Positions 1 through 64,000 of a stretch of DNA of 64,000 nucleotides are shown here, piece after piece. The stretch is from an uncultured Candidatus Poseidoniales archaeon. GTDB taxonomy: Archaea > Thermoplasmatota > Poseidoniia > Poseidoniales > Poseidoniaceae. The position numbers and the translations under genes were made by a program. The DNA lies in the NCBI GenBank assembly GCA_000246735.1, contig CM001443.1, forward strand, positions 143,669-207,668. The letters run 5' to 3'. Numbering within the stretch: the stretch's first letter is position 1; each line of letters opens with the position of its first letter. A model generated the notes under the pieces. The model had not been told where the DNA came from. It saw only the letters and a program-made list of their open reading frames with translations, and searched no databases.

Positions 1-24
1 GAAGCCGTTGGTGAAATCGTATCA

Positions 25-3000
25 TTGTTCTCGAAGGGTGATGAGCAAAGCAACGAGCCAGGTGCAGTCCAACGTGACGGAACTGTTCAATCAGCACCAG
101 AATTAGACAGCGTGGAAGACCTCGCTGTTCACGGCGAACGGCGGCTAGGTCTTGGATTACTCGTGGCAATGGTGACCGTTTGGTCTGCCATCGGTGCTGT
201 TGTTGGAACCGTCTTGCCCCCTGAGTTGAGCGGCCTTGGCTTATTCTCGATGGGCGTGTTTGGGTTGTACCTTGGTGAACGTTGGATCCCAAAACCATCG
301 ATGAGGTTGCTTGGCGTCACCTGGGTCATCATCTCGATGAAATTGTTTTATGGATTGGTCCTTGATTCATGGCACTGGGGATGGTTCGATGCATCGCCGC
401 TCGGCGCAAATGAAACCCTCGGACTCGGCATGTTGGCCGTTGTTGCTGGAAATGTGTTCATTGCTCAACGGCATGACGAAGATGCAATTGCGGCGCAAGC
501 AACCCTGATTTTACTCATCGTTGGAAGTGCTGCAGGAGCATTGTACGGCGAAGTGGGTGTTGCGGCCATGGTGGGCATTGGCACCCTCTTGATGCACGGG
601 CTTGCCTTCATGCGCCGCTCTGGTAACTTAGCAAGTTTGGGTATTGCTTCATCCTACCTCTGGGTCGGCGTTCACGCCCTCTCAAATGATTGGTCGTTCT
701 TTGGAGTTGAACTCGTTCGATTTGATGATGAGTTGTTGCTGTTTCTCCTCATGGCTGGGGTAACGGCGACGAACGCTGTTGTGGCTGCTTCCTTTGTCAG
801 GGCTGAAAATTGGTTCTCAGATGCACTCAAAGCGCTTGGACTCGGCAAACCCGCCTTGTGGTCGGTTTCTGTTGGCCTTGGTATGATCGGCGCACTTCTG
901 GCCATTGCTGCAAACCGTCTTGAGACCGGCTATGCACTGGCACAATTGCTCCTGTTGGTTTCGGCCTTCAGCGCATCCTACCTCGTGGTGCGAGGCGTCC
1001 ATCTGAAGGATCTCGCACCGTTCATTCTCTATCCAGCACCAGTGATGTTGATTGGCCTATCCTTGTTGACTTCAGGAGCGTTTGATGTTTCCCTCCCAGC
1101 AGGGTTGAGTCCGTACAGCCTCTATGCAGCCGTGACCGCAGTGCTCACCGCCGCCGCACTCCTGCGAAATCAAACCTCAGTTTCGGACCATGTTCTGTGG
1201 ATGGGGGGCACCGTGATTGTGGTGCTGTTGACATTGTTAATCCCGGCTGGAGAAGCAGATGGTAACGGCCGCCTTTTGCTCATCTCCCAAGGTGTTGTAT
1301 GGGTCGGTTTGTCGTGGTTAGCCATCCAGCGGGATTCACCATCGATTGCAGGCACGGCTGTGCTTGCTCCGTGGGTGTGGTTGATGTTCTTTGCAAGCGA
1401 TGTCGAATCAAGGGTGGTCTCAATTGACCTCATCCCAATCTCACTCGATGAAATCGATCTCGCCACCTGGCTATGTGTGCTTATCGTGCAGCAAATCAGC
1501 GTGAATGTTCACCATGGTGAAACTGGACTCAATCTAGCAGCGCGGCTTGCTGGAGCTTCAGAGGTTGGCGCCCGCTTCAGAGACTCTGGGTTCGCTAAAT
1601 TATGGAATTTGAGCTTCATTTTTTCAGTTGTTGTCATTTGGGGCATTACACGGCCCGGAGCGCTTCCAATGCCGGGACTGTTGGCGGCCATGGGCCTCTT
1701 GCTGATTGGTCATGCGTTGATGGTATGGCGTGGCAAGCATCTTGGAAAACCACGTAGTTTGATGACCGTTTGGGGCGTCTTTGCCTTAATCCTCGTTTGG
1801 CGTTACGGGCAGTCGGCATTCTGGGCCATGATTATGGTTGCAGCATGTGGTTTGATGCTGCTTGCTACCGATCGGCGACGAAAGGATGGCACAAGCCTAG
1901 CAGAACTTGAACTGACGGAGGCCCTTCCCGGGCGGTTACTGACCTTAATGCTAGGATTCATAGCAGCATTCTACATCGTCATCAGCCTTGACCCGATTAC
2001 GAACGTTGAACTGACTGGAGCAAAAAACATGCTCTCACCTGAAATGAATTTGTTGGTCTTGACGGGTGTTGGACTCGTCGCCCTCGTCTTGTACCTCCAA
2101 CGAGCAGTGACGCTTGAAAAACTGCTTCCACCCGCCTTTGCAGCCCTTGGGCTCATCGTCACAATGGCATTGGCTGGACTCACCCTCAACATGACATTCG
2201 TTGTGCTCACCGCCTTGATCGCTTTCGTAGCCTCCGGTTCCTACCTCGCCATTCAAGGTGAATTCCGTGCAGGCATGCGCGCCCTTGCTCGTCGCGACGA
2301 TCGACTTGTGCGAATTAAGGAAAAGCAAGAACGGATGCAGGAATTCCTTGCCGCCTCAACAACCGCAAGCGAATACAGTGCGATGGACATGGTTGAGAAG
2401 ACCGATGTCGGCGTAGCAACTGGGCCCAGTGAAGTCATTTTGCAGTCTCAAGCATCGCCAACTGATGATTCAGGGCCTGTCCAAGGATCTTTGCGGCTGA
2501 TCGACACTGAGTTGTTGGCCCTCGCTGAAAAGCAACGAAAGCGATCGAAAAACTGGAGCACGGCTGGAGAATACGATCTTGAAGTTGGAGACATTCACCA
2601 CCAACCAATCATCACGATGATGTTCCTCGTCACCACAATCCTTGTCACCACGGTGATTTCGTTCCTTTCTGGCAACACGTTGATGACATTGCTGTTCGGA
2701 GTTTTACTCTCGATGTTGTTTGTTGGAGCGGCGCGATTGCGAGCAAATGAAATTGGTTTGAGGCTCCCTGACATCATGGGCATCGAGTCCCCAATTGCGG
2801 TTGGCATGGCTGGTTTGGTATTGATTCACGTCGCTGGAAGAGCTTCGAATTCCGTCGTAGTGCTCGAGGACACATGGCATTTACTCGTTCTTTTCGGTGG
2901 CTTGGTGATGATGGCCGGCATGGGCATTATTGGGCGCAGTGACCTTGGGCTACGTCTTCCAAATGCATTGGAAGGTGTCGTGTTTTTGGCCATGCTTGAC

Positions 3001-3786
3001 CGCGTCATTTGCCTCCTCATTGGTGGCGAAGTGCCTCTTCCATTCAATTTCGATCCCTTTGACGCATTCCTGTTTGAATCAGGCGTGCCAATGATGGGAA
3101 TTGAGGTGGCGCTTGTTGGTGCTGTGCTCGGCTTTGATTGGGTCGAAGGGAAGCGGATTCAACGGGATATGGGCGATCATCGGGGGGCTGCTGGCCGCAG
3201 TGCTTGGGCCCTCGCCGTCTGTGTGCTTTCATTCGGAGTGGCTGGAGTGTTGGTGCTCGCCTTCACCGCAAGAAGAAGTGTGTGGTGGCAGCAACCTGCG
3301 CCTGCTTTGATGGCATGGATTACCCTCCCGGTTGTTGTGCAAGGCATCATGGCATGGGCACCAGAATTGCTCAGTTTCACTGTGGTTCCATTCTACCTTG
3401 TCGCTTCGACCATGTCCATGATCACGGTAGGATTTGTAGCATGGACCGTCATCAATCGCATGGGGCTCTGGCTCCCTGCTGGTTTGTGGGCCCTGCACAT
3501 TTTACTCTTCTTGGCTTGCTTTGGATTCCCGAACCTCGTGTACGCTGTTGTGTTCATCCTCATCGCATCAACCGTGTCTTGGGTCAGCGGTATTCTCACC
3601 CTCAGAAAAGGCTGGAGAATTGTTGGAGCCCTTGATTTGGTGCTCGGGTGGATTGTTGCTGGAGTTGTGCTCATTGGAGGCAGTTCTGTCACAGGATTGT
3701 TTGCCATCCTGCTTGCTTCCGCAGCGCTTCTTGGCATTGTCACGTGGCTCACGCAGACCTTTGAAGGTGAAATGGCCAACGAATGA
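25..3786 (+). CDS. very large polytopic integral membrane protein (1253 aa, well over 20 predicted TM helices), function unknown; frame is open back to position 1 and the track start is TTG, so the gene may be 5'-truncated by the window edge
   Basis: long uninterrupted ORF; translation is dominated by hydrophobic helical stretches (LGLLVAMVTVWSAIGAVVGTVL, LFLLMAGVTATNAVVAASF, many more) with short loops; no catalytic motif recognised; spurious overlapping ORFs 3101-3635 etc lie inside it. Confidence 0.6.
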   Translation: MFSKGDEQSNEPGAVQRDGTVQSAPELDSVEDLAVHGERRLGLGLLVAMVTVWSAIGAVVGTVLPPELSGLGLFSMGVFGLYLGERWIPKPSMRLLGVTWVIISMKLFYGLVLDSWHWGWFDASPLGANETLGLGMLAVVAGNVFIAQRHDEDAIAAQATLILLIVGSAAGALYGEVGVAAMVGIGTLLMHGLAFMRRSGNLASLGIASSYLWVGVHALSNDWSFFGVELVRFDDELLLFLLMAGVTATNAVVAASFVRAENWFSDALKALGLGKPALWSVSVGLGMIGALLAIAANRLETGYALAQLLLLVSAFSASYLVVRGVHLKDLAPFILYPAPVMLIGLSLLTSGAFDVSLPAGLSPYSLYAAVTAVLTAAALLRNQTSVSDHVLWMGGTVIVVLLTLLIPAGEADGNGRLLLISQGVVWVGLSWLAIQRDSPSIAGTAVLAPWVWLMFFASDVESRVVSIDLIPISLDEIDLATWLCVLIVQQISVNVHHGETGLNLAARLAGASEVGARFRDSGFAKLWNLSFIFSVVVIWGITRPGALPMPGLLAAMGLLLIGHALMVWRGKHLGKPRSLMTVWGVFALILVWRYGQSAFWAMIMVAACGLMLLATDRRRKDGTSLAELELTEALPGRLLTLMLGFIAAFYIVISLDPITNVELTGAKNMLSPEMNLLVLTGVGLVALVLYLQRAVTLEKLLPPAFAALGLIVTMALAGLTLNMTFVVLTALIAFVASGSYLAIQGEFRAGMRALARRDDRLVRIKEKQERMQEFLAASTTASEYSAMDMVEKTDVGVATGPSEVILQSQASPTDDSGPVQGSLRLIDTELLALAEKQRKRSKNWSTAGEYDLEVGDIHHQPIITMMFLVTTILVTTVISFLSGNTLMTLLFGVLLSMLFVGAARLRANEIGLRLPDIMGIESPIAVGMAGLVLIHVAGRASNSVVVLEDTWHLLVLFGGLVMMAGMGIIGRSDLGLRLPNALEGVVFLAMLDRVICLLIGGEVPLPFNFDPFDAFLFESGVPMMGIEVALVGAVLGFDWVEGKRIQRDMGDHRGAAGRSAWALAVCVLSFGVAGVLVLAFTARRSVWWQQPAPALMAWITLPVVVQGIMAWAPELLSFTVVPFYLVASTMSMITVGFVAWTVINRMGLWLPAGLWALHILLFLACFGFPNLVYAVVFILIASTVSWVSGILTLRKGWRIVGALDLVLGWIVAGVVLIGGSSVTGLFAILLASAALLGIVTWLTQTFEGEMANE

Positions 3787-3807
3787 TGCGTTTCGACTAT
3801 GAGGCGT

Positions 3808-5454
3808 TCATGCCTTCATTTCTGCACCCAAAAGATTCGTGAGTGAACTCATGAGGTCTGGGGCATTGGCCGGATTTATGTTTGGAGAAAGACGCAATGA
3901 TACACTGATTTTAGCCTGCGTACCACTGTTTCGAATGCCAAGGGATGCTGGATGGCCATCGACTTCGAATGAGATCAGCATAAGGTTTGATTCACCTTCA
4001 AGGCCATGGCGATTCCATTGCTCAACGGTGCCTTGCTGCTCAAAGAAATCCTTTGCAATTGACTCAGCTTGGTCCGCAAGTCTGTTTTGGCCCGTCCAAA
4101 GGGTTCGGTCCACACCACTCACAGAGCGTCGTTGCTTCCAACCTCGTTTCATGTGGTAAGTCGCATCTTGATTTGAGAAGGCAAGCAAGTAAGCAACAAG
4201 CGTTGCTGCGCCATCACCAACCAAAGCCCAGTCACCGGTTTTTCCGGGAAGTGGTGTTGGCATCACAATGTGGCCCGAATCCTCGACACCAATCGATCTC
4301 GGGGGGGTTTCAGAATGTGGGAGTGCATCGCCAAGCGCTTTTGACAGCCAACGGTCGCCGACAGCGGTCTCGGATGTTTCAACTGGTGCAGGCAAACGCT
4401 CGGCTGTGGCAAGCAGTGAGAGATCAGATTCGATGCTTGCTGCAAGGTGCCATGGAGCCTCAGAATGCAGGGCTGCGGTAGAGAGAATCGTGTCGCCGAT
4501 CGCATCCCCATCAATGACCATAAAACCGTCTCGAGTTGCTTGGATGACGAGGCAGCGATCGCCATCACCATCGAGTGCAGCGCCGACCAATGTCCCCGGT
4601 GACGAAGGCGTTAGGTTTTGCAGCAACATGTGAGGAGAGTTTGAGGCCTCCTCAAAGGTCCATGTTTGGGTTGGCGAGAAATCCCCTGCGCCACAGTTGA
4701 GGTTGAGGGCTTGCGCCTCACCGCTCACCTCGATGCTTTCGAGGCCTTGTTCTGAGAGCCAATTGGCCAACCAAGTGTGGGCGGCACCCTTTGAGGCATC
4801 AATGACGAAAGGACATGCCACATTCGCCTCTTTGATTCCCTCAGTCCCAGTCAAGATTTGGAAATGGGCATACCGCTCCGAAAGCCAAGAAGGATGGTGG
4901 TTTGCTGCGCTCATCGACGCATCATATGGTTGGCTTGGTTGAGATAATTCTGCTTCATCGATGACGTCAATCTCTCGTTCTTCCGAGGCTAAAGCATCCG
5001 CGATGTTCGATACAAAATCTTCGTACTGTGGATTGGTTTTGTAACCAAGCGAATCGAACACCTTCAATCCAGAATCCGATACAGGGTTGTGACTGGCTGT
5101 GATCATGCAACCGATGCGTGCTTGGTGACGGAGGGTGGCGCGATGGAGGGCGGGCGTTGCACACATCCCAACATGAACAACCGTGCATCCTGTAAGCCGA
5201 AGCCCAAGCGTGAGTGCTGCGACCAATTCTGTGTTCTTTGGGCGGTCATCCCATCCGATCACTGCTTTTGTGCCCTCGCCAGGCAATTGGTCCATGGTGC
5301 GCCCAAGTGCTTCGCCGACGATGCGAAGAAGGGTTGTGCTGATGACCCGTTGTTCGTGAAGAGCGTTGATCGATGCTTCTTCGTCGGGGGAAGCGTCAAT
5401 CACTTTGCCACGAATACCATCGGTTCCAAACAAGCGACGGGTCATTTCGTTCAC
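3808..5454 (-). CDS. phosphohexomutase (phosphoglucosamine mutase / phosphomannomutase / phosphoglucomutase family)
   Basis: N-terminal FGTDGIRG, active-site Ser loop CMITASHNP, Mg-binding GDGDGDR seen in translation; 548 aa is longer than typical GlmM (C-terminal extension). Confidence 0.85.
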   Translation of the reverse strand: MNEMTRRLFGTDGIRGKVIDASPDEEASINALHEQRVISTTLLRIVGEALGRTMDQLPGEGTKAVIGWDDRPKNTELVAALTLGLRLTGCTVVHVGMCATPALHRATLRHQARIGCMITASHNPVSDSGLKVFDSLGYKTNPQYEDFVSNIADALASEEREIDVIDEAELSQPSQPYDASMSAANHHPSWLSERYAHFQILTGTEGIKEANVACPFVIDASKGAAHTWLANWLSEQGLESIEVSGEAQALNLNCGAGDFSPTQTWTFEEASNSPHMLLQNLTPSSPGTLVGAALDGDGDRCLVIQATRDGFMVIDGDAIGDTILSTAALHSEAPWHLAASIESDLSLLATAERLPAPVETSETAVGDRWLSKALGDALPHSETPPRSIGVEDSGHIVMPTPLPGKTGDWALVGDGAATLVAYLLAFSNQDATYHMKRGWKQRRSVSGVDRTLWTGQNRLADQAESIAKDFFEQQGTVEQWNRHGLEGESNLMLISFEVDGHPASLGIRNSGTQAKISVSLRLSPNINPANAPDLMSSLTNLLGAEMKA

Positions 5455-6152
5455 CTGTGGGTCGAATTAGCAGGAGAGAGCCCGGTGACTGTTGTGTTTG
5501 GCCAGACCACGCTGTTAGGGCCGAGAACGGTCCCTGGGTTGGTCACACTGTTGCACCCCAATTGGCAATGTTCTCCAAGGATTGCGCCAAATTTTCTGAG
5601 GCCGCTTCCCAACCTTTGACCTTCGAAGCGAAGATGGACTTCTCCTCCATCGTTTCGCAAGTTGCTCAATTTTGTACCTGCGCCTAGATTTACACCGCAG
5701 CCAAGAATTGAATCTCCCACGTAGTTGAAGTGAGGTGCTTTCGCCCCTGGAAGTAAAATTGAATGTTTGATTTCTGTTGAATGGCCAACCACCGATCCAG
5801 AGCAAATCCATGCATGTGGCCGAACGTATGCTCCATGGCGAATGGTGGCCCCTGATTCGACCAAGCACGGGCCGATGAAATGGACAGAAGGCTCGACGAT
5901 GGCGTTTGCATGGACAACGACTGGGCCTTGTGACTCGTCGACGGTTGCACCGCTCTTCGTAGGGTCTTGGGTTGGTTCTGAATAGGCGTTGATAGCTGCC
6001 ATCAACTGAGATTTAAGGCCGTTTTTGGCTTTCGGGTCGAGGAGCACCCAAGCAGGCTCTCCGTCTGAAAAAATAGGGACTGCACCGTCGTGCACCTCTT
6101 TTGAGAATGTAGGGAAAAGGGCGTGGGCAGTCACCCAATCAGGCCATTCCAT
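5451..6152 (-). CDS. left-handed beta-helix (hexapeptide-repeat) acyltransferase, GlmU C-terminal-domain-like
   Basis: hexapeptide repeats with GlmU-like block PHFNYVGDSILGCGVNLGAGTKLSNLRNDG; 4-bp overlap with the phosphohexomutase gene downstream suggests an operon; no nucleotidyltransferase N-domain in this ORF. Confidence 0.7.
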   Translation of the reverse strand: MEWPDWVTAHALFPTFSKEVHDGAVPIFSDGEPAWVLLDPKAKNGLKSQLMAAINAYSEPTQDPTKSGATVDESQGPVVVHANAIVEPSVHFIGPCLVESGATIRHGAYVRPHAWICSGSVVGHSTEIKHSILLPGAKAPHFNYVGDSILGCGVNLGAGTKLSNLRNDGGEVHLRFEGQRLGSGLRKFGAILGEHCQLGCNSVTNPGTVLGPNSVVWPNTTVTGLSPANSTHR

Positions 6153-6194
6153 GAACAGGGCATGGGCATCGGTGGCATGAAGATAACGCTTCCA

Positions 6195-6467
6195 TCATGC
6201 CGCGAGGTGGTACAATCGCTTTCCTGTACCGTGATCGAGGGTGAAGGAAATGAACTCAGAAAGATAGCGTGGAATGAAGAAGCCAACTTTGCGGGCAGTG
6301 AGCCCGTGATTTCTCATCCGTCGTTCGTTCGACAAATGATGCACGATGTCTGCTGCCGAACAGCTTTCTTGTGAAGATACATACTCCACGATTTCATTCT
6401 TTAGTCGTGCCAAGCGAGCTTGTTTTTGTGTCCCATTGCCCTTCATTTTACTCATGTAATACATCAA
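6195..6467 (-). CDS. small hypothetical protein, possibly winged-helix DNA-binding (TTG start in track, ATG at second codon)
   Basis: segment ARLARLKNEIVEYVSSQESCSAADIVHHL resembles an HTH recognition region; same reading frame as flanking ORFs and separated from them only by TGA codons. Confidence 0.25.
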   Translation of the reverse strand: MMYYMSKMKGNGTQKQARLARLKNEIVEYVSSQESCSAADIVHHLSNERRMRNHGLTARKVGFFIPRYLSEFISFTLDHGTGKRLYHLAA

Positions 6468-6515
6468 CGGCAGCGTATATCAATGCTTGATGGGGCATCC
6501 ATGGGAGCCCAACAA

Positions 6516-7325
6516 TCAGAGGATATCGAGCACGTCATTCCACTTCATGGAAGAGCCACGCCGGAACATACCTTCGTGGAATTGCCGTTGGGCGAGATGC
6601 GTCGCTCGCGCCAACCGTCCACGGTTGTCATAGCAACCGTAGCGAGTGTGGATTGGAACCATTGTCGTGGAGAGATCAATCTGTGGGCCGTTTGTTGGCG
6701 GAGGTGTGCGTTCAACAAGTTCCTTCTCGCCATCCCATACGATGTCTTCTGGTAAGGGCGCGTCAATTTTTTCATGTTCAAAATGAAGGCTTCCTTCTGC
6801 TGGTTTGACTGGTTTCCAAGTGTTTGAACGCCCATTGTCGAGCCAGAAAATCATGGCTTTCATTTGCTCGACCGTGGCCATGGCCATGTGTGTTTTCTCC
6901 CACCAACCGGCGGTTCTCGCAAGGGTGATGTGATGGACGCCAGGATAGGTGTCCCTCGGATCAAGTCCATCTGCATAGGTACGGGAAAGGTCCGTGATTC
7001 GCACGGTGTAGATTGGCATTGCTCCAATGCGAATGTCCTGCAACCTGTATGGGTTTGCAAGTTCCCCGAGTAACAAAAACGGGCGTCGTTGGGCCATTGG
7101 CGGTGCTGATTGTTCTGCAAGCAGGTGTTCGACGGTGCCTTCTGTTGATGTAAATGAAGCGCAATAGGCTTGCAAAGCCGGGCCCGAAAGTTGGCCCTCT
7201 TGATGATCGGCTGGAGGAGTCAATTCCCGAAGGGTTGTGTTGGAGAAGAACAACGGTGACTCGGGAAGGGCCACTGGTGAGTTTGCTGGCGCATAGGGCC
7301 ACAGCCGAGGAGAAGTGTCTCGCAT
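6516..7325 (-). CDS. hypothetical protein (269 aa), no confident family assignment
   Basis: only long ORF in this interval in any frame, protein-like composition; contains HHITLAR (a single 2H-phosphoesterase-like H-x-T-x motif, no second motif found). Confidence 0.4.
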   Translation of the reverse strand: MRDTSPRLWPYAPANSPVALPESPLFFSNTTLRELTPPADHQEGQLSGPALQAYCASFTSTEGTVEHLLAEQSAPPMAQRRPFLLLGELANPYRLQDIRIGAMPIYTVRITDLSRTYADGLDPRDTYPGVHHITLARTAGWWEKTHMAMATVEQMKAMIFWLDNGRSNTWKPVKPAEGSLHFEHEKIDAPLPEDIVWDGEKELVERTPPPTNGPQIDLSTTMVPIHTRYGCYDNRGRLARATHLAQRQFHEGMFRRGSSMKWNDVLDIL

Positions 7326-7362
7326 GCCCAGCGCTTCGTTCGCACCGGTATGAATTCAACGC

Positions 7363-7794
7363 CTAGGATTGGAAGATGGATTCTTGTAAGCACTGGGGGC
7401 AAGTGACCTTGATTGGGCGGACTGCCGGGATGCCGAGTGCAACGCCGCACGCAGGGCAGAGAATCGCCTGACTCACACTTTGTCGTCGCTCTGCAGCTTG
7501 TTCTGATGGGTCATATTGGAATCGGAAACTTTGCGTATTTGGGATCGAAGGGGTTGACGGAAGGGCCGGGGCCTCCTTTGAGGAGGGGGCGAAATTGTTT
7601 GGATCCTGGGCTGGTGATGATGGCTGAGCCGAGCCTGCAATCTGTTGCTCAATCCATGCATGGCCTACGCCATAAGCAGATGCGATGCGGTCAATTTCCA
7701 ACATTCGATCATAGCCGCTCATGCCAGCCAAGGCGTGAAGAACTTCGGGCGGTACAGATGCCATGTCCCACTCGCAGCGTTCATCACTCTTCAC
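7363..7794 (-). CDS. hypothetical protein with C-terminal zinc ribbon
   Basis: C-terminal CPACG ... CPQC pair; Pro/Ser-rich linker. Confidence 0.4.
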   Translation of the reverse strand: MKSDERCEWDMASVPPEVLHALAGMSGYDRMLEIDRIASAYGVGHAWIEQQIAGSAQPSSPAQDPNNFAPSSKEAPALPSTPSIPNTQSFRFQYDPSEQAAERRQSVSQAILCPACGVALGIPAVRPIKVTCPQCLQESIFQS

Positions 7795-7863
7795 TGTTCA
7801 GTTATATTGTGTCGAGGGTTTTGCCGGTATCCGGAACCTCACAACACGGATGTGGAAAGTATC

Positions 7864-8406
7864 ATGTCGCCGAAAGCCTTGAAAGAGAAGCGCGTGCGCC
7901 GCGGGAACAAGAGAGGGACCTCAATGCCTCAAAGCCGACCAAGGAAGTTGACCAAAGAAGTCATGGCGAGAATGTCGTCAAAACAGCGAGCTGAGACAGC
8001 ACGCTCGATTACCTGTGGGGAAACCATGCTCGAAGCACATTGGGTCTGGTATGATGCATCAATGGCCGATGTCATCGACGACTTGACATCGAATAATTGG
8101 GACCACGTGTTCGTCATTAATCACGAGGGTGCGCCTCAAGGTAGAATCCATGCTGTTGATGTGTTGAAAATCATCGCAAGGAAGAAGGTCAACCGTGACA
8201 TTGCTTGGATGCATGGAATCCCAGCACAACAGTTGGTGAACCTTCCCCCGATTACAGTCACACAAACCACACCGTTGCTCAAGGCGGGAGCATTGATGCT
8301 CACTCACGACCTCAATCAAATTGCTGTCGTCAACAAAGAGGGAAGCCTTGTGGGCGTTGTCGGCCACCAAACCATGGCTCGGCATATGCCGAAGTTCATC
8401 CTGTGA
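7864..8406 (+). CDS. CBS domain pair protein
   Basis: two CBS-like modules (MADVIDDL...HVFVINHEGAPQGRIHAVDVL and TPLLKAGALMLTHDLNQIAVVNKEGSLVGVVG); start moved to in-frame ATG 7864 (MSPKALKEK) because the track ORF begins far upstream at a non-ATG and would overlap the divergent gene. Confidence 0.65.
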   Translation: MSPKALKEKRVRRGNKRGTSMPQSRPRKLTKEVMARMSSKQRAETARSITCGETMLEAHWVWYDASMADVIDDLTSNNWDHVFVINHEGAPQGRIHAVDVLKIIARKKVNRDIAWMHGIPAQQLVNLPPITVTQTTPLLKAGALMLTHDLNQIAVVNKEGSLVGVVGHQTMARHMPKFIL

Positions 8407-9567
8407 TCAAATGCCCCAGTAGCGTTCTGCTTGAGCTTGCTTTGCTTGCAAAGAGCGAACAATGGTCATTGTCATCCACAAAACGACAACCCAAATCAAC
8501 GGGTTTGTCAGGTCTTCAAGCACCTTACCGACGCTAAATTCGTAAGCAGTTCCACTCAACACATCGGTTGCAATCGCAAGGGCTGTGTCGACGAATGAAT
8601 ACACAACCATGCCGAAGATACTGAGCACAATGAGTCGTCCTGAGAACGACCCTCGCTTCAATCGAAGCAGCATGAAGCCGGCTGTTGAAGTGAGGAACGC
8701 AATGACGATCCAAGCCAGGGCTTTGTGAACCGCAGACAGCCAGACGATTGATTGAGAAGACACGTCAGCAAGCACCGAGTATTCTCTCCACCCTTCTGCA
8801 ACCGCAAAGATTGCGCTGAACAGGGTAGCGGTCCATAACAATGAAGAAAACATAGCAGCGTCTGCGTTTTCCCTCATTTCTTGAATGACTTTGTTGACGG
8901 TGGTCTCAATGCCTGCTCCCTTGCTGAGAATGTAAAGCCCGGTCACCATCGGCAAACCACCGATCAGCAAGCCACCAATTTCGTTTGGAAGCATGATGCC
9001 AAGACCGAATACTGCGAGAACAAGTCCGAAAGGAATCATGATTTTAGCACGCCATTTTGGATCTTCAAGCGCCTTAACAATGTAATAATACGTACCTTCG
9101 ATGCCCTTCGACTGCTTCACAATGATTTTCTCAACGTGATCGATACGAACTTGTGATTGAATGATTGGAAGCACTGATTCATCTTCAGCGCCATCGGTGA
9201 TGAGGATGGCCTTGTCTGGTTGGAATTGGGCGACCACTTCTTCGAGTTGTGCTGCAATGGCTCGGTCGGAACGGATGCCGACTTTTTCATCCCCTGTGAG
9301 GATGGCAATCTCAACTTCGTCCTCTTCAGGTTTTTTTTCGGCGAGTTTGTCGTGGGCCGACAAAGCACCTAGCATGGCGTTTGTGTCGCTTTCTTCTGGG
9401 TCTGCGATTCCCAATTTCAGCGCCGCAGTGAGCACTTGACGGCGGCCAATAACCGGGCCGCGAATCGCTGTTTTGATGCCGAGATCGTTGTCTCGGTCTA
9501 CTGTCAATACGAGCGTTCTCACCATCATTTGCCACCGCTGTTGGATGTACCCTAGTCGCCCACCCAA
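8407..9567 (-). CDS. archaeal DUF373-family membrane protein
   Basis: N-terminal VRTLVLTVDRDNDLGIKTAI soluble domain followed by about 6 TM helices, the typical DUF373 architecture. Confidence 0.65.
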   Translation of the reverse strand: MGGRLGYIQQRWQMMVRTLVLTVDRDNDLGIKTAIRGPVIGRRQVLTAALKLGIADPEESDTNAMLGALSAHDKLAEKKPEEDEVEIAILTGDEKVGIRSDRAIAAQLEEVVAQFQPDKAILITDGAEDESVLPIIQSQVRIDHVEKIIVKQSKGIEGTYYYIVKALEDPKWRAKIMIPFGLVLAVFGLGIMLPNEIGGLLIGGLPMVTGLYILSKGAGIETTVNKVIQEMRENADAAMFSSLLWTATLFSAIFAVAEGWREYSVLADVSSQSIVWLSAVHKALAWIVIAFLTSTAGFMLLRLKRGSFSGRLIVLSIFGMVVYSFVDTALAIATDVLSGTAYEFSVGKVLEDLTNPLIWVVVLWMTMTIVRSLQAKQAQAERYWGI

Positions 9568-9614
9568 TTCAAAGTCTTCGCGCGAAAGCCCAGTTCGACA
9601 TGCACAAATTGGCC

Positions 9615-10859
9615 TTAATCTGTTGACGGTGGAGGTGACGCTTCTGGTTGCTCTTCAGAAGTGGTCTTGGGGGGCGGCGCTGGGGCTTGCGTTCGCGCCT
9701 TCCATCGTTGTGTTGCCCTGATGTACTTGAGCGGGTGATCAAGCCATGGCTGGTCGCACAGACGGTCATCGCCAGGCAAAACTGGGCAGTTGTGATTGAC
9801 CTTTAATTTGCCACATCCGGATGGAGTGTAACCGTGTTGATAGACATGGTCAACCTGATACGAAGTCGTACTTTCACTGAAATCTGGGGCGCCTCGGAAG
9901 AAATTGACGCATGACTCTTTTGGGAGGGCGAGAACCGCTGAAATCGATGCCAAAAAGACCCGCCCGAAGTGGTTCAAGTTGACGCCCATAGCCAAATCCG
10001 AAACGGCCTTTCGCATGCAAGGAGGCCAATCTTCTTCAGCCGCACCAACCAATGCGATCGCCTCGCTTGCTTGATTGGACATAAGGTTTCGAACCATGCC
10101 AACTGGTTCTGCCAAACGGATGGCGAGATCGGTGGTCACCTCTGCCATTTTCTCTAATGCGTCTTGTTCGACGCCTCTTTTGATCCGTTCCCGGAGCAAT
10201 CGGGCTAACTTGGCAGATGATCCATATGTCGGTTCATCGAACAGCGTCACCCATCCTTGGTTGACATCACAATTTGGTAAGCGCCATCGTGCGCCAGTAA
10301 TCTTAGGGCATATCTCAATGAAATCACTGAGGCCAATATTCCAAACTGGCCCCGATTGCGATTGCCTTAGCGAGCGCATGTCCACATTACCTGAGCCAAT
10401 GCTCATGGCTGCTTGGCGCCCACCTTTGCCCTCTTTGCGTTCGAGTTGGCTGATGTAGGTTCGAGCGATGGTTTCGATGTTCTTGGTGTCTTTGATGAGG
10501 ATTTGTTCTGCGCGCGCCGCTTCTGCTTGAGCCCAGCGGGCAATGAGCCGCTCGTCTTCCGACGCACATACGACCAATCGGGCGTAATAGAACGAGAAGG
10601 CCTCGATAATTCGTCCTTCTTCAGTGAATAAATCCCCACCAACAACCTCGACGCCTTCCTTGGATTGAATGGAATCAATGAGGCGAATACGAGCGCGAGA
10701 ACGCGCTTTTTCCATCCACGAACCGTCCAAGAGCTCGTCAAGATCAATATTATGATCGACCGCCATCGATTGAATCCATCCACTCGCCTGCGGGAGGAAG
10801 GGATAGCGGGCGAACGTCACCTCGTCTTCCAGTTCCGGCAGGGACCTTGGGACGGGCAT
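9615..10859 (-). CDS. priL: DNA primase large subunit PriL (eukaryotic-type primase regulatory subunit)
   Basis: N-terminal FARYPFL; Fe-S domain with PPCMRKAVSDL ... NLNHFGRVFL (compare eukaryotic FPPCMRxLH...HLRHGGR); Cys-rich C-terminal region. Confidence 0.8.
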   Translation of the reverse strand: MPVPRSLPELEDEVTFARYPFLPQASGWIQSMAVDHNIDLDELLDGSWMEKARSRARIRLIDSIQSKEGVEVVGGDLFTEEGRIIEAFSFYYARLVVCASEDERLIARWAQAEAARAEQILIKDTKNIETIARTYISQLERKEGKGGRQAAMSIGSGNVDMRSLRQSQSGPVWNIGLSDFIEICPKITGARWRLPNCDVNQGWVTLFDEPTYGSSAKLARLLRERIKRGVEQDALEKMAEVTTDLAIRLAEPVGMVRNLMSNQASEAIALVGAAEEDWPPCMRKAVSDLAMGVNLNHFGRVFLASISAVLALPKESCVNFFRGAPDFSESTTSYQVDHVYQHGYTPSGCGKLKVNHNCPVLPGDDRLCDQPWLDHPLKYIRATQRWKARTQAPAPPPKTTSEEQPEASPPPSTD

Positions 10860-10917
10860 GGTTGAGCGAAGCGCGCCGACCGCATAAGAACTTCAACGGA
10901 CACTTGATGAGGTCCCC

Positions 10918-11661
10918 ATGGAACCAACGAACATGCACGAGGCTGTTGACCAACGCCTTGTGGACATTCAAGATGAGGTGCGTGACGCCTTTGGATGGGG
11001 CCTTGAGGAAGACCTGCTTGCTGCAGAAGCATTGGTCCAACGCACCTATGAACTCGTCGCTGCAGTTCCTTCTTGGAGTCAAGAAGGGCGCCTTGCCTCC
11101 TTGGACGCATTGCGTGCGACATTGTTTGCCGCTGAACGGGTGACTGTTTTAGGCGCTGCAGCAACTGAAGAGGAAGCACGAAGGGTCGCTCAACAGGAAG
11201 GCGTCATCATCGCTGCCGATGGCTCAGTTGGTGCCTTGCGGGTACGAAATCGCCTTGCATGCGTGGTTTCAGATTTTGATGGAGGGGTTCACCTCCACAG
11301 TGCAGCAAAGGAAGGCGTTCCGATCGTAGCTCACAGCCATGGTGATAATGTTCAGAGATTCACACGTGCGTTGTCAGAGTGGTCTCAGTTCGATACCCCT
11401 CCCTCGCTTATTCTCACGCACCAGACACCAGCACAATGTCAAGGCGCTCATAATTTTCGGTGGCTTTACAGACGGAGACCGAGCCGTATGCTCTATCTGG
11501 CAATGGGTGTGAATCTTATGAACATCGACCTAGTGGGCTTTTCACTCAACACGGTTGGCATGTGGTCGGCCACCACTGTCCCTGAACAGAAATTGAAAAA
11601 GTTGGCGTGGATGTACCGCATTTTGGAAATGGTGGAACTTCATGATGCTGTTGCTCCCTAG
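10918..11661 (+). CDS. putative MptE-like / DUF115 family protein (6-hydroxymethyl-7,8-dihydropterin pyrophosphokinase-like), tentative
   Basis: VTVLGAAATEEEA...VIIAADGSVGAL...AHSHGDN pattern resembles the DUF115 fold; assignment from memory of the family, not searched. Confidence 0.4.
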   Translation: MEPTNMHEAVDQRLVDIQDEVRDAFGWGLEEDLLAAEALVQRTYELVAAVPSWSQEGRLASLDALRATLFAAERVTVLGAAATEEEARRVAQQEGVIIAADGSVGALRVRNRLACVVSDFDGGVHLHSAAKEGVPIVAHSHGDNVQRFTRALSEWSQFDTPPSLILTHQTPAQCQGAHNFRWLYRRRPSRMLYLAMGVNLMNIDLVGFSLNTVGMWSATTVPEQKLKKLAWMYRILEMVELHDAVAP

Positions 11662-11704
11662 AAATACATAGTATCAAAAGCAAACTCGAGTAATTTGGGT
11701 TATT

Positions 11705-12331
11705 ATGGAACGAAAACGGCTGGTCAACCTGGTGTTATGGCCAGTTGCGTTGCTCGTTCTCAACAGCTTATGGATGAGTGTCGCAGGCGGCGTTGCTCCG
11801 TACGAAATCAATGACGTCGACCAAGCCATCGAAACACGCACCGTCGAATTGGATTCTGTATTTGGCCTCAGCAAGGAAATGCCAGCGGAAATGGAAGTCG
11901 AATTCACAGGCGTATCGGTCGATGATGGAACTGTGTCGTGGATCATTCGCGACGCATCAAACAGCGTAATAGCCCAATGGTCCGGTCTGCTTTCAGAGGG
12001 GCCCCCTAATTGGAGCGGGGCACTTGAGCCCGGCACCTACACCGTCGAAACGACCGTGGACGAAGGAATCGTAGCCGAACAAGTACTCCAAATCCAACCC
12101 TTTGAATCCTACAGACTCGAGGGGCACATCATACTCTCAATCTCCCTCTTCCTCGTTGCCTTTGGAGAGGTGTTCATCCGGCAGAAAGCTGAGGTTTTCA
12201 TGGCCAAGCGTGCGAAGTCAGATCCGGTGCGAACCGAAAAGAGTCCATTCAAACCCCTCAGGACTGGTATGCCAGAAGAGGATCTCTCGCTGGATGAAGA
12301 TGGGCCTTGGCGCTCACCAATTGGTCGCTGA
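11705..12331 (+). CDS. hypothetical membrane-anchored protein (N-terminal signal anchor and C-terminal TM)
   Basis: N-terminal LVNLVLWPVALLVLNSLW hydrophobic segment, beta-rich middle, second TM ILSISLFLVAFG. Confidence 0.5.
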   Translation: MERKRLVNLVLWPVALLVLNSLWMSVAGGVAPYEINDVDQAIETRTVELDSVFGLSKEMPAEMEVEFTGVSVDDGTVSWIIRDASNSVIAQWSGLLSEGPPNWSGALEPGTYTVETTVDEGIVAEQVLQIQPFESYRLEGHIILSISLFLVAFGEVFIRQKAEVFMAKRAKSDPVRTEKSPFKPLRTGMPEEDLSLDEDGPWRSPIGR

Positions 12332-12490
12332 ACGCTGAGGTTCACTCGCGGTGATGGACTGAAACAGTCCCGCAAACCCTGCACCAAACCTTGGTACCGT
12401 CTTTACGAGGTGTGGCACCGGCAACGTCGATTTTCACACCGCAAACGCATGTGACCGTGTTCTGCATGGTCGTACGCAATCGGTGCTGAT

Positions 12491-13624
12491 TCATGAACTC
12501 AGCGATTCAGCAGCAAGCACAACCCATGCTTCGAAACACATGAAACTCTTGCTCGCAGAGAATCCTTTGACCTCTTCGAATTCAAGGGATTCAATCGTTC
12601 CACCAGCCTCTATGATTGCCGATTCAATCTTATTTTTCTCCGTCGCTTCATTGGCTCGATCGATAATCGCCCAGCCTCGCAAAAGGCTGGTTTGCCCCGT
12701 TCGCAACAATGGAAGAAGGTGAGGCAAATGTTCAACACTGTCGTGGGGGAGGTTGACCAAAAGAAGATCAGATGAGTTGCAAAGGCGAGGGTTTGTTTTC
12801 CATTGGGTCGCATCGGCACACATGACGCTTGAGGGGGCGAGTGCGGGCGCAGGTTCGCCCGTTTCGGTTTTTCTTCGACCGCCCAAATACGTCAAATTTG
12901 CTTGCAATAATTCCACCGCATCGGGGTTTAGGTCACCTGCGTAATACCCTTCGACGAGGGATGGCTCGCTAAGCAGGGCGCCCATGCTTGGGCCAACGCC
13001 TGCATAGGGGTCGGCGACGACAAGCGGGCGTGCCAGACGTTGTTTGAGTTTCTTTGCGCTTTGCAGTGTCCCAGTTCGTTCGTTTGAAAGCCGAGCAGAA
13101 AAATAAACTTTGGAAGCATCAACCCAAAGAAAGTACCCATTTTCTTTGATCCTCGTCATCGTTTCTGTCGAGCCATCGCGGCTTGCAAGCGGTTCGAGAT
13201 TGCGAACGCGGAAATCTCCTTGAACGCCAAGGTCCGCGCATATGAGTCGGATGCTCGGCAACTGTGTGAGCATGGCGTCTGCGATCATCTCAGCCAAGTG
13301 CCAAACGCTTTCTTCGATTTTTACAATCAATACATCGCCTTGTGTTTCATACGCCTTGGGCAAGTCGTCTTTGTGATGTTTCAAGAGTTCGGCATCGAAG
13401 TGTTCGGTCCAGTGTGAAGGTGCTTTTTCCTTAGCAGCCAGAACAATCAGGGCGTTTCCGAGCCATGCCGCATCGCCTTCAGGCGGAGCTGTTTGGTTGA
13501 GGGGGATGGCTTTGTTTCCGCCCCTTAAACTGGTCACGCCTGTGTGCTCAGCAAGCCATTTTTCAGAACGACAGCGCTCCAACCAATGTTGGGTTTGCGC
13601 GCTCGGCACACTCAAATGACGCAT
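12491..13624 (-). CDS. trm5: tRNA (guanine37-N1)-methyltransferase Trm5 / Taw2 family (class I SAM MTase, Met-10+ like)
   Basis: GDVLIVKI, FRVRNLEPLAS, VVADPYAGVGP (SAM motif I), DLNPDAVELL, LLVNLP (NLP motif). Confidence 0.75.
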   Translation of the reverse strand: MRHLSVPSAQTQHWLERCRSEKWLAEHTGVTSLRGGNKAIPLNQTAPPEGDAAWLGNALIVLAAKEKAPSHWTEHFDAELLKHHKDDLPKAYETQGDVLIVKIEESVWHLAEMIADAMLTQLPSIRLICADLGVQGDFRVRNLEPLASRDGSTETMTRIKENGYFLWVDASKVYFSARLSNERTGTLQSAKKLKQRLARPLVVADPYAGVGPSMGALLSEPSLVEGYYAGDLNPDAVELLQANLTYLGGRRKTETGEPAPALAPSSVMCADATQWKTNPRLCNSSDLLLVNLPHDSVEHLPHLLPLLRTGQTSLLRGWAIIDRANEATEKNKIESAIIEAGGTIESLEFEEVKGFSASKSFMCFEAWVVLAAESLSS

Positions 13625-13661
13625 GATGCTCGCTCACTCCAAGCGAAGGGGAGGTTTGAGC

Positions 13662-14540
13662 ATGACGGCGGAACACACCAAGGCCCCCCTTCTTCCCAAC
13701 ACTGGCCTTATGCTCATCGGCATGGGACCGGGACGTCTTTCTGGAATGAGTGTTGAAGCACTTCAAGCCGCAAAGGCCGCCGATGTGCGGCGGTATGAAG
13801 CGTACACTGCTCTTTGGCCACAAGCACAACTCGATGCACTTGAAGCAGAAGTTGGAGCCATCGAGAAGGTGATGAGGCCGGAAGTGGAACTCCCTGAGGC
13901 TTTGTTTGAATTGGCTCGAACTTCGTTGGTTGCGCTCTTGGTGGTTGGCGATCCGCTTCAGGCAACGACGCATGTTGATTTACAACTCCAAGCGACTGAA
14001 GCAGGCCTCGAATGCCTTGTGTTCCATGGCGTATCCATCACGACCTTGGTGACTGGCGCCATCGGGTTGTCCAACTATAAATTCGGGCGGCAAACCACGC
14101 TCACCTACCCATATGGTGGATGGGTGGCGACTTCACCTTTGGAAGTCATCGCCGCGAACATGCATCAAAACCTCCACACACTGGCCCTTCTCGATTTGGA
14201 TCCGACAGGTGAAGGCATCGGCCACCAAATTCCGATGAGACCCCAAGATGCGGTTGCCTCGTTGAGGTTGATGTGGGACAAGCTCGCAGATGCAATTGAA
14301 GAAATGCCACAAGAGACTGCCTTGCAATCGATGCGCGTCGAAGCATGTGAAGCCCTCCTAAGTGGTGATCTTGATTCAATGGATGTCGTGCTGTGTTCCG
14401 ATATGGGCACGGATGATGAATCCCTTGTGGCAACCACTGTTGCCCAGTTAGAAGGTCAACTTGGCGGCCGACTCAACAGCCTCGTGTTCCAATCCAAAAC
14501 CAGTGAAGTTGAAGAGAAGGCTCTCCTTCGTTGGCGCTAA
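13662..14540 (+). CDS. dph5: diphthine synthase (diphthamide biosynthesis methyltransferase, tetrapyrrole-methylase fold)
   Basis: LMLIGMGPG, LLVVGDPLQATTH, YKFGR motifs; start placed at in-frame ATG 13662 (alternative 13710) because the track start at 13623 would overlap the divergent Trm5 start. Confidence 0.8.
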   Translation: MTAEHTKAPLLPNTGLMLIGMGPGRLSGMSVEALQAAKAADVRRYEAYTALWPQAQLDALEAEVGAIEKVMRPEVELPEALFELARTSLVALLVVGDPLQATTHVDLQLQATEAGLECLVFHGVSITTLVTGAIGLSNYKFGRQTTLTYPYGGWVATSPLEVIAANMHQNLHTLALLDLDPTGEGIGHQIPMRPQDAVASLRLMWDKLADAIEEMPQETALQSMRVEACEALLSGDLDSMDVVLCSDMGTDDESLVATTVAQLEGQLGGRLNSLVFQSKTSEVEEKALLRWR

Positions 14541-14595
14541 AGGTGTGTGGCTGTATGTCTGACGATGTGATAATTCTCCTTTCTTTCCTGGGTTC

Positions 14596-16656
14596 ATGTT
14601 CTTTTTTGCTGGTGTCGGGCTTGCATCGATGCGCGTCAAAGAAGACACGACGGATGATTACCTCGTTGCTGGACGCGGTATGCATCCAGGATTGGCTGCA
14701 CTTTCGGCCGTCAGCACATGGAACTCCGGCTACATGTTCATCGGTTTCATCGGTTTCATCTACGTTCAAGGCTACTCTGCGATTTGGATTGCGTTGGTGT
14801 CGACCATCGGGCAATTGGTAGCATGGATTTGGCTCTACAAGTACATCCAGAAAGAAGGAGAGGAACGGGGTATTCGCTCGCTCACATCTCTTGTTTCGAG
14901 CACAACCGGCTCACCTGAAGCAAAGGTTGCAGCGGTCCTATCGGTTCTTTTCCTCTCGATCTATGCAGCAGCTCAACTGACTGCAGGTGGTGTTGCCCTC
15001 GAAACTATGCTCAATTGGGCCCCTACAGTTGGTATTCTGATCGGATTCGTGCTTGTTGTGGCGTACTGCTATGCTGGCGGGATTCGTGCCTCAATTTGGA
15101 CTGATGCCGCTCAATCCAGCGTCATGATTGTCGGCTCAACGATCCTCTGCCTTGTTGCAGTCAAGAATTCAGGTGGGCTTTCTGGTTTGCACGATCAGCT
15201 TGCGGCCGTTGATGATTCGATGGTGAGTCTGTTCCCGTCTGGCTTGAGATTCGGGGCTGCCCTCTGGATTGCTGCCTTTTTCTTAGGCGGCTTGGGTGTG
15301 GCGGGACAGCCACAGGTTGTTTCTCGAGTCATGACGCTGAAAGACGACGCTGCTCGAAAGCAAGCGATGGTTTGGTTCTTCGTTTGGCAAACGCCGTTCA
15401 TCGTTTTGATGTTCATTATCGGCCTTGCGTGCCGTGTTTTATTACCCGAGTTGGGCACGGATGGTGCCCAAACTGGGTTGCCATTGTTGGCCATGGAACA
15501 ACTGAGCCCGTTCCTTGGCGGCGTCATCCTCGCATCGATTTTTGCTGCCACAATGTCGACTGCGGACAGTCAAGTCTTGGCTTGCACAGCCGCCATCACC
15601 GATGACGTGAAGTCTGAATGGAGTCAGGACCACAAGAAGACGAAAATGGTCACTCTTGGCATGGCGGTTTTCGCCACGGTGATTTCCCTCGTTGGTCAGC
15701 AGTTCCCAGGGTTCGGCGATTCTGTGTTCAGTCTCGTTGTTCTCGCCGTTTACGGCTTGGGCGCTATTTTTGTCCCGATGATTTTGGTTCGTATGATGGG
15801 GTATGAGCCTGACACAACCCACTCGATTCTAATGATGATGGCCGGATTTTTCGGCGTGATTGGATGGGTAACCTTTGGCCTCGATGGTGCGGACGGGATC
15901 TTCCCCTCAGTGCCTGGTGTCGGCGCTGCATTTGCAACCCACTTCCTCTTGTGCTGGTTGCGCGATGATTCACCTACGAATGCATTCGGGCGATACAGTG
16001 TGCCAGGTCAACAAACGGTGGCTGTTGGGCTCGCAATCTTGCTGGCTGTCGTTGCTGCCACAGAAGTGTCCTACGTCAATTTCGCACCCGATTCAAACGC
16101 TAATGGTGCAGATAGCGGTAAAGCATACACAATGAATTACACCATCGAAGAATGGGAGAAAACGGAAACATTGTTCATTGGAAACGACCAGACTGCGCAG
16201 TTCTCATTCACCTATGACGAGATGTTTACTGCTTCCTTGGGGATTCAGTTTGTCATCTCATATGAGGAAAGCAATGAGGTCGGAACCAGTAACTGTGATG
16301 ATGTGACGGTCGAACCCGACTTTAGCAACACTGCTGGGCCTCATGACGAAGTCGACGATTCTGCAAAGTCCACCTCAACCTGCGATGCTTCTGAACAGCT
16401 GATGGCATCGATTGTCACCGACAACTCTCTTTTGGAGTTCGGTTCAATCCCAGGAACGTACACCGCCAATGGAACCATGAACGAGCTCGAAAATAATGCA
16501 AAGCGAATGAGCAACATCGACCGCATGATGGGATCATATGAGGCGGGCGTGACCGTAGCAACAAATAGCAATCCATTTACTGGGGACTCTGGAGAATCGA
16601 TTACCATCACATGGCGAGCATTGCTGCTCGTACCGGGCGAAATTACTGCTGTCTAA
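14596..16656 (+). CDS. sodium:solute symporter (SSS) family transporter with long C-terminal extracytoplasmic domain
   Basis: DYLVAGRGMHPGLAALSAVSTWNSGYMFIGFIG N-terminal SSS signature, 13+ TM helices, roughly 200-aa Cys-containing hydrophilic C-terminal domain. Confidence 0.75.
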   Translation: MFFFAGVGLASMRVKEDTTDDYLVAGRGMHPGLAALSAVSTWNSGYMFIGFIGFIYVQGYSAIWIALVSTIGQLVAWIWLYKYIQKEGEERGIRSLTSLVSSTTGSPEAKVAAVLSVLFLSIYAAAQLTAGGVALETMLNWAPTVGILIGFVLVVAYCYAGGIRASIWTDAAQSSVMIVGSTILCLVAVKNSGGLSGLHDQLAAVDDSMVSLFPSGLRFGAALWIAAFFLGGLGVAGQPQVVSRVMTLKDDAARKQAMVWFFVWQTPFIVLMFIIGLACRVLLPELGTDGAQTGLPLLAMEQLSPFLGGVILASIFAATMSTADSQVLACTAAITDDVKSEWSQDHKKTKMVTLGMAVFATVISLVGQQFPGFGDSVFSLVVLAVYGLGAIFVPMILVRMMGYEPDTTHSILMMMAGFFGVIGWVTFGLDGADGIFPSVPGVGAAFATHFLLCWLRDDSPTNAFGRYSVPGQQTVAVGLAILLAVVAATEVSYVNFAPDSNANGADSGKAYTMNYTIEEWEKTETLFIGNDQTAQFSFTYDEMFTASLGIQFVISYEESNEVGTSNCDDVTVEPDFSNTAGPHDEVDDSAKSTSTCDASEQLMASIVTDNSLLEFGSIPGTYTANGTMNELENNAKRMSNIDRMMGSYEAGVTVATNSNPFTGDSGESITITWRALLLVPGEITAV

Positions 16657-17505
16657 TCATAGACTGAACGTCTGACCCTGTCGAGCAATGCTCCAACCCG
16701 ACCCAGCGAGAAGGGTCGATGCTTCGCTTTCTGAATCGTACAATGGATTTGTGTGGTTCAGATGAATGAAATAGATTTCAGGATCGTTTTCTTGCCGCGG
16801 TCCGAGCATCTCGAGGGTTTTGCTGACTGGAGGATGGGGGACCTTGTCTTGGTTGCGCCCAGCAAGTTCGTTGATCGACCAAAAAGTACCATCAATCAAA
16901 GCAATCTCCACATCAAGTGACGCCAACCAAGAGCGTATGCTGTCGTGGTGATGGCGTGCGAGTGTCTCTTCCCATGTGTCGTGATCAGGGAGGAACAGCA
17001 AGGAGCGGTTTGGCCCACGTATCACGAAAGCGTGCATGTCTGAGAGTTCATCGCGATGGGGTACACGGATCGGTTGGGCAATCACATGTTCACTGAGTTG
17101 TATTCGATCGCCATCATGGAACACCTTTGCATCAAAGACGCCTTGCTCGACCATGAGGGCCCATTGGGGGGTTCGATCGATGAGGTGCTCCATTTCACTC
17201 GAAGTGTGGAGGTTCACGTTTCTGGCGTTCATGGTTTCACGGCCAAACAAGCCCAAACCATCGACATGGCCAAAGTGAGCGTGGGTGAGTAACACATTGT
17301 CGATCGTTGATTGGCCCCAAACCGTCAATTGCTGACCTAGAAAACGAGTCGCCTCAATCAGGTGGTTTACATTGCCATCTGTGATCCCAAGAGCCACAGG
17401 GTAGGACGCGTCTTCTGGAGCGAGTCCAACACAACAGGGGCGTGTGCAACCGGCTTGCGGTCGGCCGCCGTCTTGTGCTAAGCCAAGCAATGTCACTTCG
17501 ACCAT
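16657..17505 (-). CDS. metallo-beta-lactamase-fold hydrolase, PqqB-like
   Basis: LTHAHFGHVDGL (HxHxDH-type metal site) and downstream His/Asp ligands; 1-bp spacing to the convergent symporter stop. Confidence 0.6.
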   Translation of the reverse strand: MVEVTLLGLAQDGGRPQAGCTRPCCVGLAPEDASYPVALGITDGNVNHLIEATRFLGQQLTVWGQSTIDNVLLTHAHFGHVDGLGLFGRETMNARNVNLHTSSEMEHLIDRTPQWALMVEQGVFDAKVFHDGDRIQLSEHVIAQPIRVPHRDELSDMHAFVIRGPNRSLLFLPDHDTWEETLARHHHDSIRSWLASLDVEIALIDGTFWSINELAGRNQDKVPHPPVSKTLEMLGPRQENDPEIYFIHLNHTNPLYDSESEASTLLAGSGWSIARQGQTFSL

Positions 17506-17543
17506 GTGACTGCCAGCAAGGGCCTCGGCATCAAATCATCCAT

Positions 17544-19019
17544 TCACTGGACGTATGCGTTGGCTGCTTCTTGGGCGGTGGCCCCGTAAGGTGTGACACG
17601 GTACGCCATGCCGCGTCGCTTGAGGATGTCCTTCAGTGAAGCGGTGAGGTCTTCCTTCGTGATGAGTTCTCGGTCATCGGATAGCGAGGCGATGAGCGCA
17701 GACTGAACGACTTCTCGCAACCACGCACCGGTAAGACCATCGCTTGACTTAGCAAGACGTTCGATTGCCTCGCGGTTCACCGTTGGAGCGGTGTTTATTG
17801 GTTTCAAATGTTGGTGAAGGATGTGGTAGCGTTGCTCCTTATCGGGCAAGCCAACCTCGACAATGCGGTCAAATCGACCTGGTCGGTCGGCGATTGCAGG
17901 GTCGATTTTGTTCGAATGGTTGGTTGTTGCAAGGGTGATGACGCCGTGATTGGGCACAACGCCGTCCATAGACTGGAGGAATTCGCCCAAAAGTGGATGG
18001 TCGGAAGCACGCCGATCAAGAGCCCCTGCAGTATCGATGTCCTCGATGATGAGCAGGGTTGGCGATAATTTCCGAGCCAGCTCGTAGCACTTCTTGATGT
18101 CTTGACGCCCGGTGATCATCTCAGCAGAGATGAGGATGCAGGTGATGTCGGAGTGAGCGGCAAGCCACTTTGCAATCATGGTCTTCCCGGTCCCCGGAGG
18201 ACCTGCCAAGATGACGCCCCGTGAGTTTGCCAGACCGAGTTCCTTCAGCTTCGGCATGGCTTTTTGGAATGTGATGATGTCCTTCCAAAGGGTTTCTTTG
18301 ACCACTGGGTCCCAGGCAAGCAGAGCGTCAATGTTGGTGTCCCGTTCGACGAAGTTGTACTTCAAGTCAAAGAAGGCCTGGTTGAGTGGTCCGTTTTCGT
18401 AAAAATCCTCTTCCAATTGGTTGATGAAGTTGGTGAAGTCGTACCGTTCTGTGTTCATGCTGTGACCGGTTGGTGTATGGATGGTGATGCGGTGATCACC
18501 GTCGCCGTCAACAGAGGAAATTAGGGTGAAACGGTGCGCTGGGTCGACCTTGCTTTGGTAGAACCGTGTGCCGATGACCATGATGCGCTGACGTTGTTTA
18601 CCCTGCAGTGCGATGGTATCGTACATGCATGGGCGGAGAATTCCATCTTCAATTGAAAATTCCTCACTTACCTCATATTCCGGTTCGAGGTAGCTGTCGA
18701 GGTGCATCTTCATGAGCGCCCCCAAGTGGCCTTTCCAGTAGCGTGAATCGCGTTGGGTTTTGATTGCGTTGAGGAACGTGAACATCTTTGAATCAAACAT
18801 GTTTTGCCGGGTTTGCTTTGGCAGCAATGCATGTGCGGCTGCCTTCGCATCTGCATACGCCTTCATATCGATTGAAACTCGCCCCAAGGACGATTCAATC
18901 GTAAAGACGGGGTCCATTTTTTTCTCTTGCTCTTGCTTCTTTTCTTCGTCCATACGTGTCACACTTCCTTTGCTTTGCCCGACGCTTATGCCCCAATTGG
19001 GGGTTATATTCGTCGCCAC
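17544..19019 (-). CDS. AAA+ ATPase (classical AAA clade, single ATPase domain) with unique 250-aa N-terminal domain
   Basis: Walker A GPPGTGKT, Walker B LLIIEDID, second region of homology TTNHSNKIDPAIADRPGRFDR; N-terminal 250 aa has no recognisable domain. Confidence 0.85.
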   Translation of the reverse strand: MATNITPNWGISVGQSKGSVTRMDEEKKQEQEKKMDPVFTIESSLGRVSIDMKAYADAKAAAHALLPKQTRQNMFDSKMFTFLNAIKTQRDSRYWKGHLGALMKMHLDSYLEPEYEVSEEFSIEDGILRPCMYDTIALQGKQRQRIMVIGTRFYQSKVDPAHRFTLISSVDGDGDHRITIHTPTGHSMNTERYDFTNFINQLEEDFYENGPLNQAFFDLKYNFVERDTNIDALLAWDPVVKETLWKDIITFQKAMPKLKELGLANSRGVILAGPPGTGKTMIAKWLAAHSDITCILISAEMITGRQDIKKCYELARKLSPTLLIIEDIDTAGALDRRASDHPLLGEFLQSMDGVVPNHGVITLATTNHSNKIDPAIADRPGRFDRIVEVGLPDKEQRYHILHQHLKPINTAPTVNREAIERLAKSSDGLTGAWLREVVQSALIASLSDDRELITKEDLTASLKDILKRRGMAYRVTPYGATAQEAANAYVQ

Positions 19020-19120
19020 AGGAATAACCTCCGAGGGTATATGAAGGCGCGAAAGGATGTGACCATCGCCCGCGAAGGAATCAAACGACAGGGGTGGCTC
19101 GATGTGTTTGAGGGGAGTTC

Positions 19121-20875
19121 ATGGCAGGTCCATCCAAAGTTGAATTTCCAGGGCAGAAAAAGCAACGCGTCCGCATGCGCGGGACGAAGCACGCCAACGA
19201 AGCCACAGCGAATCGTATCAAGCGAGAGTTGGCACAATTGCTCGAAGATCCGGAAGAAAAACTTCCCACAATGATGTGGAAGGGTCGACTTCGTTGGGGC
19301 CGGAAAGATCCTGTGACGAAAACGCTCAACGAACTCAAAATTATCATCAAGAAAAAGAACGATGTTCGTTGGCTTGGAAAGCGAATGATGGCAAAGCGCG
19401 GCGATCCTGTTGCCAAGGCCTTTGCCGGTTCACTGCACGCCGCTCACGATGAAGATTTTACCATGGTTGGGAAGTTCAGTTCGGGTTCCTTCGGAGGAGC
19501 GTCGTTCATCCGACGTGGAGATGGTAAGCAAGGCTACCTTGCCGGTCTGCAAAACCATTCACACCTCACACTGCGCATGCTACCGTGGGAAGATCATGCC
19601 AAGCGAGGTATGTACTTCTTCACCTGGAAAGGTGGCTTTGTATGCACTGGGCCGAACCCCTCGCCTCCGGACGAATGGCTCGAAGATGTCCTCGATCGAT
19701 CACGATTTGATTTCACCAAAGACGATGAAATCCCGCTCCCGGTTTGGGTCACAAACGATCTCGATCCGAACGCAGTGTTGGAATTCAATCCAAGCGGAGA
19801 TGGATACGTCCGTTTCTCGTTCAAACACGGGCCTGTTGTGGCGATCGGTTTTGATGCACTTGGGGAATCTGGGAAGAAAGAAGCCTCCTTCATTCACCAC
19901 CTTGCTCTTTCGATGCTCCCTCCCTTCTTGCCTTCAATCCTCACGATTGAAGCAAACTGGGCGCCAAAAGGATGGCCTGAAGGAAAGGCACTTCCCGAGG
20001 CTTCTGCAGAAGGTATCGACAAGGTCATCGATGCATGGCAAGGCCTCACAATGAATGAAGGGTTGATTGCCATGGCAGTTCAACGGGCTGTTATTGACGC
20101 TATTGACGAAGGATTGGTCCTCGGAGATATGTGGATTGAAGGCAACGATCTCGACACTATCGAACAGGGTCTTGCCGACCATGCTGGGTCAATCGATGAA
20201 CGCCATCTTACCGCCCACATGCTCCTTGCTTCAATGAGCGAAGGCCCGACTGATGAAGTTGGAATGAGAATCAATCCAAGAGGCGATATCGCTGACCGCA
20301 AGGGTCAGGCGTTAGAAATTATGACTGGTACAAGCTGTGGAAATATTCTCGGCACACTTTGGGAAAAATGGGGCATGGCGGGCCTGGCTGGACTCGGGAT
20401 TGAAGGCGAAGAGGCTGAAGAAATCTGGAAGAAGCAGAACAAGAAACCCCAGCCTTTCGGCACCTTCCTCAAAGGCCTTGATTCTGCGCGAAGTCAAGCG
20501 CGCCGCGTGGCTCGATTCCCGACTCGGAGTGGAGAGTTTAGTGGCGCCGCAGGTACAATTCACGACCTTGTTCTCCAAGGTCTGCTCGATGGAATCGGAA
20601 AAGCTGAGCGTGTGGCAACGTCTCGTCATGCATCGATCGATGAAGCAGCCGCCTCATGGGCGTGGTTGCTTGCTGCAGGTCGCTCGGCCGGGCAAGATTG
20701 GCACTTTGAATCCAATGCAAGGGATCGTGCCGGGGCTTGGCTCGCCGCAACGAAAACCTTGCTTGCCGCAGGCGAATCCTTGCTTGCTACTGAGCCTGAT
20801 GAAGTCGATGGATTAAGAATTGAATGGCAAAGTGCCTTCGACGCATTGAAGGTCGTCACAGGCGAATCCATCTGA
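19121..20875 (+). CDS. hypothetical protein (584 aa), predicted largely alpha-helical, no family recognised; divergently paired with the AAA+ ATPase
   Basis: long ORF with protein-like composition; 100-bp divergent spacer containing two TATA-like boxes (ggttatatt, gggtatatg). Confidence 0.55.
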   Translation: MAGPSKVEFPGQKKQRVRMRGTKHANEATANRIKRELAQLLEDPEEKLPTMMWKGRLRWGRKDPVTKTLNELKIIIKKKNDVRWLGKRMMAKRGDPVAKAFAGSLHAAHDEDFTMVGKFSSGSFGGASFIRRGDGKQGYLAGLQNHSHLTLRMLPWEDHAKRGMYFFTWKGGFVCTGPNPSPPDEWLEDVLDRSRFDFTKDDEIPLPVWVTNDLDPNAVLEFNPSGDGYVRFSFKHGPVVAIGFDALGESGKKEASFIHHLALSMLPPFLPSILTIEANWAPKGWPEGKALPEASAEGIDKVIDAWQGLTMNEGLIAMAVQRAVIDAIDEGLVLGDMWIEGNDLDTIEQGLADHAGSIDERHLTAHMLLASMSEGPTDEVGMRINPRGDIADRKGQALEIMTGTSCGNILGTLWEKWGMAGLAGLGIEGEEAEEIWKKQNKKPQPFGTFLKGLDSARSQARRVARFPTRSGEFSGAAGTIHDLVLQGLLDGIGKAERVATSRHASIDEAAASWAWLLAAGRSAGQDWHFESNARDRAGAWLAATKTLLAAGESLLATEPDEVDGLRIEWQSAFDALKVVTGESI

Positions 20876-20881
20876 TTGGCC

Positions 20882-21484
20882 TCAATGAGGCAACAGAATC
20901 CAAATCGCCACACCGACGAGTGAGGCGCCCAAAGCTATGTTCAGTCGCTTTGCATTCTGTTGGGAACTGAACGAGCGTCGCAAGGCAACGCCGAATCCGG
21001 CCCAAACCAGGACTGCTGGGTATCCAGCGAAGGCATTGAGTGCCACAAGCGCCACTTTCGCAGTAATTCCTTGGCCAAACAGAGTCCCCCATGTGGCCAT
21101 GATGGCGAGGAAATGAATCCATGCCTTACCGTTGACAAATTGCAACATGGCACCGGTAAGAAATCCTAATTGATCCGTGCTCTGTGCTTCCTCAAGTGGT
21201 TTCGTTTCCGATTTCGCAATTACATAACCAAGGTAAGCGATGTAAGCGGCCCCCGCATAGGTTAAGAGATTGAAGAAGCCTTGATTGGATTCGATGGCGG
21301 TGATAGCGACGCCCACGATCACGCCAAGAACCGACCATCCAGTGAGCATGCCAAGCGTGAGAGGGATGGTTGAGCGGAAGCCGTGCTGGGCACCATGTGC
21401 AGCGCAGAGCATGTTGTTAGGCCCTGGCGTGAAACACATTGGTATGATGAAGACGAGCAACGCAATCAGCGCACTGGTGTCCAT
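20882..21484 (-). CDS. LysE/RhtB-family amino-acid exporter
   Basis: N-terminal LIALLVFIIPMCFTPGPNN signature, 6 TM, about 200 aa. Confidence 0.75.
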   Translation of the reverse strand: MDTSALIALLVFIIPMCFTPGPNNMLCAAHGAQHGFRSTIPLTLGMLTGWSVLGVIVGVAITAIESNQGFFNLLTYAGAAYIAYLGYVIAKSETKPLEEAQSTDQLGFLTGAMLQFVNGKAWIHFLAIMATWGTLFGQGITAKVALVALNAFAGYPAVLVWAGFGVALRRSFSSQQNAKRLNIALGASLVGVAIWILLPH

Positions 21485-21508
21485 TTTTCATACCTCGATT
21501 GGAGCGAT

Positions 21509-22699
21509 TCAGACGTTCGCAAATCCACGCTCGATATCTGCCCACAGATCTTCGACGTCTTCGATTCCAATGCTCATTCGCACATAGCCGGGTACCAAGC
21601 CTGCTGCATGCCGAACATCTTCTGGGATCATCATGTGGCTGGAATTGAAGGGGCACTCGACCAGTGATTCAACGCCACCAAGGCTTGTTGCTTCGTAGAT
21701 CATTGTCAGGCCTCGCATGAATTTTAGAGCCGCTTCATCGCCGCCTTTAACGACAAATCCGATCATGCCTGTACCCTTAGGCATCACGCGCTGAGCGACT
21801 TCGTAATCATCATGGGAAGGGAGAGCCGGGTGGTTCACTCGCTCGATCATCGGGTGCGCTTCAAATCGTTGCGCAAGGGTGAATGCGTTGGAGCAAATCG
21901 TTGGCATGCGGACGTGAAGTGTCCTCATACCACGTTCCAAAAGATAGCTACTATGTGGGTCTGGCGAGCCGCCGAAGTGCACTTTGCGTGGGAAAATTTG
22001 AGCGATTAATTCCTTCGATCCAATAACAGCTCCACCGATGATGTCTGAATGGCCACCAAGATATTTGGTGGTTGAATGAATTACCAAGTCAACGCCCATG
22101 GACAACGGTTGGCATGCCCATGGTGAGGCGAAGGTGTTGTCAATGATGCACAACAAATTATGTCGCTTTGCGACGTCGACCATTGCGGGAATGTCACAGA
22201 CTTTCAACACTGGGTTGGTCAGTGTTTCGATGTAGATGAGTTTGGTGTTGGGTTGTATGGCTGCTTCGTAGGCTGCTGGATCTCGCATATCTGCCATGGT
22301 TGTTTCAATGCCAAAACGAGGGAGTTCTTCGGTCAAGAGACCGTACGTGCCGCCATAAACGTCGGTGGAGGCGACAACGTGGTCGCCAGAGCTGAGGAGG
22401 GACATCAGGGTGGTAGAAATTGCTGCCATTCCAGAAGCAAATGTTTCAGCGTCTTCTCCGCCTTCCATAGCGGTGAGTTTCTGAGCCGCTGCATCCGAGT
22501 TCACGGTTGAAAGGCGAGCGTAGAGAAGGGTGTGTTGTGCGCCTGCAGCCCATCCAGCATAGCGTTCATCTGTGAGTTTGTACGTCGAAGATTGAAAAAT
22601 TGGTGTGTTCACGGCATTCCCAATATGGTTGGTTCCGCTGTGAACTGCTTTGCTTCCAAAACCTTGGAAGTCGGTTGATTTTTTATCGCCCATCTTCAT
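21509..22699 (-). CDS. PLP-dependent Cys/Met-metabolism enzyme (O-acetylhomoserine sulfhydrylase / cystathionine gamma-synthase / gamma-lyase family)
   Basis: HSTTKYLGGHSDIIGGAV (PLP-lysine loop), GGEDAETFASGMAAI, overall gamma-family architecture. Confidence 0.85.
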   Translation of the reverse strand: MKMGDKKSTDFQGFGSKAVHSGTNHIGNAVNTPIFQSSTYKLTDERYAGWAAGAQHTLLYARLSTVNSDAAAQKLTAMEGGEDAETFASGMAAISTTLMSLLSSGDHVVASTDVYGGTYGLLTEELPRFGIETTMADMRDPAAYEAAIQPNTKLIYIETLTNPVLKVCDIPAMVDVAKRHNLLCIIDNTFASPWACQPLSMGVDLVIHSTTKYLGGHSDIIGGAVIGSKELIAQIFPRKVHFGGSPDPHSSYLLERGMRTLHVRMPTICSNAFTLAQRFEAHPMIERVNHPALPSHDDYEVAQRVMPKGTGMIGFVVKGGDEAALKFMRGLTMIYEATSLGGVESLVECPFNSSHMMIPEDVRHAAGLVPGYVRMSIGIEDVEDLWADIERGFANV

Positions 22700-22730
22700 C
22701 CCTCATGCTTGTCGAAACTGTGGCCATCAT

Positions 22731-23780
22731 TTACTCTTCCGAATCAGCATGTGTAAACAATTCGACAACAATGTTGCCCAAGAAGAGTGCGCCACCTCCA
22801 ATTAGAATCCATGTGCTCCAGTCCACAAGGCCAAGCCCGAGGCCGTATGTCGTTGCCCATACCGGTTCAAGGGCATAGATGATGGCTGCTTGAATTGGAT
22901 GCAAATAGCGTTGGTACATGTTGAGCAAGAGTAAGCAGAAGAACGACCCCCCAATACCTAGGCATAGCACTGGAATAAATACGCCATCAGCAAAGATGAA
23001 TCGCCATTCTTCGATGCTCCGTCCACCTCCAAGCAGCAAGACCATGGCCACAGCCCCAAGAGCGACGACTGCGAACGAGGTTTGCGTTACACCAACCGGG
23101 TCCATCACTTGAGTGATCCTCTGGGTGTAGATGATGTGCAGTGCAAAAAACACGGCGCAAACCACCGTCATTACCTCGCCAAAGCCCCACGTCAAGTGTG
23201 GAGGGCCTTGTATGAATCCGGCACCGAATGTTGCGAGCAATACGCCGAACATCAGCACGCGAGAAGGCTGCGATTTGGTCATGAGAATCGTAATCAGTGC
23301 GGTAAACACCACGTAAAGCGATGTGAGGAACGCGGAAACAGCTGGGTTAATTTCGTCAAGTCCAATCATTTGAGTGACGAAGCCAACAAGCATGACGCCG
23401 CCAAGCAAAGCGCCGCCTTTCCATTGTTCTTTGTCTCGCAACGCAGCCCTTGCTTTGGGAAAGAAAATCACCATGACAAGTGCTGCAATCGCAAACCGAG
23501 CAGCAACAAGAACGCCAACAACTCTGTTGCTCCCGTACGCCTCGATCTCTGGCTGGAGTTCGTTGAGCGCCTGCTTCATCCAAATGAACGTCGCACCCCA
23601 AACTGATGTAACGACCAAAAGCGCTCCGATGGCTCTTTTTCGTTGATGTGGAGCAAACGGCGTCATTGCTAACTGAGCGTCATGCCCGACAGCCGACTCC
23701 GTCATGGGTGCGCCTCGATGGTTCGACTCATGAGGGTGACGCTTCAGACAGGGTCTTTTCAGCAACCACAACGCGAACAC
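22731..23780 (-). CDS. DMT-superfamily (EamA-like) membrane transporter
   Basis: 10 TM helices in two 5-TM halves; true start probably internal (MTESAV or MTPFAP). Confidence 0.5.
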   Translation of the reverse strand: MFALWLLKRPCLKRHPHESNHRGAPMTESAVGHDAQLAMTPFAPHQRKRAIGALLVVTSVWGATFIWMKQALNELQPEIEAYGSNRVVGVLVAARFAIAALVMVIFFPKARAALRDKEQWKGGALLGGVMLVGFVTQMIGLDEINPAVSAFLTSLYVVFTALITILMTKSQPSRVLMFGVLLATFGAGFIQGPPHLTWGFGEVMTVVCAVFFALHIIYTQRITQVMDPVGVTQTSFAVVALGAVAMVLLLGGGRSIEEWRFIFADGVFIPVLCLGIGGSFFCLLLLNMYQRYLHPIQAAIIYALEPVWATTYGLGLGLVDWSTWILIGGGALFLGNIVVELFTHADSEE

Positions 23781-23791
23781 TCAAGGAGTGA

Positions 23792-25189
23792 ATGAGGTGT
23801 GTGGCAGTCATGACCAAGGATGCTGGTGCTGCCGAGCGTATCTGGGAGCACCCAATCGAAACCGGTGATGCTCCGAAAAATGGTGAGACGTTTGACGCCA
23901 TCGTTGTGGGTGGAGGCCCTGGTGGTTCGTCCGCAGCAGGCTATTTGGCAATGGCTGGAAAGAAAGTGCTGCTCATCGAAAAAGATGTGTGGCCACGCGA
24001 CAAAGTCTGTGGCGACGCTGTTGGAGGTAAGTCCCTAAGTCACGTCTCAACGCTTGGAGTAAAGGCAGACTTAGAGTCGACGCCGCATTTCCGTGTGACA
24101 GGTATTTTGTTTTCATCACCAAAGGGCAACAAGGTTCGCGTTCCACTTCCAGAAGAAGATGTTGCGAAGCTTGAGGCGGGCTATTCGCTTCCGCGCGCTC
24201 AGTTCGACGCACTGCTCTTCAAGCGGTGCCAAAGCATGGTCAGAGAAGCCGGTGGGTCTGTGATTCAAGGTGGGGAAGTTCGAACCGTGCTTTTCGATGA
24301 TGGTAACGGAGGCGGGGACCCTGGAGAAGGCAGCGGCGATGCGCGGCATGCTGCTGGCGTCATTGTCCGAATCGGTGGCAGGAAAGGAGAGGAATTCACT
24401 TTCCACACCCGTGAATTAGTCGGTGCTGCAGGGTATCGATGCCCCGTAGCAAAATCTGTCGTCGAGTCAAGTTACAATGAAGAAATGATGGACAGAGACC
24501 ACTATTGTGGTGGCTACAGAGAATATTGGCGCAACGTCAAGGGCTGTGAAGCTGCGAGTGGAGACATCGAGATCCACTTTGTCGATACGGTGATTCCGGG
24601 CTACTTCTGGCTCTTCCCTGTGTCCGACAATGTCGTGAACGTTGGCATTGGCATGGTGATGGGTCTGCTTGACAAACAGAAGAAGAAGTTGAAAGCCCTT
24701 CAAGCCGATGTCATCGCTAATCATCCAATGTTCAAAGATCGCTTTGCTGAGGCAGAGATGGTGGCGGGTTCGGCGAAAGGTTGGCAACTACCATTTGGCT
24801 CTCCCCGAAAGAAATCCAAGATGCATCCGCGCCGTTCGAGCATGAATGGGGTCCGGTTGGTCGGCGACGCTGCCTCCCTCGTGGATCCATTCTCAGGTGA
24901 AGGCGTTGGAAACGCACTCGTCACGGGAGAAATAGCTGCAAATCACATTTTGGGCGGAAAAACGCCCATCGAATATCAAGAGGAAGTTTGGAAGGTCCTC
25001 GGCCCCGAACTCATCAATTCCTATCGGATGCAAAAGTTGAGCCGCCGTTCATGGTTGCTCAATTGGTTTGTCGGAAAGGCGGAAAAGAAACCTGCTTTAC
25101 AAGAAATGATGACGGAAATGATTGCAAGTAAAGAGGCGCAAGAAAACCTTCATTCGCCTTGGTTCATGATGAAGACATTGCTCTTTTGA
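23792..25189 (+). CDS. geranylgeranyl reductase family FAD-dependent oxidoreductase (archaeal lipid saturase-like)
   Basis: FDAIVVGGGPGGSSAAGYLAMAGKKVLLIEK (FAD GxGxxG) followed by RDKVCGDAVG (GGR CGG/CGE motif); 465 aa with an acidic Gly-rich insertion. Confidence 0.8.
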   Translation: MRCVAVMTKDAGAAERIWEHPIETGDAPKNGETFDAIVVGGGPGGSSAAGYLAMAGKKVLLIEKDVWPRDKVCGDAVGGKSLSHVSTLGVKADLESTPHFRVTGILFSSPKGNKVRVPLPEEDVAKLEAGYSLPRAQFDALLFKRCQSMVREAGGSVIQGGEVRTVLFDDGNGGGDPGEGSGDARHAAGVIVRIGGRKGEEFTFHTRELVGAAGYRCPVAKSVVESSYNEEMMDRDHYCGGYREYWRNVKGCEAASGDIEIHFVDTVIPGYFWLFPVSDNVVNVGIGMVMGLLDKQKKKLKALQADVIANHPMFKDRFAEAEMVAGSAKGWQLPFGSPRKKSKMHPRRSSMNGVRLVGDAASLVDPFSGEGVGNALVTGEIAANHILGGKTPIEYQEEVWKVLGPELINSYRMQKLSRRSWLLNWFVGKAEKKPALQEMMTEMIASKEAQENLHSPWFMMKTLLF

Positions 25190-25198
25190 GGTGCGGGT

Positions 25199-25987
25199 AT
25201 GGATGCGAAACTTGACGGTGTTGAAGCGGTCTTTCTCGACCTCGACGGTACGATCTACCTTGGTGGCGCACTGATTCCTGGAGCAATAGAATTCCTCGAC
25301 CGATGCGGCGAGCAGGGGGTCGCGCGGTACTTCCTTTCAAACAACTCAAGCCGTTCGGTCTCGCAGTACCTGAAGAAATTGGAAGGGTTTGGAATTCCTG
25401 CAGTCGAAGAAGACGTGCTACTTTCAACGCATGACCTCTTGGCGTGGCTCAAAAAAGAAGCCATCACTGAAACTTGGCTCATTGGAACCGAGGGCATGCG
25501 AGAAATGATGGAAGAAGTTGGTATTGCTACTCGTTCCACCTCGCCACAGTACGTCGTACTTGGTTACGATACCGAAATCGATTATGAGAAAATTGCAACC
25601 GGTAGCATTCACTTGCACGCCGGTGTCCCTCTCGTAGCAAGCCATCCTGACATGGTGTGCCCATCGCCAGATGGGGGTCTGCCCGATGTTGGCGCTTACC
25701 TTGCCATGCTCAAAGTCACAACAGGCGTCGATCCCGTTCACATCACTGGGAAACCAAACGCTGGAATGATTTTGCATAAGATTGAGGCACTGGGCCTTGA
25801 TCCTGCAAAGTGTGCCATGGTTGGTGACCGATTGTACACCGACATCGCAATGGCGACCCGCGCCGGCTGTGTTGGTGTCCTCGTGTTGTCTGGAGAAGCG
25901 ACCATGGCAGATGTGGAAGCCCTTCCAACTGGGGCTGAACAACGACCCACCATTATTGTCGAGAGCGTGGATAACCTCCTGCGGTGA
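25199..25987 (+). CDS. HAD-superfamily hydrolase, subfamily IIA (NagD-like sugar-phosphatase)
   Basis: motif I FLDLDGT, motif II SNNSS, C-terminal GDRLYTDI motif IV. Confidence 0.8.
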   Translation: MDAKLDGVEAVFLDLDGTIYLGGALIPGAIEFLDRCGEQGVARYFLSNNSSRSVSQYLKKLEGFGIPAVEEDVLLSTHDLLAWLKKEAITETWLIGTEGMREMMEEVGIATRSTSPQYVVLGYDTEIDYEKIATGSIHLHAGVPLVASHPDMVCPSPDGGLPDVGAYLAMLKVTTGVDPVHITGKPNAGMILHKIEALGLDPAKCAMVGDRLYTDIAMATRAGCVGVLVLSGEATMADVEALPTGAEQRPTIIVESVDNLLR

Positions 25988-25994
25988 GTGTACT

Positions 25995-26930
25995 ATGTCA
26001 TTCAGCATTCGGTGGAAATGGTGGCGGGCGCGACGGATGTCGTTTCCTCACGATGAAATTCACAGAGCTGGAGATCTTGCAGAGACACGCTTAGCAAAAC
26101 TCTCTCGGGCTGCTGGGCGAAGGAACGGTTGGAAAATTTACGAATCGGTCCGGATTCCTGACCCCGATGGTGGGCGACGGGAAATCGACATGGTCATCAT
26201 AGGCGGGAACACGATGCTTGTGGTCGAGCAGAAGCATTGGGCTGGTTCGTTTGTGATTACAAAGGAGCACCATTTCGTTCAAAATAGGAACAATGGATCA
26301 CAGCACAACCACGACGGTGTGGCCGATCGAATTGCTCGGAAGGCGGACCTTCTGGCTGCCTTGCACAACAAACGGCTCGGTCTTACGGGAGATGATGAAC
26401 TTGACTTCCGGGTCATCGTAGCCATGACCCACCAACGTCTTGAATGGCCAAAAATTCCGGGTGACTTGAAAGCTGAAATGGTGAATGAAGCCGGATTTAT
26501 CAAACTGCTCGAGACAACGCGGCCAGGAGAACTGAACCAAGACCTCGTTGAAACGCTTGAGGGATTCAACACATGGGACGAGGTTCATCTCAACGGCGGG
26601 TTATTGCTGAAGGGTGATGTCTTTGGTCTTGGTCTTGGCAAGGATGTTGACGAATGGTTCGCCGCACGGACATCGGATGTCAATGCAAACCTCACACAAC
26701 GCCGTTCATTGTTCTCATTGTTCTCGAACAACCCCACAGAAGTTCACCTCAGCCGGGGTTCGAAGAACATCGAGGCGAAGGTCCCATTCGGACTCACCGT
26801 CAACATGCACGTTGTTGGAGAAAAACGGAGCCGCGAAGTGGATTGGGCCAATATTGAACGTATTTTTGTTTCAAAGCCACCTGCAGAATGGGCTGCTCAC
26901 GAGACGTCAAACAAAGAAAAAGCCTCATGA
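25995..26930 (+). CDS. NERD (nuclease-related domain) protein
   Basis: EIDMVIIGGNTMLVVEQKHWAG matches the NERD core; start trimmed to ATG 25995 because the track ORF extends through the HAD gene. Confidence 0.6.
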   Translation: MSFSIRWKWWRARRMSFPHDEIHRAGDLAETRLAKLSRAAGRRNGWKIYESVRIPDPDGGRREIDMVIIGGNTMLVVEQKHWAGSFVITKEHHFVQNRNNGSQHNHDGVADRIARKADLLAALHNKRLGLTGDDELDFRVIVAMTHQRLEWPKIPGDLKAEMVNEAGFIKLLETTRPGELNQDLVETLEGFNTWDEVHLNGGLLLKGDVFGLGLGKDVDEWFAARTSDVNANLTQRRSLFSLFSNNPTEVHLSRGSKNIEAKVPFGLTVNMHVVGEKRSREVDWANIERIFVSKPPAEWAAHETSNKEKAS

Positions 26931-26954
26931 GGGTTGGTCCGACGCTGCTGGTTC

Positions 26955-27257
26955 ATGGCAGCCATGTGGATTGAAGCAATCGGACTTCTTGCTGGCGTGA
27001 TTGGCATTTTTGCTTGGATTCCGCAGATCATTGAAGTATGGGTCCACAAGCGCCATGAGGGGCTCTCGTTGACTTCATTTGGCGTGGTTTCATTTGCGCT
27101 TCTTCTTTGGCTCGTGTACGGTGTTTTGGTGGATTCAATTGCGATGATTCTTGCAAACATCATGACTTTGAGCGTGATTGGCGCCATCATCGTTGGGGCT
27201 CGAAGGGCTCGAAATTCACATCAAATATCAGACGGGTCGGCGGAATCGTCAAATTAG
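26955..27257 (+). CDS. SemiSWEET / PQ-loop small sugar-transporter-like membrane protein (3 TM, about 100 aa)
   Basis: WIPQIIEVWVHKRHEGLSLTSFGVVSFALLLWLVYGVL aligns closely with bacterial SemiSWEET (FLPQV...K...G.S...W..YG.L); start set at first ATG after the TTG track start. Confidence 0.65.
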   Translation: MAAMWIEAIGLLAGVIGIFAWIPQIIEVWVHKRHEGLSLTSFGVVSFALLLWLVYGVLVDSIAMILANIMTLSVIGAIIVGARRARNSHQISDGSAESSN

Positions 27258-27276
27258 TATCTCGTGAACAGAAGGC

Positions 27277-28107
27277 ATGGGCGACAATTTCTGGGACACG
27301 GTTTCCGACAAGAAAGAGGAGGGTACCCCCGCTCCTGACTCGCTAAACCCAGGAGTTCCAGAACGAGATTCACCACAAAAAATTGACCAATTACCGGCGG
27401 CATCTGCATCCGAGAATCTGCCGTCACAGGAAATGAAAGAAGGCTCGCAGTGGTCTGAATTGGAGAAGGAAGAAGTTGAGCCCTCATGGGGGGGTCAACA
27501 CGATTCAGTACGGGACGACGTAGAAATAAGTTCAGAGGTATGGAAAAGCATCGGCCTGTCCCTTGCCTTCACAGCGGTCCTTATTGCAGGTATTTTTTTC
27601 GTGACCCTCCTTGTTTCAGGAACGCTCGAAGACCACTCGATGAAAGACATGCCTCAGGTCGAAGCAACGCTTCTCGAAATGAATTCCTATACTGAAACAT
27701 CATGCAGCGATGATGGTGGCTGCACAGATACGTTGTATGTCGAGGCGTTGTTAGTCCTGCACTGCGCAAATGAAGAAGGTGATACGTGGGCTTGTGGGCC
27801 AGAAAAATCCGAGGCCTCATTTCCATTCTACTTTAGGTACGACTCTGGCTTCTTTGAACCGGTTCCCGCCGAGCACATGGACCAATCGGAATACCAAGAA
27901 ACGCACACGGTCGCCTACGACCCCATGGACCCTACAAGAGTCGATTTGCAACCTGGCTTCCAATTCAATTTCGAATGGGCCATACCTGTGTTCATGGTGT
28001 TAGTTGCCAGCTTTGTCGTTGGCCGCGCCTTATATCGAAGTGATAGCAGCCTCAAAGACGGCTACAGCAATCTCTTCAAACTGGCCACCGGTAAGATCGG
28101 AATCTGA
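27277..28107 (+). CDS. hypothetical bitopic membrane protein: acidic cytoplasmic N-tail beginning MGDNFWDTV, TM, 4-Cys ectodomain, C-terminal TM
   Basis: ORF with IGLSLAFTAVLIAGIFFVTLLV and IPVFMVLVASFVV helices; the N-terminal motif recurs at 62599-62631. Confidence 0.5.
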   Translation: MGDNFWDTVSDKKEEGTPAPDSLNPGVPERDSPQKIDQLPAASASENLPSQEMKEGSQWSELEKEEVEPSWGGQHDSVRDDVEISSEVWKSIGLSLAFTAVLIAGIFFVTLLVSGTLEDHSMKDMPQVEATLLEMNSYTETSCSDDGGCTDTLYVEALLVLHCANEEGDTWACGPEKSEASFPFYFRYDSGFFEPVPAEHMDQSEYQETHTVAYDPMDPTRVDLQPGFQFNFEWAIPVFMVLVASFVVGRALYRSDSSLKDGYSNLFKLATGKIGI

Positions 28108-28122
28108 TGTTAGCAATTGGAA

Positions 28123-29133
28123 TCAGTACGCCGATTTCGTGGTTTCGATGATGACAGCCCCAATCTTGTATGGGTCGCCATTCGATGCTGGCCGTCGGTC
28201 TTCAAGTCGACCAATCCAACCATCTTCGCGAACTGTGATTGGAATTCGAATCGAAGCACCTCGATCTGAAACACCGTAGCTGAATTGGTCGATGGATTGC
28301 GTTTCGTGGAGGCCCGTCAAACGAAGCTCGTTGTGTGCCCCATAGACGGCCATGTGCTTCTCGATGTTGCGACCAAATGCCTCACAAATCTTGTCGAATG
28401 TTTCCTTCTTTCCGCTTGTTCGCATGGCGTGATCTGAGAAGTTAGCATGCATTCCAGAACCGTTCCAGTCGCCTTGAACCGGTTTCGGATGGTATTCAAT
28501 GTAGTACCCATAGTTCTCTGTCAGTCGATCGAGGAGGTAGCGGGCGATCCATAGTTCGTCACCAGCGCGTTTCGCACCTTTTGCGAAAACTTGGAATTCC
28601 CATTGGCCGCAGGCCACTTCTTGATTGATTCCTTCAAAATTGATTCCTGCCTCGAGGCAAAGATCTGCGTGCTCTTCGACAAGCGAACGGCCGTGAGTGT
28701 TTCTTCCACCGACGGAGCAGTAGTAGAGTCCTTGAGGTCCTGGATAACCACCAACCGGGAAACCGAGGGGAAGTTGGGTGTCAACGTCCATGATGAAATA
28801 TTCCTGCTCGTAACCGAACCAAAAGTCATCGTCATCATCGTCAATGGTCGCCCGACCGTTGCTTGGGTGAGGGGTTCCATCTGCGTTGAGAACTTCGCAC
28901 ATCACGAGGTAGCCATTGATTCGTTGTGGATCTGGGAAAATGGCTACCGGCTTGAGGAGGCAGTCAGAAGAGCCACCTTCGGCTTGTCGGGTCGAAGACC
29001 CGTCGAACATCCATTCAGGGCAGTCTTCTAGGTCGCCCGAGAAATCTGATCTCACCATTGTCTTGCTTCGCATGTTTTGTGTTGGTTCATAGCCGTCGAG
29101 CCAGATGTATTCCAATTTCGCTTTATCCATCAT
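28123..29133 (-). CDS. glnA: glutamine synthetase type II (eukaryote-like GSII)
   Basis: N-terminal YIWLDG, GPQGLYYC, CGQWEFQ, NGSGMHANFS; 336 aa matches GSII not the 450-aa GSI. Confidence 0.85.
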   Translation of the reverse strand: MMDKAKLEYIWLDGYEPTQNMRSKTMVRSDFSGDLEDCPEWMFDGSSTRQAEGGSSDCLLKPVAIFPDPQRINGYLVMCEVLNADGTPHPSNGRATIDDDDDDFWFGYEQEYFIMDVDTQLPLGFPVGGYPGPQGLYYCSVGGRNTHGRSLVEEHADLCLEAGINFEGINQEVACGQWEFQVFAKGAKRAGDELWIARYLLDRLTENYGYYIEYHPKPVQGDWNGSGMHANFSDHAMRTSGKKETFDKICEAFGRNIEKHMAVYGAHNELRLTGLHETQSIDQFSYGVSDRGASIRIPITVREDGWIGRLEDRRPASNGDPYKIGAVIIETTKSAY

Positions 29134-29303
29134 AGGTAACAGTCCTCTCCTTGGCGAGGCGGTATATCAAACATACGCTCACTTTTAGGTAGTTTTATTG
29201 CAAGTTATGAGCATAATAATGTATTTATTTTGTTCAATTGATTCTCTTTGGCTCGGTTGTACGCGTCGAGTTTTGTTCGTATGTTCTCTTGGGAAGATTG
29301 GTA

Positions 29304-29319
29304 TTGTTCATTTGAACAA
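29304..29319. promoter_or_regulatory. perfect 16-bp palindrome TTGTTCA-TT-TGAACAA in the glnA/regulator divergent promoter region (candidate operator)
   Basis: read directly; lies 55 bp upstream of the XRE+CBS regulator start and 171 bp upstream of the glnA start; the region is AT-rich with TATA-like tracts. Confidence 0.4.
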
Positions 29320-29373
29320 GACAAAACAAGATTCCTGATTTGGAGATTTTAGAGTCCGCCGACCGGTGGAATC

Positions 29374-29955
29374 ATGCCCCCTATCGGCATGGACAGAATC
29401 ATGGAGATTCCGAGCGGGGGGTACTTGCGTCAGTGGCGTAAAACACTCGGATTGACTCAAGCCCAGCTTGCTGCTGAAAGCGGTTTGACTCAATCGGTCA
29501 TCGCCAAAGTGGAACGGGAAAACGTTGATCCAAGGGCTTCTACGTTGCGCAAAATGGTCGCTGCATTGCTTCGCTCTGAAGCACCAGATAAGCCGCACAC
29601 CGTTGGTGATATCATGATCGAAGAGGTCGCCGTTCTCGCACCCGAAGATACCGTGCAATCGGCCATCGAGCGAATGGTTCGCGAAGGCATCAGCCAACTG
29701 CCAGTCGTTGCCACAAATGGAGCCATCATGGGCCTTGTCTCCGAGACGAGTTTGTTGAGGACTGATGTGGAACGGGATGCTCCGGTTCAATCCGTAATGC
29801 AAATGAATTTCGAAGTTGTCAATGTGGGGGTTTCAATCGCTGAGGGGCGGCGCCTCCTCGTGGAGCGGGAAGTGTTGTTGATTACAGATTCAGGCGTACT
29901 ATGTGGGCTTGTTAGCCGCATTGATATGGTTCGCGCCTTAAGCAAGGACCAGTGA
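29374..29955 (+). CDS. transcriptional regulator: N-terminal HTH (XRE/Cro-C1 type) fused to a CBS domain pair
   Basis: LRQWRKTLGLTQAQLAAESGLTQSVIAKVERENVDP HTH; then two CBS modules (VGDIM...ISQLPVV and VMQMNF...VLLITDSGVLCGLVSRIDM). Confidence 0.75.
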   Translation: MPPIGMDRIMEIPSGGYLRQWRKTLGLTQAQLAAESGLTQSVIAKVERENVDPRASTLRKMVAALLRSEAPDKPHTVGDIMIEEVAVLAPEDTVQSAIERMVREGISQLPVVATNGAIMGLVSETSLLRTDVERDAPVQSVMQMNFEVVNVGVSIAEGRRLLVEREVLLITDSGVLCGLVSRIDMVRALSKDQ

Positions 29956-29958
29956 ACC

Positions 29959-31743
29959 TCACTGGTTGTTGGCAGCATCTTCACCTTGCGGGGTGATGAG
30001 GACATTGCTTCCATCTCGCATGATGTGTGGAATGGAAAGGGTCCCGCCGTTGACGGTGATTGGACAGGAGATTCCGCAGGCGGGAGCAAGGTAATCTTCG
30101 CCAGTCTCGGTTAACACAAGCCTGACGCCGTGGCCAGCCGGCAGGATTGCGTCGATCGCTTGGAATTCCATCAACATCGTGAGTGATTGACCTGGGAGCA
30201 CTGTAGTCGGATCCGAGCCGCCTTGGTGGTAACGGATGTCCATCGTGGCGTGGCCAAGGCGAAGCCCTGTTTCGGCGTCTTGTAATTCTGCGAAGATTTG
30301 GCCGCCGTCCATGGCTGCTTGAACTTCGAGATGAAGGGTTGCGAGGCCAGAAATCAACACGTCGGCCGATGCATCGAGTGCTTCACATTCGAATGTCACC
30401 GATGCCAATGTCGCTCCGCCACCTGAAACGCCTTGCACGCTGTTGCCGTTTTTCATGCAACCATCAAGAGCGACCATGTTCCATTCACGGTCTTCGGGCG
30501 GCCAGGTCGGCTCAATACGCCACTCGCCATCATTGCGCTGTATTTGTGCGTGAAGTGCAGGCTTCTCGCCGACCCCCTTGAGGTAATACTCAAACCATTC
30601 AAACAAGTCTTGGCCCCAATCCCAGCGGGTCATGTTTTGGATTGCTTCGCCGCCATAACCGGAATCCTGTGCATTGTGTTTCGACCATTGGTCTGGGTAA
30701 TTATGCTCCCATTGTCCGAGCATCCCCCTCACATCGAAACCTGCGTCGACGAACATCTGGTACCATGGGAAAACTTGGTGCGGGTCTACGTTCCAATCTT
30801 GCATGCCTTGAACCCAATACACGCTTCCTTTGTAATTGGTCAGCGCTTTGGAAATGTGTTCTCGCTCCTCGTAATAATTCGCCATATATGGGTCAAGTTC
30901 ACCCATTCCGTACGTCACAGGACCTGCGAACAGGCCTTCGATGATGTCTGGGCAGATGTTGTCCATGTCTTCGGCATTGTAGTCCACAGTGCTGCCGAAA
31001 TAATTCATGTGCATGACTTGGCTTCGAGCTTCTGCGCTTCCGTTCTTGTAGAGAAGAGGGTGGAGGCCTGTGGTGCCAGAAATGGGCACGATCGTTGCTA
31101 AGTGTTCGCTGCCATGGACCGCTGCTTCCCACTGTGTTGCGCCTTCGTATGATTTCCCATACAAGCCAACTTTGCCGTTCGACCAGTTCTGCTTCCCAAG
31201 CCATTCGACTGCTTGGTGGATACCCCAGCCCTCGCCTTCGCCTCGGTAGTCAAAACAGCCTGAGGATTCTTCTGTTCCGAACACAGACACCTGAGCAAAT
31301 GCATACCCGTGGGGGATGTAGTTGTCGTAAATGAATTCGCCTCGGCCAGCCCCAACCACGTTTGTTGCGCCTGATTCGTCGCCGGGTTGACCAAAGGAGA
31401 AGTATGGGCTCACAACGGCAATTACCGGTACTTGCTCCCCAATTTCAGTGTTGGATGGTAGCCAGTAAGAAAGGTGGACGTTGGAGGTAGCTGGTCCTGT
31501 CTCCCATACGGCAGATGTGTCAACTTCGAAGGTTGCCTCTTGGACTTCAAGCGCCGTGTAAGGTCCGGGTTCCAAGACATAGGAATAGCTGTCAGTCCAG
31601 TTCCAATCCAATTGATGGCGATCCCACACCTCTGGATACATTGACTCGCCCTCAATTGTATCGCCACCAGTCGACGAAGCCCCCAAACAACCCGAAAGCG
31701 GGCCGAGGAGAACCAAGAGAACAAGCAACCAAGCAGAGCGCAT
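29959..31743 (-). CDS. secreted S15-family peptidase (X-Pro dipeptidyl-peptidase / CocE-NonD hydrolase) with lipoprotein-like signal
   Basis: GYAFAQVSVFGTEESSGCFD, nucleophile elbow GLYGKSYEG, C-terminal beta-sandwich domain; signal MRSAWLLVLLVLLGPLSGC; start trimmed to that Met. Confidence 0.8.
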   Translation of the reverse strand: MRSAWLLVLLVLLGPLSGCLGASSTGGDTIEGESMYPEVWDRHQLDWNWTDSYSYVLEPGPYTALEVQEATFEVDTSAVWETGPATSNVHLSYWLPSNTEIGEQVPVIAVVSPYFSFGQPGDESGATNVVGAGRGEFIYDNYIPHGYAFAQVSVFGTEESSGCFDYRGEGEGWGIHQAVEWLGKQNWSNGKVGLYGKSYEGATQWEAAVHGSEHLATIVPISGTTGLHPLLYKNGSAEARSQVMHMNYFGSTVDYNAEDMDNICPDIIEGLFAGPVTYGMGELDPYMANYYEEREHISKALTNYKGSVYWVQGMQDWNVDPHQVFPWYQMFVDAGFDVRGMLGQWEHNYPDQWSKHNAQDSGYGGEAIQNMTRWDWGQDLFEWFEYYLKGVGEKPALHAQIQRNDGEWRIEPTWPPEDREWNMVALDGCMKNGNSVQGVSGGGATLASVTFECEALDASADVLISGLATLHLEVQAAMDGGQIFAELQDAETGLRLGHATMDIRYHQGGSDPTTVLPGQSLTMLMEFQAIDAILPAGHGVRLVLTETGEDYLAPACGISCPITVNGGTLSIPHIMRDGSNVLITPQGEDAANNQ

Positions 31744-31821
31744 TGTGTCTGCCATTCTGTCAGCCGTCATGAATGTGATGTTATGCTGTAACATCAAAAG
31801 TCACGCCCTCATCGGCCATTC

Positions 31822-32814
31822 ATGGTGGTTCTTGTCACAGGTGCTGCGGGCTTCATCGGTTCGCATGTTGTTGAGCGACTTCTGCTCCAAGGCCATCAGG
31901 TTCGTGGGACGGCACGCGACATCGAATCGGCTTCGTTTTTGAAAGAGTTCCCGGTTGGGAAAGGATCTTCGCTTGAACTCGTCAAGATGGACTTGCTTGA
32001 TGCAAGGAGTGTTGACGCCGCCGTGGCTGGGTGTACTGAAGTCATTCATTGCGCTGCTGTGCTGATGGTTGGCATCAACGAAGTGCAGAGTGATTTGATC
32101 GATCCTTCGGTTCAAGGAACCATGAATGTATGTAAGGCGATTGAAAAATCTGGCACGGTGCGTACGATTGTTCACACTTCCTCAGTTGCTGCCATACGCA
32201 GTTCATTCTACACAAACGGTCATGTGTTCACTGCGGATGATTGGTGTGAGGATGCTTCGGCTCAAATCAATCCTTACGGTTTTGCAAAGGCCGAAGGTGA
32301 GCGTGTCGTGAGGCGCTTTGTCGAAGCCATGAACGAAGAGGTGCGCCCGAGGCTGATGACCATCCATCCATCCCTTGTTTTTGGTCCAATTCATCACAAG
32401 CGCCACCTCAACGGGTCAATGGCCTACATGAAGCATTTCAAAGGAAAATTGCCGTTCGTCCTCAATTCACACCTGAATTTCGTAGATGTCAGAGACGTGG
32501 CTGACGCCCACATCGCTGCGCTCACGAAGGGATCGAATGGAAAGCGAATCGTTGTCCATACCAAAGGCATGTGGATGAAAGAAATCGGAATTGAATTACG
32601 GAAATTGCGTCCAAAAACCGCCTATCCTACGAAGGTCTTACCAAAATGGCTTACAGTGGTCATGGCAATGTTCCATCCGAAATTAACCGTCAAGGCAGTC
32701 AAACCAAGCCTCGGCCGACATGTTGGGTATGATGTTGGCACAAGTTTTGCTGATCTCGGCATGACGCCTACGCCTGTTCAGGATACATTCCTCGATGGTT
32801 TGGACTCGATTTGA
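31822..32814 (+). CDS. NAD(P)-dependent epimerase/dehydratase-family SDR (cinnamoyl-CoA/dihydroflavonol reductase-like)
   Basis: VLVTGAAGFIGSHVVERLL Rossmann motif, YGFAKAEGE (catalytic Y-x3-K region). Confidence 0.8.
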   Translation: MVVLVTGAAGFIGSHVVERLLLQGHQVRGTARDIESASFLKEFPVGKGSSLELVKMDLLDARSVDAAVAGCTEVIHCAAVLMVGINEVQSDLIDPSVQGTMNVCKAIEKSGTVRTIVHTSSVAAIRSSFYTNGHVFTADDWCEDASAQINPYGFAKAEGERVVRRFVEAMNEEVRPRLMTIHPSLVFGPIHHKRHLNGSMAYMKHFKGKLPFVLNSHLNFVDVRDVADAHIAALTKGSNGKRIVVHTKGMWMKEIGIELRKLRPKTAYPTKVLPKWLTVVMAMFHPKLTVKAVKPSLGRHVGYDVGTSFADLGMTPTPVQDTFLDGLDSI

Positions 32815-32877
32815 GGCGGTTAGCAGCGTTGCATCGCGGCCGCAAGATATGAGGGGCTGGTGCCCCTCGGTTGAAGC

Positions 32878-33672
32878 ATGCAGGCCGAGGAAGTTTGGGG
32901 TCAACGTTGGACAATGAACACCTTGCCAATGGCAAGAGCCTACATGGAAGTTGCTTGCCGGAAGCAAAGCCTGGTTTGCCTCGCTGCAGACCGTTCAACG
33001 ATGGCTGGCTTGTTTGATTTGATCGAAACGGTCGGCTCTTCGATTGCGGCGCTTAAGACGCACGTCGATTTGGTTGATGACTGGACACCTGAGGCTTGGT
33101 CCGAGTTCTGTGCAGCTGCAAAAGAAGCCGATTTGCTGATTTTTGAAGATCGGAAATTTGCCGACATTGGTGGCATCAGCCGCAAACAAATGGCGGGCGT
33201 GTACAACATTCGCGGGTGGTCTGATTTGGTAACCGCCCACTTAATTTCTGGACCAGATATTGTTGATGGGTTGCAAGCTGCTTGGTCAGATGTCGGACGA
33301 GAGGGTGGCGTTTTGTTACTTGCCCAAATGTCCAGCCGAGGCAACCTCTTGGAGCCGGCGTACACTGCTAAAGTGGTCGAAAAAGGCAAAGCTCACTCCG
33401 GTGTGTTTGGATTCATTGGGAATGGCTCGAGACCTGAGGAATTGGTTCTTTTACGCACCGCTGTTGGCGACGGAAAAATGATCTGGACCCCGGGCGTGAA
33501 CCTTGCTGTTGGCGATGGGGAAATGGGGCAAAGGTACGGCCACCCTCGTGATGCTGTGCTCGCAGGTTCGGATTGTGTGATTGTCGGATCTGGTATCCAC
33601 AAGGCAGACAACCCTGGCGAGCAGGCGGCAGCTTATGCAAAGGCGTCTTGGGATGCTTTGTGCGATCGTTGA
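32878..33672 (+). CDS. pyrF: orotidine 5'-phosphate decarboxylase (eukaryote/archaeal-type)
   Basis: LVCLAADRS, ALKTHVDLVDDW, LIFEDRKFADIGG (catalytic DxKxxD-type loop), VVGSGI. Confidence 0.85.
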   Translation: MQAEEVWGQRWTMNTLPMARAYMEVACRKQSLVCLAADRSTMAGLFDLIETVGSSIAALKTHVDLVDDWTPEAWSEFCAAAKEADLLIFEDRKFADIGGISRKQMAGVYNIRGWSDLVTAHLISGPDIVDGLQAAWSDVGREGGVLLLAQMSSRGNLLEPAYTAKVVEKGKAHSGVFGFIGNGSRPEELVLLRTAVGDGKMIWTPGVNLAVGDGEMGQRYGHPRDAVLAGSDCVIVGSGIHKADNPGEQAAAYAKASWDALCDR

Positions 33673-33960
33673 ACACTATGTTCTTGTGTGGACAGTGTGT
33701 CCTCTCACCATGCTCACCTTCATTGGCTGGTTGCTTGCGTTCGTCGTGACGCTCGTTCCAGCGTACATGATTTGGTCGTACACAAAAAAAGCGACGGAAC
33801 TTGATGAGCGCATCGAAGCGTGCGACCCAACGCTTCTCACTGATGATGGACTCAATGTCTCTCGGTTGATGGCGGTTCCACAGGGCACACAGTACCTAGA
33901 AAACGCACAAATCATTCTTCCAACATCAATTCCGATGCCGGTTCAAAGCCCTTATCCGCC

Positions 33961-34701
33961 TCAGACAGGAGAGCCGTACTCTGACCAATAGAAGACCGCC
34001 CCTGCAATCAATACAACAAGCAGCACCCACTTCGCCGAGCCTTTGCGCTTGGGTGAAGGAGTGTCTTGAGGTGTGATTGCAACAGTCAGTTCCGATGTGG
34101 GCTCAACTGGTTCAGATGGCACGATTGCTTCCAGAGGAGCGGGCATTGGAAGTGGAAGCGCTGGCATACCTGGCAACGGTGGAAGAGGCATCAGCCCTTC
34201 ATCCGGCTCTGGTTTGATTCGGTCTTCTGGGTAGAGTTCGTCGAGATCTTCAAGCCCGGGCGCCTCTGGGATCGGACCCAACACTTGTTCCCAGACCTCG
34301 TCAAGCGCTGCTGATGAAATCGGCTTTTCGAGCCAAGCAACGGCCCCCGCAGAATGAGATGCGTCTCGTGCGAGTGAGGCGAGACGTCGAGGCGTGACAA
34401 ACACAATTCGGCCTTCGCCGCCATGTTCCCTCATCTCCAAAGCAGCAAGATGCCCGTCGAGAGAGGGGATGTCAAGTGCGATGACGACCAATTCTGGGTC
34501 GAGGCGGATGTATTCGTCAACGGCTTTGTCGCCATCTTCGCAGACAACAACGTGGAATTCTTTGACGCGGAAGACTTCAGTGAGCCTTCGCGTCGACATT
34601 GGGTTGTTGTCCACAACGAGCACTGTTGGTGCTGAATCTTCGTCTGCCGCCGTGACATACGCCATGTGAATCATCCCCCTGACTTCGCCCTTGCACATCA
34701 A
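33961..34701 (-). CDS. orphan response-regulator receiver (REC) domain protein with Pro-rich linker and C-terminal TM anchor
   Basis: TVLVVDNNPM ... VVIALDIPSLDG (phospho-acceptor Asp context) ... RIVFVTPR; Pro-rich PLPPLPGMPALPLPMP; terminal WVLLVVLIAGAVFYW helix. Confidence 0.7.
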   Translation of the reverse strand: MMCKGEVRGMIHMAYVTAADEDSAPTVLVVDNNPMSTRRLTEVFRVKEFHVVVCEDGDKAVDEYIRLDPELVVIALDIPSLDGHLAALEMREHGGEGRIVFVTPRRLASLARDASHSAGAVAWLEKPISSAALDEVWEQVLGPIPEAPGLEDLDELYPEDRIKPEPDEGLMPLPPLPGMPALPLPMPAPLEAIVPSEPVEPTSELTVAITPQDTPSPKRKGSAKWVLLVVLIAGAVFYWSEYGSPV

Positions 34702-34719
34702 TCATGCGCACCATGGGAT

Positions 34720-35145
34720 TCATTCTTCGCTGTCTTCGGCGGTCGAGAGGTCTTCCACTGGCCCAGATTGTGGATTTGCGAATGTTTCTCGAACCGTTTC
34801 GGATTCTGCGACCGCATCCTCCATTGCTCTGCGCCTGCTTGGGGCTTTCAGGAATTGCAACTGCAACTCGCTGACAATACCGCGGAACATGCGTTCTTCT
34901 TGTTCGCTGATGTTGCCCTTCGATTTGCTCTGCAACACACGAAGCATGTCGATACCAGCCTTTGCTTCACCGAGATTGAAAATGATGTTTCCTTCATTGT
35001 CAGGAATCATACCCATGTGAAGCAGCGATGAACGCTGGAACATGTGAATCAGTTGAAAGAATTGCTCGGTTTCTTCGTCCTTGAATGTGCCCGACATGGA
35101 AACAGCGAGGGGGTTAACCCCTATCGCTTCATCGCCGTATCTCAA
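34720..35145 (-). CDS. hypothetical protein (possibly DUF1844-like)
   Basis: 141-aa ORF 18 bp downstream of the REC gene on the same strand; acidic C-terminus; family call tentative. Confidence 0.4.
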   Translation of the reverse strand: MRYGDEAIGVNPLAVSMSGTFKDEETEQFFQLIHMFQRSSLLHMGMIPDNEGNIIFNLGEAKAGIDMLRVLQSKSKGNISEQEERMFRGIVSELQLQFLKAPSRRRAMEDAVAESETVRETFANPQSGPVEDLSTAEDSEE

Positions 35146-36563
35146 TCAAACATTTGTTCGAGTAACCAGTCAGGATCGAATTGTTTCAGGTCGTCATAAC
35201 CTTGGCCGACGCCTGCAAACACGATTGGTCGCCCCGTGGCGAAGGCAATCGAAAGACCAGCTCCACCCTTCGCATCGGTGTCGACCTTTGTGAGAACCGC
35301 TCCGTCAAATTTCATGATCTCTTGGAACATTCTTGCCTGTTCTACCGCATCGTTTCCAGCAAGTGAGTCGCCGACAAAGAGCGTGAGGTGGGGGTTCGCA
35401 ACCCTCCGAACCTTGTTGAGTTCATTCATCAAATTGACCTTGTTTTGCATTCGCCCAGCCGTGTCGACGAGCACAACATCAACGCCTTTGGCGCGGGCAG
35501 ATTCTATTGCGTCTCGTGCGATTGCAGCCGTATCGCCACCTCGCTGACTTGAGACGCAGCGGATGCCAAGATTTTCGCAATGAGATTCCAATTGTTGAAT
35601 TGCCCCTGCTCTGAACGTGTCCCCTGCCGCAGCAATGACGCTTCTTCCACTGCCAAGCAGCCTGTGAGCAATCTTTGCCGCAGTGGTTGTTTTTCCGGTC
35701 CCGTTAACGCCTACGAGCATGACAACAACGGGGGTGTCGCCGGCTTCGACGAAGCCGTTGACGGTCGCATCGAAGTCCCAGTATCCTGCGGCAAGGAGGG
35801 ACCTGAGGGCTCGCTTCAATGCCGCTTCAAGCACTTTTGCGAGGTCTGCTCCTTTTCGTAGCCGTGAGCCTACGAGGCTACGGCGAAGCGCGTCGATGAT
35901 GGCGGTCACCGCATCGCTGGAGATATCGGATTCAAGAAGAACCCATTCTAATTCTTCGAGCAAGGCATCGAGTGCCCCGCCTGCTTTGATGATGCGGCCG
36001 CCGTCTTGGACCACACCGCCACCAAGATCGACTTCGACCTTTGTGCCGGCTTCGGTTTCGACTTCAGCTGTTTTGACGGACCCTTTCGGTGCTGATGAAA
36101 CGCTGACAAGTTGTCGGCCAGTTGTCGTTCGCATCATCGAAAGATCGACTTTGGAACCTTTTGGGCGAGCGACTTCAACAGCCCCTCGCTTTTTCATCTC
36201 TTTTTTCAATTGCTTTTCGCGCTTTGCGTCGGCTTTTTTTGCCTTCTCGACGAGTTTTCGTTCCCGGCGAGATAGATCTTGTGGAAGAGCTATTTCCTCT
36301 TCCTCTTCCCACTCATCCCAGTCATCTGATGCCTGGGGTTCGACAGGTTCGATTGTATCGAGGTCTTCCCACTCCTCCTCTTGGGGCGCCATTTCTGGCA
36401 CGGATTGTGTTTGAATAATCGTGGTTGATTCGATTGATGCTTGTTCTGCGGATGCGAGCGCTGCGAGTGCTTCATCAGAACCTACGTCTGCAGAAAGTGC
36501 ATCGGCGTCGGTTTGTTCAGCAACTTCGTGAACACGTTTACGGAACCGGTCAAACAAGCCCAT
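35142..36563 (-). CDS. ftsY: signal recognition particle receptor FtsY
   Basis: acidic N-terminal domain, NG domain with GVNGTGKTTT (G1), DTAGR (G3), TKVD (G4); no M-domain so FtsY, not Ffh/SRP54. Confidence 0.9.
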   Translation of the reverse strand: MGLFDRFRKRVHEVAEQTDADALSADVGSDEALAALASAEQASIESTTIIQTQSVPEMAPQEEEWEDLDTIEPVEPQASDDWDEWEEEEEIALPQDLSRRERKLVEKAKKADAKREKQLKKEMKKRGAVEVARPKGSKVDLSMMRTTTGRQLVSVSSAPKGSVKTAEVETEAGTKVEVDLGGGVVQDGGRIIKAGGALDALLEELEWVLLESDISSDAVTAIIDALRRSLVGSRLRKGADLAKVLEAALKRALRSLLAAGYWDFDATVNGFVEAGDTPVVVMLVGVNGTGKTTTAAKIAHRLLGSGRSVIAAAGDTFRAGAIQQLESHCENLGIRCVSSQRGGDTAAIARDAIESARAKGVDVVLVDTAGRMQNKVNLMNELNKVRRVANPHLTLFVGDSLAGNDAVEQARMFQEIMKFDGAVLTKVDTDAKGGAGLSIAFATGRPIVFAGVGQGYDDLKQFDPDWLLEQMFD

Positions 36564-36572
36564 GTGTACACC

Positions 36573-37199
36573 TCAGTCATCCAGCGTGAGTTCTTTGCCC
36601 CTGCGTCCCTTTCGACGCGGTTGGCGTTTAGGCGCATCTGGTTGAGATTGGGCCTCCGATTGAACTGGTTCGGCAGGAGCGGGGGGGGTGGGCGTGGGTT
36701 GTGGCTGGGTGGCTGTCATTTGGCTTGCTGCTTCGTTGAACGCCTCTGCAAGGCCCGTGATCTTCACTTCGAGGGAAGCAGATTGTTCTGTCAACTCCTC
36801 TTGGAGAAGTCGAATACCATCAAGTCGTTCAATGGTGATTGTTTCCGCCTCATTCCATGGTTTTTCTCCGAATACACCGCTGCCAAGGTCGACCAATGCG
36901 GTGCCTTGTTCTGCACTTTCGTGGATGAACTTCAGCGTAACACCTGAACCAATCGTAAGGCGAGCGCTTGTCGAGCCTTTTTCCGCACCCTTTTGTAAAT
37001 GCGCGAGAATGGTGGATGTGGTTTGGTGTTCTTCGATGACCTTTGCGACGCGGTCAATCTGTTTGTGGAGGTCGTCAAGTTGCTTTCTGTGGGCGTCGAT
37101 GGTTCGAGCCATGCGTTGCAATTCTGTTCGGTCGACCATGGGGCTCACACCTCCGACAACGGGGTCATAGAAGAATCCGGCGTTGCCGGATCCACTCAC
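36573..37199 (-). CDS. pfdA: prefoldin alpha subunit with Pro/Lys-rich C-terminal extension
   Basis: coiled-coil/beta-hairpin/coiled-coil layout (LQRMARTIDAHRKQLDDLHKQI ... SEAQ); conserved archaeal position between rpLX and ftsY. Confidence 0.8.
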   Translation of the reverse strand: MSGSGNAGFFYDPVVGGVSPMVDRTELQRMARTIDAHRKQLDDLHKQIDRVAKVIEEHQTTSTILAHLQKGAEKGSTSARLTIGSGVTLKFIHESAEQGTALVDLGSGVFGEKPWNEAETITIERLDGIRLLQEELTEQSASLEVKITGLAEAFNEAASQMTATQPQPTPTPPAPAEPVQSEAQSQPDAPKRQPRRKGRRGKELTLDD

Positions 37200-37468
37200 T
37201 CTTCCTCTGCCACTGGGGTGATTGATCCGCCTGCTGCGGCGATTTCCTCACGGAAGTGGTGGGTGACTCGAGGTTCGGTGGAAGTGCGTGGGTCGATTTC
37301 ACTCACGGAGTTGATATCGATCGAGCGGCGGTTGGCCTTGTGCCTCGAGCCCATAATGGAATAAGTTCGGTGTTCTGCATCTGCCTTGCTGGTTGCAGGA
37401 AGGTCGATGGAAAATTCTTGACGTACGCTGCCGAAGGGAGCGATTCCTACTACACGGTAAGCCTTCAT
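37196..37468 (-). CDS. rplX: 50S ribosomal protein LX (L18Ae family)
   Basis: MKAYRVVG ... YSIMGSRHKANRRSIDINSVSEI matches archaeal LX (YSxMGSKHKxKRxxIxIxSVxE); the LX-pfdA-ftsY order is conserved in Archaea. Confidence 0.8.
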   Translation of the reverse strand: MKAYRVVGIAPFGSVRQEFSIDLPATSKADAEHRTYSIMGSRHKANRRSIDINSVSEIDPRTSTEPRVTHHFREEIAAAGGSITPVAEEE

Positions 37469-37568
37469 CGAGTTGGGCGACTCGCAAACCCGACTTAAAC
37501 GCGCTGGCGCGACTTCTCAGCGCAAAACAAGCGCGAGATTGACAAAGTTTGACGCTCCAACACGATTT

Positions 37569-40500
37569 ATGCGGCGGGCTATTGTGATGGTATTGCTGCT
37601 TTTCTTGCCGGCAGCAAACGCTTACGTCGCCCCAGAAGATTTGCCCGATGAACCCTCTATGGAGTTCGCCGGAGAGGTTTTACTCACCCTCCATGAAGGT
37701 GTTTGGACCCATGAGGCATGGTCGTCGCTTCATGAAAATGGCGTTCACCCACTACGAGTTGTGTCACCAACTGAATTGGTTGGTTGGCACGATGGTTGGA
37801 TAAAATCACCATCTTACACCGTTTCACCTTCTCCAGAAGCGGTTTGGAAAACGGGGCTTGATGGTCGAAGCCCTGTTGTTGGTGACTTCGTTCGATTGTT
37901 GCTTGAGCCACGACTCCCGGACAGTGCTTACGACGGTTTGCGGGGGCAGCTATCTGCTGTTGGGATCTCGCTTCCAAACCAATACACCCCTTCACCGCTG
38001 GCACCTTCCTATCTTGTTGAATGGCCAGGTGAACTTTCGCTTTCAGATACTCTCGGGTTTGAGGGCATCTTATGGATTGAACCTGTGCTTGAAACTCAAG
38101 CAAGGAACGCACAATCCTCTTCACTCATGCAATCTGGAATCATTTCTGGGCACGCAGCATGGTCCCTCGGACTCAACGGAGCCGGCGTGGTTGTCGGAGC
38201 TGCAGACTCTGGACTCGATGCAGACCATGCATGCTTCCGAAACGCGTCGGTTGCGGGCGCTGTAGGGAGCAGTGGTGAGAACGGGAGTGAACTCGTCGGC
38301 GAAGGTGGACCGGACCATCGAAAGATGGTTTTCTTGAACACGACGATTGACGGCGGAGACACACAAGGGCACTCGGACTATCGACACGGAACACATGTTG
38401 CTGGCACGCTTAGTTGCTACAATGTTGACAGTGAGCGCCAAGGCACTTTTCCAGATAACGGATCGGCTTTGGCTCACGGAACACGGCTCGTGATGCAAGA
38501 CATCGTTTCGAGTGATGGATGGGTGCCGCCTGACGTTGATGCGTTGCTTGTTGAAGCAGGGTTGCATGGCGCCGTCATTCATTCCAACTCATGGGGTGAT
38601 GACACAACCGCATACACAGCGCGAACGTCTGATTTTGATGCGTGGGCCCTTGCTATGCCCTGGTCCCTCTCCTTCATCGCCCCGGGAAACACCGGTTCAG
38701 ACCTGCTCGAGCCTGCAAACGGCAGGAACATTGCCGCCATAGGAGCTTCAGTGAAATCGGCTGAAATGGAACGCTGGAGTGCGTCTTCGACTGGCCCTAC
38801 TGAAGCAGGCACAAATGGAATTTTTGCCCTTGCAGTCGGTACTTCGATTCAGTCTGCGAGGGCAGACGGCATCGCCGACTCTTACAACAGCGGCCTACGA
38901 ACGTCTTCAGGCACCAGCATGGCGACACCTGGGGCGGCTGGTGTGGCCGCAATAATTCAACAGATGGTGGAACAAGGATGGATCTCTGGCAACGAGGTGC
39001 GCACGAATTCATCCATGTCGGCCATCGCCCCCAACTGGAGCGTGGAGGACTATGGCAATGCCTCACTTCTCCTTGCTGAAGGGTTCACGCCCTCGGGACC
39101 AATGCTTCGTGCCTTGCTTGCTCTTTCAACAACGCAGCTTCCTGAAGAGGAGCGCAACGGTGGCCAAGGGAGCCTGGACTTACAGAATGTCCACGATGGA
39201 TGGGGGCAACTCAACCTCTCGGCATTGATTGATTTTGATGCTGTTGCAACTGAACTTGCGGAAGGATCCGCTTCACCTGCAAACGATGTCTGGATTCATG
39301 ATGCGTACCGATTGGCCAACGACGCCCCTGCGCATTGGCTTGAACAACGGCAGGCCGGCCTCGAGCCTCTCGAGAATTTGATTGAAAATCCATGGAACGG
39401 GAGCGGCGCAGCCGGCCCGTTCATGCAAACCGGTGATGTTTGGGTCCAGAAATTCACCCTCAGAGGAGGTGAGGGTTTTGATGCGAGAATGGCGCACCTC
39501 GCAGCACCAGAGCCCACTGCAGTCAATGACTTGCAGTTGGTTGCCCGGCTTTCTGATGGGCGGGTTGCTGTCGATGGAGTGTTCGATAACAGTGGTAACT
39601 CTGTTCTGTATTCTTCTTCGGTTGATTTGGACAACCGTACAACTTTCCCCGCAACAAATGAAACAACGCACGGATTGCGGTTAAGCGCCGATGTGCTGAC
39701 GGGCATCGATTGGATTGAGGTTGAAGTGCGCGCTCGATTTGTTGCCCCCGGCAACATTCAGGGTGGCGTTGGCCTCGATGGAACCCACACCGGATTTTCA
39801 CTCGCAATAAAAGGGGTAGAACGTGACACAGACGACTGGGACGACAAGGACGGCGATGGTGTCGCCAACCTCGATGATGCCTGCCCGAATCAGAACGCAT
39901 TTGGGTGGGACCTTGATGTCGATGGGTGTTTAGACGATTTCGATCAAGACGGGGTCACCGATAACCTCGATGTGTGTCCCGAAGAAAACGCACTCGGGTG
40001 GGACCTTAACGCAGACGGTTGCATCGATGATTCTGACGAAGACGGTGTGCTTGACTCAATTGACCAATGTGAGACGTTCGTCCTATCAGCCTCATGGCCT
40101 GTCGATCAAATGGGATGTAGGCCAGTCGACGTTCGCCCAGAGATTACAATTGAGGAAACTCCTGCCGATGATTTCGTTTGGAACGAGCGCCTCGTTCTTC
40201 GATGGTCTGTGACAGATGATGATGGAGATGGGTATCAAACCGGTGCGGAGGTGTTTGTAATTGACAATCGCTCTGATGGTGGCGGTTACATCATCGCATC
40301 GTGTCAAGCAGCATCGAATGCGACTGCTTCCTTCGAGTGCGAATGGGATGCAAGGCAAGATTTACCCGTGTGGAACATCGAGGAGGCGTGGATCCGCTTG
40401 GACATACATGTCCAAAGTACGAACGCCTCGCCGGAAGCAGACAACAGTCGTGTTGTGCTGCAATCTGAAGAGCGTTTCAAAGGCGAATACATCACTGAAT

Positions 40501-40721
40501 TTGACGCGGGTCCGGGCGATGATCTTGGCGTGGATAAGGAGGAAAAAATCTCCTCTTTGAGAACGATCTTCTGGGGTATTCTCTGCCTTGTGGGTGCGTG
40601 CCTCTTTGTCTACAGATTAGGGCAACAAAGCACGCTACCAAAAGATGCTGTAGCTGTACCAATTCCATTTGCCCAGCAAGGGGAAACTGCCAACCTGGGG
40701 CACGATGTCGAAAACGAGTGA
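37569..40721 (+). CDS. secreted subtilisin-like serine protease (S8) with thrombospondin-type-3-like Ca-binding repeats and C-terminal TM anchor
   Basis: signal MRRAIVMVLLLFLPAANA; catalytic triad blocks VVGAADSGLDADH (Asp), HGTHVAGT (His), GTSMATPGAAG (Ser); C-terminal LRTIFWGILCLVGACLFVY helix; start trimmed to the signal-peptide Met. Confidence 0.85.
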   Translation: MRRAIVMVLLLFLPAANAYVAPEDLPDEPSMEFAGEVLLTLHEGVWTHEAWSSLHENGVHPLRVVSPTELVGWHDGWIKSPSYTVSPSPEAVWKTGLDGRSPVVGDFVRLLLEPRLPDSAYDGLRGQLSAVGISLPNQYTPSPLAPSYLVEWPGELSLSDTLGFEGILWIEPVLETQARNAQSSSLMQSGIISGHAAWSLGLNGAGVVVGAADSGLDADHACFRNASVAGAVGSSGENGSELVGEGGPDHRKMVFLNTTIDGGDTQGHSDYRHGTHVAGTLSCYNVDSERQGTFPDNGSALAHGTRLVMQDIVSSDGWVPPDVDALLVEAGLHGAVIHSNSWGDDTTAYTARTSDFDAWALAMPWSLSFIAPGNTGSDLLEPANGRNIAAIGASVKSAEMERWSASSTGPTEAGTNGIFALAVGTSIQSARADGIADSYNSGLRTSSGTSMATPGAAGVAAIIQQMVEQGWISGNEVRTNSSMSAIAPNWSVEDYGNASLLLAEGFTPSGPMLRALLALSTTQLPEEERNGGQGSLDLQNVHDGWGQLNLSALIDFDAVATELAEGSASPANDVWIHDAYRLANDAPAHWLEQRQAGLEPLENLIENPWNGSGAAGPFMQTGDVWVQKFTLRGGEGFDARMAHLAAPEPTAVNDLQLVARLSDGRVAVDGVFDNSGNSVLYSSSVDLDNRTTFPATNETTHGLRLSADVLTGIDWIEVEVRARFVAPGNIQGGVGLDGTHTGFSLAIKGVERDTDDWDDKDGDGVANLDDACPNQNAFGWDLDVDGCLDDFDQDGVTDNLDVCPEENALGWDLNADGCIDDSDEDGVLDSIDQCETFVLSASWPVDQMGCRPVDVRPEITIEETPADDFVWNERLVLRWSVTDDDGDGYQTGAEVFVIDNRSDGGGYIIASCQAASNATASFECEWDARQDLPVWNIEEAWIRLDIHVQSTNASPEADNSRVVLQSEERFKGEYITEFDAGPGDDLGVDKEEKISSLRTIFWGILCLVGACLFVYRLGQQSTLPKDAVAVPIPFAQQGETANLGHDVENE
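39831..40073 (+). repeat. four tandem thrombospondin-type-3-like Asp-rich calcium-binding repeats inside the S8 protease gene
   Basis: DDWDDKDGDGVANLDDACPNQNAFGWDLDVDGCLDDFDQDGVTDNLDVCPEENALGWDLNADGCIDDSDEDGVLDSIDQC; repeated DxDxDGxxDxxDxCP units. Confidence 0.5.
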
Positions 40722-40834
40722 GATTTGTTCGCAGCATCTCATATCTCGCTTGTTTAGGCCGTTGCTATACAAGGTGAACCTTGAAGGGTGATGGCATGCT
40801 CGGTTGCATGTCCGCAATGCGGACGGTGAACAAA

Positions 40835-41839
40835 ATGAGTGAACGCTTGTATGTTGGAATTGACCTAGGCACCTACCAATCGACTATCTCTTCGAGTGCA
40901 GGCGTTAGCCACACAATCGAAACCGTCGTTGGACGACCAAAAGACCCAGTTGCACGCAACTTCCTCGGTCGCGATGTCTTGTTTGGCAACGAAGCACTCA
41001 AGAACAAACTCGCATGCAACCTTTACCGTCCAATGGCGGCAGGTGTTGCACAAGATGATGAAGCGAACTTGGCAGCAGCCAAGGCCTTTGTTTCCCACCT
41101 GCTCGAGACCGTTGACCCTGAAGAATTCGACGAAGTGTTCGGCGTGATCTGCTCCCCAAGCCACGTTTCATTCACAGACAAGAGCAACCTCGTGGCCACC
41201 CTACGTGGCCAAGTGAACGCCATCATGGTCGTCACAGAACCTTTCGCTACCGCCTACGGAATCGGCGAAATCGCAAGTTCAATTGTTGTCGACATCGGCG
41301 CAGGAACCACCGACATCGCACGAATTTATGGTACATTCCCAACTGATGAAGATCAAGTGACCATCCAAGAAGCCGGCGACTGGCTCGACAACGAACTAAT
41401 GACCTTGATTCAGAAGAAATTCACAGGTGCTCAAATCACAAAGGACATGGTCCGAAAGTGGAAGGAACAAGTCTCCTACGTCGGTGGCGATGTTCGTGAA
41501 GCAACCGTCGAGCTCTCCGTTGAAGGAAAGAAGCAAGTTGTCGATATTGGCGACTTGGTGTCCAAGGCTTGTGAAATGATCGTTCCAAAGATTGGAAATG
41601 CAATCAAGCGAATCGTTGCTGGCGCAGACCCAGAGTATCAACCGGTGCTCCGAAACAACATCATCCTCTCCGGCGGCGGCTCGCTCATCGACGGAATCGC
41701 AGCACGAATGACTGACGAAATCTCAGACATCGGAGACGTCACCGTATGGTGCGTCGAAGACCCAATCAACGCTGTAGCAAACGGTGCTTTGCAACTCGCT
41801 GGCGAAATGCCAGACGACATGTACACCGCCATCAACTGA
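40835..41839 (+). CDS. actin-fold ATPase, MreB/ParM-like (archaeal actin homologue)
   Basis: phosphate-1 YVGIDLGT, connect-1/phosphate-2 VVTEPFATAYGIGE ... VVDIGAGTTDIA, adenosine motif ILSGGGSL; aligns block by block with MreB (IGIDLGT / EPMAAAIGAGL / VDIGGGTT / LTGGGAL); start set at MSERLYV. Confidence 0.75.
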   Translation: MSERLYVGIDLGTYQSTISSSAGVSHTIETVVGRPKDPVARNFLGRDVLFGNEALKNKLACNLYRPMAAGVAQDDEANLAAAKAFVSHLLETVDPEEFDEVFGVICSPSHVSFTDKSNLVATLRGQVNAIMVVTEPFATAYGIGEIASSIVVDIGAGTTDIARIYGTFPTDEDQVTIQEAGDWLDNELMTLIQKKFTGAQITKDMVRKWKEQVSYVGGDVREATVELSVEGKKQVVDIGDLVSKACEMIVPKIGNAIKRIVAGADPEYQPVLRNNIILSGGGSLIDGIAARMTDEISDIGDVTVWCVEDPINAVANGALQLAGEMPDDMYTAIN

Positions 41840-41932
41840 GTACGGTTGTTCTCAAAGGGTACAAAACCACCCGTGGTGGTGCTGTTTTGACTGGGAAAGT
41901 TCAAGTGTGGTTGAGCGTCGATAGACACCTGT

Positions 41933-43198
41933 ATGACCATCGACTCGACTGGGACAAGCGGCATTCGCCGACTCGATGACACATCTGGCGACGAGCGCGC
42001 AGCGCTTGAGGGGATGCTCAAAGGCTACCCTGTCGAGCAACTTGTCGAGGAGGTGTTGATTGCATGGCAAGAACTTGCGGCACGAAACGAAGAGATGGTT
42101 TCGGTCAAACAAAGACTCCGCGTGCTCGAATTAGATCTGGCAGAGCGAGAAGACATGGTTGCGCCTGAAGTTGCTCGCCTGAATCAAGTAGAAGCGAGTT
42201 TGCAAGAAGGTGAAGCAAAAATCATCCACTTGGAACGACTGCTCGGTGACGCTCGTGCTGAACTTGCGAGCCAACAATCATCCATTTCACAAGAAGAACG
42301 CGATGCAATGTCAAATGAGAACTCACAACTTCGTGACCTTTCAATCCAACAGGATGAGGTCATCGCTGAACTTGAGGGGCGCATTGGCCAGATGGTTGAG
42401 GCGCTCGAGCGAGCGGCAGAAGCCGGTCTGACATCTGTCACGGCTGAAGAGGTACGAAGCCTCAAGTCAAAACTCGATGCTGCACTCATGCAAAATGAAG
42501 CAGAACAATCGGCAAACAAGGCGCTGGAGGAGGAACGACAACGGCTCAGAGATATTGCCGACAGGTTGCGCGGCCTTCTTGACGCACGCGACGGTCGACT
42601 CGGTGAATTAGAAGAACAGTTGGAACGGGTGATGCAAGGGCCGCGCTCAGTGTCGGCTGAACACGACTATCTCGTCGAACAAATTGAAGAATTAAAGCGA
42701 CGTTTGCTTGAACGAAACCGTGAGTATGAATCCCTTCGCCGACGTGAAAGACGTCTGCACAATGATGTCTTTGAGCGGGACGAAAGAGTGCAACAAATCA
42801 CACTGACGCTCACAGATATGGAAGCGGCATTGCAAGATCGAACGGCTGAACTTCGCGAATTGGAAGGTCAGCGCGAATCAATGTCTCATGAATTGGATTC
42901 CGTCCGCCGAGGCGAACGCACCAGAGAAGTGGTTGGCCGCGTGTTTGCTGATTCACTCTCACTTGTGCGCACTCATGATGCTCGTGAAGCAAAGCGTGAG
43001 GCTTACAGCAACGAACCTGACAAGACAAGGACCCTTTCCACTCCAAACACGAGTGATATGGCTGGCCTTGCTGAAGGTGGAAAGGTGAGCCTCTCTGTTG
43101 AAGAAACTGATATTACGCCCGGCATGGATGTTGATGGGGTTCGCCCTCCATCACCCGGCGGTACCGGCGATCCTGTGCTCTTCGAAGACGAGGATTGA
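41933..43198 (+). CDS. long coiled-coil protein (421 aa), downstream partner of the actin-like gene
   Basis: continuous heptad-like E/R/L/Q-rich sequence (LRVLELDLAEREDMVAPEVARLNQVEASLQEGEAKIIHLERLL...), acidic disordered tail; 93-bp gap after the actin gene. Confidence 0.6.
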   Translation: MTIDSTGTSGIRRLDDTSGDERAALEGMLKGYPVEQLVEEVLIAWQELAARNEEMVSVKQRLRVLELDLAEREDMVAPEVARLNQVEASLQEGEAKIIHLERLLGDARAELASQQSSISQEERDAMSNENSQLRDLSIQQDEVIAELEGRIGQMVEALERAAEAGLTSVTAEEVRSLKSKLDAALMQNEAEQSANKALEEERQRLRDIADRLRGLLDARDGRLGELEEQLERVMQGPRSVSAEHDYLVEQIEELKRRLLERNREYESLRRRERRLHNDVFERDERVQQITLTLTDMEAALQDRTAELRELEGQRESMSHELDSVRRGERTREVVGRVFADSLSLVRTHDAREAKREAYSNEPDKTRTLSTPNTSDMAGLAEGGKVSLSVEETDITPGMDVDGVRPPSPGGTGDPVLFEDED

Positions 43199-43797
43199 GC
43201 GGAATGGCTGCTTTTAGTGGCCTTGTCGCTATCTCATTAGGACTGGGCCTTGCTGCTGCAAGCGGATTTCGGGTCTTTCTCCCTCCTATGTTGTTGAGCG
43301 GCGCAATCAACGTTGGACTGATCGAAGCCTCCGGCCAACTCGCCTTGCTTGATGGATGGGGTGCGTTTTCTGTTTTGTTGATCGCCGTTGTCCTCGAAAT
43401 TGGCTCTTACCTCATTCCGTGGCTCGACAATCTTCTGGATGTGGTGGCAACCCCCACTGCAGTCCTTGCAGGTGTTGGCCTAATGGGTTCTGTCATCGGC
43501 GCTGAAACCGATTACGACCCCATCGTGCAGTGGGCCATTGCAGCCATTGGTGGGGGCGGGGTCGCTGGAACTGTACAGACTGGAACCGTTGCAACACGCG
43601 CCCTTTCAACCGGCACCACTGGTGGACTTGCTAACCCAATCATTTCCGTGGTTGAGGCGGTGATGGCAATCGTCGTCACCGTTCTTGCCCTTCTGGCCCC
43701 GTTGCTTTGCCTTGCGTTGGTTTGCGTCGGCAGCATCTACGCGTTGCGAGTGATTGGAAGGGTACGAAGCAAACCAAACGCTGCCCCCTTGGCGTAG
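43195..43797 (+). CDS. DUF4126-like polytopic membrane protein, start overlaps the coiled-coil gene stop by 4 bp (ATGA)
   Basis: Gly/Ala-rich TM helices (FSGLVAISLGLGLAAASGF, VAIVVTVLALLAPLLCLALVCVG); translational coupling to the upstream gene. Confidence 0.6.
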   Translation: MSGMAAFSGLVAISLGLGLAAASGFRVFLPPMLLSGAINVGLIEASGQLALLDGWGAFSVLLIAVVLEIGSYLIPWLDNLLDVVATPTAVLAGVGLMGSVIGAETDYDPIVQWAIAAIGGGGVAGTVQTGTVATRALSTGTTGGLANPIISVVEAVMAIVVTVLALLAPLLCLALVCVGSIYALRVIGRVRSKPNAAPLA

Positions 43798-43799
43798 CC

Positions 43800-44684
43800 T
43801 TAGTTGATGGCGTTGACGACTGCGCTGATGCGGGCCCTCAGTTCCTCAAGATTTGCCGCATCTTCAGTGAGTGTGCCGGTTACAATCCAATCTGCCCCCG
43901 CATCTGCGGCTCGCTTGGCTTGTTCTGGGCTTCGAATGCCGCCGCCAATGACGAGCGTGAGCCCATCGACGGTGCGTGCCCGCTCGATTAGTTCGGGATT
44001 GACTTGGTTTGAAGCTCCGCTGCCTGCCTCGAGGTAAAGGAGTTTGAATCCATACATTTGAGCGGTGAGCGCATAAGCATGGACCAAATCATGATCGTTT
44101 GGTTGAATCAATTCTGCCGCACCGACTTCACCTACACGGCCTCCGGGAGCGCAAACGACGTACCCTGTTGGAAGCGCTTCAACGCCGAATTTTTGGAGAT
44201 ACGGAGCACCACGGACTTGTTCACCAACAAGGAATCGGCGTTCGGTTGAATTCATCAGCATCATGAATGTGATAGCATCTGCGGCGGGGGAGAGTGCATG
44301 CGCACCGCCGGGGAACAATACGACCGGAATCTGCCACATTGTCTCATCGCCATCGGGGTCTTGACTTGCGGCGAAGGCTCGAAGTTCAAACGCTTCTTGA
44401 ATCGCAACGCAGGTTGCATGAACCACTTCATCGGGTGTATCTGTGGAGCCACCGATAAAAATCATCGCTGAGCCCGCCTCGATTGCCACCATGGCGCGGT
44501 TCGCTGCAGTGTTTGGATCCTGTTTTGCAGGGTCGATTAAGGTCACGTGGCGGGTTTTTCCATGACAGTTGGTGGTGTATTCGAGCGTGGTTTCTTCACT
44601 GCGTCGCATGGCTATCCCACCTGCCGGTTTTGCGGCCACAGCATAGGGGTTACGCATCATCAGTTCGCATACGCCCGAATCCAT
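43800..44684 (-). CDS. geranylgeranylglyceryl phosphate synthase (GGGPS/PcrB family, archaeal ether-lipid core synthesis)
   Basis: HVTLIDPAKQ, IFIGGSTD, LLYLEAGSGA, LVIGGGIRSPEQAKRAADAGADWIVTG; true start probably the internal MRRSEE Met. Confidence 0.85.
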   Translation of the reverse strand: MDSGVCELMMRNPYAVAAKPAGGIAMRRSEETTLEYTTNCHGKTRHVTLIDPAKQDPNTAANRAMVAIEAGSAMIFIGGSTDTPDEVVHATCVAIQEAFELRAFAASQDPDGDETMWQIPVVLFPGGAHALSPAADAITFMMLMNSTERRFLVGEQVRGAPYLQKFGVEALPTGYVVCAPGGRVGEVGAAELIQPNDHDLVHAYALTAQMYGFKLLYLEAGSGASNQVNPELIERARTVDGLTLVIGGGIRSPEQAKRAADAGADWIVTGTLTEDAANLEELRARISAVVNAIN

Positions 44685-44717
44685 AGACTACTCAAACCCC
44701 GCCGTCGTGGCCGAAGC

Positions 44718-46517
44718 ATGGCAGAATCTGGGCCCTTCCGTCGATTGCTTGGCCACGTGAGTGGGCACAAGGGTACAATTCGTCTGGCGTCACTGTGTTC
44801 GGTCACAAACAAAATTTGGGACTTAGCCCCTCCCTTGTTGATTGGATTGGCTGTCGACGTCGTGGTTGAACGGGACGATTCCTTTCTCGCCTCCCTTGGC
44901 ATCCCCGACCCATGGCACCAGCTGATTCTTCTTTCGGTGCTCACCTTCGCCATATGGGGTCTTGAGTCGCTGTTCGAATATTTCTACGGCGTCTTGTGGC
45001 GGAACCTTGCTCAAACAGTTCAACACGAATTGCGCCTCGATACGTTTGCTCATGTACAGAGGCAGGGAATGGGTTGGTTTGATGAACGACAAAAAGGCGA
45101 CATTCTTGCCATTCTCAACGATGACATCAATCAACTCGAGCGCTTTCTCGACAAGGGGGCCAATGATTTACTCCAAGTTTCGACCACCGTCGTCGTTGTA
45201 GGAGCCGTCTTCATTGCCATTTCGTGGCAAGTAGCCCTGTTCGCAGTCCTACCGATTCCAATCATCGTATGGGGATCATTCCGATACCAGCGCAGTTTAG
45301 AGCCACGGTATGCCGAGGTTCGAAAGTCAGCGGGTGCGATGAATGCCCTCCTTGAGAACGATTTGTCTGGTATGTCGACCATACAGTCATTCACAGCAGA
45401 AGATCGTGAAATCAAGCGAGTTGAAGCGCTGAGCAACGTGTACCGCGAGTCAAACCGTCAAGCCATCCGACTTTCTGCCGCCTTTACGCCGCTGATTCGA
45501 ATGGCCATTCTCTGTGGATTCACTGCGACGCTCTTGCTTGGAGGATGGATGACTCTTGAAGACGAATTGGCAGTTGGGGCCTATTCTGTTCTTGTGTTCA
45601 TGACGCAGCGTTTGTTGTGGCCGCTCACCCGCTTAGGCGAAACATTCGATCTTTACCAGCGAGCGATGGCTTCTTCCACCCGTGTGCTTGACGTGCTCAC
45701 TTCACCGACTGAAGTTGTTCATGGTGAATTCACGCCTGAAGACTCAATCATTGAGGCTTCGCCAATAATTTTCAAAGATGTTGATTTCTCGTACCCTGGA
45801 CGTGAACCTGTCTTTACAGGCTTAAACTTAGAATTGAGAGCTGGTGAGACTGTTGGTGTTGTCGGTTCAACGGGTGCCGGAAAAACAACCCTCATTCGAC
45901 TGCTTCTTCGATTCGCAGAACCAACGGGCGGCTCGATTCTTTGGGCTGAACGCCCTTTGCCAGAATGGTCGTTGTCGCGTCTGCGTTCTTCGATGGCGCT
46001 CGTCGATCAGCACATCACTCTGTTTCCAACAACAATCCTTGAAAACATACGTTATGGAAATCCAAACGCTCCCGATGAGGCCGTCTACGAATCTGCAAAA
46101 CTAGCAGAGGTAACTGAGTTCGTCGAGGCACTCCCTGAGGCATGGGCGACCTTGGTCGGCGAGGGGGGCCACCGACTCTCTGGCGGCCAACGTCAACGGC
46201 TTGCTATCGCTCGAGCGGTGCTCAAGGATGCCCCATTGCTCATCCTCGACGAAGCAACTTCAGCGGTCGATAATGAGACCGAGGCGGCCTTGCAACGCTC
46301 CATCAACAAAATCACCCAAGGCCGAACAGCGGTCATTATTGCACACAGACTCTCAACTGTTCGAAATGCAGACAGGATCCTCGTGCTCGAAAATGGTGGT
46401 ATCCGCGAGGATGGGAGCCATGATGAACTCGTGAAAATTGGTGGAACTTATTCCAGAATGTGGGCGGTTCAAACTGGGCAGAATAATGGACTGCGTCCGA
46501 TAAAAGCCATTTTGTAA
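44718..46517 (+). CDS. ABC exporter, fused transmembrane and ATP-binding domains (MsbA/MDR-like)
   Basis: 6-TM domain then Walker A GSTGAGKTTL, signature LSGGQRQRLAIARAV, Walker B LLILDEATSAVD, H-loop IAHRLST; start trimmed to ATG 44718 to avoid overlap with divergent GGGPS. Confidence 0.85.
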   Translation: MAESGPFRRLLGHVSGHKGTIRLASLCSVTNKIWDLAPPLLIGLAVDVVVERDDSFLASLGIPDPWHQLILLSVLTFAIWGLESLFEYFYGVLWRNLAQTVQHELRLDTFAHVQRQGMGWFDERQKGDILAILNDDINQLERFLDKGANDLLQVSTTVVVVGAVFIAISWQVALFAVLPIPIIVWGSFRYQRSLEPRYAEVRKSAGAMNALLENDLSGMSTIQSFTAEDREIKRVEALSNVYRESNRQAIRLSAAFTPLIRMAILCGFTATLLLGGWMTLEDELAVGAYSVLVFMTQRLLWPLTRLGETFDLYQRAMASSTRVLDVLTSPTEVVHGEFTPEDSIIEASPIIFKDVDFSYPGREPVFTGLNLELRAGETVGVVGSTGAGKTTLIRLLLRFAEPTGGSILWAERPLPEWSLSRLRSSMALVDQHITLFPTTILENIRYGNPNAPDEAVYESAKLAEVTEFVEALPEAWATLVGEGGHRLSGGQRQRLAIARAVLKDAPLLILDEATSAVDNETEAALQRSINKITQGRTAVIIAHRLSTVRNADRILVLENGGIREDGSHDELVKIGGTYSRMWAVQTGQNNGLRPIKAIL

Positions 46518-46550
46518 GAAAAAGTGTTCTTTTACGGACAATTACAGGCT

Positions 46551-46558
46551 ATTATAAG
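46551..46558 (+). promoter_or_regulatory. TATA-box-like element (attataag) about 22-29 bp upstream of the rhodopsin ATG, followed by a GGAGG ribosome-binding-like motif at 46565-46569
   Basis: read directly from sequence; spacing is compatible with an archaeal TATA/TSS arrangement. Confidence 0.35.
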
Positions 46559-46579
46559 TAAAATGGAGGCGTGCGGGGG

Positions 46580-47461
46580 ATGAGAAACATGATTACAGAT
46601 AAGTTCTCTAAAACAACGAGCCTGCTTTTGATCGCAACGATTTCCCTCGCAATGGCCGGCACGGTCAGTGCTGCGGATGTCGTTGACCCCTCCGTGAAGT
46701 ATGACGGGGAACCACTTCAGTTGGTTACCTTCTTCCTGTTCTTCGTCGGATACATCTCCATGGGTGCCGCCTTCGTGTTCTTCATGTCCGAGCGAAGTAA
46801 CGTCGCTCCACAGTACAGAACCACAATGACAATCTCTGCTTTGATTGTCGGTATTGCTGCGTTCCACTACTATTACATGCGAGCGGTGTACACCGATCTC
46901 GGAACTGTGTCAGTCGAATACCGATACATGGACTGGATTATTACCGTCCCGCTAATGGCATTGAAGTTCCCAAGTTTGGTAGGCAAAGAAGCCATTACCG
47001 ATAGCAAGTTCCTCGGTATGGGATTCACCGGTATTTGTTTCACTGGCGCACTGATTATGATTGGATTCGGGTACCTCGGTGAATCTGGCGTTCTCGGAGA
47101 AGTCATGGGCGCTGCCGCTGGTGGCTGGGCTGGACTCATCCTTGGTGGTGTTGGATGGGCAATGATTATTGTTGCAACAGGCACACCATGGTCCTCTGGA
47201 AAGGGCGTTGACAACAGCAAGATTGCACCAGAACTCATGTGGAGCGCAAACGCACTCCGCTGGTTCATTGTCGTTGGATGGATCATCTACCCAATCGGTT
47301 ACTTGTTCAGCCCAGGTGCTGAACTCGGCCTCGGTGATGGTAACCAAGAACTCCTCGCAGTGTTCTACAACGTTGCTGACATCATCAACAAGATCGGATT
47401 CGGTATTGTTGCATGGATGGGTGCTAAGAAAGCAACCGAAGCACTTGCTGCTGCAGAGTGA
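46580..47461 (+). CDS. proteorhodopsin-type light-driven pump (microbial rhodopsin) with N-terminal signal peptide
   Basis: helix C RYMDWIITVPLMALKF (counter-ion D, T, donor position = K; tuning position = M), helix G Schiff-base lysine in NVADIINKIGFGIVAW (compare PR NLVADFVNKILFG); 7 TM; signal LLLIATISLAMAGTVSA. Confidence 0.9.
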   Translation: MRNMITDKFSKTTSLLLIATISLAMAGTVSAADVVDPSVKYDGEPLQLVTFFLFFVGYISMGAAFVFFMSERSNVAPQYRTTMTISALIVGIAAFHYYYMRAVYTDLGTVSVEYRYMDWIITVPLMALKFPSLVGKEAITDSKFLGMGFTGICFTGALIMIGFGYLGESGVLGEVMGAAAGGWAGLILGGVGWAMIIVATGTPWSSGKGVDNSKIAPELMWSANALRWFIVVGWIIYPIGYLFSPGAELGLGDGNQELLAVFYNVADIINKIGFGIVAWMGAKKATEALAAAE

Positions 47462-47463
47462 AG

Positions 47464-48489
47464 TCAATCCTTTGACATCGCTCGAAAGAGCTGTTCGACG
47501 TTCATGCGTGGGGCCAAACGGTCCCACGCATGGGCGGCCGGCCACCACACGCATGTGTACGCAAGGACCACGATCATTGATTGTGCAAAAGTAAACGATT
47601 GAGCCTCATCCACTGAGTAGAAAAGGCCTATTGGAATAAAATGCACAAGATAAACTGTAAGCGATCGACGCCCGAGAAGGGTGAGACTGCTGACTGAAAA
47701 TCGCTCGATGAGCATCCATAGAAGCGTGACACCCAGCAAAGCTGCCGTCAAAAACGGAATGTTAGCGGGGAAAAACGTAAGCGTTGCATCGCCCGTTGGC
47801 GATGCCCACTCGAGATCATACGTGGCTGAATAGATGAGTGTTGCAAGGGTGCATAAAAACGCCCCAACAAGGGCCGCCTTTGTTGTGACGGTCTGAGGAA
47901 AGAGGGACTTTTCGCCCCCGTTTTTTGCAATCCAAGCGCCAAAGACCGCGAACAGCACCCATGGAAACAAAGGGTATGTTCCTGTCACCAGTGCGTGTGA
48001 AGTCCACTGCACCGCATCTGTTACCTGAACCCTCGTATTCCAATCGCTGGATCCTTGTATTGATGGTAAAAAAGCAATCAAAAAAAATACTGCGGATGAA
48101 AAGGCCATCAGCGTTTGATGGTTCCTCCGTCGTAGTGAATGAAGCCAAAGTGGCTGAGTGATGGTGAGGAGTCCAAACAACGTCAGTACCCCTGGCGTCC
48201 AAAGATCAAACAAATGTGGTGACGATGCGTTGACACCTGTCTGAGCGATCACAAAGAATGCAGTTCTGTACAAGCGTTGCTTTGTTGTCGATTGACCGTG
48301 AAAACAGCCCCAACCAAACACTGTGACGAAAAGAGGAGCGGCAAGCCCACCCATGCCAGAGACAAGATACACCAGCGCAGATGGTTGTGTGGACGACGGT
48401 GGCCCCCATGTGGCTGCTGCGTGGACCATCACCATGAGCAAGACTGCTGTTGCTCGAATCGAATCGATGTGTTCGATTCGTTGTTTCAA
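47464..48489 (-). CDS. acyltransferase-3 / DUF1624-like polytopic membrane protein
   Basis: IDSIRATAVLLMVMVHAA N-terminal signature and about 10 TM helices. Confidence 0.5.
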   Translation of the reverse strand: MKQRIEHIDSIRATAVLLMVMVHAAATWGPPSSTQPSALVYLVSGMGGLAAPLFVTVFGWGCFHGQSTTKQRLYRTAFFVIAQTGVNASSPHLFDLWTPGVLTLFGLLTITQPLWLHSLRRRNHQTLMAFSSAVFFLIAFLPSIQGSSDWNTRVQVTDAVQWTSHALVTGTYPLFPWVLFAVFGAWIAKNGGEKSLFPQTVTTKAALVGAFLCTLATLIYSATYDLEWASPTGDATLTFFPANIPFLTAALLGVTLLWMLIERFSVSSLTLLGRRSLTVYLVHFIPIGLFYSVDEAQSFTFAQSMIVVLAYTCVWWPAAHAWDRLAPRMNVEQLFRAMSKD

Positions 48490-48498
48490 AGAAACCCC

Positions 48499-49350
48499 TC
48501 AGAGATTCGCTTTTACGTAATCGACAGCGTTTCTGAACATCTGAAGGCCTTCACCTTCCCACTCACCAAGCGCATCACTTGATTCAGGACCTGGCGCAGT
48601 GTTGCGCGTGTGATCGGGATGGAGCCACTTCGCATAGACTGCTTCAGGGTGTGGCATAAGCCCGAAGACAAGGCCTGTTGCATCGCACACACCTGCGATG
48701 TTTCGCATGCTCCCGTTTGGTGACAGTGGGAATGGGAGGGGTTCATCGGTAATACCATCGCCAACAGATGTCGATGGGTCGACATAGCGAACGGTGAGTT
48801 GGTGACCAGCATCAAGAGCGTCGAAATCAGTTGTTGAGGGCATGACGAATTTACCTTCTCCGTGACGAACCGGGCAATCCATTCGAGTCATTCCTTTTGT
48901 CCAAATACACGGGCTTTTAGAATCGAATTCCAGTGTGACCCATCGATCTTCGTAGCGGCCTGAATCATTGAGGGTGAGGCTGGCTCGTTGAACGAAGTCA
49001 GGTAGAGGTGCGTTTGGTCCGGGAAGGAGTCCGGTCTTGACAAGCACTTGGAATCCATTACAGATACCAATGATTGGCTTTCCAGCAGCAACGAAGGCGT
49101 GAAGTTGTTCACGAAGGGCAAAACGCATTCTGTTGCCCATCAAGCGACCACTGCCAAGGTGGTCTCCGAAGGAGAACCCGCCGGGAACCGCAAGAATTTG
49201 GAATTCCTCAAGGGAACGTTGCCCGGAAATGAAGTGGTTCACGTGGACGCGCTCTGACGCGCCGCCAACAAGATTGAACACGGCTGCTGTTTCATGATCG
49301 CAATTGATTCCGAAACCAAACAAAACGGCGACTTTGGGCGCTGACATCAT
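48499..49350 (-). CDS. purQ: phosphoribosylformylglycinamidine synthase, glutaminase subunit PurQ
   Basis: class-I glutamine amidotransferase with nucleophile elbow GICNGFQ; start overlaps the purL stop by 4 bp. Confidence 0.8.
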   Translation of the reverse strand: MMSAPKVAVLFGFGINCDHETAAVFNLVGGASERVHVNHFISGQRSLEEFQILAVPGGFSFGDHLGSGRLMGNRMRFALREQLHAFVAAGKPIIGICNGFQVLVKTGLLPGPNAPLPDFVQRASLTLNDSGRYEDRWVTLEFDSKSPCIWTKGMTRMDCPVRHGEGKFVMPSTTDFDALDAGHQLTVRYVDPSTSVGDGITDEPLPFPLSPNGSMRNIAGVCDATGLVFGLMPHPEAVYAKWLHPDHTRNTAPGPESSDALGEWEGEGLQMFRNAVDYVKANL

Positions 49351-52300
49351 TCAACACCTCCAGTCATGTCAAGTGTCGATTGCCACGAAGCGACCATCTC
49401 TTCCACATTTGTTGAGGCGATTTCTGTATATCCATCGGTGATGGTGAGGGTTGGTCCCTCCACGACTTCGCCGAGCACAGTGATTGGATGGCCAGACATC
49501 CATGCTGTGAATTCATGTTCCTTTTCAGGAGCGACTGCAACGATGAACCGTCCAAGCGACTCACCCCACAAGCGAGCCCAAAGATGTTCATCGCCCGTTC
49601 CGTCAAGATCGATGGTTGCCCCGAGGCGCCCTCCGATGCACATCTCTGCTACCGCCACACCAACGCCGCCTTCTGAGCAGTCGTGGGCTGTTTGGATGAT
49701 TCCTGACTGAATTGCTGTGGAGAGCGCGCGGTAGGTGTTCAGGTTTTGTTCGGGGTTCGGGAGCTGGGGTGGAGTGCCACCAATGCCGGTTGTTTGGCCA
49801 GATTCTTTTAGCATAAACGCAATTTCTGAAGCACCGAGTTCGTGATGAGATCGTCCAACAAGATACACTTTATCGCCTGCGTTTTTGAAATCACTTGTTG
49901 CTGTGTACCTGACATCGGGTTGGTCACCGAAGAGAGAAAACAACAACGTTGGTGGAATTGAAATCTTCTTTTCACCTGTGCCATAGTCGTTCTTCATCGA
50001 ATCCTTTCCACTGACGCATGGCAAACGATACGCTCGACAGACGCGCTCGAGTTCACGGTTGGCACGAACAAGTTGTGCAAGTTTGAATCGACCATCGGGG
50101 GTCTTGACTGACTCGATAGAATCTGGCCAACAGAAGTTGTCCAAGCCAGCGATTTTGTCGACGTCAACACCAGCGCACACTGCATTTCGTACAGCTTCGT
50201 CAATCGAAGCGGCTGCCATTGCACCAGCATCAAGATCTGAATACCGAGGGGCGATGCCGCACGAGATGACGAGGCCGTGTGGGTTGCCATGAATTGGAGC
50301 AATCAGACCTGCATCGCCTGGTCCGTCGCGCTTCACGCCGACAAACGGTTTGATTGCAGTTTGGGCAATGACTTCGTGGTCGTATTGACGAACCCATGTT
50401 TCCTTGCTTGCAATGTTTGGTCGGGCGAGCATCTTCAACAAAAGGTCGGCATGATCGGCATCGGTTGGTGGAACGAATGGTTCCACGATTGGTGCCGTCC
50501 ATTCAGATTCAAGTTGCAGCTGAGGAACGCCATCGTGAAGGAATTCAATCGGAAGATAGGCTACGGTTGTCGCGTCATATTTGACATGGAAGACGCCGCT
50601 GTCGGTGAAGGTTGCAACAGCGGTCGCTTCGACTTCGTGCAGTGCAGCGAGCGCATCGAACGCATCGCGGTCTTCTTCTTTGACGGCGATCGTCATTCGC
50701 TCTTGGCTTTCTGAAACCAAAATTTCCCAAGCGGAAAGACCTGCTTGCTTGAGTGGTACTTTTGCAAGGTCGATTTCACATCCATTGGTGTATTCTGCCA
50801 TTTCACCAATTGATGAAGATAAGCCACCTGCTCCGTTATCGGTGATGCAGGTGATCAGGCCCAAGTCGCGGGCTTCGAGGACCATGTCGATCATTTTCTT
50901 CTGGGTGATTGGGTCACCAATCTGTACGGCGCTTGAAGGGCTTTCTTCTGTGAGTTCGAGGGACGAGAAGGTTGCCCCGTGAATGCCGTCGTAGCCAACT
51001 CGGCCGCCAACCATGTAGACGATGTCGCCTGCTACTGGTGTCTTGATGTGACTTTCCCGGCCGTCTGGAAGACGTCGTGGCATGATTCCGATGGTGCCGC
51101 AGTAGACCAGTGGCTTGCCAATGTAACGGTCATCGAATACAATGGCTCCATTGACTGTTGGAATTCCCGATTCATTTCCGCCAACTCGCACGCCTGCGTG
51201 AACACCACGGAACACACGGGAAGGGTGGAAGAGGTTGTCTGGAAGGTTGCCCTCCCAAGTGGGCGGCCCAAAGCAGAACACGTCGGTGTTAGCAATTGGG
51301 CGGGCGCCCAATCCAGTACCAAGAATGTCGCGGTTCACGCCAACAATGCCTGTCATTGCGCCACCATAGGGATCAAGGGCGGATGGGGAATTGTGAGTTT
51401 CGGCTTTCATGCACACACTCCACTCGTCATCCCACGCGATGACACCGGAATTATCATGGAACACTGAAAGGAGCCAATCGACTTCTTTTTGCATGTCGTG
51501 TGTTGGCTTCATGATGTGCGTCTTGAAGATTGAATCAATGGTGGCTTCCTCACCAGTTTCGGTGTCGATATGATGGATTTTTGAGGCGAAAATCTTGTGT
51601 TTACAATGCTCGCTCCATGTCTGGGCAAGGCACTCCAATTCTACATCCGTTGGCGCGTCTGCAACAATTCCAGCCTCCGTCCTTGCTTGTCGAACCGTGT
51701 TGTCTCGGTAGTGGGCCTGAATGGTTTGCATTTCCTCAAGGTTGAGTGCGAGAAGGCCTGTTTCTGAAAGTTCAATCAGTGCCTCGTCAGAGATTTCCAT
51801 ATCGACATGTGATGGTGCTTCGAATGTTTGAGGAGGTTTCTCGGTGTACTCGATTTCTGGCCACTGCCCAACTGCGCACGCTGCAGCATCGGCAACCAAC
51901 GCACGTTCGATGAGGTTGTTGTGAAGGGTGTTGGCGAGCCATGAGACATCCACCTGTTCGGGCAAGCCAAAGAAAGCGTATGTGATGTAGGTCGAAATTG
52001 ATGCATCGTTGGCTTGTGGAAAAATGGTGCGGAAGCCGTCAAGTGCTGCTGAACCTGGGTTATCGGTCACGCCGGCCTTGAATCCAACCGTGACAATCGC
52101 ATCTGGTGTCGTTGGGAAATGAGTGGCGCTGGTGAGCATCAGTGTGTTTGTTGAGGCATCTTCTATGATTGGATCTGCGAACAAGTCGTTCACCCTTGAT
52201 TCGATCGAATCTGAAGGGATTTCGGATTTGATCAGATAGCCGACGATGCTCCTGACTTCAGGAACTGAGATTGAGTGATCGGATGCGAGCTGTCGGCGGA

Positions 52301-52379
52301 CAACATCGCCACGAACATCGCGCATACCAGGTCCTTGTTTTGGCGTGACTTCGACACGAGTAATGGCCATGATGTTCAC
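49347..52379 (-). CDS. purL: phosphoribosylformylglycinamidine synthase PurL fused to two N-terminal PurS-like domains
   Basis: residues 4-75 (ITRVEVTPKQGPGMRDVRGDVVRRQL ... ADPIIED) and 95-165 (IVTVGFKAGVTDNPGSAALDGF ... NNLIERALV) are both PurS-like; then PurL core (WSEHCKHKIF ...), 1010 aa total. Confidence 0.85.
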   Translation of the reverse strand: MNIMAITRVEVTPKQGPGMRDVRGDVVRRQLASDHSISVPEVRSIVGYLIKSEIPSDSIESRVNDLFADPIIEDASTNTLMLTSATHFPTTPDAIVTVGFKAGVTDNPGSAALDGFRTIFPQANDASISTYITYAFFGLPEQVDVSWLANTLHNNLIERALVADAAACAVGQWPEIEYTEKPPQTFEAPSHVDMEISDEALIELSETGLLALNLEEMQTIQAHYRDNTVRQARTEAGIVADAPTDVELECLAQTWSEHCKHKIFASKIHHIDTETGEEATIDSIFKTHIMKPTHDMQKEVDWLLSVFHDNSGVIAWDDEWSVCMKAETHNSPSALDPYGGAMTGIVGVNRDILGTGLGARPIANTDVFCFGPPTWEGNLPDNLFHPSRVFRGVHAGVRVGGNESGIPTVNGAIVFDDRYIGKPLVYCGTIGIMPRRLPDGRESHIKTPVAGDIVYMVGGRVGYDGIHGATFSSLELTEESPSSAVQIGDPITQKKMIDMVLEARDLGLITCITDNGAGGLSSSIGEMAEYTNGCEIDLAKVPLKQAGLSAWEILVSESQERMTIAVKEEDRDAFDALAALHEVEATAVATFTDSGVFHVKYDATTVAYLPIEFLHDGVPQLQLESEWTAPIVEPFVPPTDADHADLLLKMLARPNIASKETWVRQYDHEVIAQTAIKPFVGVKRDGPGDAGLIAPIHGNPHGLVISCGIAPRYSDLDAGAMAAASIDEAVRNAVCAGVDVDKIAGLDNFCWPDSIESVKTPDGRFKLAQLVRANRELERVCRAYRLPCVSGKDSMKNDYGTGEKKISIPPTLLFSLFGDQPDVRYTATSDFKNAGDKVYLVGRSHHELGASEIAFMLKESGQTTGIGGTPPQLPNPEQNLNTYRALSTAIQSGIIQTAHDCSEGGVGVAVAEMCIGGRLGATIDLDGTGDEHLWARLWGESLGRFIVAVAPEKEHEFTAWMSGHPITVLGEVVEGPTLTITDGYTEIASTNVEEMVASWQSTLDMTGGVE

Positions 52380-52440
52380 CGCCCCCTACGGGGGCGAACT
52401 GACTGCCATTGCCTACGCCCCTTGAACAATACGGAAGCAG

Positions 52441-55380
52441 TTAGTTTAGCATTTCAGCCAAAAATTGTCCTGTAAAGCTCTCTTCGCAGGCTGCAATGTC
52501 TTCCGGTGTGCCTTCCACCAAAATTGTTCCACCGCGCTCGCCACCTTCTGGGCCCAAATCGATGACCCAGTCCGAGGACTTCACCACATCGAGGTGATGT
52601 TCGATGACGATGACGGTATGGCCCTTCGTTCGGAGTTCCAAAAGGACCTCGATGAGCAATTGTACATCGGAGAATGAAAGCCCGGTTGTGGGCTCGTCGA
52701 GAATGTACACTGTGTGCTTTGTTGGAGGTCGGCGCAGTTCGCTTGCGAGCTTGACACGTTGCGCCTCTCCACCAGAAAGTGTGGTTGCAGGTTGACCAAG
52801 CCGAACGTATGACAAGCCAACAGCGCGTAGTGTATCGAGTGTTCTGAAGATTTTACGGTGATTGCCGAAGAATTCGACAGCCTCGCCAATCGGCATTTCC
52901 AAAATCTCGTGGATGTTCTTGCCTTTCCATGTCACTTCGAGGCATTCTCGCGTGTAGCGCTTGCCGTGGCAAATATCACAGGTGATCCAAACATCCGGAA
53001 GGAAGTTCATTTCAAGTTTGATTGAACCAGCTCCTTTGCAAGATTCGCAGCGTCCACCTTTCACGTTGAAGCTGAAAGTTCCGGGGGTGTAGCCGCGTTC
53101 TTTGGCGAGTGTGGTTTTTGACAAGAGGCTGCGTATCTCATCGAAGACTTTGGTGTAGGTTGCAGGGTTCGAACGGGGGGTGCGGCCAATGGGGGACTGG
53201 TCAATGATGATTGCTTTGTCAGTGTGCTCCAGACCTTTGATTTCGCGATGCTTTCCCGGAACAGTGTCTGCATTGTGCAAATAGCGTTGAAGCGCTGGTG
53301 CGAGGATGCCTGACACAAGTGAGGATTTCCCAGATCCTGATACGCCTGTCACCGCTGTCATACATCCAACAGGGAACGATGCTGTGATGTTCTGAAGGTT
53401 GTTGTGTGAAGCGCCTTTGACAGTGAGCCGTTTGCGTGTTGCTTTGGTTCGCTTTTCTGGAACTGGGATGCTCCGCCTCCCGCTGAGGTACGCACCAGTG
53501 ATGGATTTTTCTTCAGCCATAGCGACTTCTGGTGGCCCGTTGGCAACGATTTGACCTCCTTCAAGCCCGGCACCAGGGCCGAGATCGCACAGCCAATCTG
53601 CTTGGCGGAGTGTATCTTCATCGTGCTCGACGACAATGAGCGTGTTGCCGAGATCGCTGAGTTCCCGAAGGGTTGCCAAAAGCCGTTCATTATCGCGTTG
53701 ATGGAGCCCAATAGATGGTTCGTCAAGGACATACATCACGCCGGTCAATCGGCTGCCGATTTGTGTAGCGAGGCGAATGCGTTGACTTTCGCCACCCGAG
53801 AGGGTGTTTGCTTTTCGATCAAGGGTGAGATAATCGAGGCCAACGCTGTCAAGGAATCCGAGGCGGTTTTCGATTTCTTTGAGAATCTCGTTGCCGATGA
53901 AGATGCTGCGCTCGTTAAGCGGTTCCAATGTATCCGCGAAGTATTCGGGGGCTCCAGGGCCATCTGGCCACCACGCTCGCACCACTGAAAGGGCGTCGTG
54001 AACTGAACAGTGGCTGACTTCTGGAAGGCGAATACCGCCAACCGAGACGTAGCGTGCTGCAGCGTTCAATTTCTCCCCATTGCATTCACTGCAATCAAGA
54101 TCGGTCATACAGGCGATGAGGCGGCTTCGTGTTCGTTCTGAAGTGGTTTCAGTGTACGTTCGTTGAAGCCGAGCGATGATGCCTTCCCATGGCCGGTTCA
54201 TTTTGTAGACAGAGCCGTTATCAGATTCAAAGTGGAAATTAATCACAGTTGATCCTGAACCATTGAGAAGGATGTCTCGATCATCATCATCCAAAAGTTC
54301 AAACGGCGTGTTCTTTGGAATTTTGTAATGTTCACAAACTTGTTCCATAAGCCGTCGGTACCACGAAGGTGACATCGATTGGCGCCAAGGTCGTACGCAG
54401 CCATTGCTGATGGTGAGGGTGCCATCGATGATGAGATCAATGTTGAATTGGCGCTGGACTCCGAGGCCTTGGCATGAACCACAAGCACCGAGGGGTGAGT
54501 TGAATGAGAAGACCCGAGGGGAAAGTTCAGGCATGAAGGCGCCGTGTTCTGGACAGGCGAAGTCTTCAGACCAAGCTATCGTTTCACCAACTTGAGTAAT
54601 TCTTGCTTTGGTGCCTTCTGACAGTTCGGCATCTTCTGCTGGCCCTTCGAGGCTCTCGATTGCAGTAGCGCCACCACCGATTCGAAGTGAGCTTTCGACG
54701 GCTTCAGTCAAGCGTTGACGGCGATCCCTCGTGCAGCGAAGTCGGTCGATTCGAACATCAATATCGTGTCGGAAATTCTTGTCAAGTTCCGGCGGAGATT
54801 CGAATTCAACTTCGTGACCGTTGACCTTTCCATTGAGGAAACCTTGCTCGACAAGTTGGCGGAACAAATCCACATGTGTGCCTTTTCGAGCGCGAACTGC
54901 TGGTGCCCATATGGCAATGGCGTGGCCTTCCATGTGCCACAACACATCGTCCACAATTTCCTGAACGGTGCGCCTTGCCACCTCTCGCCCACACGTGGGG
55001 CAATGAGGAATCCCAATCCGCGCCCATAACAACCGCAGGTAATCCTGGATTTCTGTTACAGTGGCAACGGTTGATCTTGGGTTGTGAGACCCTTGTTTCT
55101 GATCGATGGAAATTGCAGGGGAAAGGCCCTCGATTCCGTCGCAGTCGGCCTTTTTCATCTGCCCGATAAACTGACGAGCGTATGAGGAAAGACTCTCAAC
55201 ATACCTTCGTTGACCTTCGGCGTAAAGCGTGTCGAAAGCAAGGCTGGATTTGCCTGAACCTGACACACCTGAAATGACAACGAATTGTCCCCTTGGTAAC
55301 TTGACGGTGATGTCCTGTAAGTTGTGGGTTCGCGCCCCTCTAACTTCAATCCAACCATGGTCACCCGCCTCGCCACTCAT
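52441..55380 (-). CDS. uvrA: excinuclease ABC subunit A
   Basis: two ABC ATPase modules (GVSGSGKSSLAFDTL and TGVSGSGKSSLV), Zn-finger Cys clusters, LSGGESQRIRLA and LSGGEAQRVKLA signatures; 979 aa. Confidence 0.9.
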   Translation of the reverse strand: MSGEAGDHGWIEVRGARTHNLQDITVKLPRGQFVVISGVSGSGKSSLAFDTLYAEGQRRYVESLSSYARQFIGQMKKADCDGIEGLSPAISIDQKQGSHNPRSTVATVTEIQDYLRLLWARIGIPHCPTCGREVARRTVQEIVDDVLWHMEGHAIAIWAPAVRARKGTHVDLFRQLVEQGFLNGKVNGHEVEFESPPELDKNFRHDIDVRIDRLRCTRDRRQRLTEAVESSLRIGGGATAIESLEGPAEDAELSEGTKARITQVGETIAWSEDFACPEHGAFMPELSPRVFSFNSPLGACGSCQGLGVQRQFNIDLIIDGTLTISNGCVRPWRQSMSPSWYRRLMEQVCEHYKIPKNTPFELLDDDDRDILLNGSGSTVINFHFESDNGSVYKMNRPWEGIIARLQRTYTETTSERTRSRLIACMTDLDCSECNGEKLNAAARYVSVGGIRLPEVSHCSVHDALSVVRAWWPDGPGAPEYFADTLEPLNERSIFIGNEILKEIENRLGFLDSVGLDYLTLDRKANTLSGGESQRIRLATQIGSRLTGVMYVLDEPSIGLHQRDNERLLATLRELSDLGNTLIVVEHDEDTLRQADWLCDLGPGAGLEGGQIVANGPPEVAMAEEKSITGAYLSGRRSIPVPEKRTKATRKRLTVKGASHNNLQNITASFPVGCMTAVTGVSGSGKSSLVSGILAPALQRYLHNADTVPGKHREIKGLEHTDKAIIIDQSPIGRTPRSNPATYTKVFDEIRSLLSKTTLAKERGYTPGTFSFNVKGGRCESCKGAGSIKLEMNFLPDVWITCDICHGKRYTRECLEVTWKGKNIHEILEMPIGEAVEFFGNHRKIFRTLDTLRAVGLSYVRLGQPATTLSGGEAQRVKLASELRRPPTKHTVYILDEPTTGLSFSDVQLLIEVLLELRTKGHTVIVIEHHLDVVKSSDWVIDLGPEGGERGGTILVEGTPEDIAACEESFTGQFLAEMLN

Positions 55381-55439
55381 GGTATCATCCTAACGGGCGC
55401 GCCAACGGTTCAAGAATGCATGTATGGATGAATTGTGAT

Positions 55440-56324
55440 TCACCTTGACATAAATGGCACCCTTGCTTCGAAACGAACCGGGTCGTCGTTCTCAGGATGG
55501 AGGAATTCAAGAGCGGAGGCATGCAGTGCAATCCGACTCAAGGGGTTCGTTTCAGCACCGTGGAGATCGTCACCAACCACAGGGCAATCAAGCGCCTTCA
55601 TCGCCATACGAATTTGGTGTCGCCTCCCCGTTTCAATGGTGATGTGGATCAGTGAGACTTCGTCATCGGCGTCTTCAACCGTCCAATGGGTGATGGCTTC
55701 TTTCGCTCCTTTGAATGATGGTTTGACTTTCTTCACTCGGAGGTTTCGATCTTCGACCAACCATGCTCGCTCGGTTCCGCTGTGGTGCTCTGGTGTGCCT
55801 TCGACAAGAGCGTGGTATGTTCGATGAACTTCACGGTTTGCGAATTGAGATTGGAGGTATGTTTTGTGGTGTTCATGGCGTGCAAAAACCATCACACCAG
55901 ATGTCTCCCGGTCCAACCTGTGAACGATGTGAACCCAAGCTCGTTCATCACCGAGCCGTACGTAATTCACACATCGGGCATGAAGCGTGTCATCTTCGAG
56001 TTTGTTCGTGGCGACTGAAAGCAACCCTGCTGGTTTGTCGACGACAAGAATGGCCTCATCCTCATAGAGAATCTTCAGTTTGTGCTTCTTTTTAGTTGAA
56101 GCCGGTGGGGGGGCTGCTTCCTTTCCTTTTGCTCGATCGGTGACTTGGATGGTTTGGCCTGCTTCGACCGTGTGTTTCGCCCGATGCTTCACCACGCCAT
56201 CGACAAGAACACGCCCCTCTGTCAGCATTTTCCGGATCTTCGCCCGAGTTGTTTCTGGAAACATTGTTGCAACGCCATCAATGAGGTACGTCGGTTCGTT
56301 TGGTGTCGACTCCATTGCACTCAC
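55440..56324 (-). CDS. pseudouridine synthase, RluA/RluD family with N-terminal S4 domain
   Basis: S4-like N-terminus; catalytic HRLDRETSGVMVFAR motif. Confidence 0.85.
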   Translation of the reverse strand: MSAMESTPNEPTYLIDGVATMFPETTRAKIRKMLTEGRVLVDGVVKHRAKHTVEAGQTIQVTDRAKGKEAAPPPASTKKKHKLKILYEDEAILVVDKPAGLLSVATNKLEDDTLHARCVNYVRLGDERAWVHIVHRLDRETSGVMVFARHEHHKTYLQSQFANREVHRTYHALVEGTPEHHSGTERAWLVEDRNLRVKKVKPSFKGAKEAITHWTVEDADDEVSLIHITIETGRRHQIRMAMKALDCPVVGDDLHGAETNPLSRIALHASALEFLHPENDDPVRFEARVPFMSR

Positions 56325-57551
56325 TCACAGGAACATTGCTCGACACCGGTCGCCTTTGTTTGAGGGTTGCCCTGGTGAAAGAAGGGTTAGGCCATCTGCT
56401 CGGGCGACCCCGCTGAGGTTTCCTGACCCTTGGTGGCCAGTCGAATAGGCGATGGGATGGTCGCCGCTGGTGTCGATTGAAATTCTTCGGAGTGCCAGGC
56501 AATTTGCATCACCCTTGATGTCTTCACCGAGTTCGACCATGATATGGTGTTCTTTCGGGCCGCCTCCATACACGGACGCTCGGAGGTAGGGGGCGACGAG
56601 GATTCGAAACACCACGTGGCTGCTGGCTGGATTCCCTGGAAGACCAAAGATCGGTGTTGAATTCCACGTACCGAAGAGCGGCGGGGAGCCAGGGCGGATT
56701 TTGACCCGCCAGAAATGAACATCACCCTCTTCTTCCATGATTTTACGAACGTAGTCCCATTCACCCATTGAAACGCCACCAGATGTCAAGATAAGGTCGC
56801 ATTCCTTTGCTGCCGTAGTGAGGCTCGAACGAAGGGCATCCATTGAATCGTTCACGGATGGGTAACGAACGGCCTCATGGCCCATCCATTCTACAAGTCC
56901 GGCCAAACCAAACGAGTTTGATTCGTAGATCTCGTGGGCTTCGAGAGGTTCGCCTGGAAGTTTTAATTCATCGCCTGTTGAAAGAATTGCAACCTTTGCC
57001 CTTTTGAAAACGGGAACGGTTGGCCACCCCATTGTTGCGCAGAGACCTATGTTGGCTGGCGTCAATGTAGTTCCTTTTTCCAGCGTCACTTCGCCGCGCT
57101 TCAAGTTTTCACCTTGCTTGCGGATGAAATGGGGCCGGCCTTGTTCGGCGAGTGTGACTTCTGCCCCTGCCTCGTCCATTTCACAACGCTCGATTGGAAG
57201 AATTGAATCGGCACCAGGAGGAATGGGTCCACCTGTCATAATCCGAGACGCTTGCCCTCTCTTGAGGGGTTGTGTTGTTTCTCTTTCTCCAGCTTGTATG
57301 GTCTGAACTATTTTGAGCGTGTTTGGGGGCTGGAGGCTGTCTTCGTGAATGAAAGCAAAACCATCCATGGCTGAATTATCAAACGGTGGATCATCCACCT
57401 TGGAACAGAGGTCATCTGCAAGAATTCGTCCATGTGCCTCATCGAGCGGTACATCTTCAACACCGACGGAGAGAAGTGTCTTGGTTGCAATGGCAACGGC
57501 CGACTCTATGTCGATGAAGTAGGGTACCTCGGTCACAGACTGTGCAACCAT
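56325..57551 (-). CDS. moeA: molybdopterin molybdenumtransferase MoeA (gephyrin E-domain-like)
   Basis: GDELKLPGE, GGVSMGEWDYV, overall MoeA domain order; abuts the RluA gene without a gap. Confidence 0.85.
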   Translation of the reverse strand: MVAQSVTEVPYFIDIESAVAIATKTLLSVGVEDVPLDEAHGRILADDLCSKVDDPPFDNSAMDGFAFIHEDSLQPPNTLKIVQTIQAGERETTQPLKRGQASRIMTGGPIPPGADSILPIERCEMDEAGAEVTLAEQGRPHFIRKQGENLKRGEVTLEKGTTLTPANIGLCATMGWPTVPVFKRAKVAILSTGDELKLPGEPLEAHEIYESNSFGLAGLVEWMGHEAVRYPSVNDSMDALRSSLTTAAKECDLILTSGGVSMGEWDYVRKIMEEEGDVHFWRVKIRPGSPPLFGTWNSTPIFGLPGNPASSHVVFRILVAPYLRASVYGGGPKEHHIMVELGEDIKGDANCLALRRISIDTSGDHPIAYSTGHQGSGNLSGVARADGLTLLSPGQPSNKGDRCRAMFL

Positions 57552-57572
57552 CGCTCGGTTTGAGGTTCACGG

Positions 57573-58337
57573 TCATGGTAGAAGATCAATACCGCGCTTC
57601 GCTGTAGCGAGGACAAGGACGAAAATCAGCAGCCAACGTACGGTTGTTTGCGGTGCTTTTTCCGCCCCGAATTTTGAACCAATGTAACCGCCACAAGCCA
57701 CAGCGATTACAAATGAGGCAAGTGGGTCAAGGGACAAGGAAAGTTGGCCTGAGAGATGTGCTCCTAAGAGGCCGGCAGCAGAATTTGCCCATATGAACAG
57801 CGCCGCAGTCGCTGCTGCGGCTTTTGGAGTGGCCCAGCGTTTGAGCACAAGAATAGGGGACAGAAAGATGCCTCCCCCGACGCCAATCATTCCACTGATC
57901 ACACCAATTGAAGCACCAATAGGAATTGAAGTTTGAAGGGATGGTAGAGGGTTTGGTTGTGAACTTTCTTCGGGTTGTTTTGAGGTTGCTAAACGGTACG
58001 CTGCGAAGAGAAGGGCTGCTGAGAGGAGTGTGTCATATACGACGCCATCGACTTTGAGTGTCCCTCCATAAAGAGCTGCAGGGAGGCTTGCTGCAATGAA
58101 CATTAACGATAGTTTAGGACGGTGAAACCCTGCTTTCTGATAGTGGTAAAACGCAAGACTTGCAACGACAAGGTTGAGCACCCATGCGTGTTGTTTCAGC
58201 CATGAACTGTTCATTGACGCAAAGGTGGACAAAGAAAGCAGGGCGAGATAGCCCGAAGCGCCACCATGACCTACAGATGCATACAGCGCTGCGATCACAA
58301 AGAGCGCTAAACACAAGAAAAGTGTTTCAGCAGCCAT
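57573..58337 (-). CDS. TauE/SafE (DUF81) family sulfite/anion exporter-like membrane protein
   Basis: two 4-TM repeats with Gly-rich GHGGASGY and GVGGGIFLSPIL signatures. Confidence 0.8.
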   Translation of the reverse strand: MAAETLFLCLALFVIAALYASVGHGGASGYLALLSLSTFASMNSSWLKQHAWVLNLVVASLAFYHYQKAGFHRPKLSLMFIAASLPAALYGGTLKVDGVVYDTLLSAALLFAAYRLATSKQPEESSQPNPLPSLQTSIPIGASIGVISGMIGVGGGIFLSPILVLKRWATPKAAAATAALFIWANSAAGLLGAHLSGQLSLSLDPLASFVIAVACGGYIGSKFGAEKAPQTTVRWLLIFVLVLATAKRGIDLLP

Positions 58338-58355
58338 AGAGAACCGTTCCAGGGC

Positions 58356-58649
58356 TCACTCAAACTTCATTTCATTCCCGCATTCAGGGTATGAACACGT
58401 AACGGTGTATCGGGATTTCTTTGGTTTGGGGATTTTGAGCATCGAGCCGCAAGAGTCGCATTGGACGCGAAGGGTTTCTGGTCCCTTCGGAGCAGGTGCA
58501 TCCCCAAGCGTGCGTCCTACATCGGTTGACCAACCAAGGTTATCCTTGTAGGAATCACCTGTGGTGTTCATTTTCTTTTGTTTCAAAGAAAGGCGCATCT
58601 TACGCTTGCGTTTTTTTGGTTTCTTACCGCCCGCCGGTGCCTTTCCCGC
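58356..58649 (-). CDS. small basic zinc-ribbon protein
   Basis: KKPKKRKRK basic tract and C-terminal CDSC ... CSYPEC zinc ribbon; start trimmed to MAGKAP because the first 43 track codons overlap the beta-CASP gene. Confidence 0.4.
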   Translation of the reverse strand, partial: AGKAPAGGKKPKKRKRKMRLSLKQKKMNTTGDSYKDNLGWSTDVGRTLGDAPAPKGPETLRVQCDSCGSMLKIPKPKKSRYTVTCSYPECGNEMKFE

Positions 58650-58683
58650 CATGTGAATCGGACTCCCCTTGGTGTCGTTGTAT

Positions 58684-60078
58684 TCAATGACTTCGGCTAA
58701 ATTCTTCACCGAGGTATTCCGAGACGCCATTGACTGGGTTGTGCACAATGTGTCCATTCTTCTCAAGCGCTTCCGCAAGGGGGGGGCGAGCGTTATGTGG
58801 ATCTGTGTGGTAGATCACCACTTCTTCTGCTTGGCAGTCTGATGCAAAATCCACGATTTCTTTGTGGCCTGCGTGGGTCGAGAAGGAATATGTATCCCAC
58901 TCGAGGGGGATTTCCGTGTCCTTGCCGAAAATTTTCAACTTTCCTTCTGACTGAAGTTGCCGTCCACCGGTTGCTTTCGCTTGGTAGCCTGTGAAGAGAA
59001 TGGCGTTCTTTGTATCATGCCGAAGGCGATTCAAATACCAAATTGAAGGCCCGCCCTGGAGCATGCCTGATGTGGAAACAATCACATCTGCTTCAAGCGC
59101 TCGCTTTCGATCTGATTTGCTCGAAACTCGCTTGCACCACGACCATGCAGAACGAAGTGCGGCAGGATCTCGAAGCGTTTCTGGATGATTCATTTGCATC
59201 TTAGCAATGCGTTTTCCCATTCCGTCAACGTGAACGTTGAGGTGAGGGAGGTATTTGTGAAGGCGCATGACAACATCCTGAGTTCGACCGTTAGCAAAAG
59301 CTGGGATGAGGACGGTTCCACCACCGTCGACAACGCGCTGGACGTGTTCAACAAAACGTTGAATCTCTTGTTCCATGTTTGGGTGTTCCCTTCCACCGTA
59401 TGTTCCTTCAACAAATAATGTGTCAGTTTTTTGTGGTTTTGCCCCGGTTGTTAGAGGTGAGTTACGGGTGTCGAAATCGCCAGAAATCAATACCTTGCGA
59501 TCGGGCGTTTCGAGATCAAGCATCGCTGCGCCCGGAATGTGACCTGCTTTACGAAGGGTGAGTTTCCAATCATCGTGATTCCATGGAGCATCAAAATCGT
59601 GGATTCGCCAGGCGTCAATCGCTGTATCGATGTCACGCTTGTCCCAAGCAAGGGGGTATCCTTCGATTGAACTGACTTTATGGCAATCATACCACATCAT
59701 TTCTGATATTTCTGCAGTCAACGCAGTACCGTGAAGAAGGGTTCGATGATTTGAACAAAGCCAAGGTGCCATGCCTAAGTGATCAACGTGGGAATGAGTG
59801 ATGACTGCATCTTTGACTTTTGGAGCTTCAGATGGATACCTTGGAGGATGGGTTGGTGCAAGACCGTAGTCGAGTAAAAGACGAGTTTGCTTTTCGTTCT
59901 CGAACATAATTCCTACATTTCCGACTTCATCACCACCACCAAGTGGATGGTATCGAAGACCTTTTTCTGGAGTGTCCTCTGGATACGACGTGGTTCTTCC
60001 AGCTGAGTATAGGACCATAGGGCTCAGTATCTCGTCGGCCCGACCCATGATGAAGATGTGCATGTTCTGGACCCACAC
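58684..60078 (-). CDS. beta-CASP metallo-beta-lactamase ribonuclease (aCPSF/RNase J-like)
   Basis: MBL motif VITHSHVDHLG, GHIPGAAM, beta-CASP insert and C-terminal His; true start likely an internal Met (MVLYSAG or MFENEK). Confidence 0.8.
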   Translation of the reverse strand: MWVQNMHIFIMGRADEILSPMVLYSAGRTTSYPEDTPEKGLRYHPLGGGDEVGNVGIMFENEKQTRLLLDYGLAPTHPPRYPSEAPKVKDAVITHSHVDHLGMAPWLCSNHRTLLHGTALTAEISEMMWYDCHKVSSIEGYPLAWDKRDIDTAIDAWRIHDFDAPWNHDDWKLTLRKAGHIPGAAMLDLETPDRKVLISGDFDTRNSPLTTGAKPQKTDTLFVEGTYGGREHPNMEQEIQRFVEHVQRVVDGGGTVLIPAFANGRTQDVVMRLHKYLPHLNVHVDGMGKRIAKMQMNHPETLRDPAALRSAWSWCKRVSSKSDRKRALEADVIVSTSGMLQGGPSIWYLNRLRHDTKNAILFTGYQAKATGGRQLQSEGKLKIFGKDTEIPLEWDTYSFSTHAGHKEIVDFASDCQAEEVVIYHTDPHNARPPLAEALEKNGHIVHNPVNGVSEYLGEEFSRSH

Positions 60079-60466
60079 CCCCTCGTTTCCTTTGGAGAGA
60101 TTTCGGTTCGGTTTCAGGTTTTTTTTGATTGGTTATGTGGTGGTAGTATTATGTGCTTGACGCGACCATATTCTACGGGGCATACTTCCGTTTCTTTCTA
60201 TCCCTTTCTACAACATCCTTCACCGATCGATACGATATGTGTTCCATAGGAAATAGGGGGGTCTAGGGATATCTTCCGTTTCTTGGTGAAAAAGGAGTCA
60301 ATTCTATTTCCATTGGATGAAGAATCCATTCGAATTATATGATGATTCCTCGAATCCCAAATATATTTTTTTTATGCCGCAGACTCATTTCCAAATTTCA
60401 GATTTTCCATAAGAAATCGTTTCTCCTCTACGAAGATGACATGAACCTTGTGCGCATGGAAGAATC

Positions 60467-60679
60467 ATGGCGCGACAAGAAGACCATCTCTTCGTTGTTG
60501 ACGAAGACCGGTGCTTCGGTTGCGCAGCCTGCATAGCGTTGTGTCCCGTGAATGTATTGACACTCATCGATCGACTCGCAGTTGTCGATGAAGAAGCCTG
60601 CACTCATTGCGAACTCTGTATTCCTTCCTGCCCGGTCTTTGCGCTTGATATTCGACCAACAATCGAGGTGAAGGCATGA
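60467..60679 (+). CDS. 2x[4Fe-4S] ferredoxin
   Basis: two CxxCxxCxxxCP motifs (CFGCAACIALCP and CTHCELCIPSCP) in 70 aa. Confidence 0.8.
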   Translation: MARQEDHLFVVDEDRCFGCAACIALCPVNVLTLIDRLAVVDEEACTHCELCIPSCPVFALDIRPTIEVKA

Positions 60680-61398
60680 ATCGAATCGTTTGCATTGGAG
60701 GTTCCATTGCCAACCTCATTGCGGCCTACCACCTTTCGGAAACGAATGATGTGACAATTATCGACGTTCATGCCGAGATTGGCATGCCATGTGGCCAACC
60801 AGGGTTTCTCTTAGACCTCGACAAACTTCAGCCCTACATGACAAAGGATCAACTTGAATTTCTTCGACCCCACTCAAATGAACCCGGATGGGGTCTTCGC
60901 AGTGAATGGATGACCAAACTTCTCGCACTTAACACAGCGCAACAAGGGGCAAAGATTCTCACCCGAACTCGAATCACGTCCATTGCCTTTGAAAATGAAA
61001 TCTATACTGTCAAATTCTCAGGTGGTGGACCTACATCAACATCAACCATCGAGGCGAATCAAATCATCGATGCGTCACACCTTGTTCCAAAAGCACCAGG
61101 GTCGCTTCAACACACGATTGACCAAACGCTCGAACTCATCACGCCCAAATTCAGTGAAATCACTGAATGGTTTGGCGGCACAGCTTTGACGAGTGATTGT
61201 CTTGAACTTCCTGAGTCAGCGTGGAAGTTTGATCGTTCTGAGGGGTTGAGTGAGGTCTGGTTTGAAGGCAGTCCACAATGGCAGCCAACCCATGGTTGGA
61301 TTGAACAAATAACGGCACCACTCCCATCAGCTTCACAGCAGCGCACCATTGACGCACAAATCGATGAAGGTCGCTCCCTTGCGGGGGTGAACGAATGA
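60676..61398 (+). CDS. short FAD/NAD(P)-binding Rossmann-fold protein resembling the N-terminal half of geranylgeranyl reductases; start overlaps the ferredoxin stop (ATGA)
   Basis: IVCIGGSIANLIAAYHL (GxGxxA/G) then MPCGQPG (compare GGR CGG/CGEG loop); only 240 aa, so lacks the GGR C-terminal domain. Confidence 0.45.
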   Translation: MNRIVCIGGSIANLIAAYHLSETNDVTIIDVHAEIGMPCGQPGFLLDLDKLQPYMTKDQLEFLRPHSNEPGWGLRSEWMTKLLALNTAQQGAKILTRTRITSIAFENEIYTVKFSGGGPTSTSTIEANQIIDASHLVPKAPGSLQHTIDQTLELITPKFSEITEWFGGTALTSDCLELPESAWKFDRSEGLSEVWFEGSPQWQPTHGWIEQITAPLPSASQQRTIDAQIDEGRSLAGVNE

Positions 61399-62162
61399 CA
61401 GAAAAACTGTATCTTCACAGCATTGAATCTGGATATTTTCAAAATTTCAACGCGACAGTCACTGGTGTTGAAGATGCACAAGTGATTCTTGATCAGACTC
61501 TTTTTTATCCGCTTGGAGGTGGTCAAAACTGGGATATTGGTACACTCACAGGACCGAATGGTAATCTCGAAGTCTCTGAAGTGCGTGGTCGGGATGACGT
61601 GTTCCATACTGTAGGGGAAGGCCACCAATTAGAAATTGGTGACGAAGTTACAGGAACAATCGACTGGGAACGCCGCCATGCTCACATGCGAATGCACACA
61701 GCACAACATCTTGTTTCTGGTTTGGTCTATGAGATGTTCAATGGGGCACGTACCGTTGGGAATCAAATTCACAGTGACCGTTCTCGTATTGATTTCAACC
61801 CAATCACCTTCGATGATGCTATGTTGGAGTCATTGACCATTCGTACAAATGACATCATCAAACAAAACCTTCGAGTCACAGACACCGTCATGACACGGGA
61901 TGAGGTCAACGCAATCATGCCACCCGAGCGAACGAACATGGATCTGCTGCCAGCAAGTGTCAAACAACTCCGGGTTGTAAAAATCGATGATGGATTTGAT
62001 CTCTGTCCTTGCGCAGGCACCCATGTACAACAACTCGGTGAAATCGGAGGCGTTCAAATTCTCGGAAAGAAATCCAAAGGAAAAGGGACGCAGCGAATTA
62101 CCTACGACCTCCTCGAACCATTGATTAAAATTTCAGCGCTGTCAGAAACCTTTCCAATTTAA
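61395..62162 (+). CDS. alaX: alanyl-tRNA editing protein AlaX-M (free-standing AlaRS editing domain)
   Basis: Zn-binding HxxxH (MHTAQHLVSG) and CxxxH (CPCAGTHV) motifs; about 250 aa; start overlaps the upstream gene stop. Confidence 0.8.
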   Translation: MTEKLYLHSIESGYFQNFNATVTGVEDAQVILDQTLFYPLGGGQNWDIGTLTGPNGNLEVSEVRGRDDVFHTVGEGHQLEIGDEVTGTIDWERRHAHMRMHTAQHLVSGLVYEMFNGARTVGNQIHSDRSRIDFNPITFDDAMLESLTIRTNDIIKQNLRVTDTVMTRDEVNAIMPPERTNMDLLPASVKQLRVVKIDDGFDLCPCAGTHVQQLGEIGGVQILGKKSKGKGTQRITYDLLEPLIKISALSETFPI

Positions 62163-62191
62163 TTCATCCATCCAAAAGATGGGTATGGGCC

Positions 62192-62569
62192 ATGCTTATA
62201 CAGACTACGAATTTTACAAAGGTCATGGACCTAAACGACTTCGACGTTGGAGACAGTCTAAGTGGGCGCATTACGGGGGCACTGTTCGGCTTCATTTTAC
62301 TCGCGTTTGGGATGCCTTTCACTTTCGTACCAGTGCTTATTTTTGGTGATGGTTCCATCGATCTTCTCTCGTTCGGTGGCTTATTCATGGTGCTGTTCAC
62401 ACTGCCTTTCGTTGTTGCTGGTTTATTCGTTCAATTCATCGGATTTTCGGTGATTCGGCTGAGCATTCGCCCTAGCGACAAGAAAACGATTGGCAGGTTA
62501 AACAAGGCCTTAGGCAATCAGTCACTCGACGTCACCAAGAGGCTTCGCGAACAGGCACACCTGACGTAG
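62192..62569 (+). CDS. small two-TM membrane protein; the shifted frame downstream (62476-62631) encodes an acidic tail ending GENFWDTVES, suggesting a frameshift or indel at the 3' end
   Basis: ITGALFGFILLAFGMPFTFVPVLIF and LFMVLFTLPFVVAGLFVQFIGF helices; see finding on the NFWDTV motif. Confidence 0.4.
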   Translation: MLIQTTNFTKVMDLNDFDVGDSLSGRITGALFGFILLAFGMPFTFVPVLIFGDGSIDLLSFGGLFMVLFTLPFVVAGLFVQFIGFSVIRLSIRPSDKKTIGRLNKALGNQSLDVTKRLREQAHLT

Positions 62570-62728
62570 TTGTCGAAGAAGAAGGTCCTTCTGACCAAGG
62601 TGAAAATTTCTGGGACACCGTCGAGTCCTGAGCAAAAAGAGATGAGGTTTGCAGAAGTCATCAAATACCTTATTCCTTTAGAGATAACATTTGTTCAAGA
62701 CCCTTTTCAATTCGTAATTAAACCGAAA

Positions 62729-63394
62729 TCATAAATCAAGGTCATCATCGAGTAATTCTTTCACGTCTAAAAGCGTCGATTTCCACGCTTTTCTGTTCTT
62801 TTGTCGTTCTTCAAACACCCGCTCCTCAATTCCATCAACCAATTCTTTTGGTGCCGTTTGAGCTTCAGTAGCCGCTTCAAGACGATCTGTTAATTCCGTA
62901 TCTTCACCAATACGGTCGCTTCGGTCGACCTGGGCGATGTCATGACTTGGGACTGTTCTAGAACCGTATTGCTTGAGTTGGGTTTGATCAACATACATGG
63001 CTTGATTGATTCGTTCAATTTCTTGTTCAGCCAACTGAACCTCGAGGCTGGCTTTCTTTGCACGCTGCCGCTCGAAAACTTCCACAATATCCTCATTGCT
63101 TGGCATTGGTTTTTGTTCCGTCATGGCTGATGCCAAGCGCTGCTGATGCGTTAATGCTGGACCATGAATTTCATCATGATCATGACGATGTGGAGCAGCT
63201 GCCATCATGAGGATCTCTTTGGCAAATTGGTGAAGAGAACTGTCTGCAGGTGCCTTTGCCAAAACATCGCGAACTTCTCTGTGGTGGGAAATGCAAGATT
63301 TACATCGAATCGCGCTGTCCTCATCCGGCGCATCACACAATAAGCAACAGGCTTGGAAACCCATTTCTTTCATGGCACGACGAGGCATTGACAT
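62729..63394 (-). CDS. hypothetical protein: N-terminal C4 zinc finger plus coiled-coil
   Basis: CCLLCDAPDEDSAIRCKSC Cys cluster, His-rich segment, E/Q-rich helical region. Confidence 0.45.
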   Translation of the reverse strand: MSMPRRAMKEMGFQACCLLCDAPDEDSAIRCKSCISHHREVRDVLAKAPADSSLHQFAKEILMMAAAPHRHDHDEIHGPALTHQQRLASAMTEQKPMPSNEDIVEVFERQRAKKASLEVQLAEQEIERINQAMYVDQTQLKQYGSRTVPSHDIAQVDRSDRIGEDTELTDRLEAATEAQTAPKELVDGIEERVFEERQKNRKAWKSTLLDVKELLDDDLDL

Positions 63395-63476
63395 ATCTGC
63401 TCAAACCTCTCTCAATGGTTAACCGCATCAACCTTGGGACGCGAGGCTTCAAATTGTATCGAGCAGAACAAAGCCC

Positions 63477-64000
63477 ATGGGGAGGCGTGACCCGAGGGCG
63501 GACATCATCGACGATGATCCTTTCAAGCAGAAACCACGCATCGCTCGCGTTCATTCTCGCCGGGGCGATGATGGAACAATACACTTCGAAATGAATGGCT
63601 CAAGTACGGGTTCAATTAACCCACTTCTGGCACAATTCATGGGCCTCCAACCCAACAAACCTGCAAACCTTCACACGGGCGGAATTTGGCATTTTAGTGA
63701 TGAGGAAAAGAAACATCTGCGTCTCGCAACAGCTGCTTTCACCCTCGCTCTTGGCTTCATGTGGGTTGGCGGGATCCGCACCCTCCTTGCAACATCGCTG
63801 TCTCAATGGATGATTCAATTGTTGTTGGCAATGCCTGTGATGCTTTTGGCTGTTGGACCAGCGTTTCTATTTCACGAGATAGGACACAAAATCATTGCAA
63901 AGAAGAACGGTTGTTGGGCTGAATTTAGAGCAGATCCAAGTGGTTTACGGTTTGGAATATTTCTTGCGTTTTTCCTCGGCTTTTTGTTTATGGCACCGGG
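63477..64000 (+). CDS. M50-family (site-2 protease-like) intramembrane metalloprotease, 3'-truncated by the window end
   Basis: hand translation of the frame that runs off the window end (not in the ORF track): ... LLLAMPVMLLAVGPAFLFHEIGHKIIAKKNGCWAEF ... with HExxH inside a TM helix; frame open from 63423, in-frame ATGs at 63477 and 63591. Confidence 0.5.
   Translation, partial: MGRRDPRADIIDDDPFKQKPRIARVHSRRGDDGTIHFEMNGSSTGSINPLLAQFMGLQPNKPANLHTGGIWHFSDEEKKHLRLATAAFTLALGFMWVGGIRTLLATSLSQWMIQLLLAMPVMLLAVGPAFLFHEIGHKIIAKKNGCWAEFRADPSGLRFGIFLAFFLGFLFMAP

Follow-up and report, generated by a model that had tools for sequence, protein, structure and literature searches.

Archaea of the order Poseidoniales carry, side by side in their genomes, a gene for an actin-like ATPase of the MamK branch, here termed actin-A, and a gene for a long orphan coiled-coil protein. 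This pair is real and previously undescribed, and on balance we think it probable that the region represents a chromosomal two-gene cytoskeletal pair in both families of the order, namely the Poseidoniaceae (MGIIa) and the Thalassarchaeaceae (MGIIb). All genomes examined from the two families hold the strongly constrained MamK-type actin together with the co-conserved coiled-coil protein. Marine Group II (MGII) archaea are abundant, uncultured organisms that rank among the commonest archaea of surface seawater, and we know of no description of their cell biology; as the original prediction had stated, no account of an MGII actin module was found in the literature searched.

The pair was analyzed in a stretch of 64,000 nt, referred to as the window, from an uncultured Candidatus Poseidoniales archaeon (GCA_000246735.1, CM001443.1:143,669-207,668, forward strand). 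Three open reading frames on the same strand lie where they had been predicted:

40835..41839, + strand: actin-A gene, encoding a 334-aa MamK-family actin-like ATPase
41933..43198, + strand: coiled-coil partner gene, encoding a 421-aa protein of an orphan family
43204..43797, + strand: DUF4126 membrane protein gene, 197 aa counted from the ATG; the reading frame opens at TTG 43195

The gap between the first two genes measures 93 nt (41840-41932), close to the 90 bp estimated beforehand.

The actin-A protein

The five actin signature blocks named in the original prediction (YVGIDLGT, EPFATAYGIG, VVDIGAGTTDIA, GGD, and ILSGGGSL) are all found in the 334-aa product. Its top-scoring family is NCBIfam MamK (NF040964), matched over residues 5-333 of 334 with an E value of 3.9e-101 and 338.4 bits, a score that falls short of the curated cutoff of 400 bits. 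Sequence matches in the PDB follow the same order, with MamK (5jyg) at E 4.6e-64, BeeR at 4e-37, and MreB at only 1e-12, and the identity to MamK is 35%. In addition, the AF2 model (pLDDT 80, pTM 0.81) has as its top Foldseek matches the MamK filament structures 5ljv and 5ljw, with TM scores of 0.83-0.86 (5ljv ranks first, at 0.84-0.86), followed by BeeR, MreB, and actin. Neither Hsp70 nor a sugar kinase appears among the top 50 Foldseek matches, and these folds, like any other non-polymerizing actin fold, are ruled out by the sequence and fold rankings, so that the proposed assignment to the filament-type ATPases holds. Residues E143 and D161 of MamK, which we take to be the catalytic ATPase residues, align with E135 and D153 of actin-A, and MamK A278, the site of the non-polymerizing A278D mutant, corresponds to a proline.

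Regarding the other actin families, actin-A also matches the Pfam Actin and MreB_Mbl models (the latter with 87.5 bits vs a cutoff of 27), but the specific MreB models TIGR00904 and PRK13927 give 69.9 vs 365.75 and 83.1 vs 293 bits, respectively, and no mreCD genes occur at the locus. Since, of the MreB models, only the broad Pfam one scores above its cutoff, the database name “rod shape-determining protein MreB” is over-specific. BeeR identity is rejected by the score against NF053558 (209.3 bits vs a cutoff of 530) and by the lack of the 30-50 aa disordered N-terminal extension that is its hallmark, as actin-A begins 4 residues ahead of the first strand of its AF2 model. Salactin identity is likewise rejected (NF053533, 33.7 vs 400; PF25229, a marginal pass at 29.0 vs 27.1), and so is ParM, whose HMM yields 18.5 bits vs a cutoff of 417. 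Crenactin, which belongs to the eukaryotic-actin branch, lies outside the best 60 PDB sequence matches and the top 50 fold matches of actin-A. Hence, of the analogues named in the original prediction, the MamK branch stands and the MreB, ParM, and crenactin branches do not: actin-A is a filament-type actin of the MamK branch. No magnetosome genes were found in the window or in any of the about 130 related loci.

The coiled-coil protein

The second product was described from the start as one long coiled coil with an acidic tail, and the AF2 model agrees, being almost wholly helical (helices at residues 34-117, 120-163, 171-235, and 242-359) with two conserved breaks, AGLTSVT and QGPRSVS. The tail, residues 361-421, is disordered, rich in proline and glycine, and acidic, with 14 D+E vs 4 K+R. 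Two parts of the protein stand out:

42629..42802, + strand: near-invariant core, residues 233-290, GPRSVSAEHDYLVEQIEELKRRLLERNREYESLRRRERRLHNDVFERDER
43142..43195, + strand: conserved C-terminal peptide, RPPSPGGTGDPVLFEDED, kept in all MGIIa orthologs

Within the core, 33 of the 40 positions from residue 241 to 280 are identical in 19/19 aligned MGIIa and MGIIb sequences, while the proteins are 55% identical overall; the core spans some 55 residues. The C-terminal peptide follows the pattern PGG[ST]..P, then 2-3 hydrophobic residues and an acidic run; the MGIIb orthologs end with the same pattern, PGGTAPATMIDIDDDPE, and a six-frame translation of the window contains the C-terminal PGG[ST]..P motif once only. 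We consider this peptide a candidate docking motif.

No Pfam, NCBIfam, or PDB family accounts for the protein beyond coiled-coil noise, no solved structure or known fold resembles it (profile search E values of at least 0.27, Foldseek E values of at least 4.7), and no actin-, DNA-, or membrane-binding domain is recognizable in it. Weak matches to Crescentin, JetC, and SMC were judged to be coiled-coil noise as well. The original prediction had itself raised the option of an SMC/Rad50 fragment, which is rejected: the HMM score is 27.4 bits vs a cutoff of 567, there is no Walker A motif (GxxxxGK[ST]), and the length is constant, the complete reading frame measuring 420-426 aa in MGIIa and 383-384 aa in MGIIb over more than 100 loci. 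The coiled-coil protein is therefore a complete protein of an orphan family, and its database annotation as an “SbcCD/SMC ATPase” is in error; together with “MreB” for the actin, two routine annotations are corrected here.

Conservation and control of the gene pair

An actin gene followed by a coiled-coil gene is present in 80/80 MGIIa loci, with a spacer of 91-102 nt, in the P0241 lineage, and in about 30 MGIIb loci in which both genes are readable. The MGIIb orthologs were reached only via a 129-aa fragment (P0301). Two initial homolog searches yielded close relatives alone, with identities no lower than 83% and 94%, and were uninformative on distribution. As far as sampled, the phyletic ranges of the two genes coincide. 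Unrelated genes, 0.45-3.1 kb, lie between them in about half of the sampled MGIIb loci, and these insertions separate the pair by no more than about 3 kb in all loci examined.

Conservation in the neighborhood is highest for the actin gene, with an identity of 86-99% within MGIIa and 70-75% to the MGIIb orthologs. Among MGIIa loci at greater distance, actin-A has a median identity of 87%, compared with 76% for the coiled-coil protein, 71% for FtsY, 68% for L18Ae, and 45% for the protease. The genes found around the pair in about 130 loci are those of FtsY, prefoldin, L18Ae, an S8 protease, GGGP synthase, an ABC transporter, and rhodopsin, and over 12 kb (FtsY, prefoldin, L18Ae, protease, actin, coiled coil, GGGPS) the gene order is the same throughout Poseidoniales. 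Because the whole neighborhood is collinear, adjacency alone is weak evidence for a functional link.

The setting of the pair also bears on its origin. The housekeeping neighbors, the uniform GC content around the locus, the absence of iterons, centromeres, or direct-repeat arrays near the two genes, the absence of defense or phage families at the locus in family searches, and the lack of relatives on viral contigs all point to a chromosomal, non-mobile locus; a search of positions 40600-43900 gave no credible Rfam family either. It is hence very improbable that the locus is a ParMRC-like cassette for DNA segregation, comprising actin, adaptor, and centromere and derived from a plasmid, a virus, or some other mobile element. 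Such an origin would fit a weak PHROG “partition protein” match of actin-A (E 5.7e-07) and the example of Salactin from Halobacterium, an archaeal actin with MamK as its closest family, which is dynamically unstable and affects DNA partitioning (PMC10746226); against it count the ParM score given above, the missing repeat array, a fixed position among housekeeping genes in two families, the uniform GC and lack of viral relatives, and a 421-aa coiled-coil partner that is not a small DNA-binding adaptor. This evidence bears on membership in the mobile ParMRC group only, and not on a chromosome-segregation role as such.

Returning to the chromosomal pair, the DNA upstream of each gene contains a conserved element:

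40774..40785, + strand: box 1, upstream of actin-A, GTGAACCTTGAA, a one-mismatch version of GTGAA-NN-TTCAA
40786..40834, + strand: actin-A leader, conserved in the alignment of 80 loci
40811-40823, + strand: hairpin TCCGC-AAT-GCGGA in the actin-A leader
40825-40829, + strand: Shine-Dalgarno-like GGTGA in the actin-A leader
41893..41904, + strand: box 2, upstream of the coiled-coil gene, GGGAAAGTTCAA, 29-40 nt before the ATG

Box 1, a candidate core promoter or operator, is conserved at 90% or more in 80 MGIIa loci, and every MGIIb locus has the exact GTGAACCTTCAA in the corresponding position, about 63 nt ahead of the actin ATG. The TATA-like gctataca proposed earlier does exist, at 40764-40771, but it falls in the non-conserved upstream part of the 80-locus alignment, and conservation sets in immediately downstream of it. 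The GGTGA favors ATG 40835 as the genuine start codon of actin-A. Evidence for a structured leader is weak: for 14 loci, RNAalifold predicts a stem of 4 bp, in which 3 sequences show a single compensatory change from G-C to C-G.

Box 2 sits in a block, GGGAAAGTTCAAGTGTGGTTGA, that is conserved in 79 MGIIa loci, and the exact GTGAAGGTTCAA precedes the coiled-coil ATG by about 45 nt in every MGIIb locus, including those with inserted genes. As no Shine-Dalgarno sequence follows box 2, the coiled-coil transcript may have no leader or hardly any. In the MGIIb loci the exact 12-mer occurs ahead of both genes and essentially nowhere else, despite the insertions, and since the window's remaining 46 genes lack the box upstream, a general MGII promoter is rejected. 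When one mismatch is allowed, the window contains the pattern no more often than expected by chance, so the weight of the box rests on its conservation among orthologs.

A box for each gene, combined with the insertions tolerated in MGIIb, indicates two similarly controlled transcription units rather than a translationally coupled operon, and actin-A and the coiled-coil gene are accordingly predicted to be separate units. This departs from the original prediction of a single transcript with translational linkage of three genes, which the gaps of 93 nt and then 5 nt do not bear out either. The boxes themselves are seen directly in the DNA; judged from them, the two genes are probably co-regulated, being switched together via the GTGAA-NN-TTCAA box. 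Alternatively, both promoters could just have retained an unusual BRE/TATA element.

These observations have to be set against the possibility that actin-A is a filament former and the coiled-coil protein an independent nucleoid, envelope, or scaffold protein, their adjacency being frozen gene order. The syntenic neighborhood in MGIIa and MGIIb, a promoter-like box for each gene separately, the tolerated insertions, and the existence of a second actin (actin-B, discussed below) without such a coiled-coil partner are all compatible with mere neighbors. We nevertheless hold this to be rather unlikely, since one rare 12-nt box is shared by the two genes and was seen ahead of no other, both genes are unusually strongly constrained for the locus, the insertions never drive them further apart than the limit given above, and their phyletic ranges are identical as far as sampled. 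The shared box, the strong constraint, and the co-conservation despite free turnover of the downstream slot argue for a partnership of actin-A and the coiled-coil protein.

This turnover concerns the third gene, whose product is, as predicted, a Gly/Ala-rich polytopic protein of the DUF4126 type: it matches 173/175 profile positions of Pfam PF13548 (E 6.7e-39, 133.9 bits vs 27.5), contains 5-6 hydrophobic segments, and is 41% Ala, Gly, and Val by composition. No function is known for this family, which is mentioned only in passing in the literature searched. The predicted ATGA overlap with the coiled-coil stop is absent, as the junction reads GAG GAT TGA GCGGA ATG, with ATG 43204 placed 5 nt past the stop and only TTG 43195 overlapping it. 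In 13 orthologous loci the start is mostly an ATG 1-10 nt past the coiled-coil stop.

A three-part machine consisting of filament, adaptor, and membrane anchor, in which DUF4126 would tether the coiled-coil protein to the membrane, is suggested by this close spacing, by an SD-like GAGGA (43190-43194) inside the 3' end of the coiled-coil gene, and by the divergence of the DUF4126 proteins, which tracks that of the locus (90, 77, 62, and 55% identity in successive clades) and suggests vertical inheritance from an MGIIa ancestor. The distribution of the gene makes such a machine improbable. Only 21 of about 69 readable MGIIa loci (about 30%) and no MGIIb loci have DUF4126, and where it is present its median identity is 54% when that of actin-A is 87% and that of the coiled-coil protein 76%. 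The nearest relative, L001, has a 99% identical actin and a different 478-aa gene where DUF4126 would be, and elsewhere the slot is taken by DCC-like, peroxiredoxin-like, or other unrelated genes, while the pair persists. Thus, of the predicted three-gene synteny, co-conservation of actin and coiled coil stands in both families, and the third member fails, being absent from about 48 of the 69 MGIIa loci and all MGIIb loci. DUF4126 is an accessory, lineage-restricted gene, predicted to be co-transcribed with the coiled-coil gene; it would be an add-on of some MGIIa genomes that the actin/coiled-coil system does not require.

Relation to known actin systems and a second actin

For the two-gene pair, we infer from sequence and structural models that actin-A most likely polymerizes with ATP into MamK-like filaments, given its fold, family, and conserved catalytic residues, and that its dedicated partner is, most likely, the coiled-coil protein. 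The latter would form a long dimeric rod, whose near-invariant central segment may bind or regulate the filament and whose acidic/hydrophobic C-terminal peptide could dock onto actin or a third component, so that the assembly would link filaments to some cargo or structure.

The closest characterized actin is MamK, the best match in PDB sequence and fold, with the Glu/Asp pair conserved. MamK works with acidic and/or coiled-coil partners that join filaments to cargo, such as MamJ, McaA/B, and Mad proteins (PMC12748827, PMC13170167). Unlike the MamK systems, the present one has an archaeal host, no magnetosome genes, and an actin below the NCBIfam MamK cutoff. MamK-related filament formers of non-magnetotactic organisms include BeeR of Verrucomicrobiota (PMC11929497), the second-best PDB match of actin-A, and a MamK-like protein of Saltatorellota (bioRxiv 10.1101/817700); the passages on these two proteins that we consulted mention no conserved coiled-coil neighbor. 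Their existence implies that the MamK-like family is not tied to magnetosomes, and with actin-A it appears as a broad, mostly non-magnetosome family extending into archaea. Salactin, of the Methanotecta lineage, carries at its N terminus a long charged tail that is missing from actin-A, and the two proteins are only very weakly similar. The concept of an archaeal actin adjoining lineage-specific partners is shared with crenactin and the arcadins, and arcadin-2, which binds crenactin via a C-terminal peptide (PMC5173319), offers an analogue for the conserved C-terminal peptide of the coiled-coil protein.

Poseidoniales hold two MamK-type actins, as a second MamK-like paralog, actin-B, occurs order-wide elsewhere in their genomes, with a different neighbor and no long coiled-coil protein beside it. 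The actin-A pair and actin-B, with its different partner, are concrete targets for the cell biology of MGII. It is conceivable, and put forward only tentatively, that a bacterial acquisition followed by duplication gave rise to a two-paralog MamK-type cytoskeleton, in which actin-A and the coiled-coil protein would form a new cytomotive machine positioning or segregating a cargo (the chromosome, the division site, or an intracellular structure) and the palindromic box would mark a dedicated regulator.

The closest relatives found for both Poseidoniales actins are bacterial. They are the KSB1-type fusion actins P0243-P0256 (42-46% identity), the nearest outside the order and a sister clade of actin-A and actin-B in a rough NJ tree. 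In these proteins the actin domain is fused to a coiled coil at the N terminus and to a long disordered stretch, which makes the combination of a coiled coil with a MamK-like actin a recurring theme, although no similarity was found between their N-terminal parts and the coiled-coil protein. The one KSB1-type locus examined (L081) contains, in addition, a second actin, Roadblock/LC7 proteins, and a small GTPase.

The actin-like protein

The locus comprises three open reading frames on the same strand of the window, listed here.

40781 (TTG) or 40835 (ATG) to 41839: actin-A, a 334-aa actin-like protein
41933-43198, same strand as actin-A: the 421-aa coiled-coil protein
43195-43797, same strand as actin-A: DUF4126 membrane protein, with an ATG at 43204

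The actin motifs quoted in the original prediction were all found in the product of the first gene, which likely starts at ATG 40835, because GGTGA precedes it (40825-40829) and orthologs begin with the same Met. Regarding its family, Pfam returned MreB_Mbl (1e-24) and Actin (1.7e-16), and NCBIfam ranked MamK first, with 338 bits vs a cutoff of 400, followed by BeeR (209 bits vs 530); the MreB models reached just 70-83 bits vs cutoffs of 293-366, and ParM and HscA 18 bits each. A sequence search of the PDB had MamK on top (5jyg, 5ljv and 5ljw, E ∼5e-64), then BeeR (8r2n, 4e-37), MreB (∼1e-12) and actins. When the AF2 model, built from 29 sequences (pLDDT 80, pTM 0.81), was compared with the PDB by Foldseek, the MamK filament came first (TM 0.84-0.86, E 1e-31), with BeeR, MreB and actins ranking below it. 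Because neither Hsp70 nor a sugar kinase occurs among the best 50 of these matches, the fold is taken as actin-like and not as that of either alternative. In addition, E135 and D153 of actin-A align with E143 and D161, the catalytic residues of MamK. From its sequence and predicted fold, actin-A probably forms filaments. It is not formally a MamK: it scores below the cutoff, is 35% identical to true MamK, and has no magnetosome genes anywhere near it.

MamK-like actins outside magnetotactic bacteria include BeeR (PMC11929497) and a Saltatorellota protein (bioRxiv 10.1101/817700), MamK is the nearest family of salactin (PMC10746226), and both MamK and Mad28 have coiled-coil partners (PMC12748827). 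In the literature searched, no papers tying MGII/Poseidoniales to actin, MreB or a cytoskeleton were found.

The coiled-coil neighbour across the order

The product of the second gene is rich in Glu (15%), Leu (12%) and Arg (11%), with 94 acidic vs 58 basic residues. Its AF2 model (pLDDT 76) has helices at 34-117, 120-163, 171-235 and 242-359, with breaks at AGLTSVT and QGPRSVS, and a disordered tail closes the chain. Family searches (Pfam, NCBIfam and others) gave only coiled-coil noise, a profile of 16 orthologs found no PDB relatives, and Foldseek returned no match. A fragment of an SMC/Rad50 gene, considered from the outset as an alternative, is ruled out, as the gene is complete, its length is constant (420-426 aa in all loci of Poseidoniaceae, or MGIIa; 383-384 aa in Thalassarchaeaceae, or MGIIb) and a Walker A motif is absent.

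In the ortholog alignment, residues 21-80 and the break AGLTS[VI]TA[ED]EVR are well conserved across the order, and conservation is highest in GPRS[VI]SAEHDYLVEQIEELKRRLLERNREYE[SA]LRRRERRLH.DVFERDER; 33 of the 40 positions at 241-280 are invariant, the whole proteins being 55% identical. The motif retained in the tail is PGG[ST]..P followed by 2-3 hydrophobic residues and an acidic stretch. Since this constraint far exceeds the need of a generic spacer rod, it points to extensive specific contacts.

The window itself belongs to Poseidoniaceae. Synteny was compared in 80 species-level MGIIa loci, including L001, which is 99% identical to the window. FtsY, prefoldin and L18Ae share one strand; the S8 protease, actin and coiled-coil genes and then a variable slot occupy the opposite one, and GGGP synthase (GGGPS), an ABC transporter and a rhodopsin come next. 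In every locus the actin and coiled-coil genes are 91-102 nt apart (93 nt in the window).

Median identity, more distant MGIIa loci only
Actin: 87%
ABC transporter: 77%
Coiled coil: 76%
GGGPS: 72%
FtsY: 71%
L18Ae: 68%
DUF4126: 54%
Protease: 45%
Prefoldin: 42%

The MGIIb orthologs came from a metagenome scan with P0301, a fragment found in the representative protein search described below and 64% identical to the actin-A C-terminus; the scan gave ∼40 marine loci named by cluster as Candidatus Thalassarchaeum/Thalassarchaeaceae. Their actin-A ortholog (333 aa, 70-75% identical) has the same neighbourhood as in MGIIa (FtsY 61%, L18Ae 47%, protease 37%, GGGPS 54% identity) and is followed by a coiled-coil ortholog (48-57%). 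The gap between the two is 105-116 nt in about half of the loci; in the others it holds 0.45-3.1 kb of unrelated genes, which encode small membrane, 392-aa polytopic, cupredoxin-like and TerB-like proteins. DUF4126 is absent from all of these ∼40 loci.

The S8 subtilisin-like protease directly 5' of actin throughout the order (37473-40721 in the window; ∼1050-1080 aa, secreted) bears thrombospondin-like acidic repeats and a C-terminal transmembrane anchor, and evolves fast (36-50% identity where actin has 70-87%). A locus labelled "Candidatus Microthrix sp. UBA7828" (DLTU01000102.1) carries the MGIIa protease, actin (88% identical), coiled-coil and GGGPS genes, and this contig is evidently mis-binned. 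MGII actin and coiled-coil sequences are also listed for two "contigs" that are 140 Mb and 104 Mb long (P0049 and P0123), which suggests archaeal contamination within very large assemblies, probably eukaryotic.

Cis elements and the variable slot

A leader of ∼65 nt 5' of actin is conserved in MGIIa, and the gctataca formerly read as a TATA-like element sits just outside it. The leader includes a small conserved hairpin beside the actin Shine-Dalgarno (SD), TCCGC-AAT-GCGGA in the window (40811-40829 region, directly 5' of GGTGA) and TCCCC-AA-GGGGA in other clades. Supported by a single compensatory pair, it may be a translational control element. The MGIIa coiled-coil gene is preceded by a conserved block, GGGAAAGTTCAAGTGTGGTTGA, after which no SD is found.

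In MGIIb both genes have an exact 12-mer, GTGAA-NN-TTCAA (the box), upstream of them: GTGAACCTTCAA at ∼63 nt from the actin ATG and GTGAAGGTTCAA at ∼45 nt from that of the coiled-coil gene. Its core, TGAA-N2-TTCA, forms a palindrome, and the actin core is the reverse complement of the coiled-coil core. All MGIIb loci have the exact box at these places, with essentially no further copies in them, and it remains with each gene where insertions part the two. The window has two one-mismatch copies.

40774-40785: one-mismatch box
41893-41904: one-mismatch box

A looser form of the box is missing upstream of the other 46 window genes, and the loci of the second paralog, actin-B, contain no exact copy. 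Because the one-mismatch pattern is no commoner in the window than chance, what counts is its conservation between orthologs, in spacers that otherwise cannot be aligned. Our interpretation is a pair of transcription units that share an unusual promoter/operator, and co-regulation is therefore likely, rather than the single three-gene transcript first proposed, which is not supported, each core gene having its own box.

The ATGA overlap ascribed to the third gene is not in the sequence, which reads GAT TGA GCGGA ATG; only a TTG overlaps the coiled-coil stop, and ATG 43204 is 5 nt past it. Since an ATG lies 1-10 nt past the stop in most of 13 orthologous loci, and an SD-like GAGGA lies within the 3' end of the coiled-coil gene, co-transcription of these two genes is plausible, though without overlap. 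The slot 3' of the coiled-coil gene is a hot spot of varied content.

Slot content in MGIIa loci
DUF4126: 21 loci
Empty, just 2-20 nt to GGGPS
DCC-like 120-aa gene
Peroxiredoxin-like gene, opposite strand
Unrelated ORFs of 211, 478 or 572 aa

In L001 the 478-aa ORF stands where the window has DUF4126, despite near-identical actin (99%) and coiled coil. Gene turnover is concentrated at 43199-43799 of the window and the equivalent MGIIa slot (L001-L080), and between the actin and coiled-coil genes in MGIIb (L098-L138), the fillers being unrelated small membrane, redox and unknown genes.

DUF4126 is thus a facultative add-on in MGIIa, and of the original prediction the actin and coiled-coil pair stands, more widely than noted, while the three-gene, single-transcript, membrane-anchored picture is not supported. 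Judged by sequence comparison, the locus encodes a MamK-type actin under strong constraint throughout the order, together with an orphan coiled-coil neighbour that is conserved with it and shares its cis box. The two proteins are more likely than not to be partners; our best guess is a filament-plus-adaptor positioning system, and assigning it a specific role in segregation or in positioning would be speculative. There are no repeat arrays near the genes, GC content is uniform, no PADLOC or PHROG membership and no viral contigs with relatives were found, and a mobile or defence origin of the locus is unlikely.

A second paralog and wider relatives

A representative search of 1.84 billion proteins gave only one full-length cluster >50% identical to actin-A; the next relatives, at 42-46%, include fusion proteins of 520-1230 aa, one of them named candidate division KSB1. 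Frameshifted fragments among the sequences of that search (P0273 and P0293) revealed actin-B, of 341 aa and 46-47% identical to actin-A, with thousands of members named Poseidoniaceae as well as Thalassarchaeaceae. Its context is conserved, namely thiolase, a 336-338 aa zinc-ribbon protein, actin-B and a convergent unknown gene, and no long coiled-coil neighbour occurs at the loci examined. In a rough NJ tree without support values, actin-A and actin-B pair as sisters, the KSB1-type fusion group is sister to the pair, and all are nested in a broad array of MamK-like proteins that are uncharacterised; that the two actins came from bacteria and then duplicated in the stem of Poseidoniales would be a reasonable reading.

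At actin-B loci (L091:5858-8026, also L092-L096), the protein always preceding actin-B has zinc ribbons at both ends and the convergent gene after it encodes 191-211 aa; this may be a second actin-plus-partner pair. In one lineage actin-B is followed by a 93-aa coiled-coil ORF that has a poly-acidic tail (…DDDDEDDIDMENTTTVFVKPKF; L090:1501-1782), and the remaining actin-B loci examined lack this ORF. At L087:6400-7339 the actin-B gene continues into an ORF whose YVDD motif (…PVYVDDMALIA…) resembles that of reverse transcriptases; either a retroelement has inserted here or the contig is chimeric. Finally, a candidate division KSB1 bacterium (L081:8001-14791) encodes a 707-aa protein in which a coiled coil, a disordered region and a MamK-like actin are fused. 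Beside it are encoded a second actin of 345 aa, three Roadblock/LC7 proteins, one of which has DUF4388, and a small Ras/Arf-like GTPase, a set that resembles an MglA/MglB-style polarity module placed next to actins.
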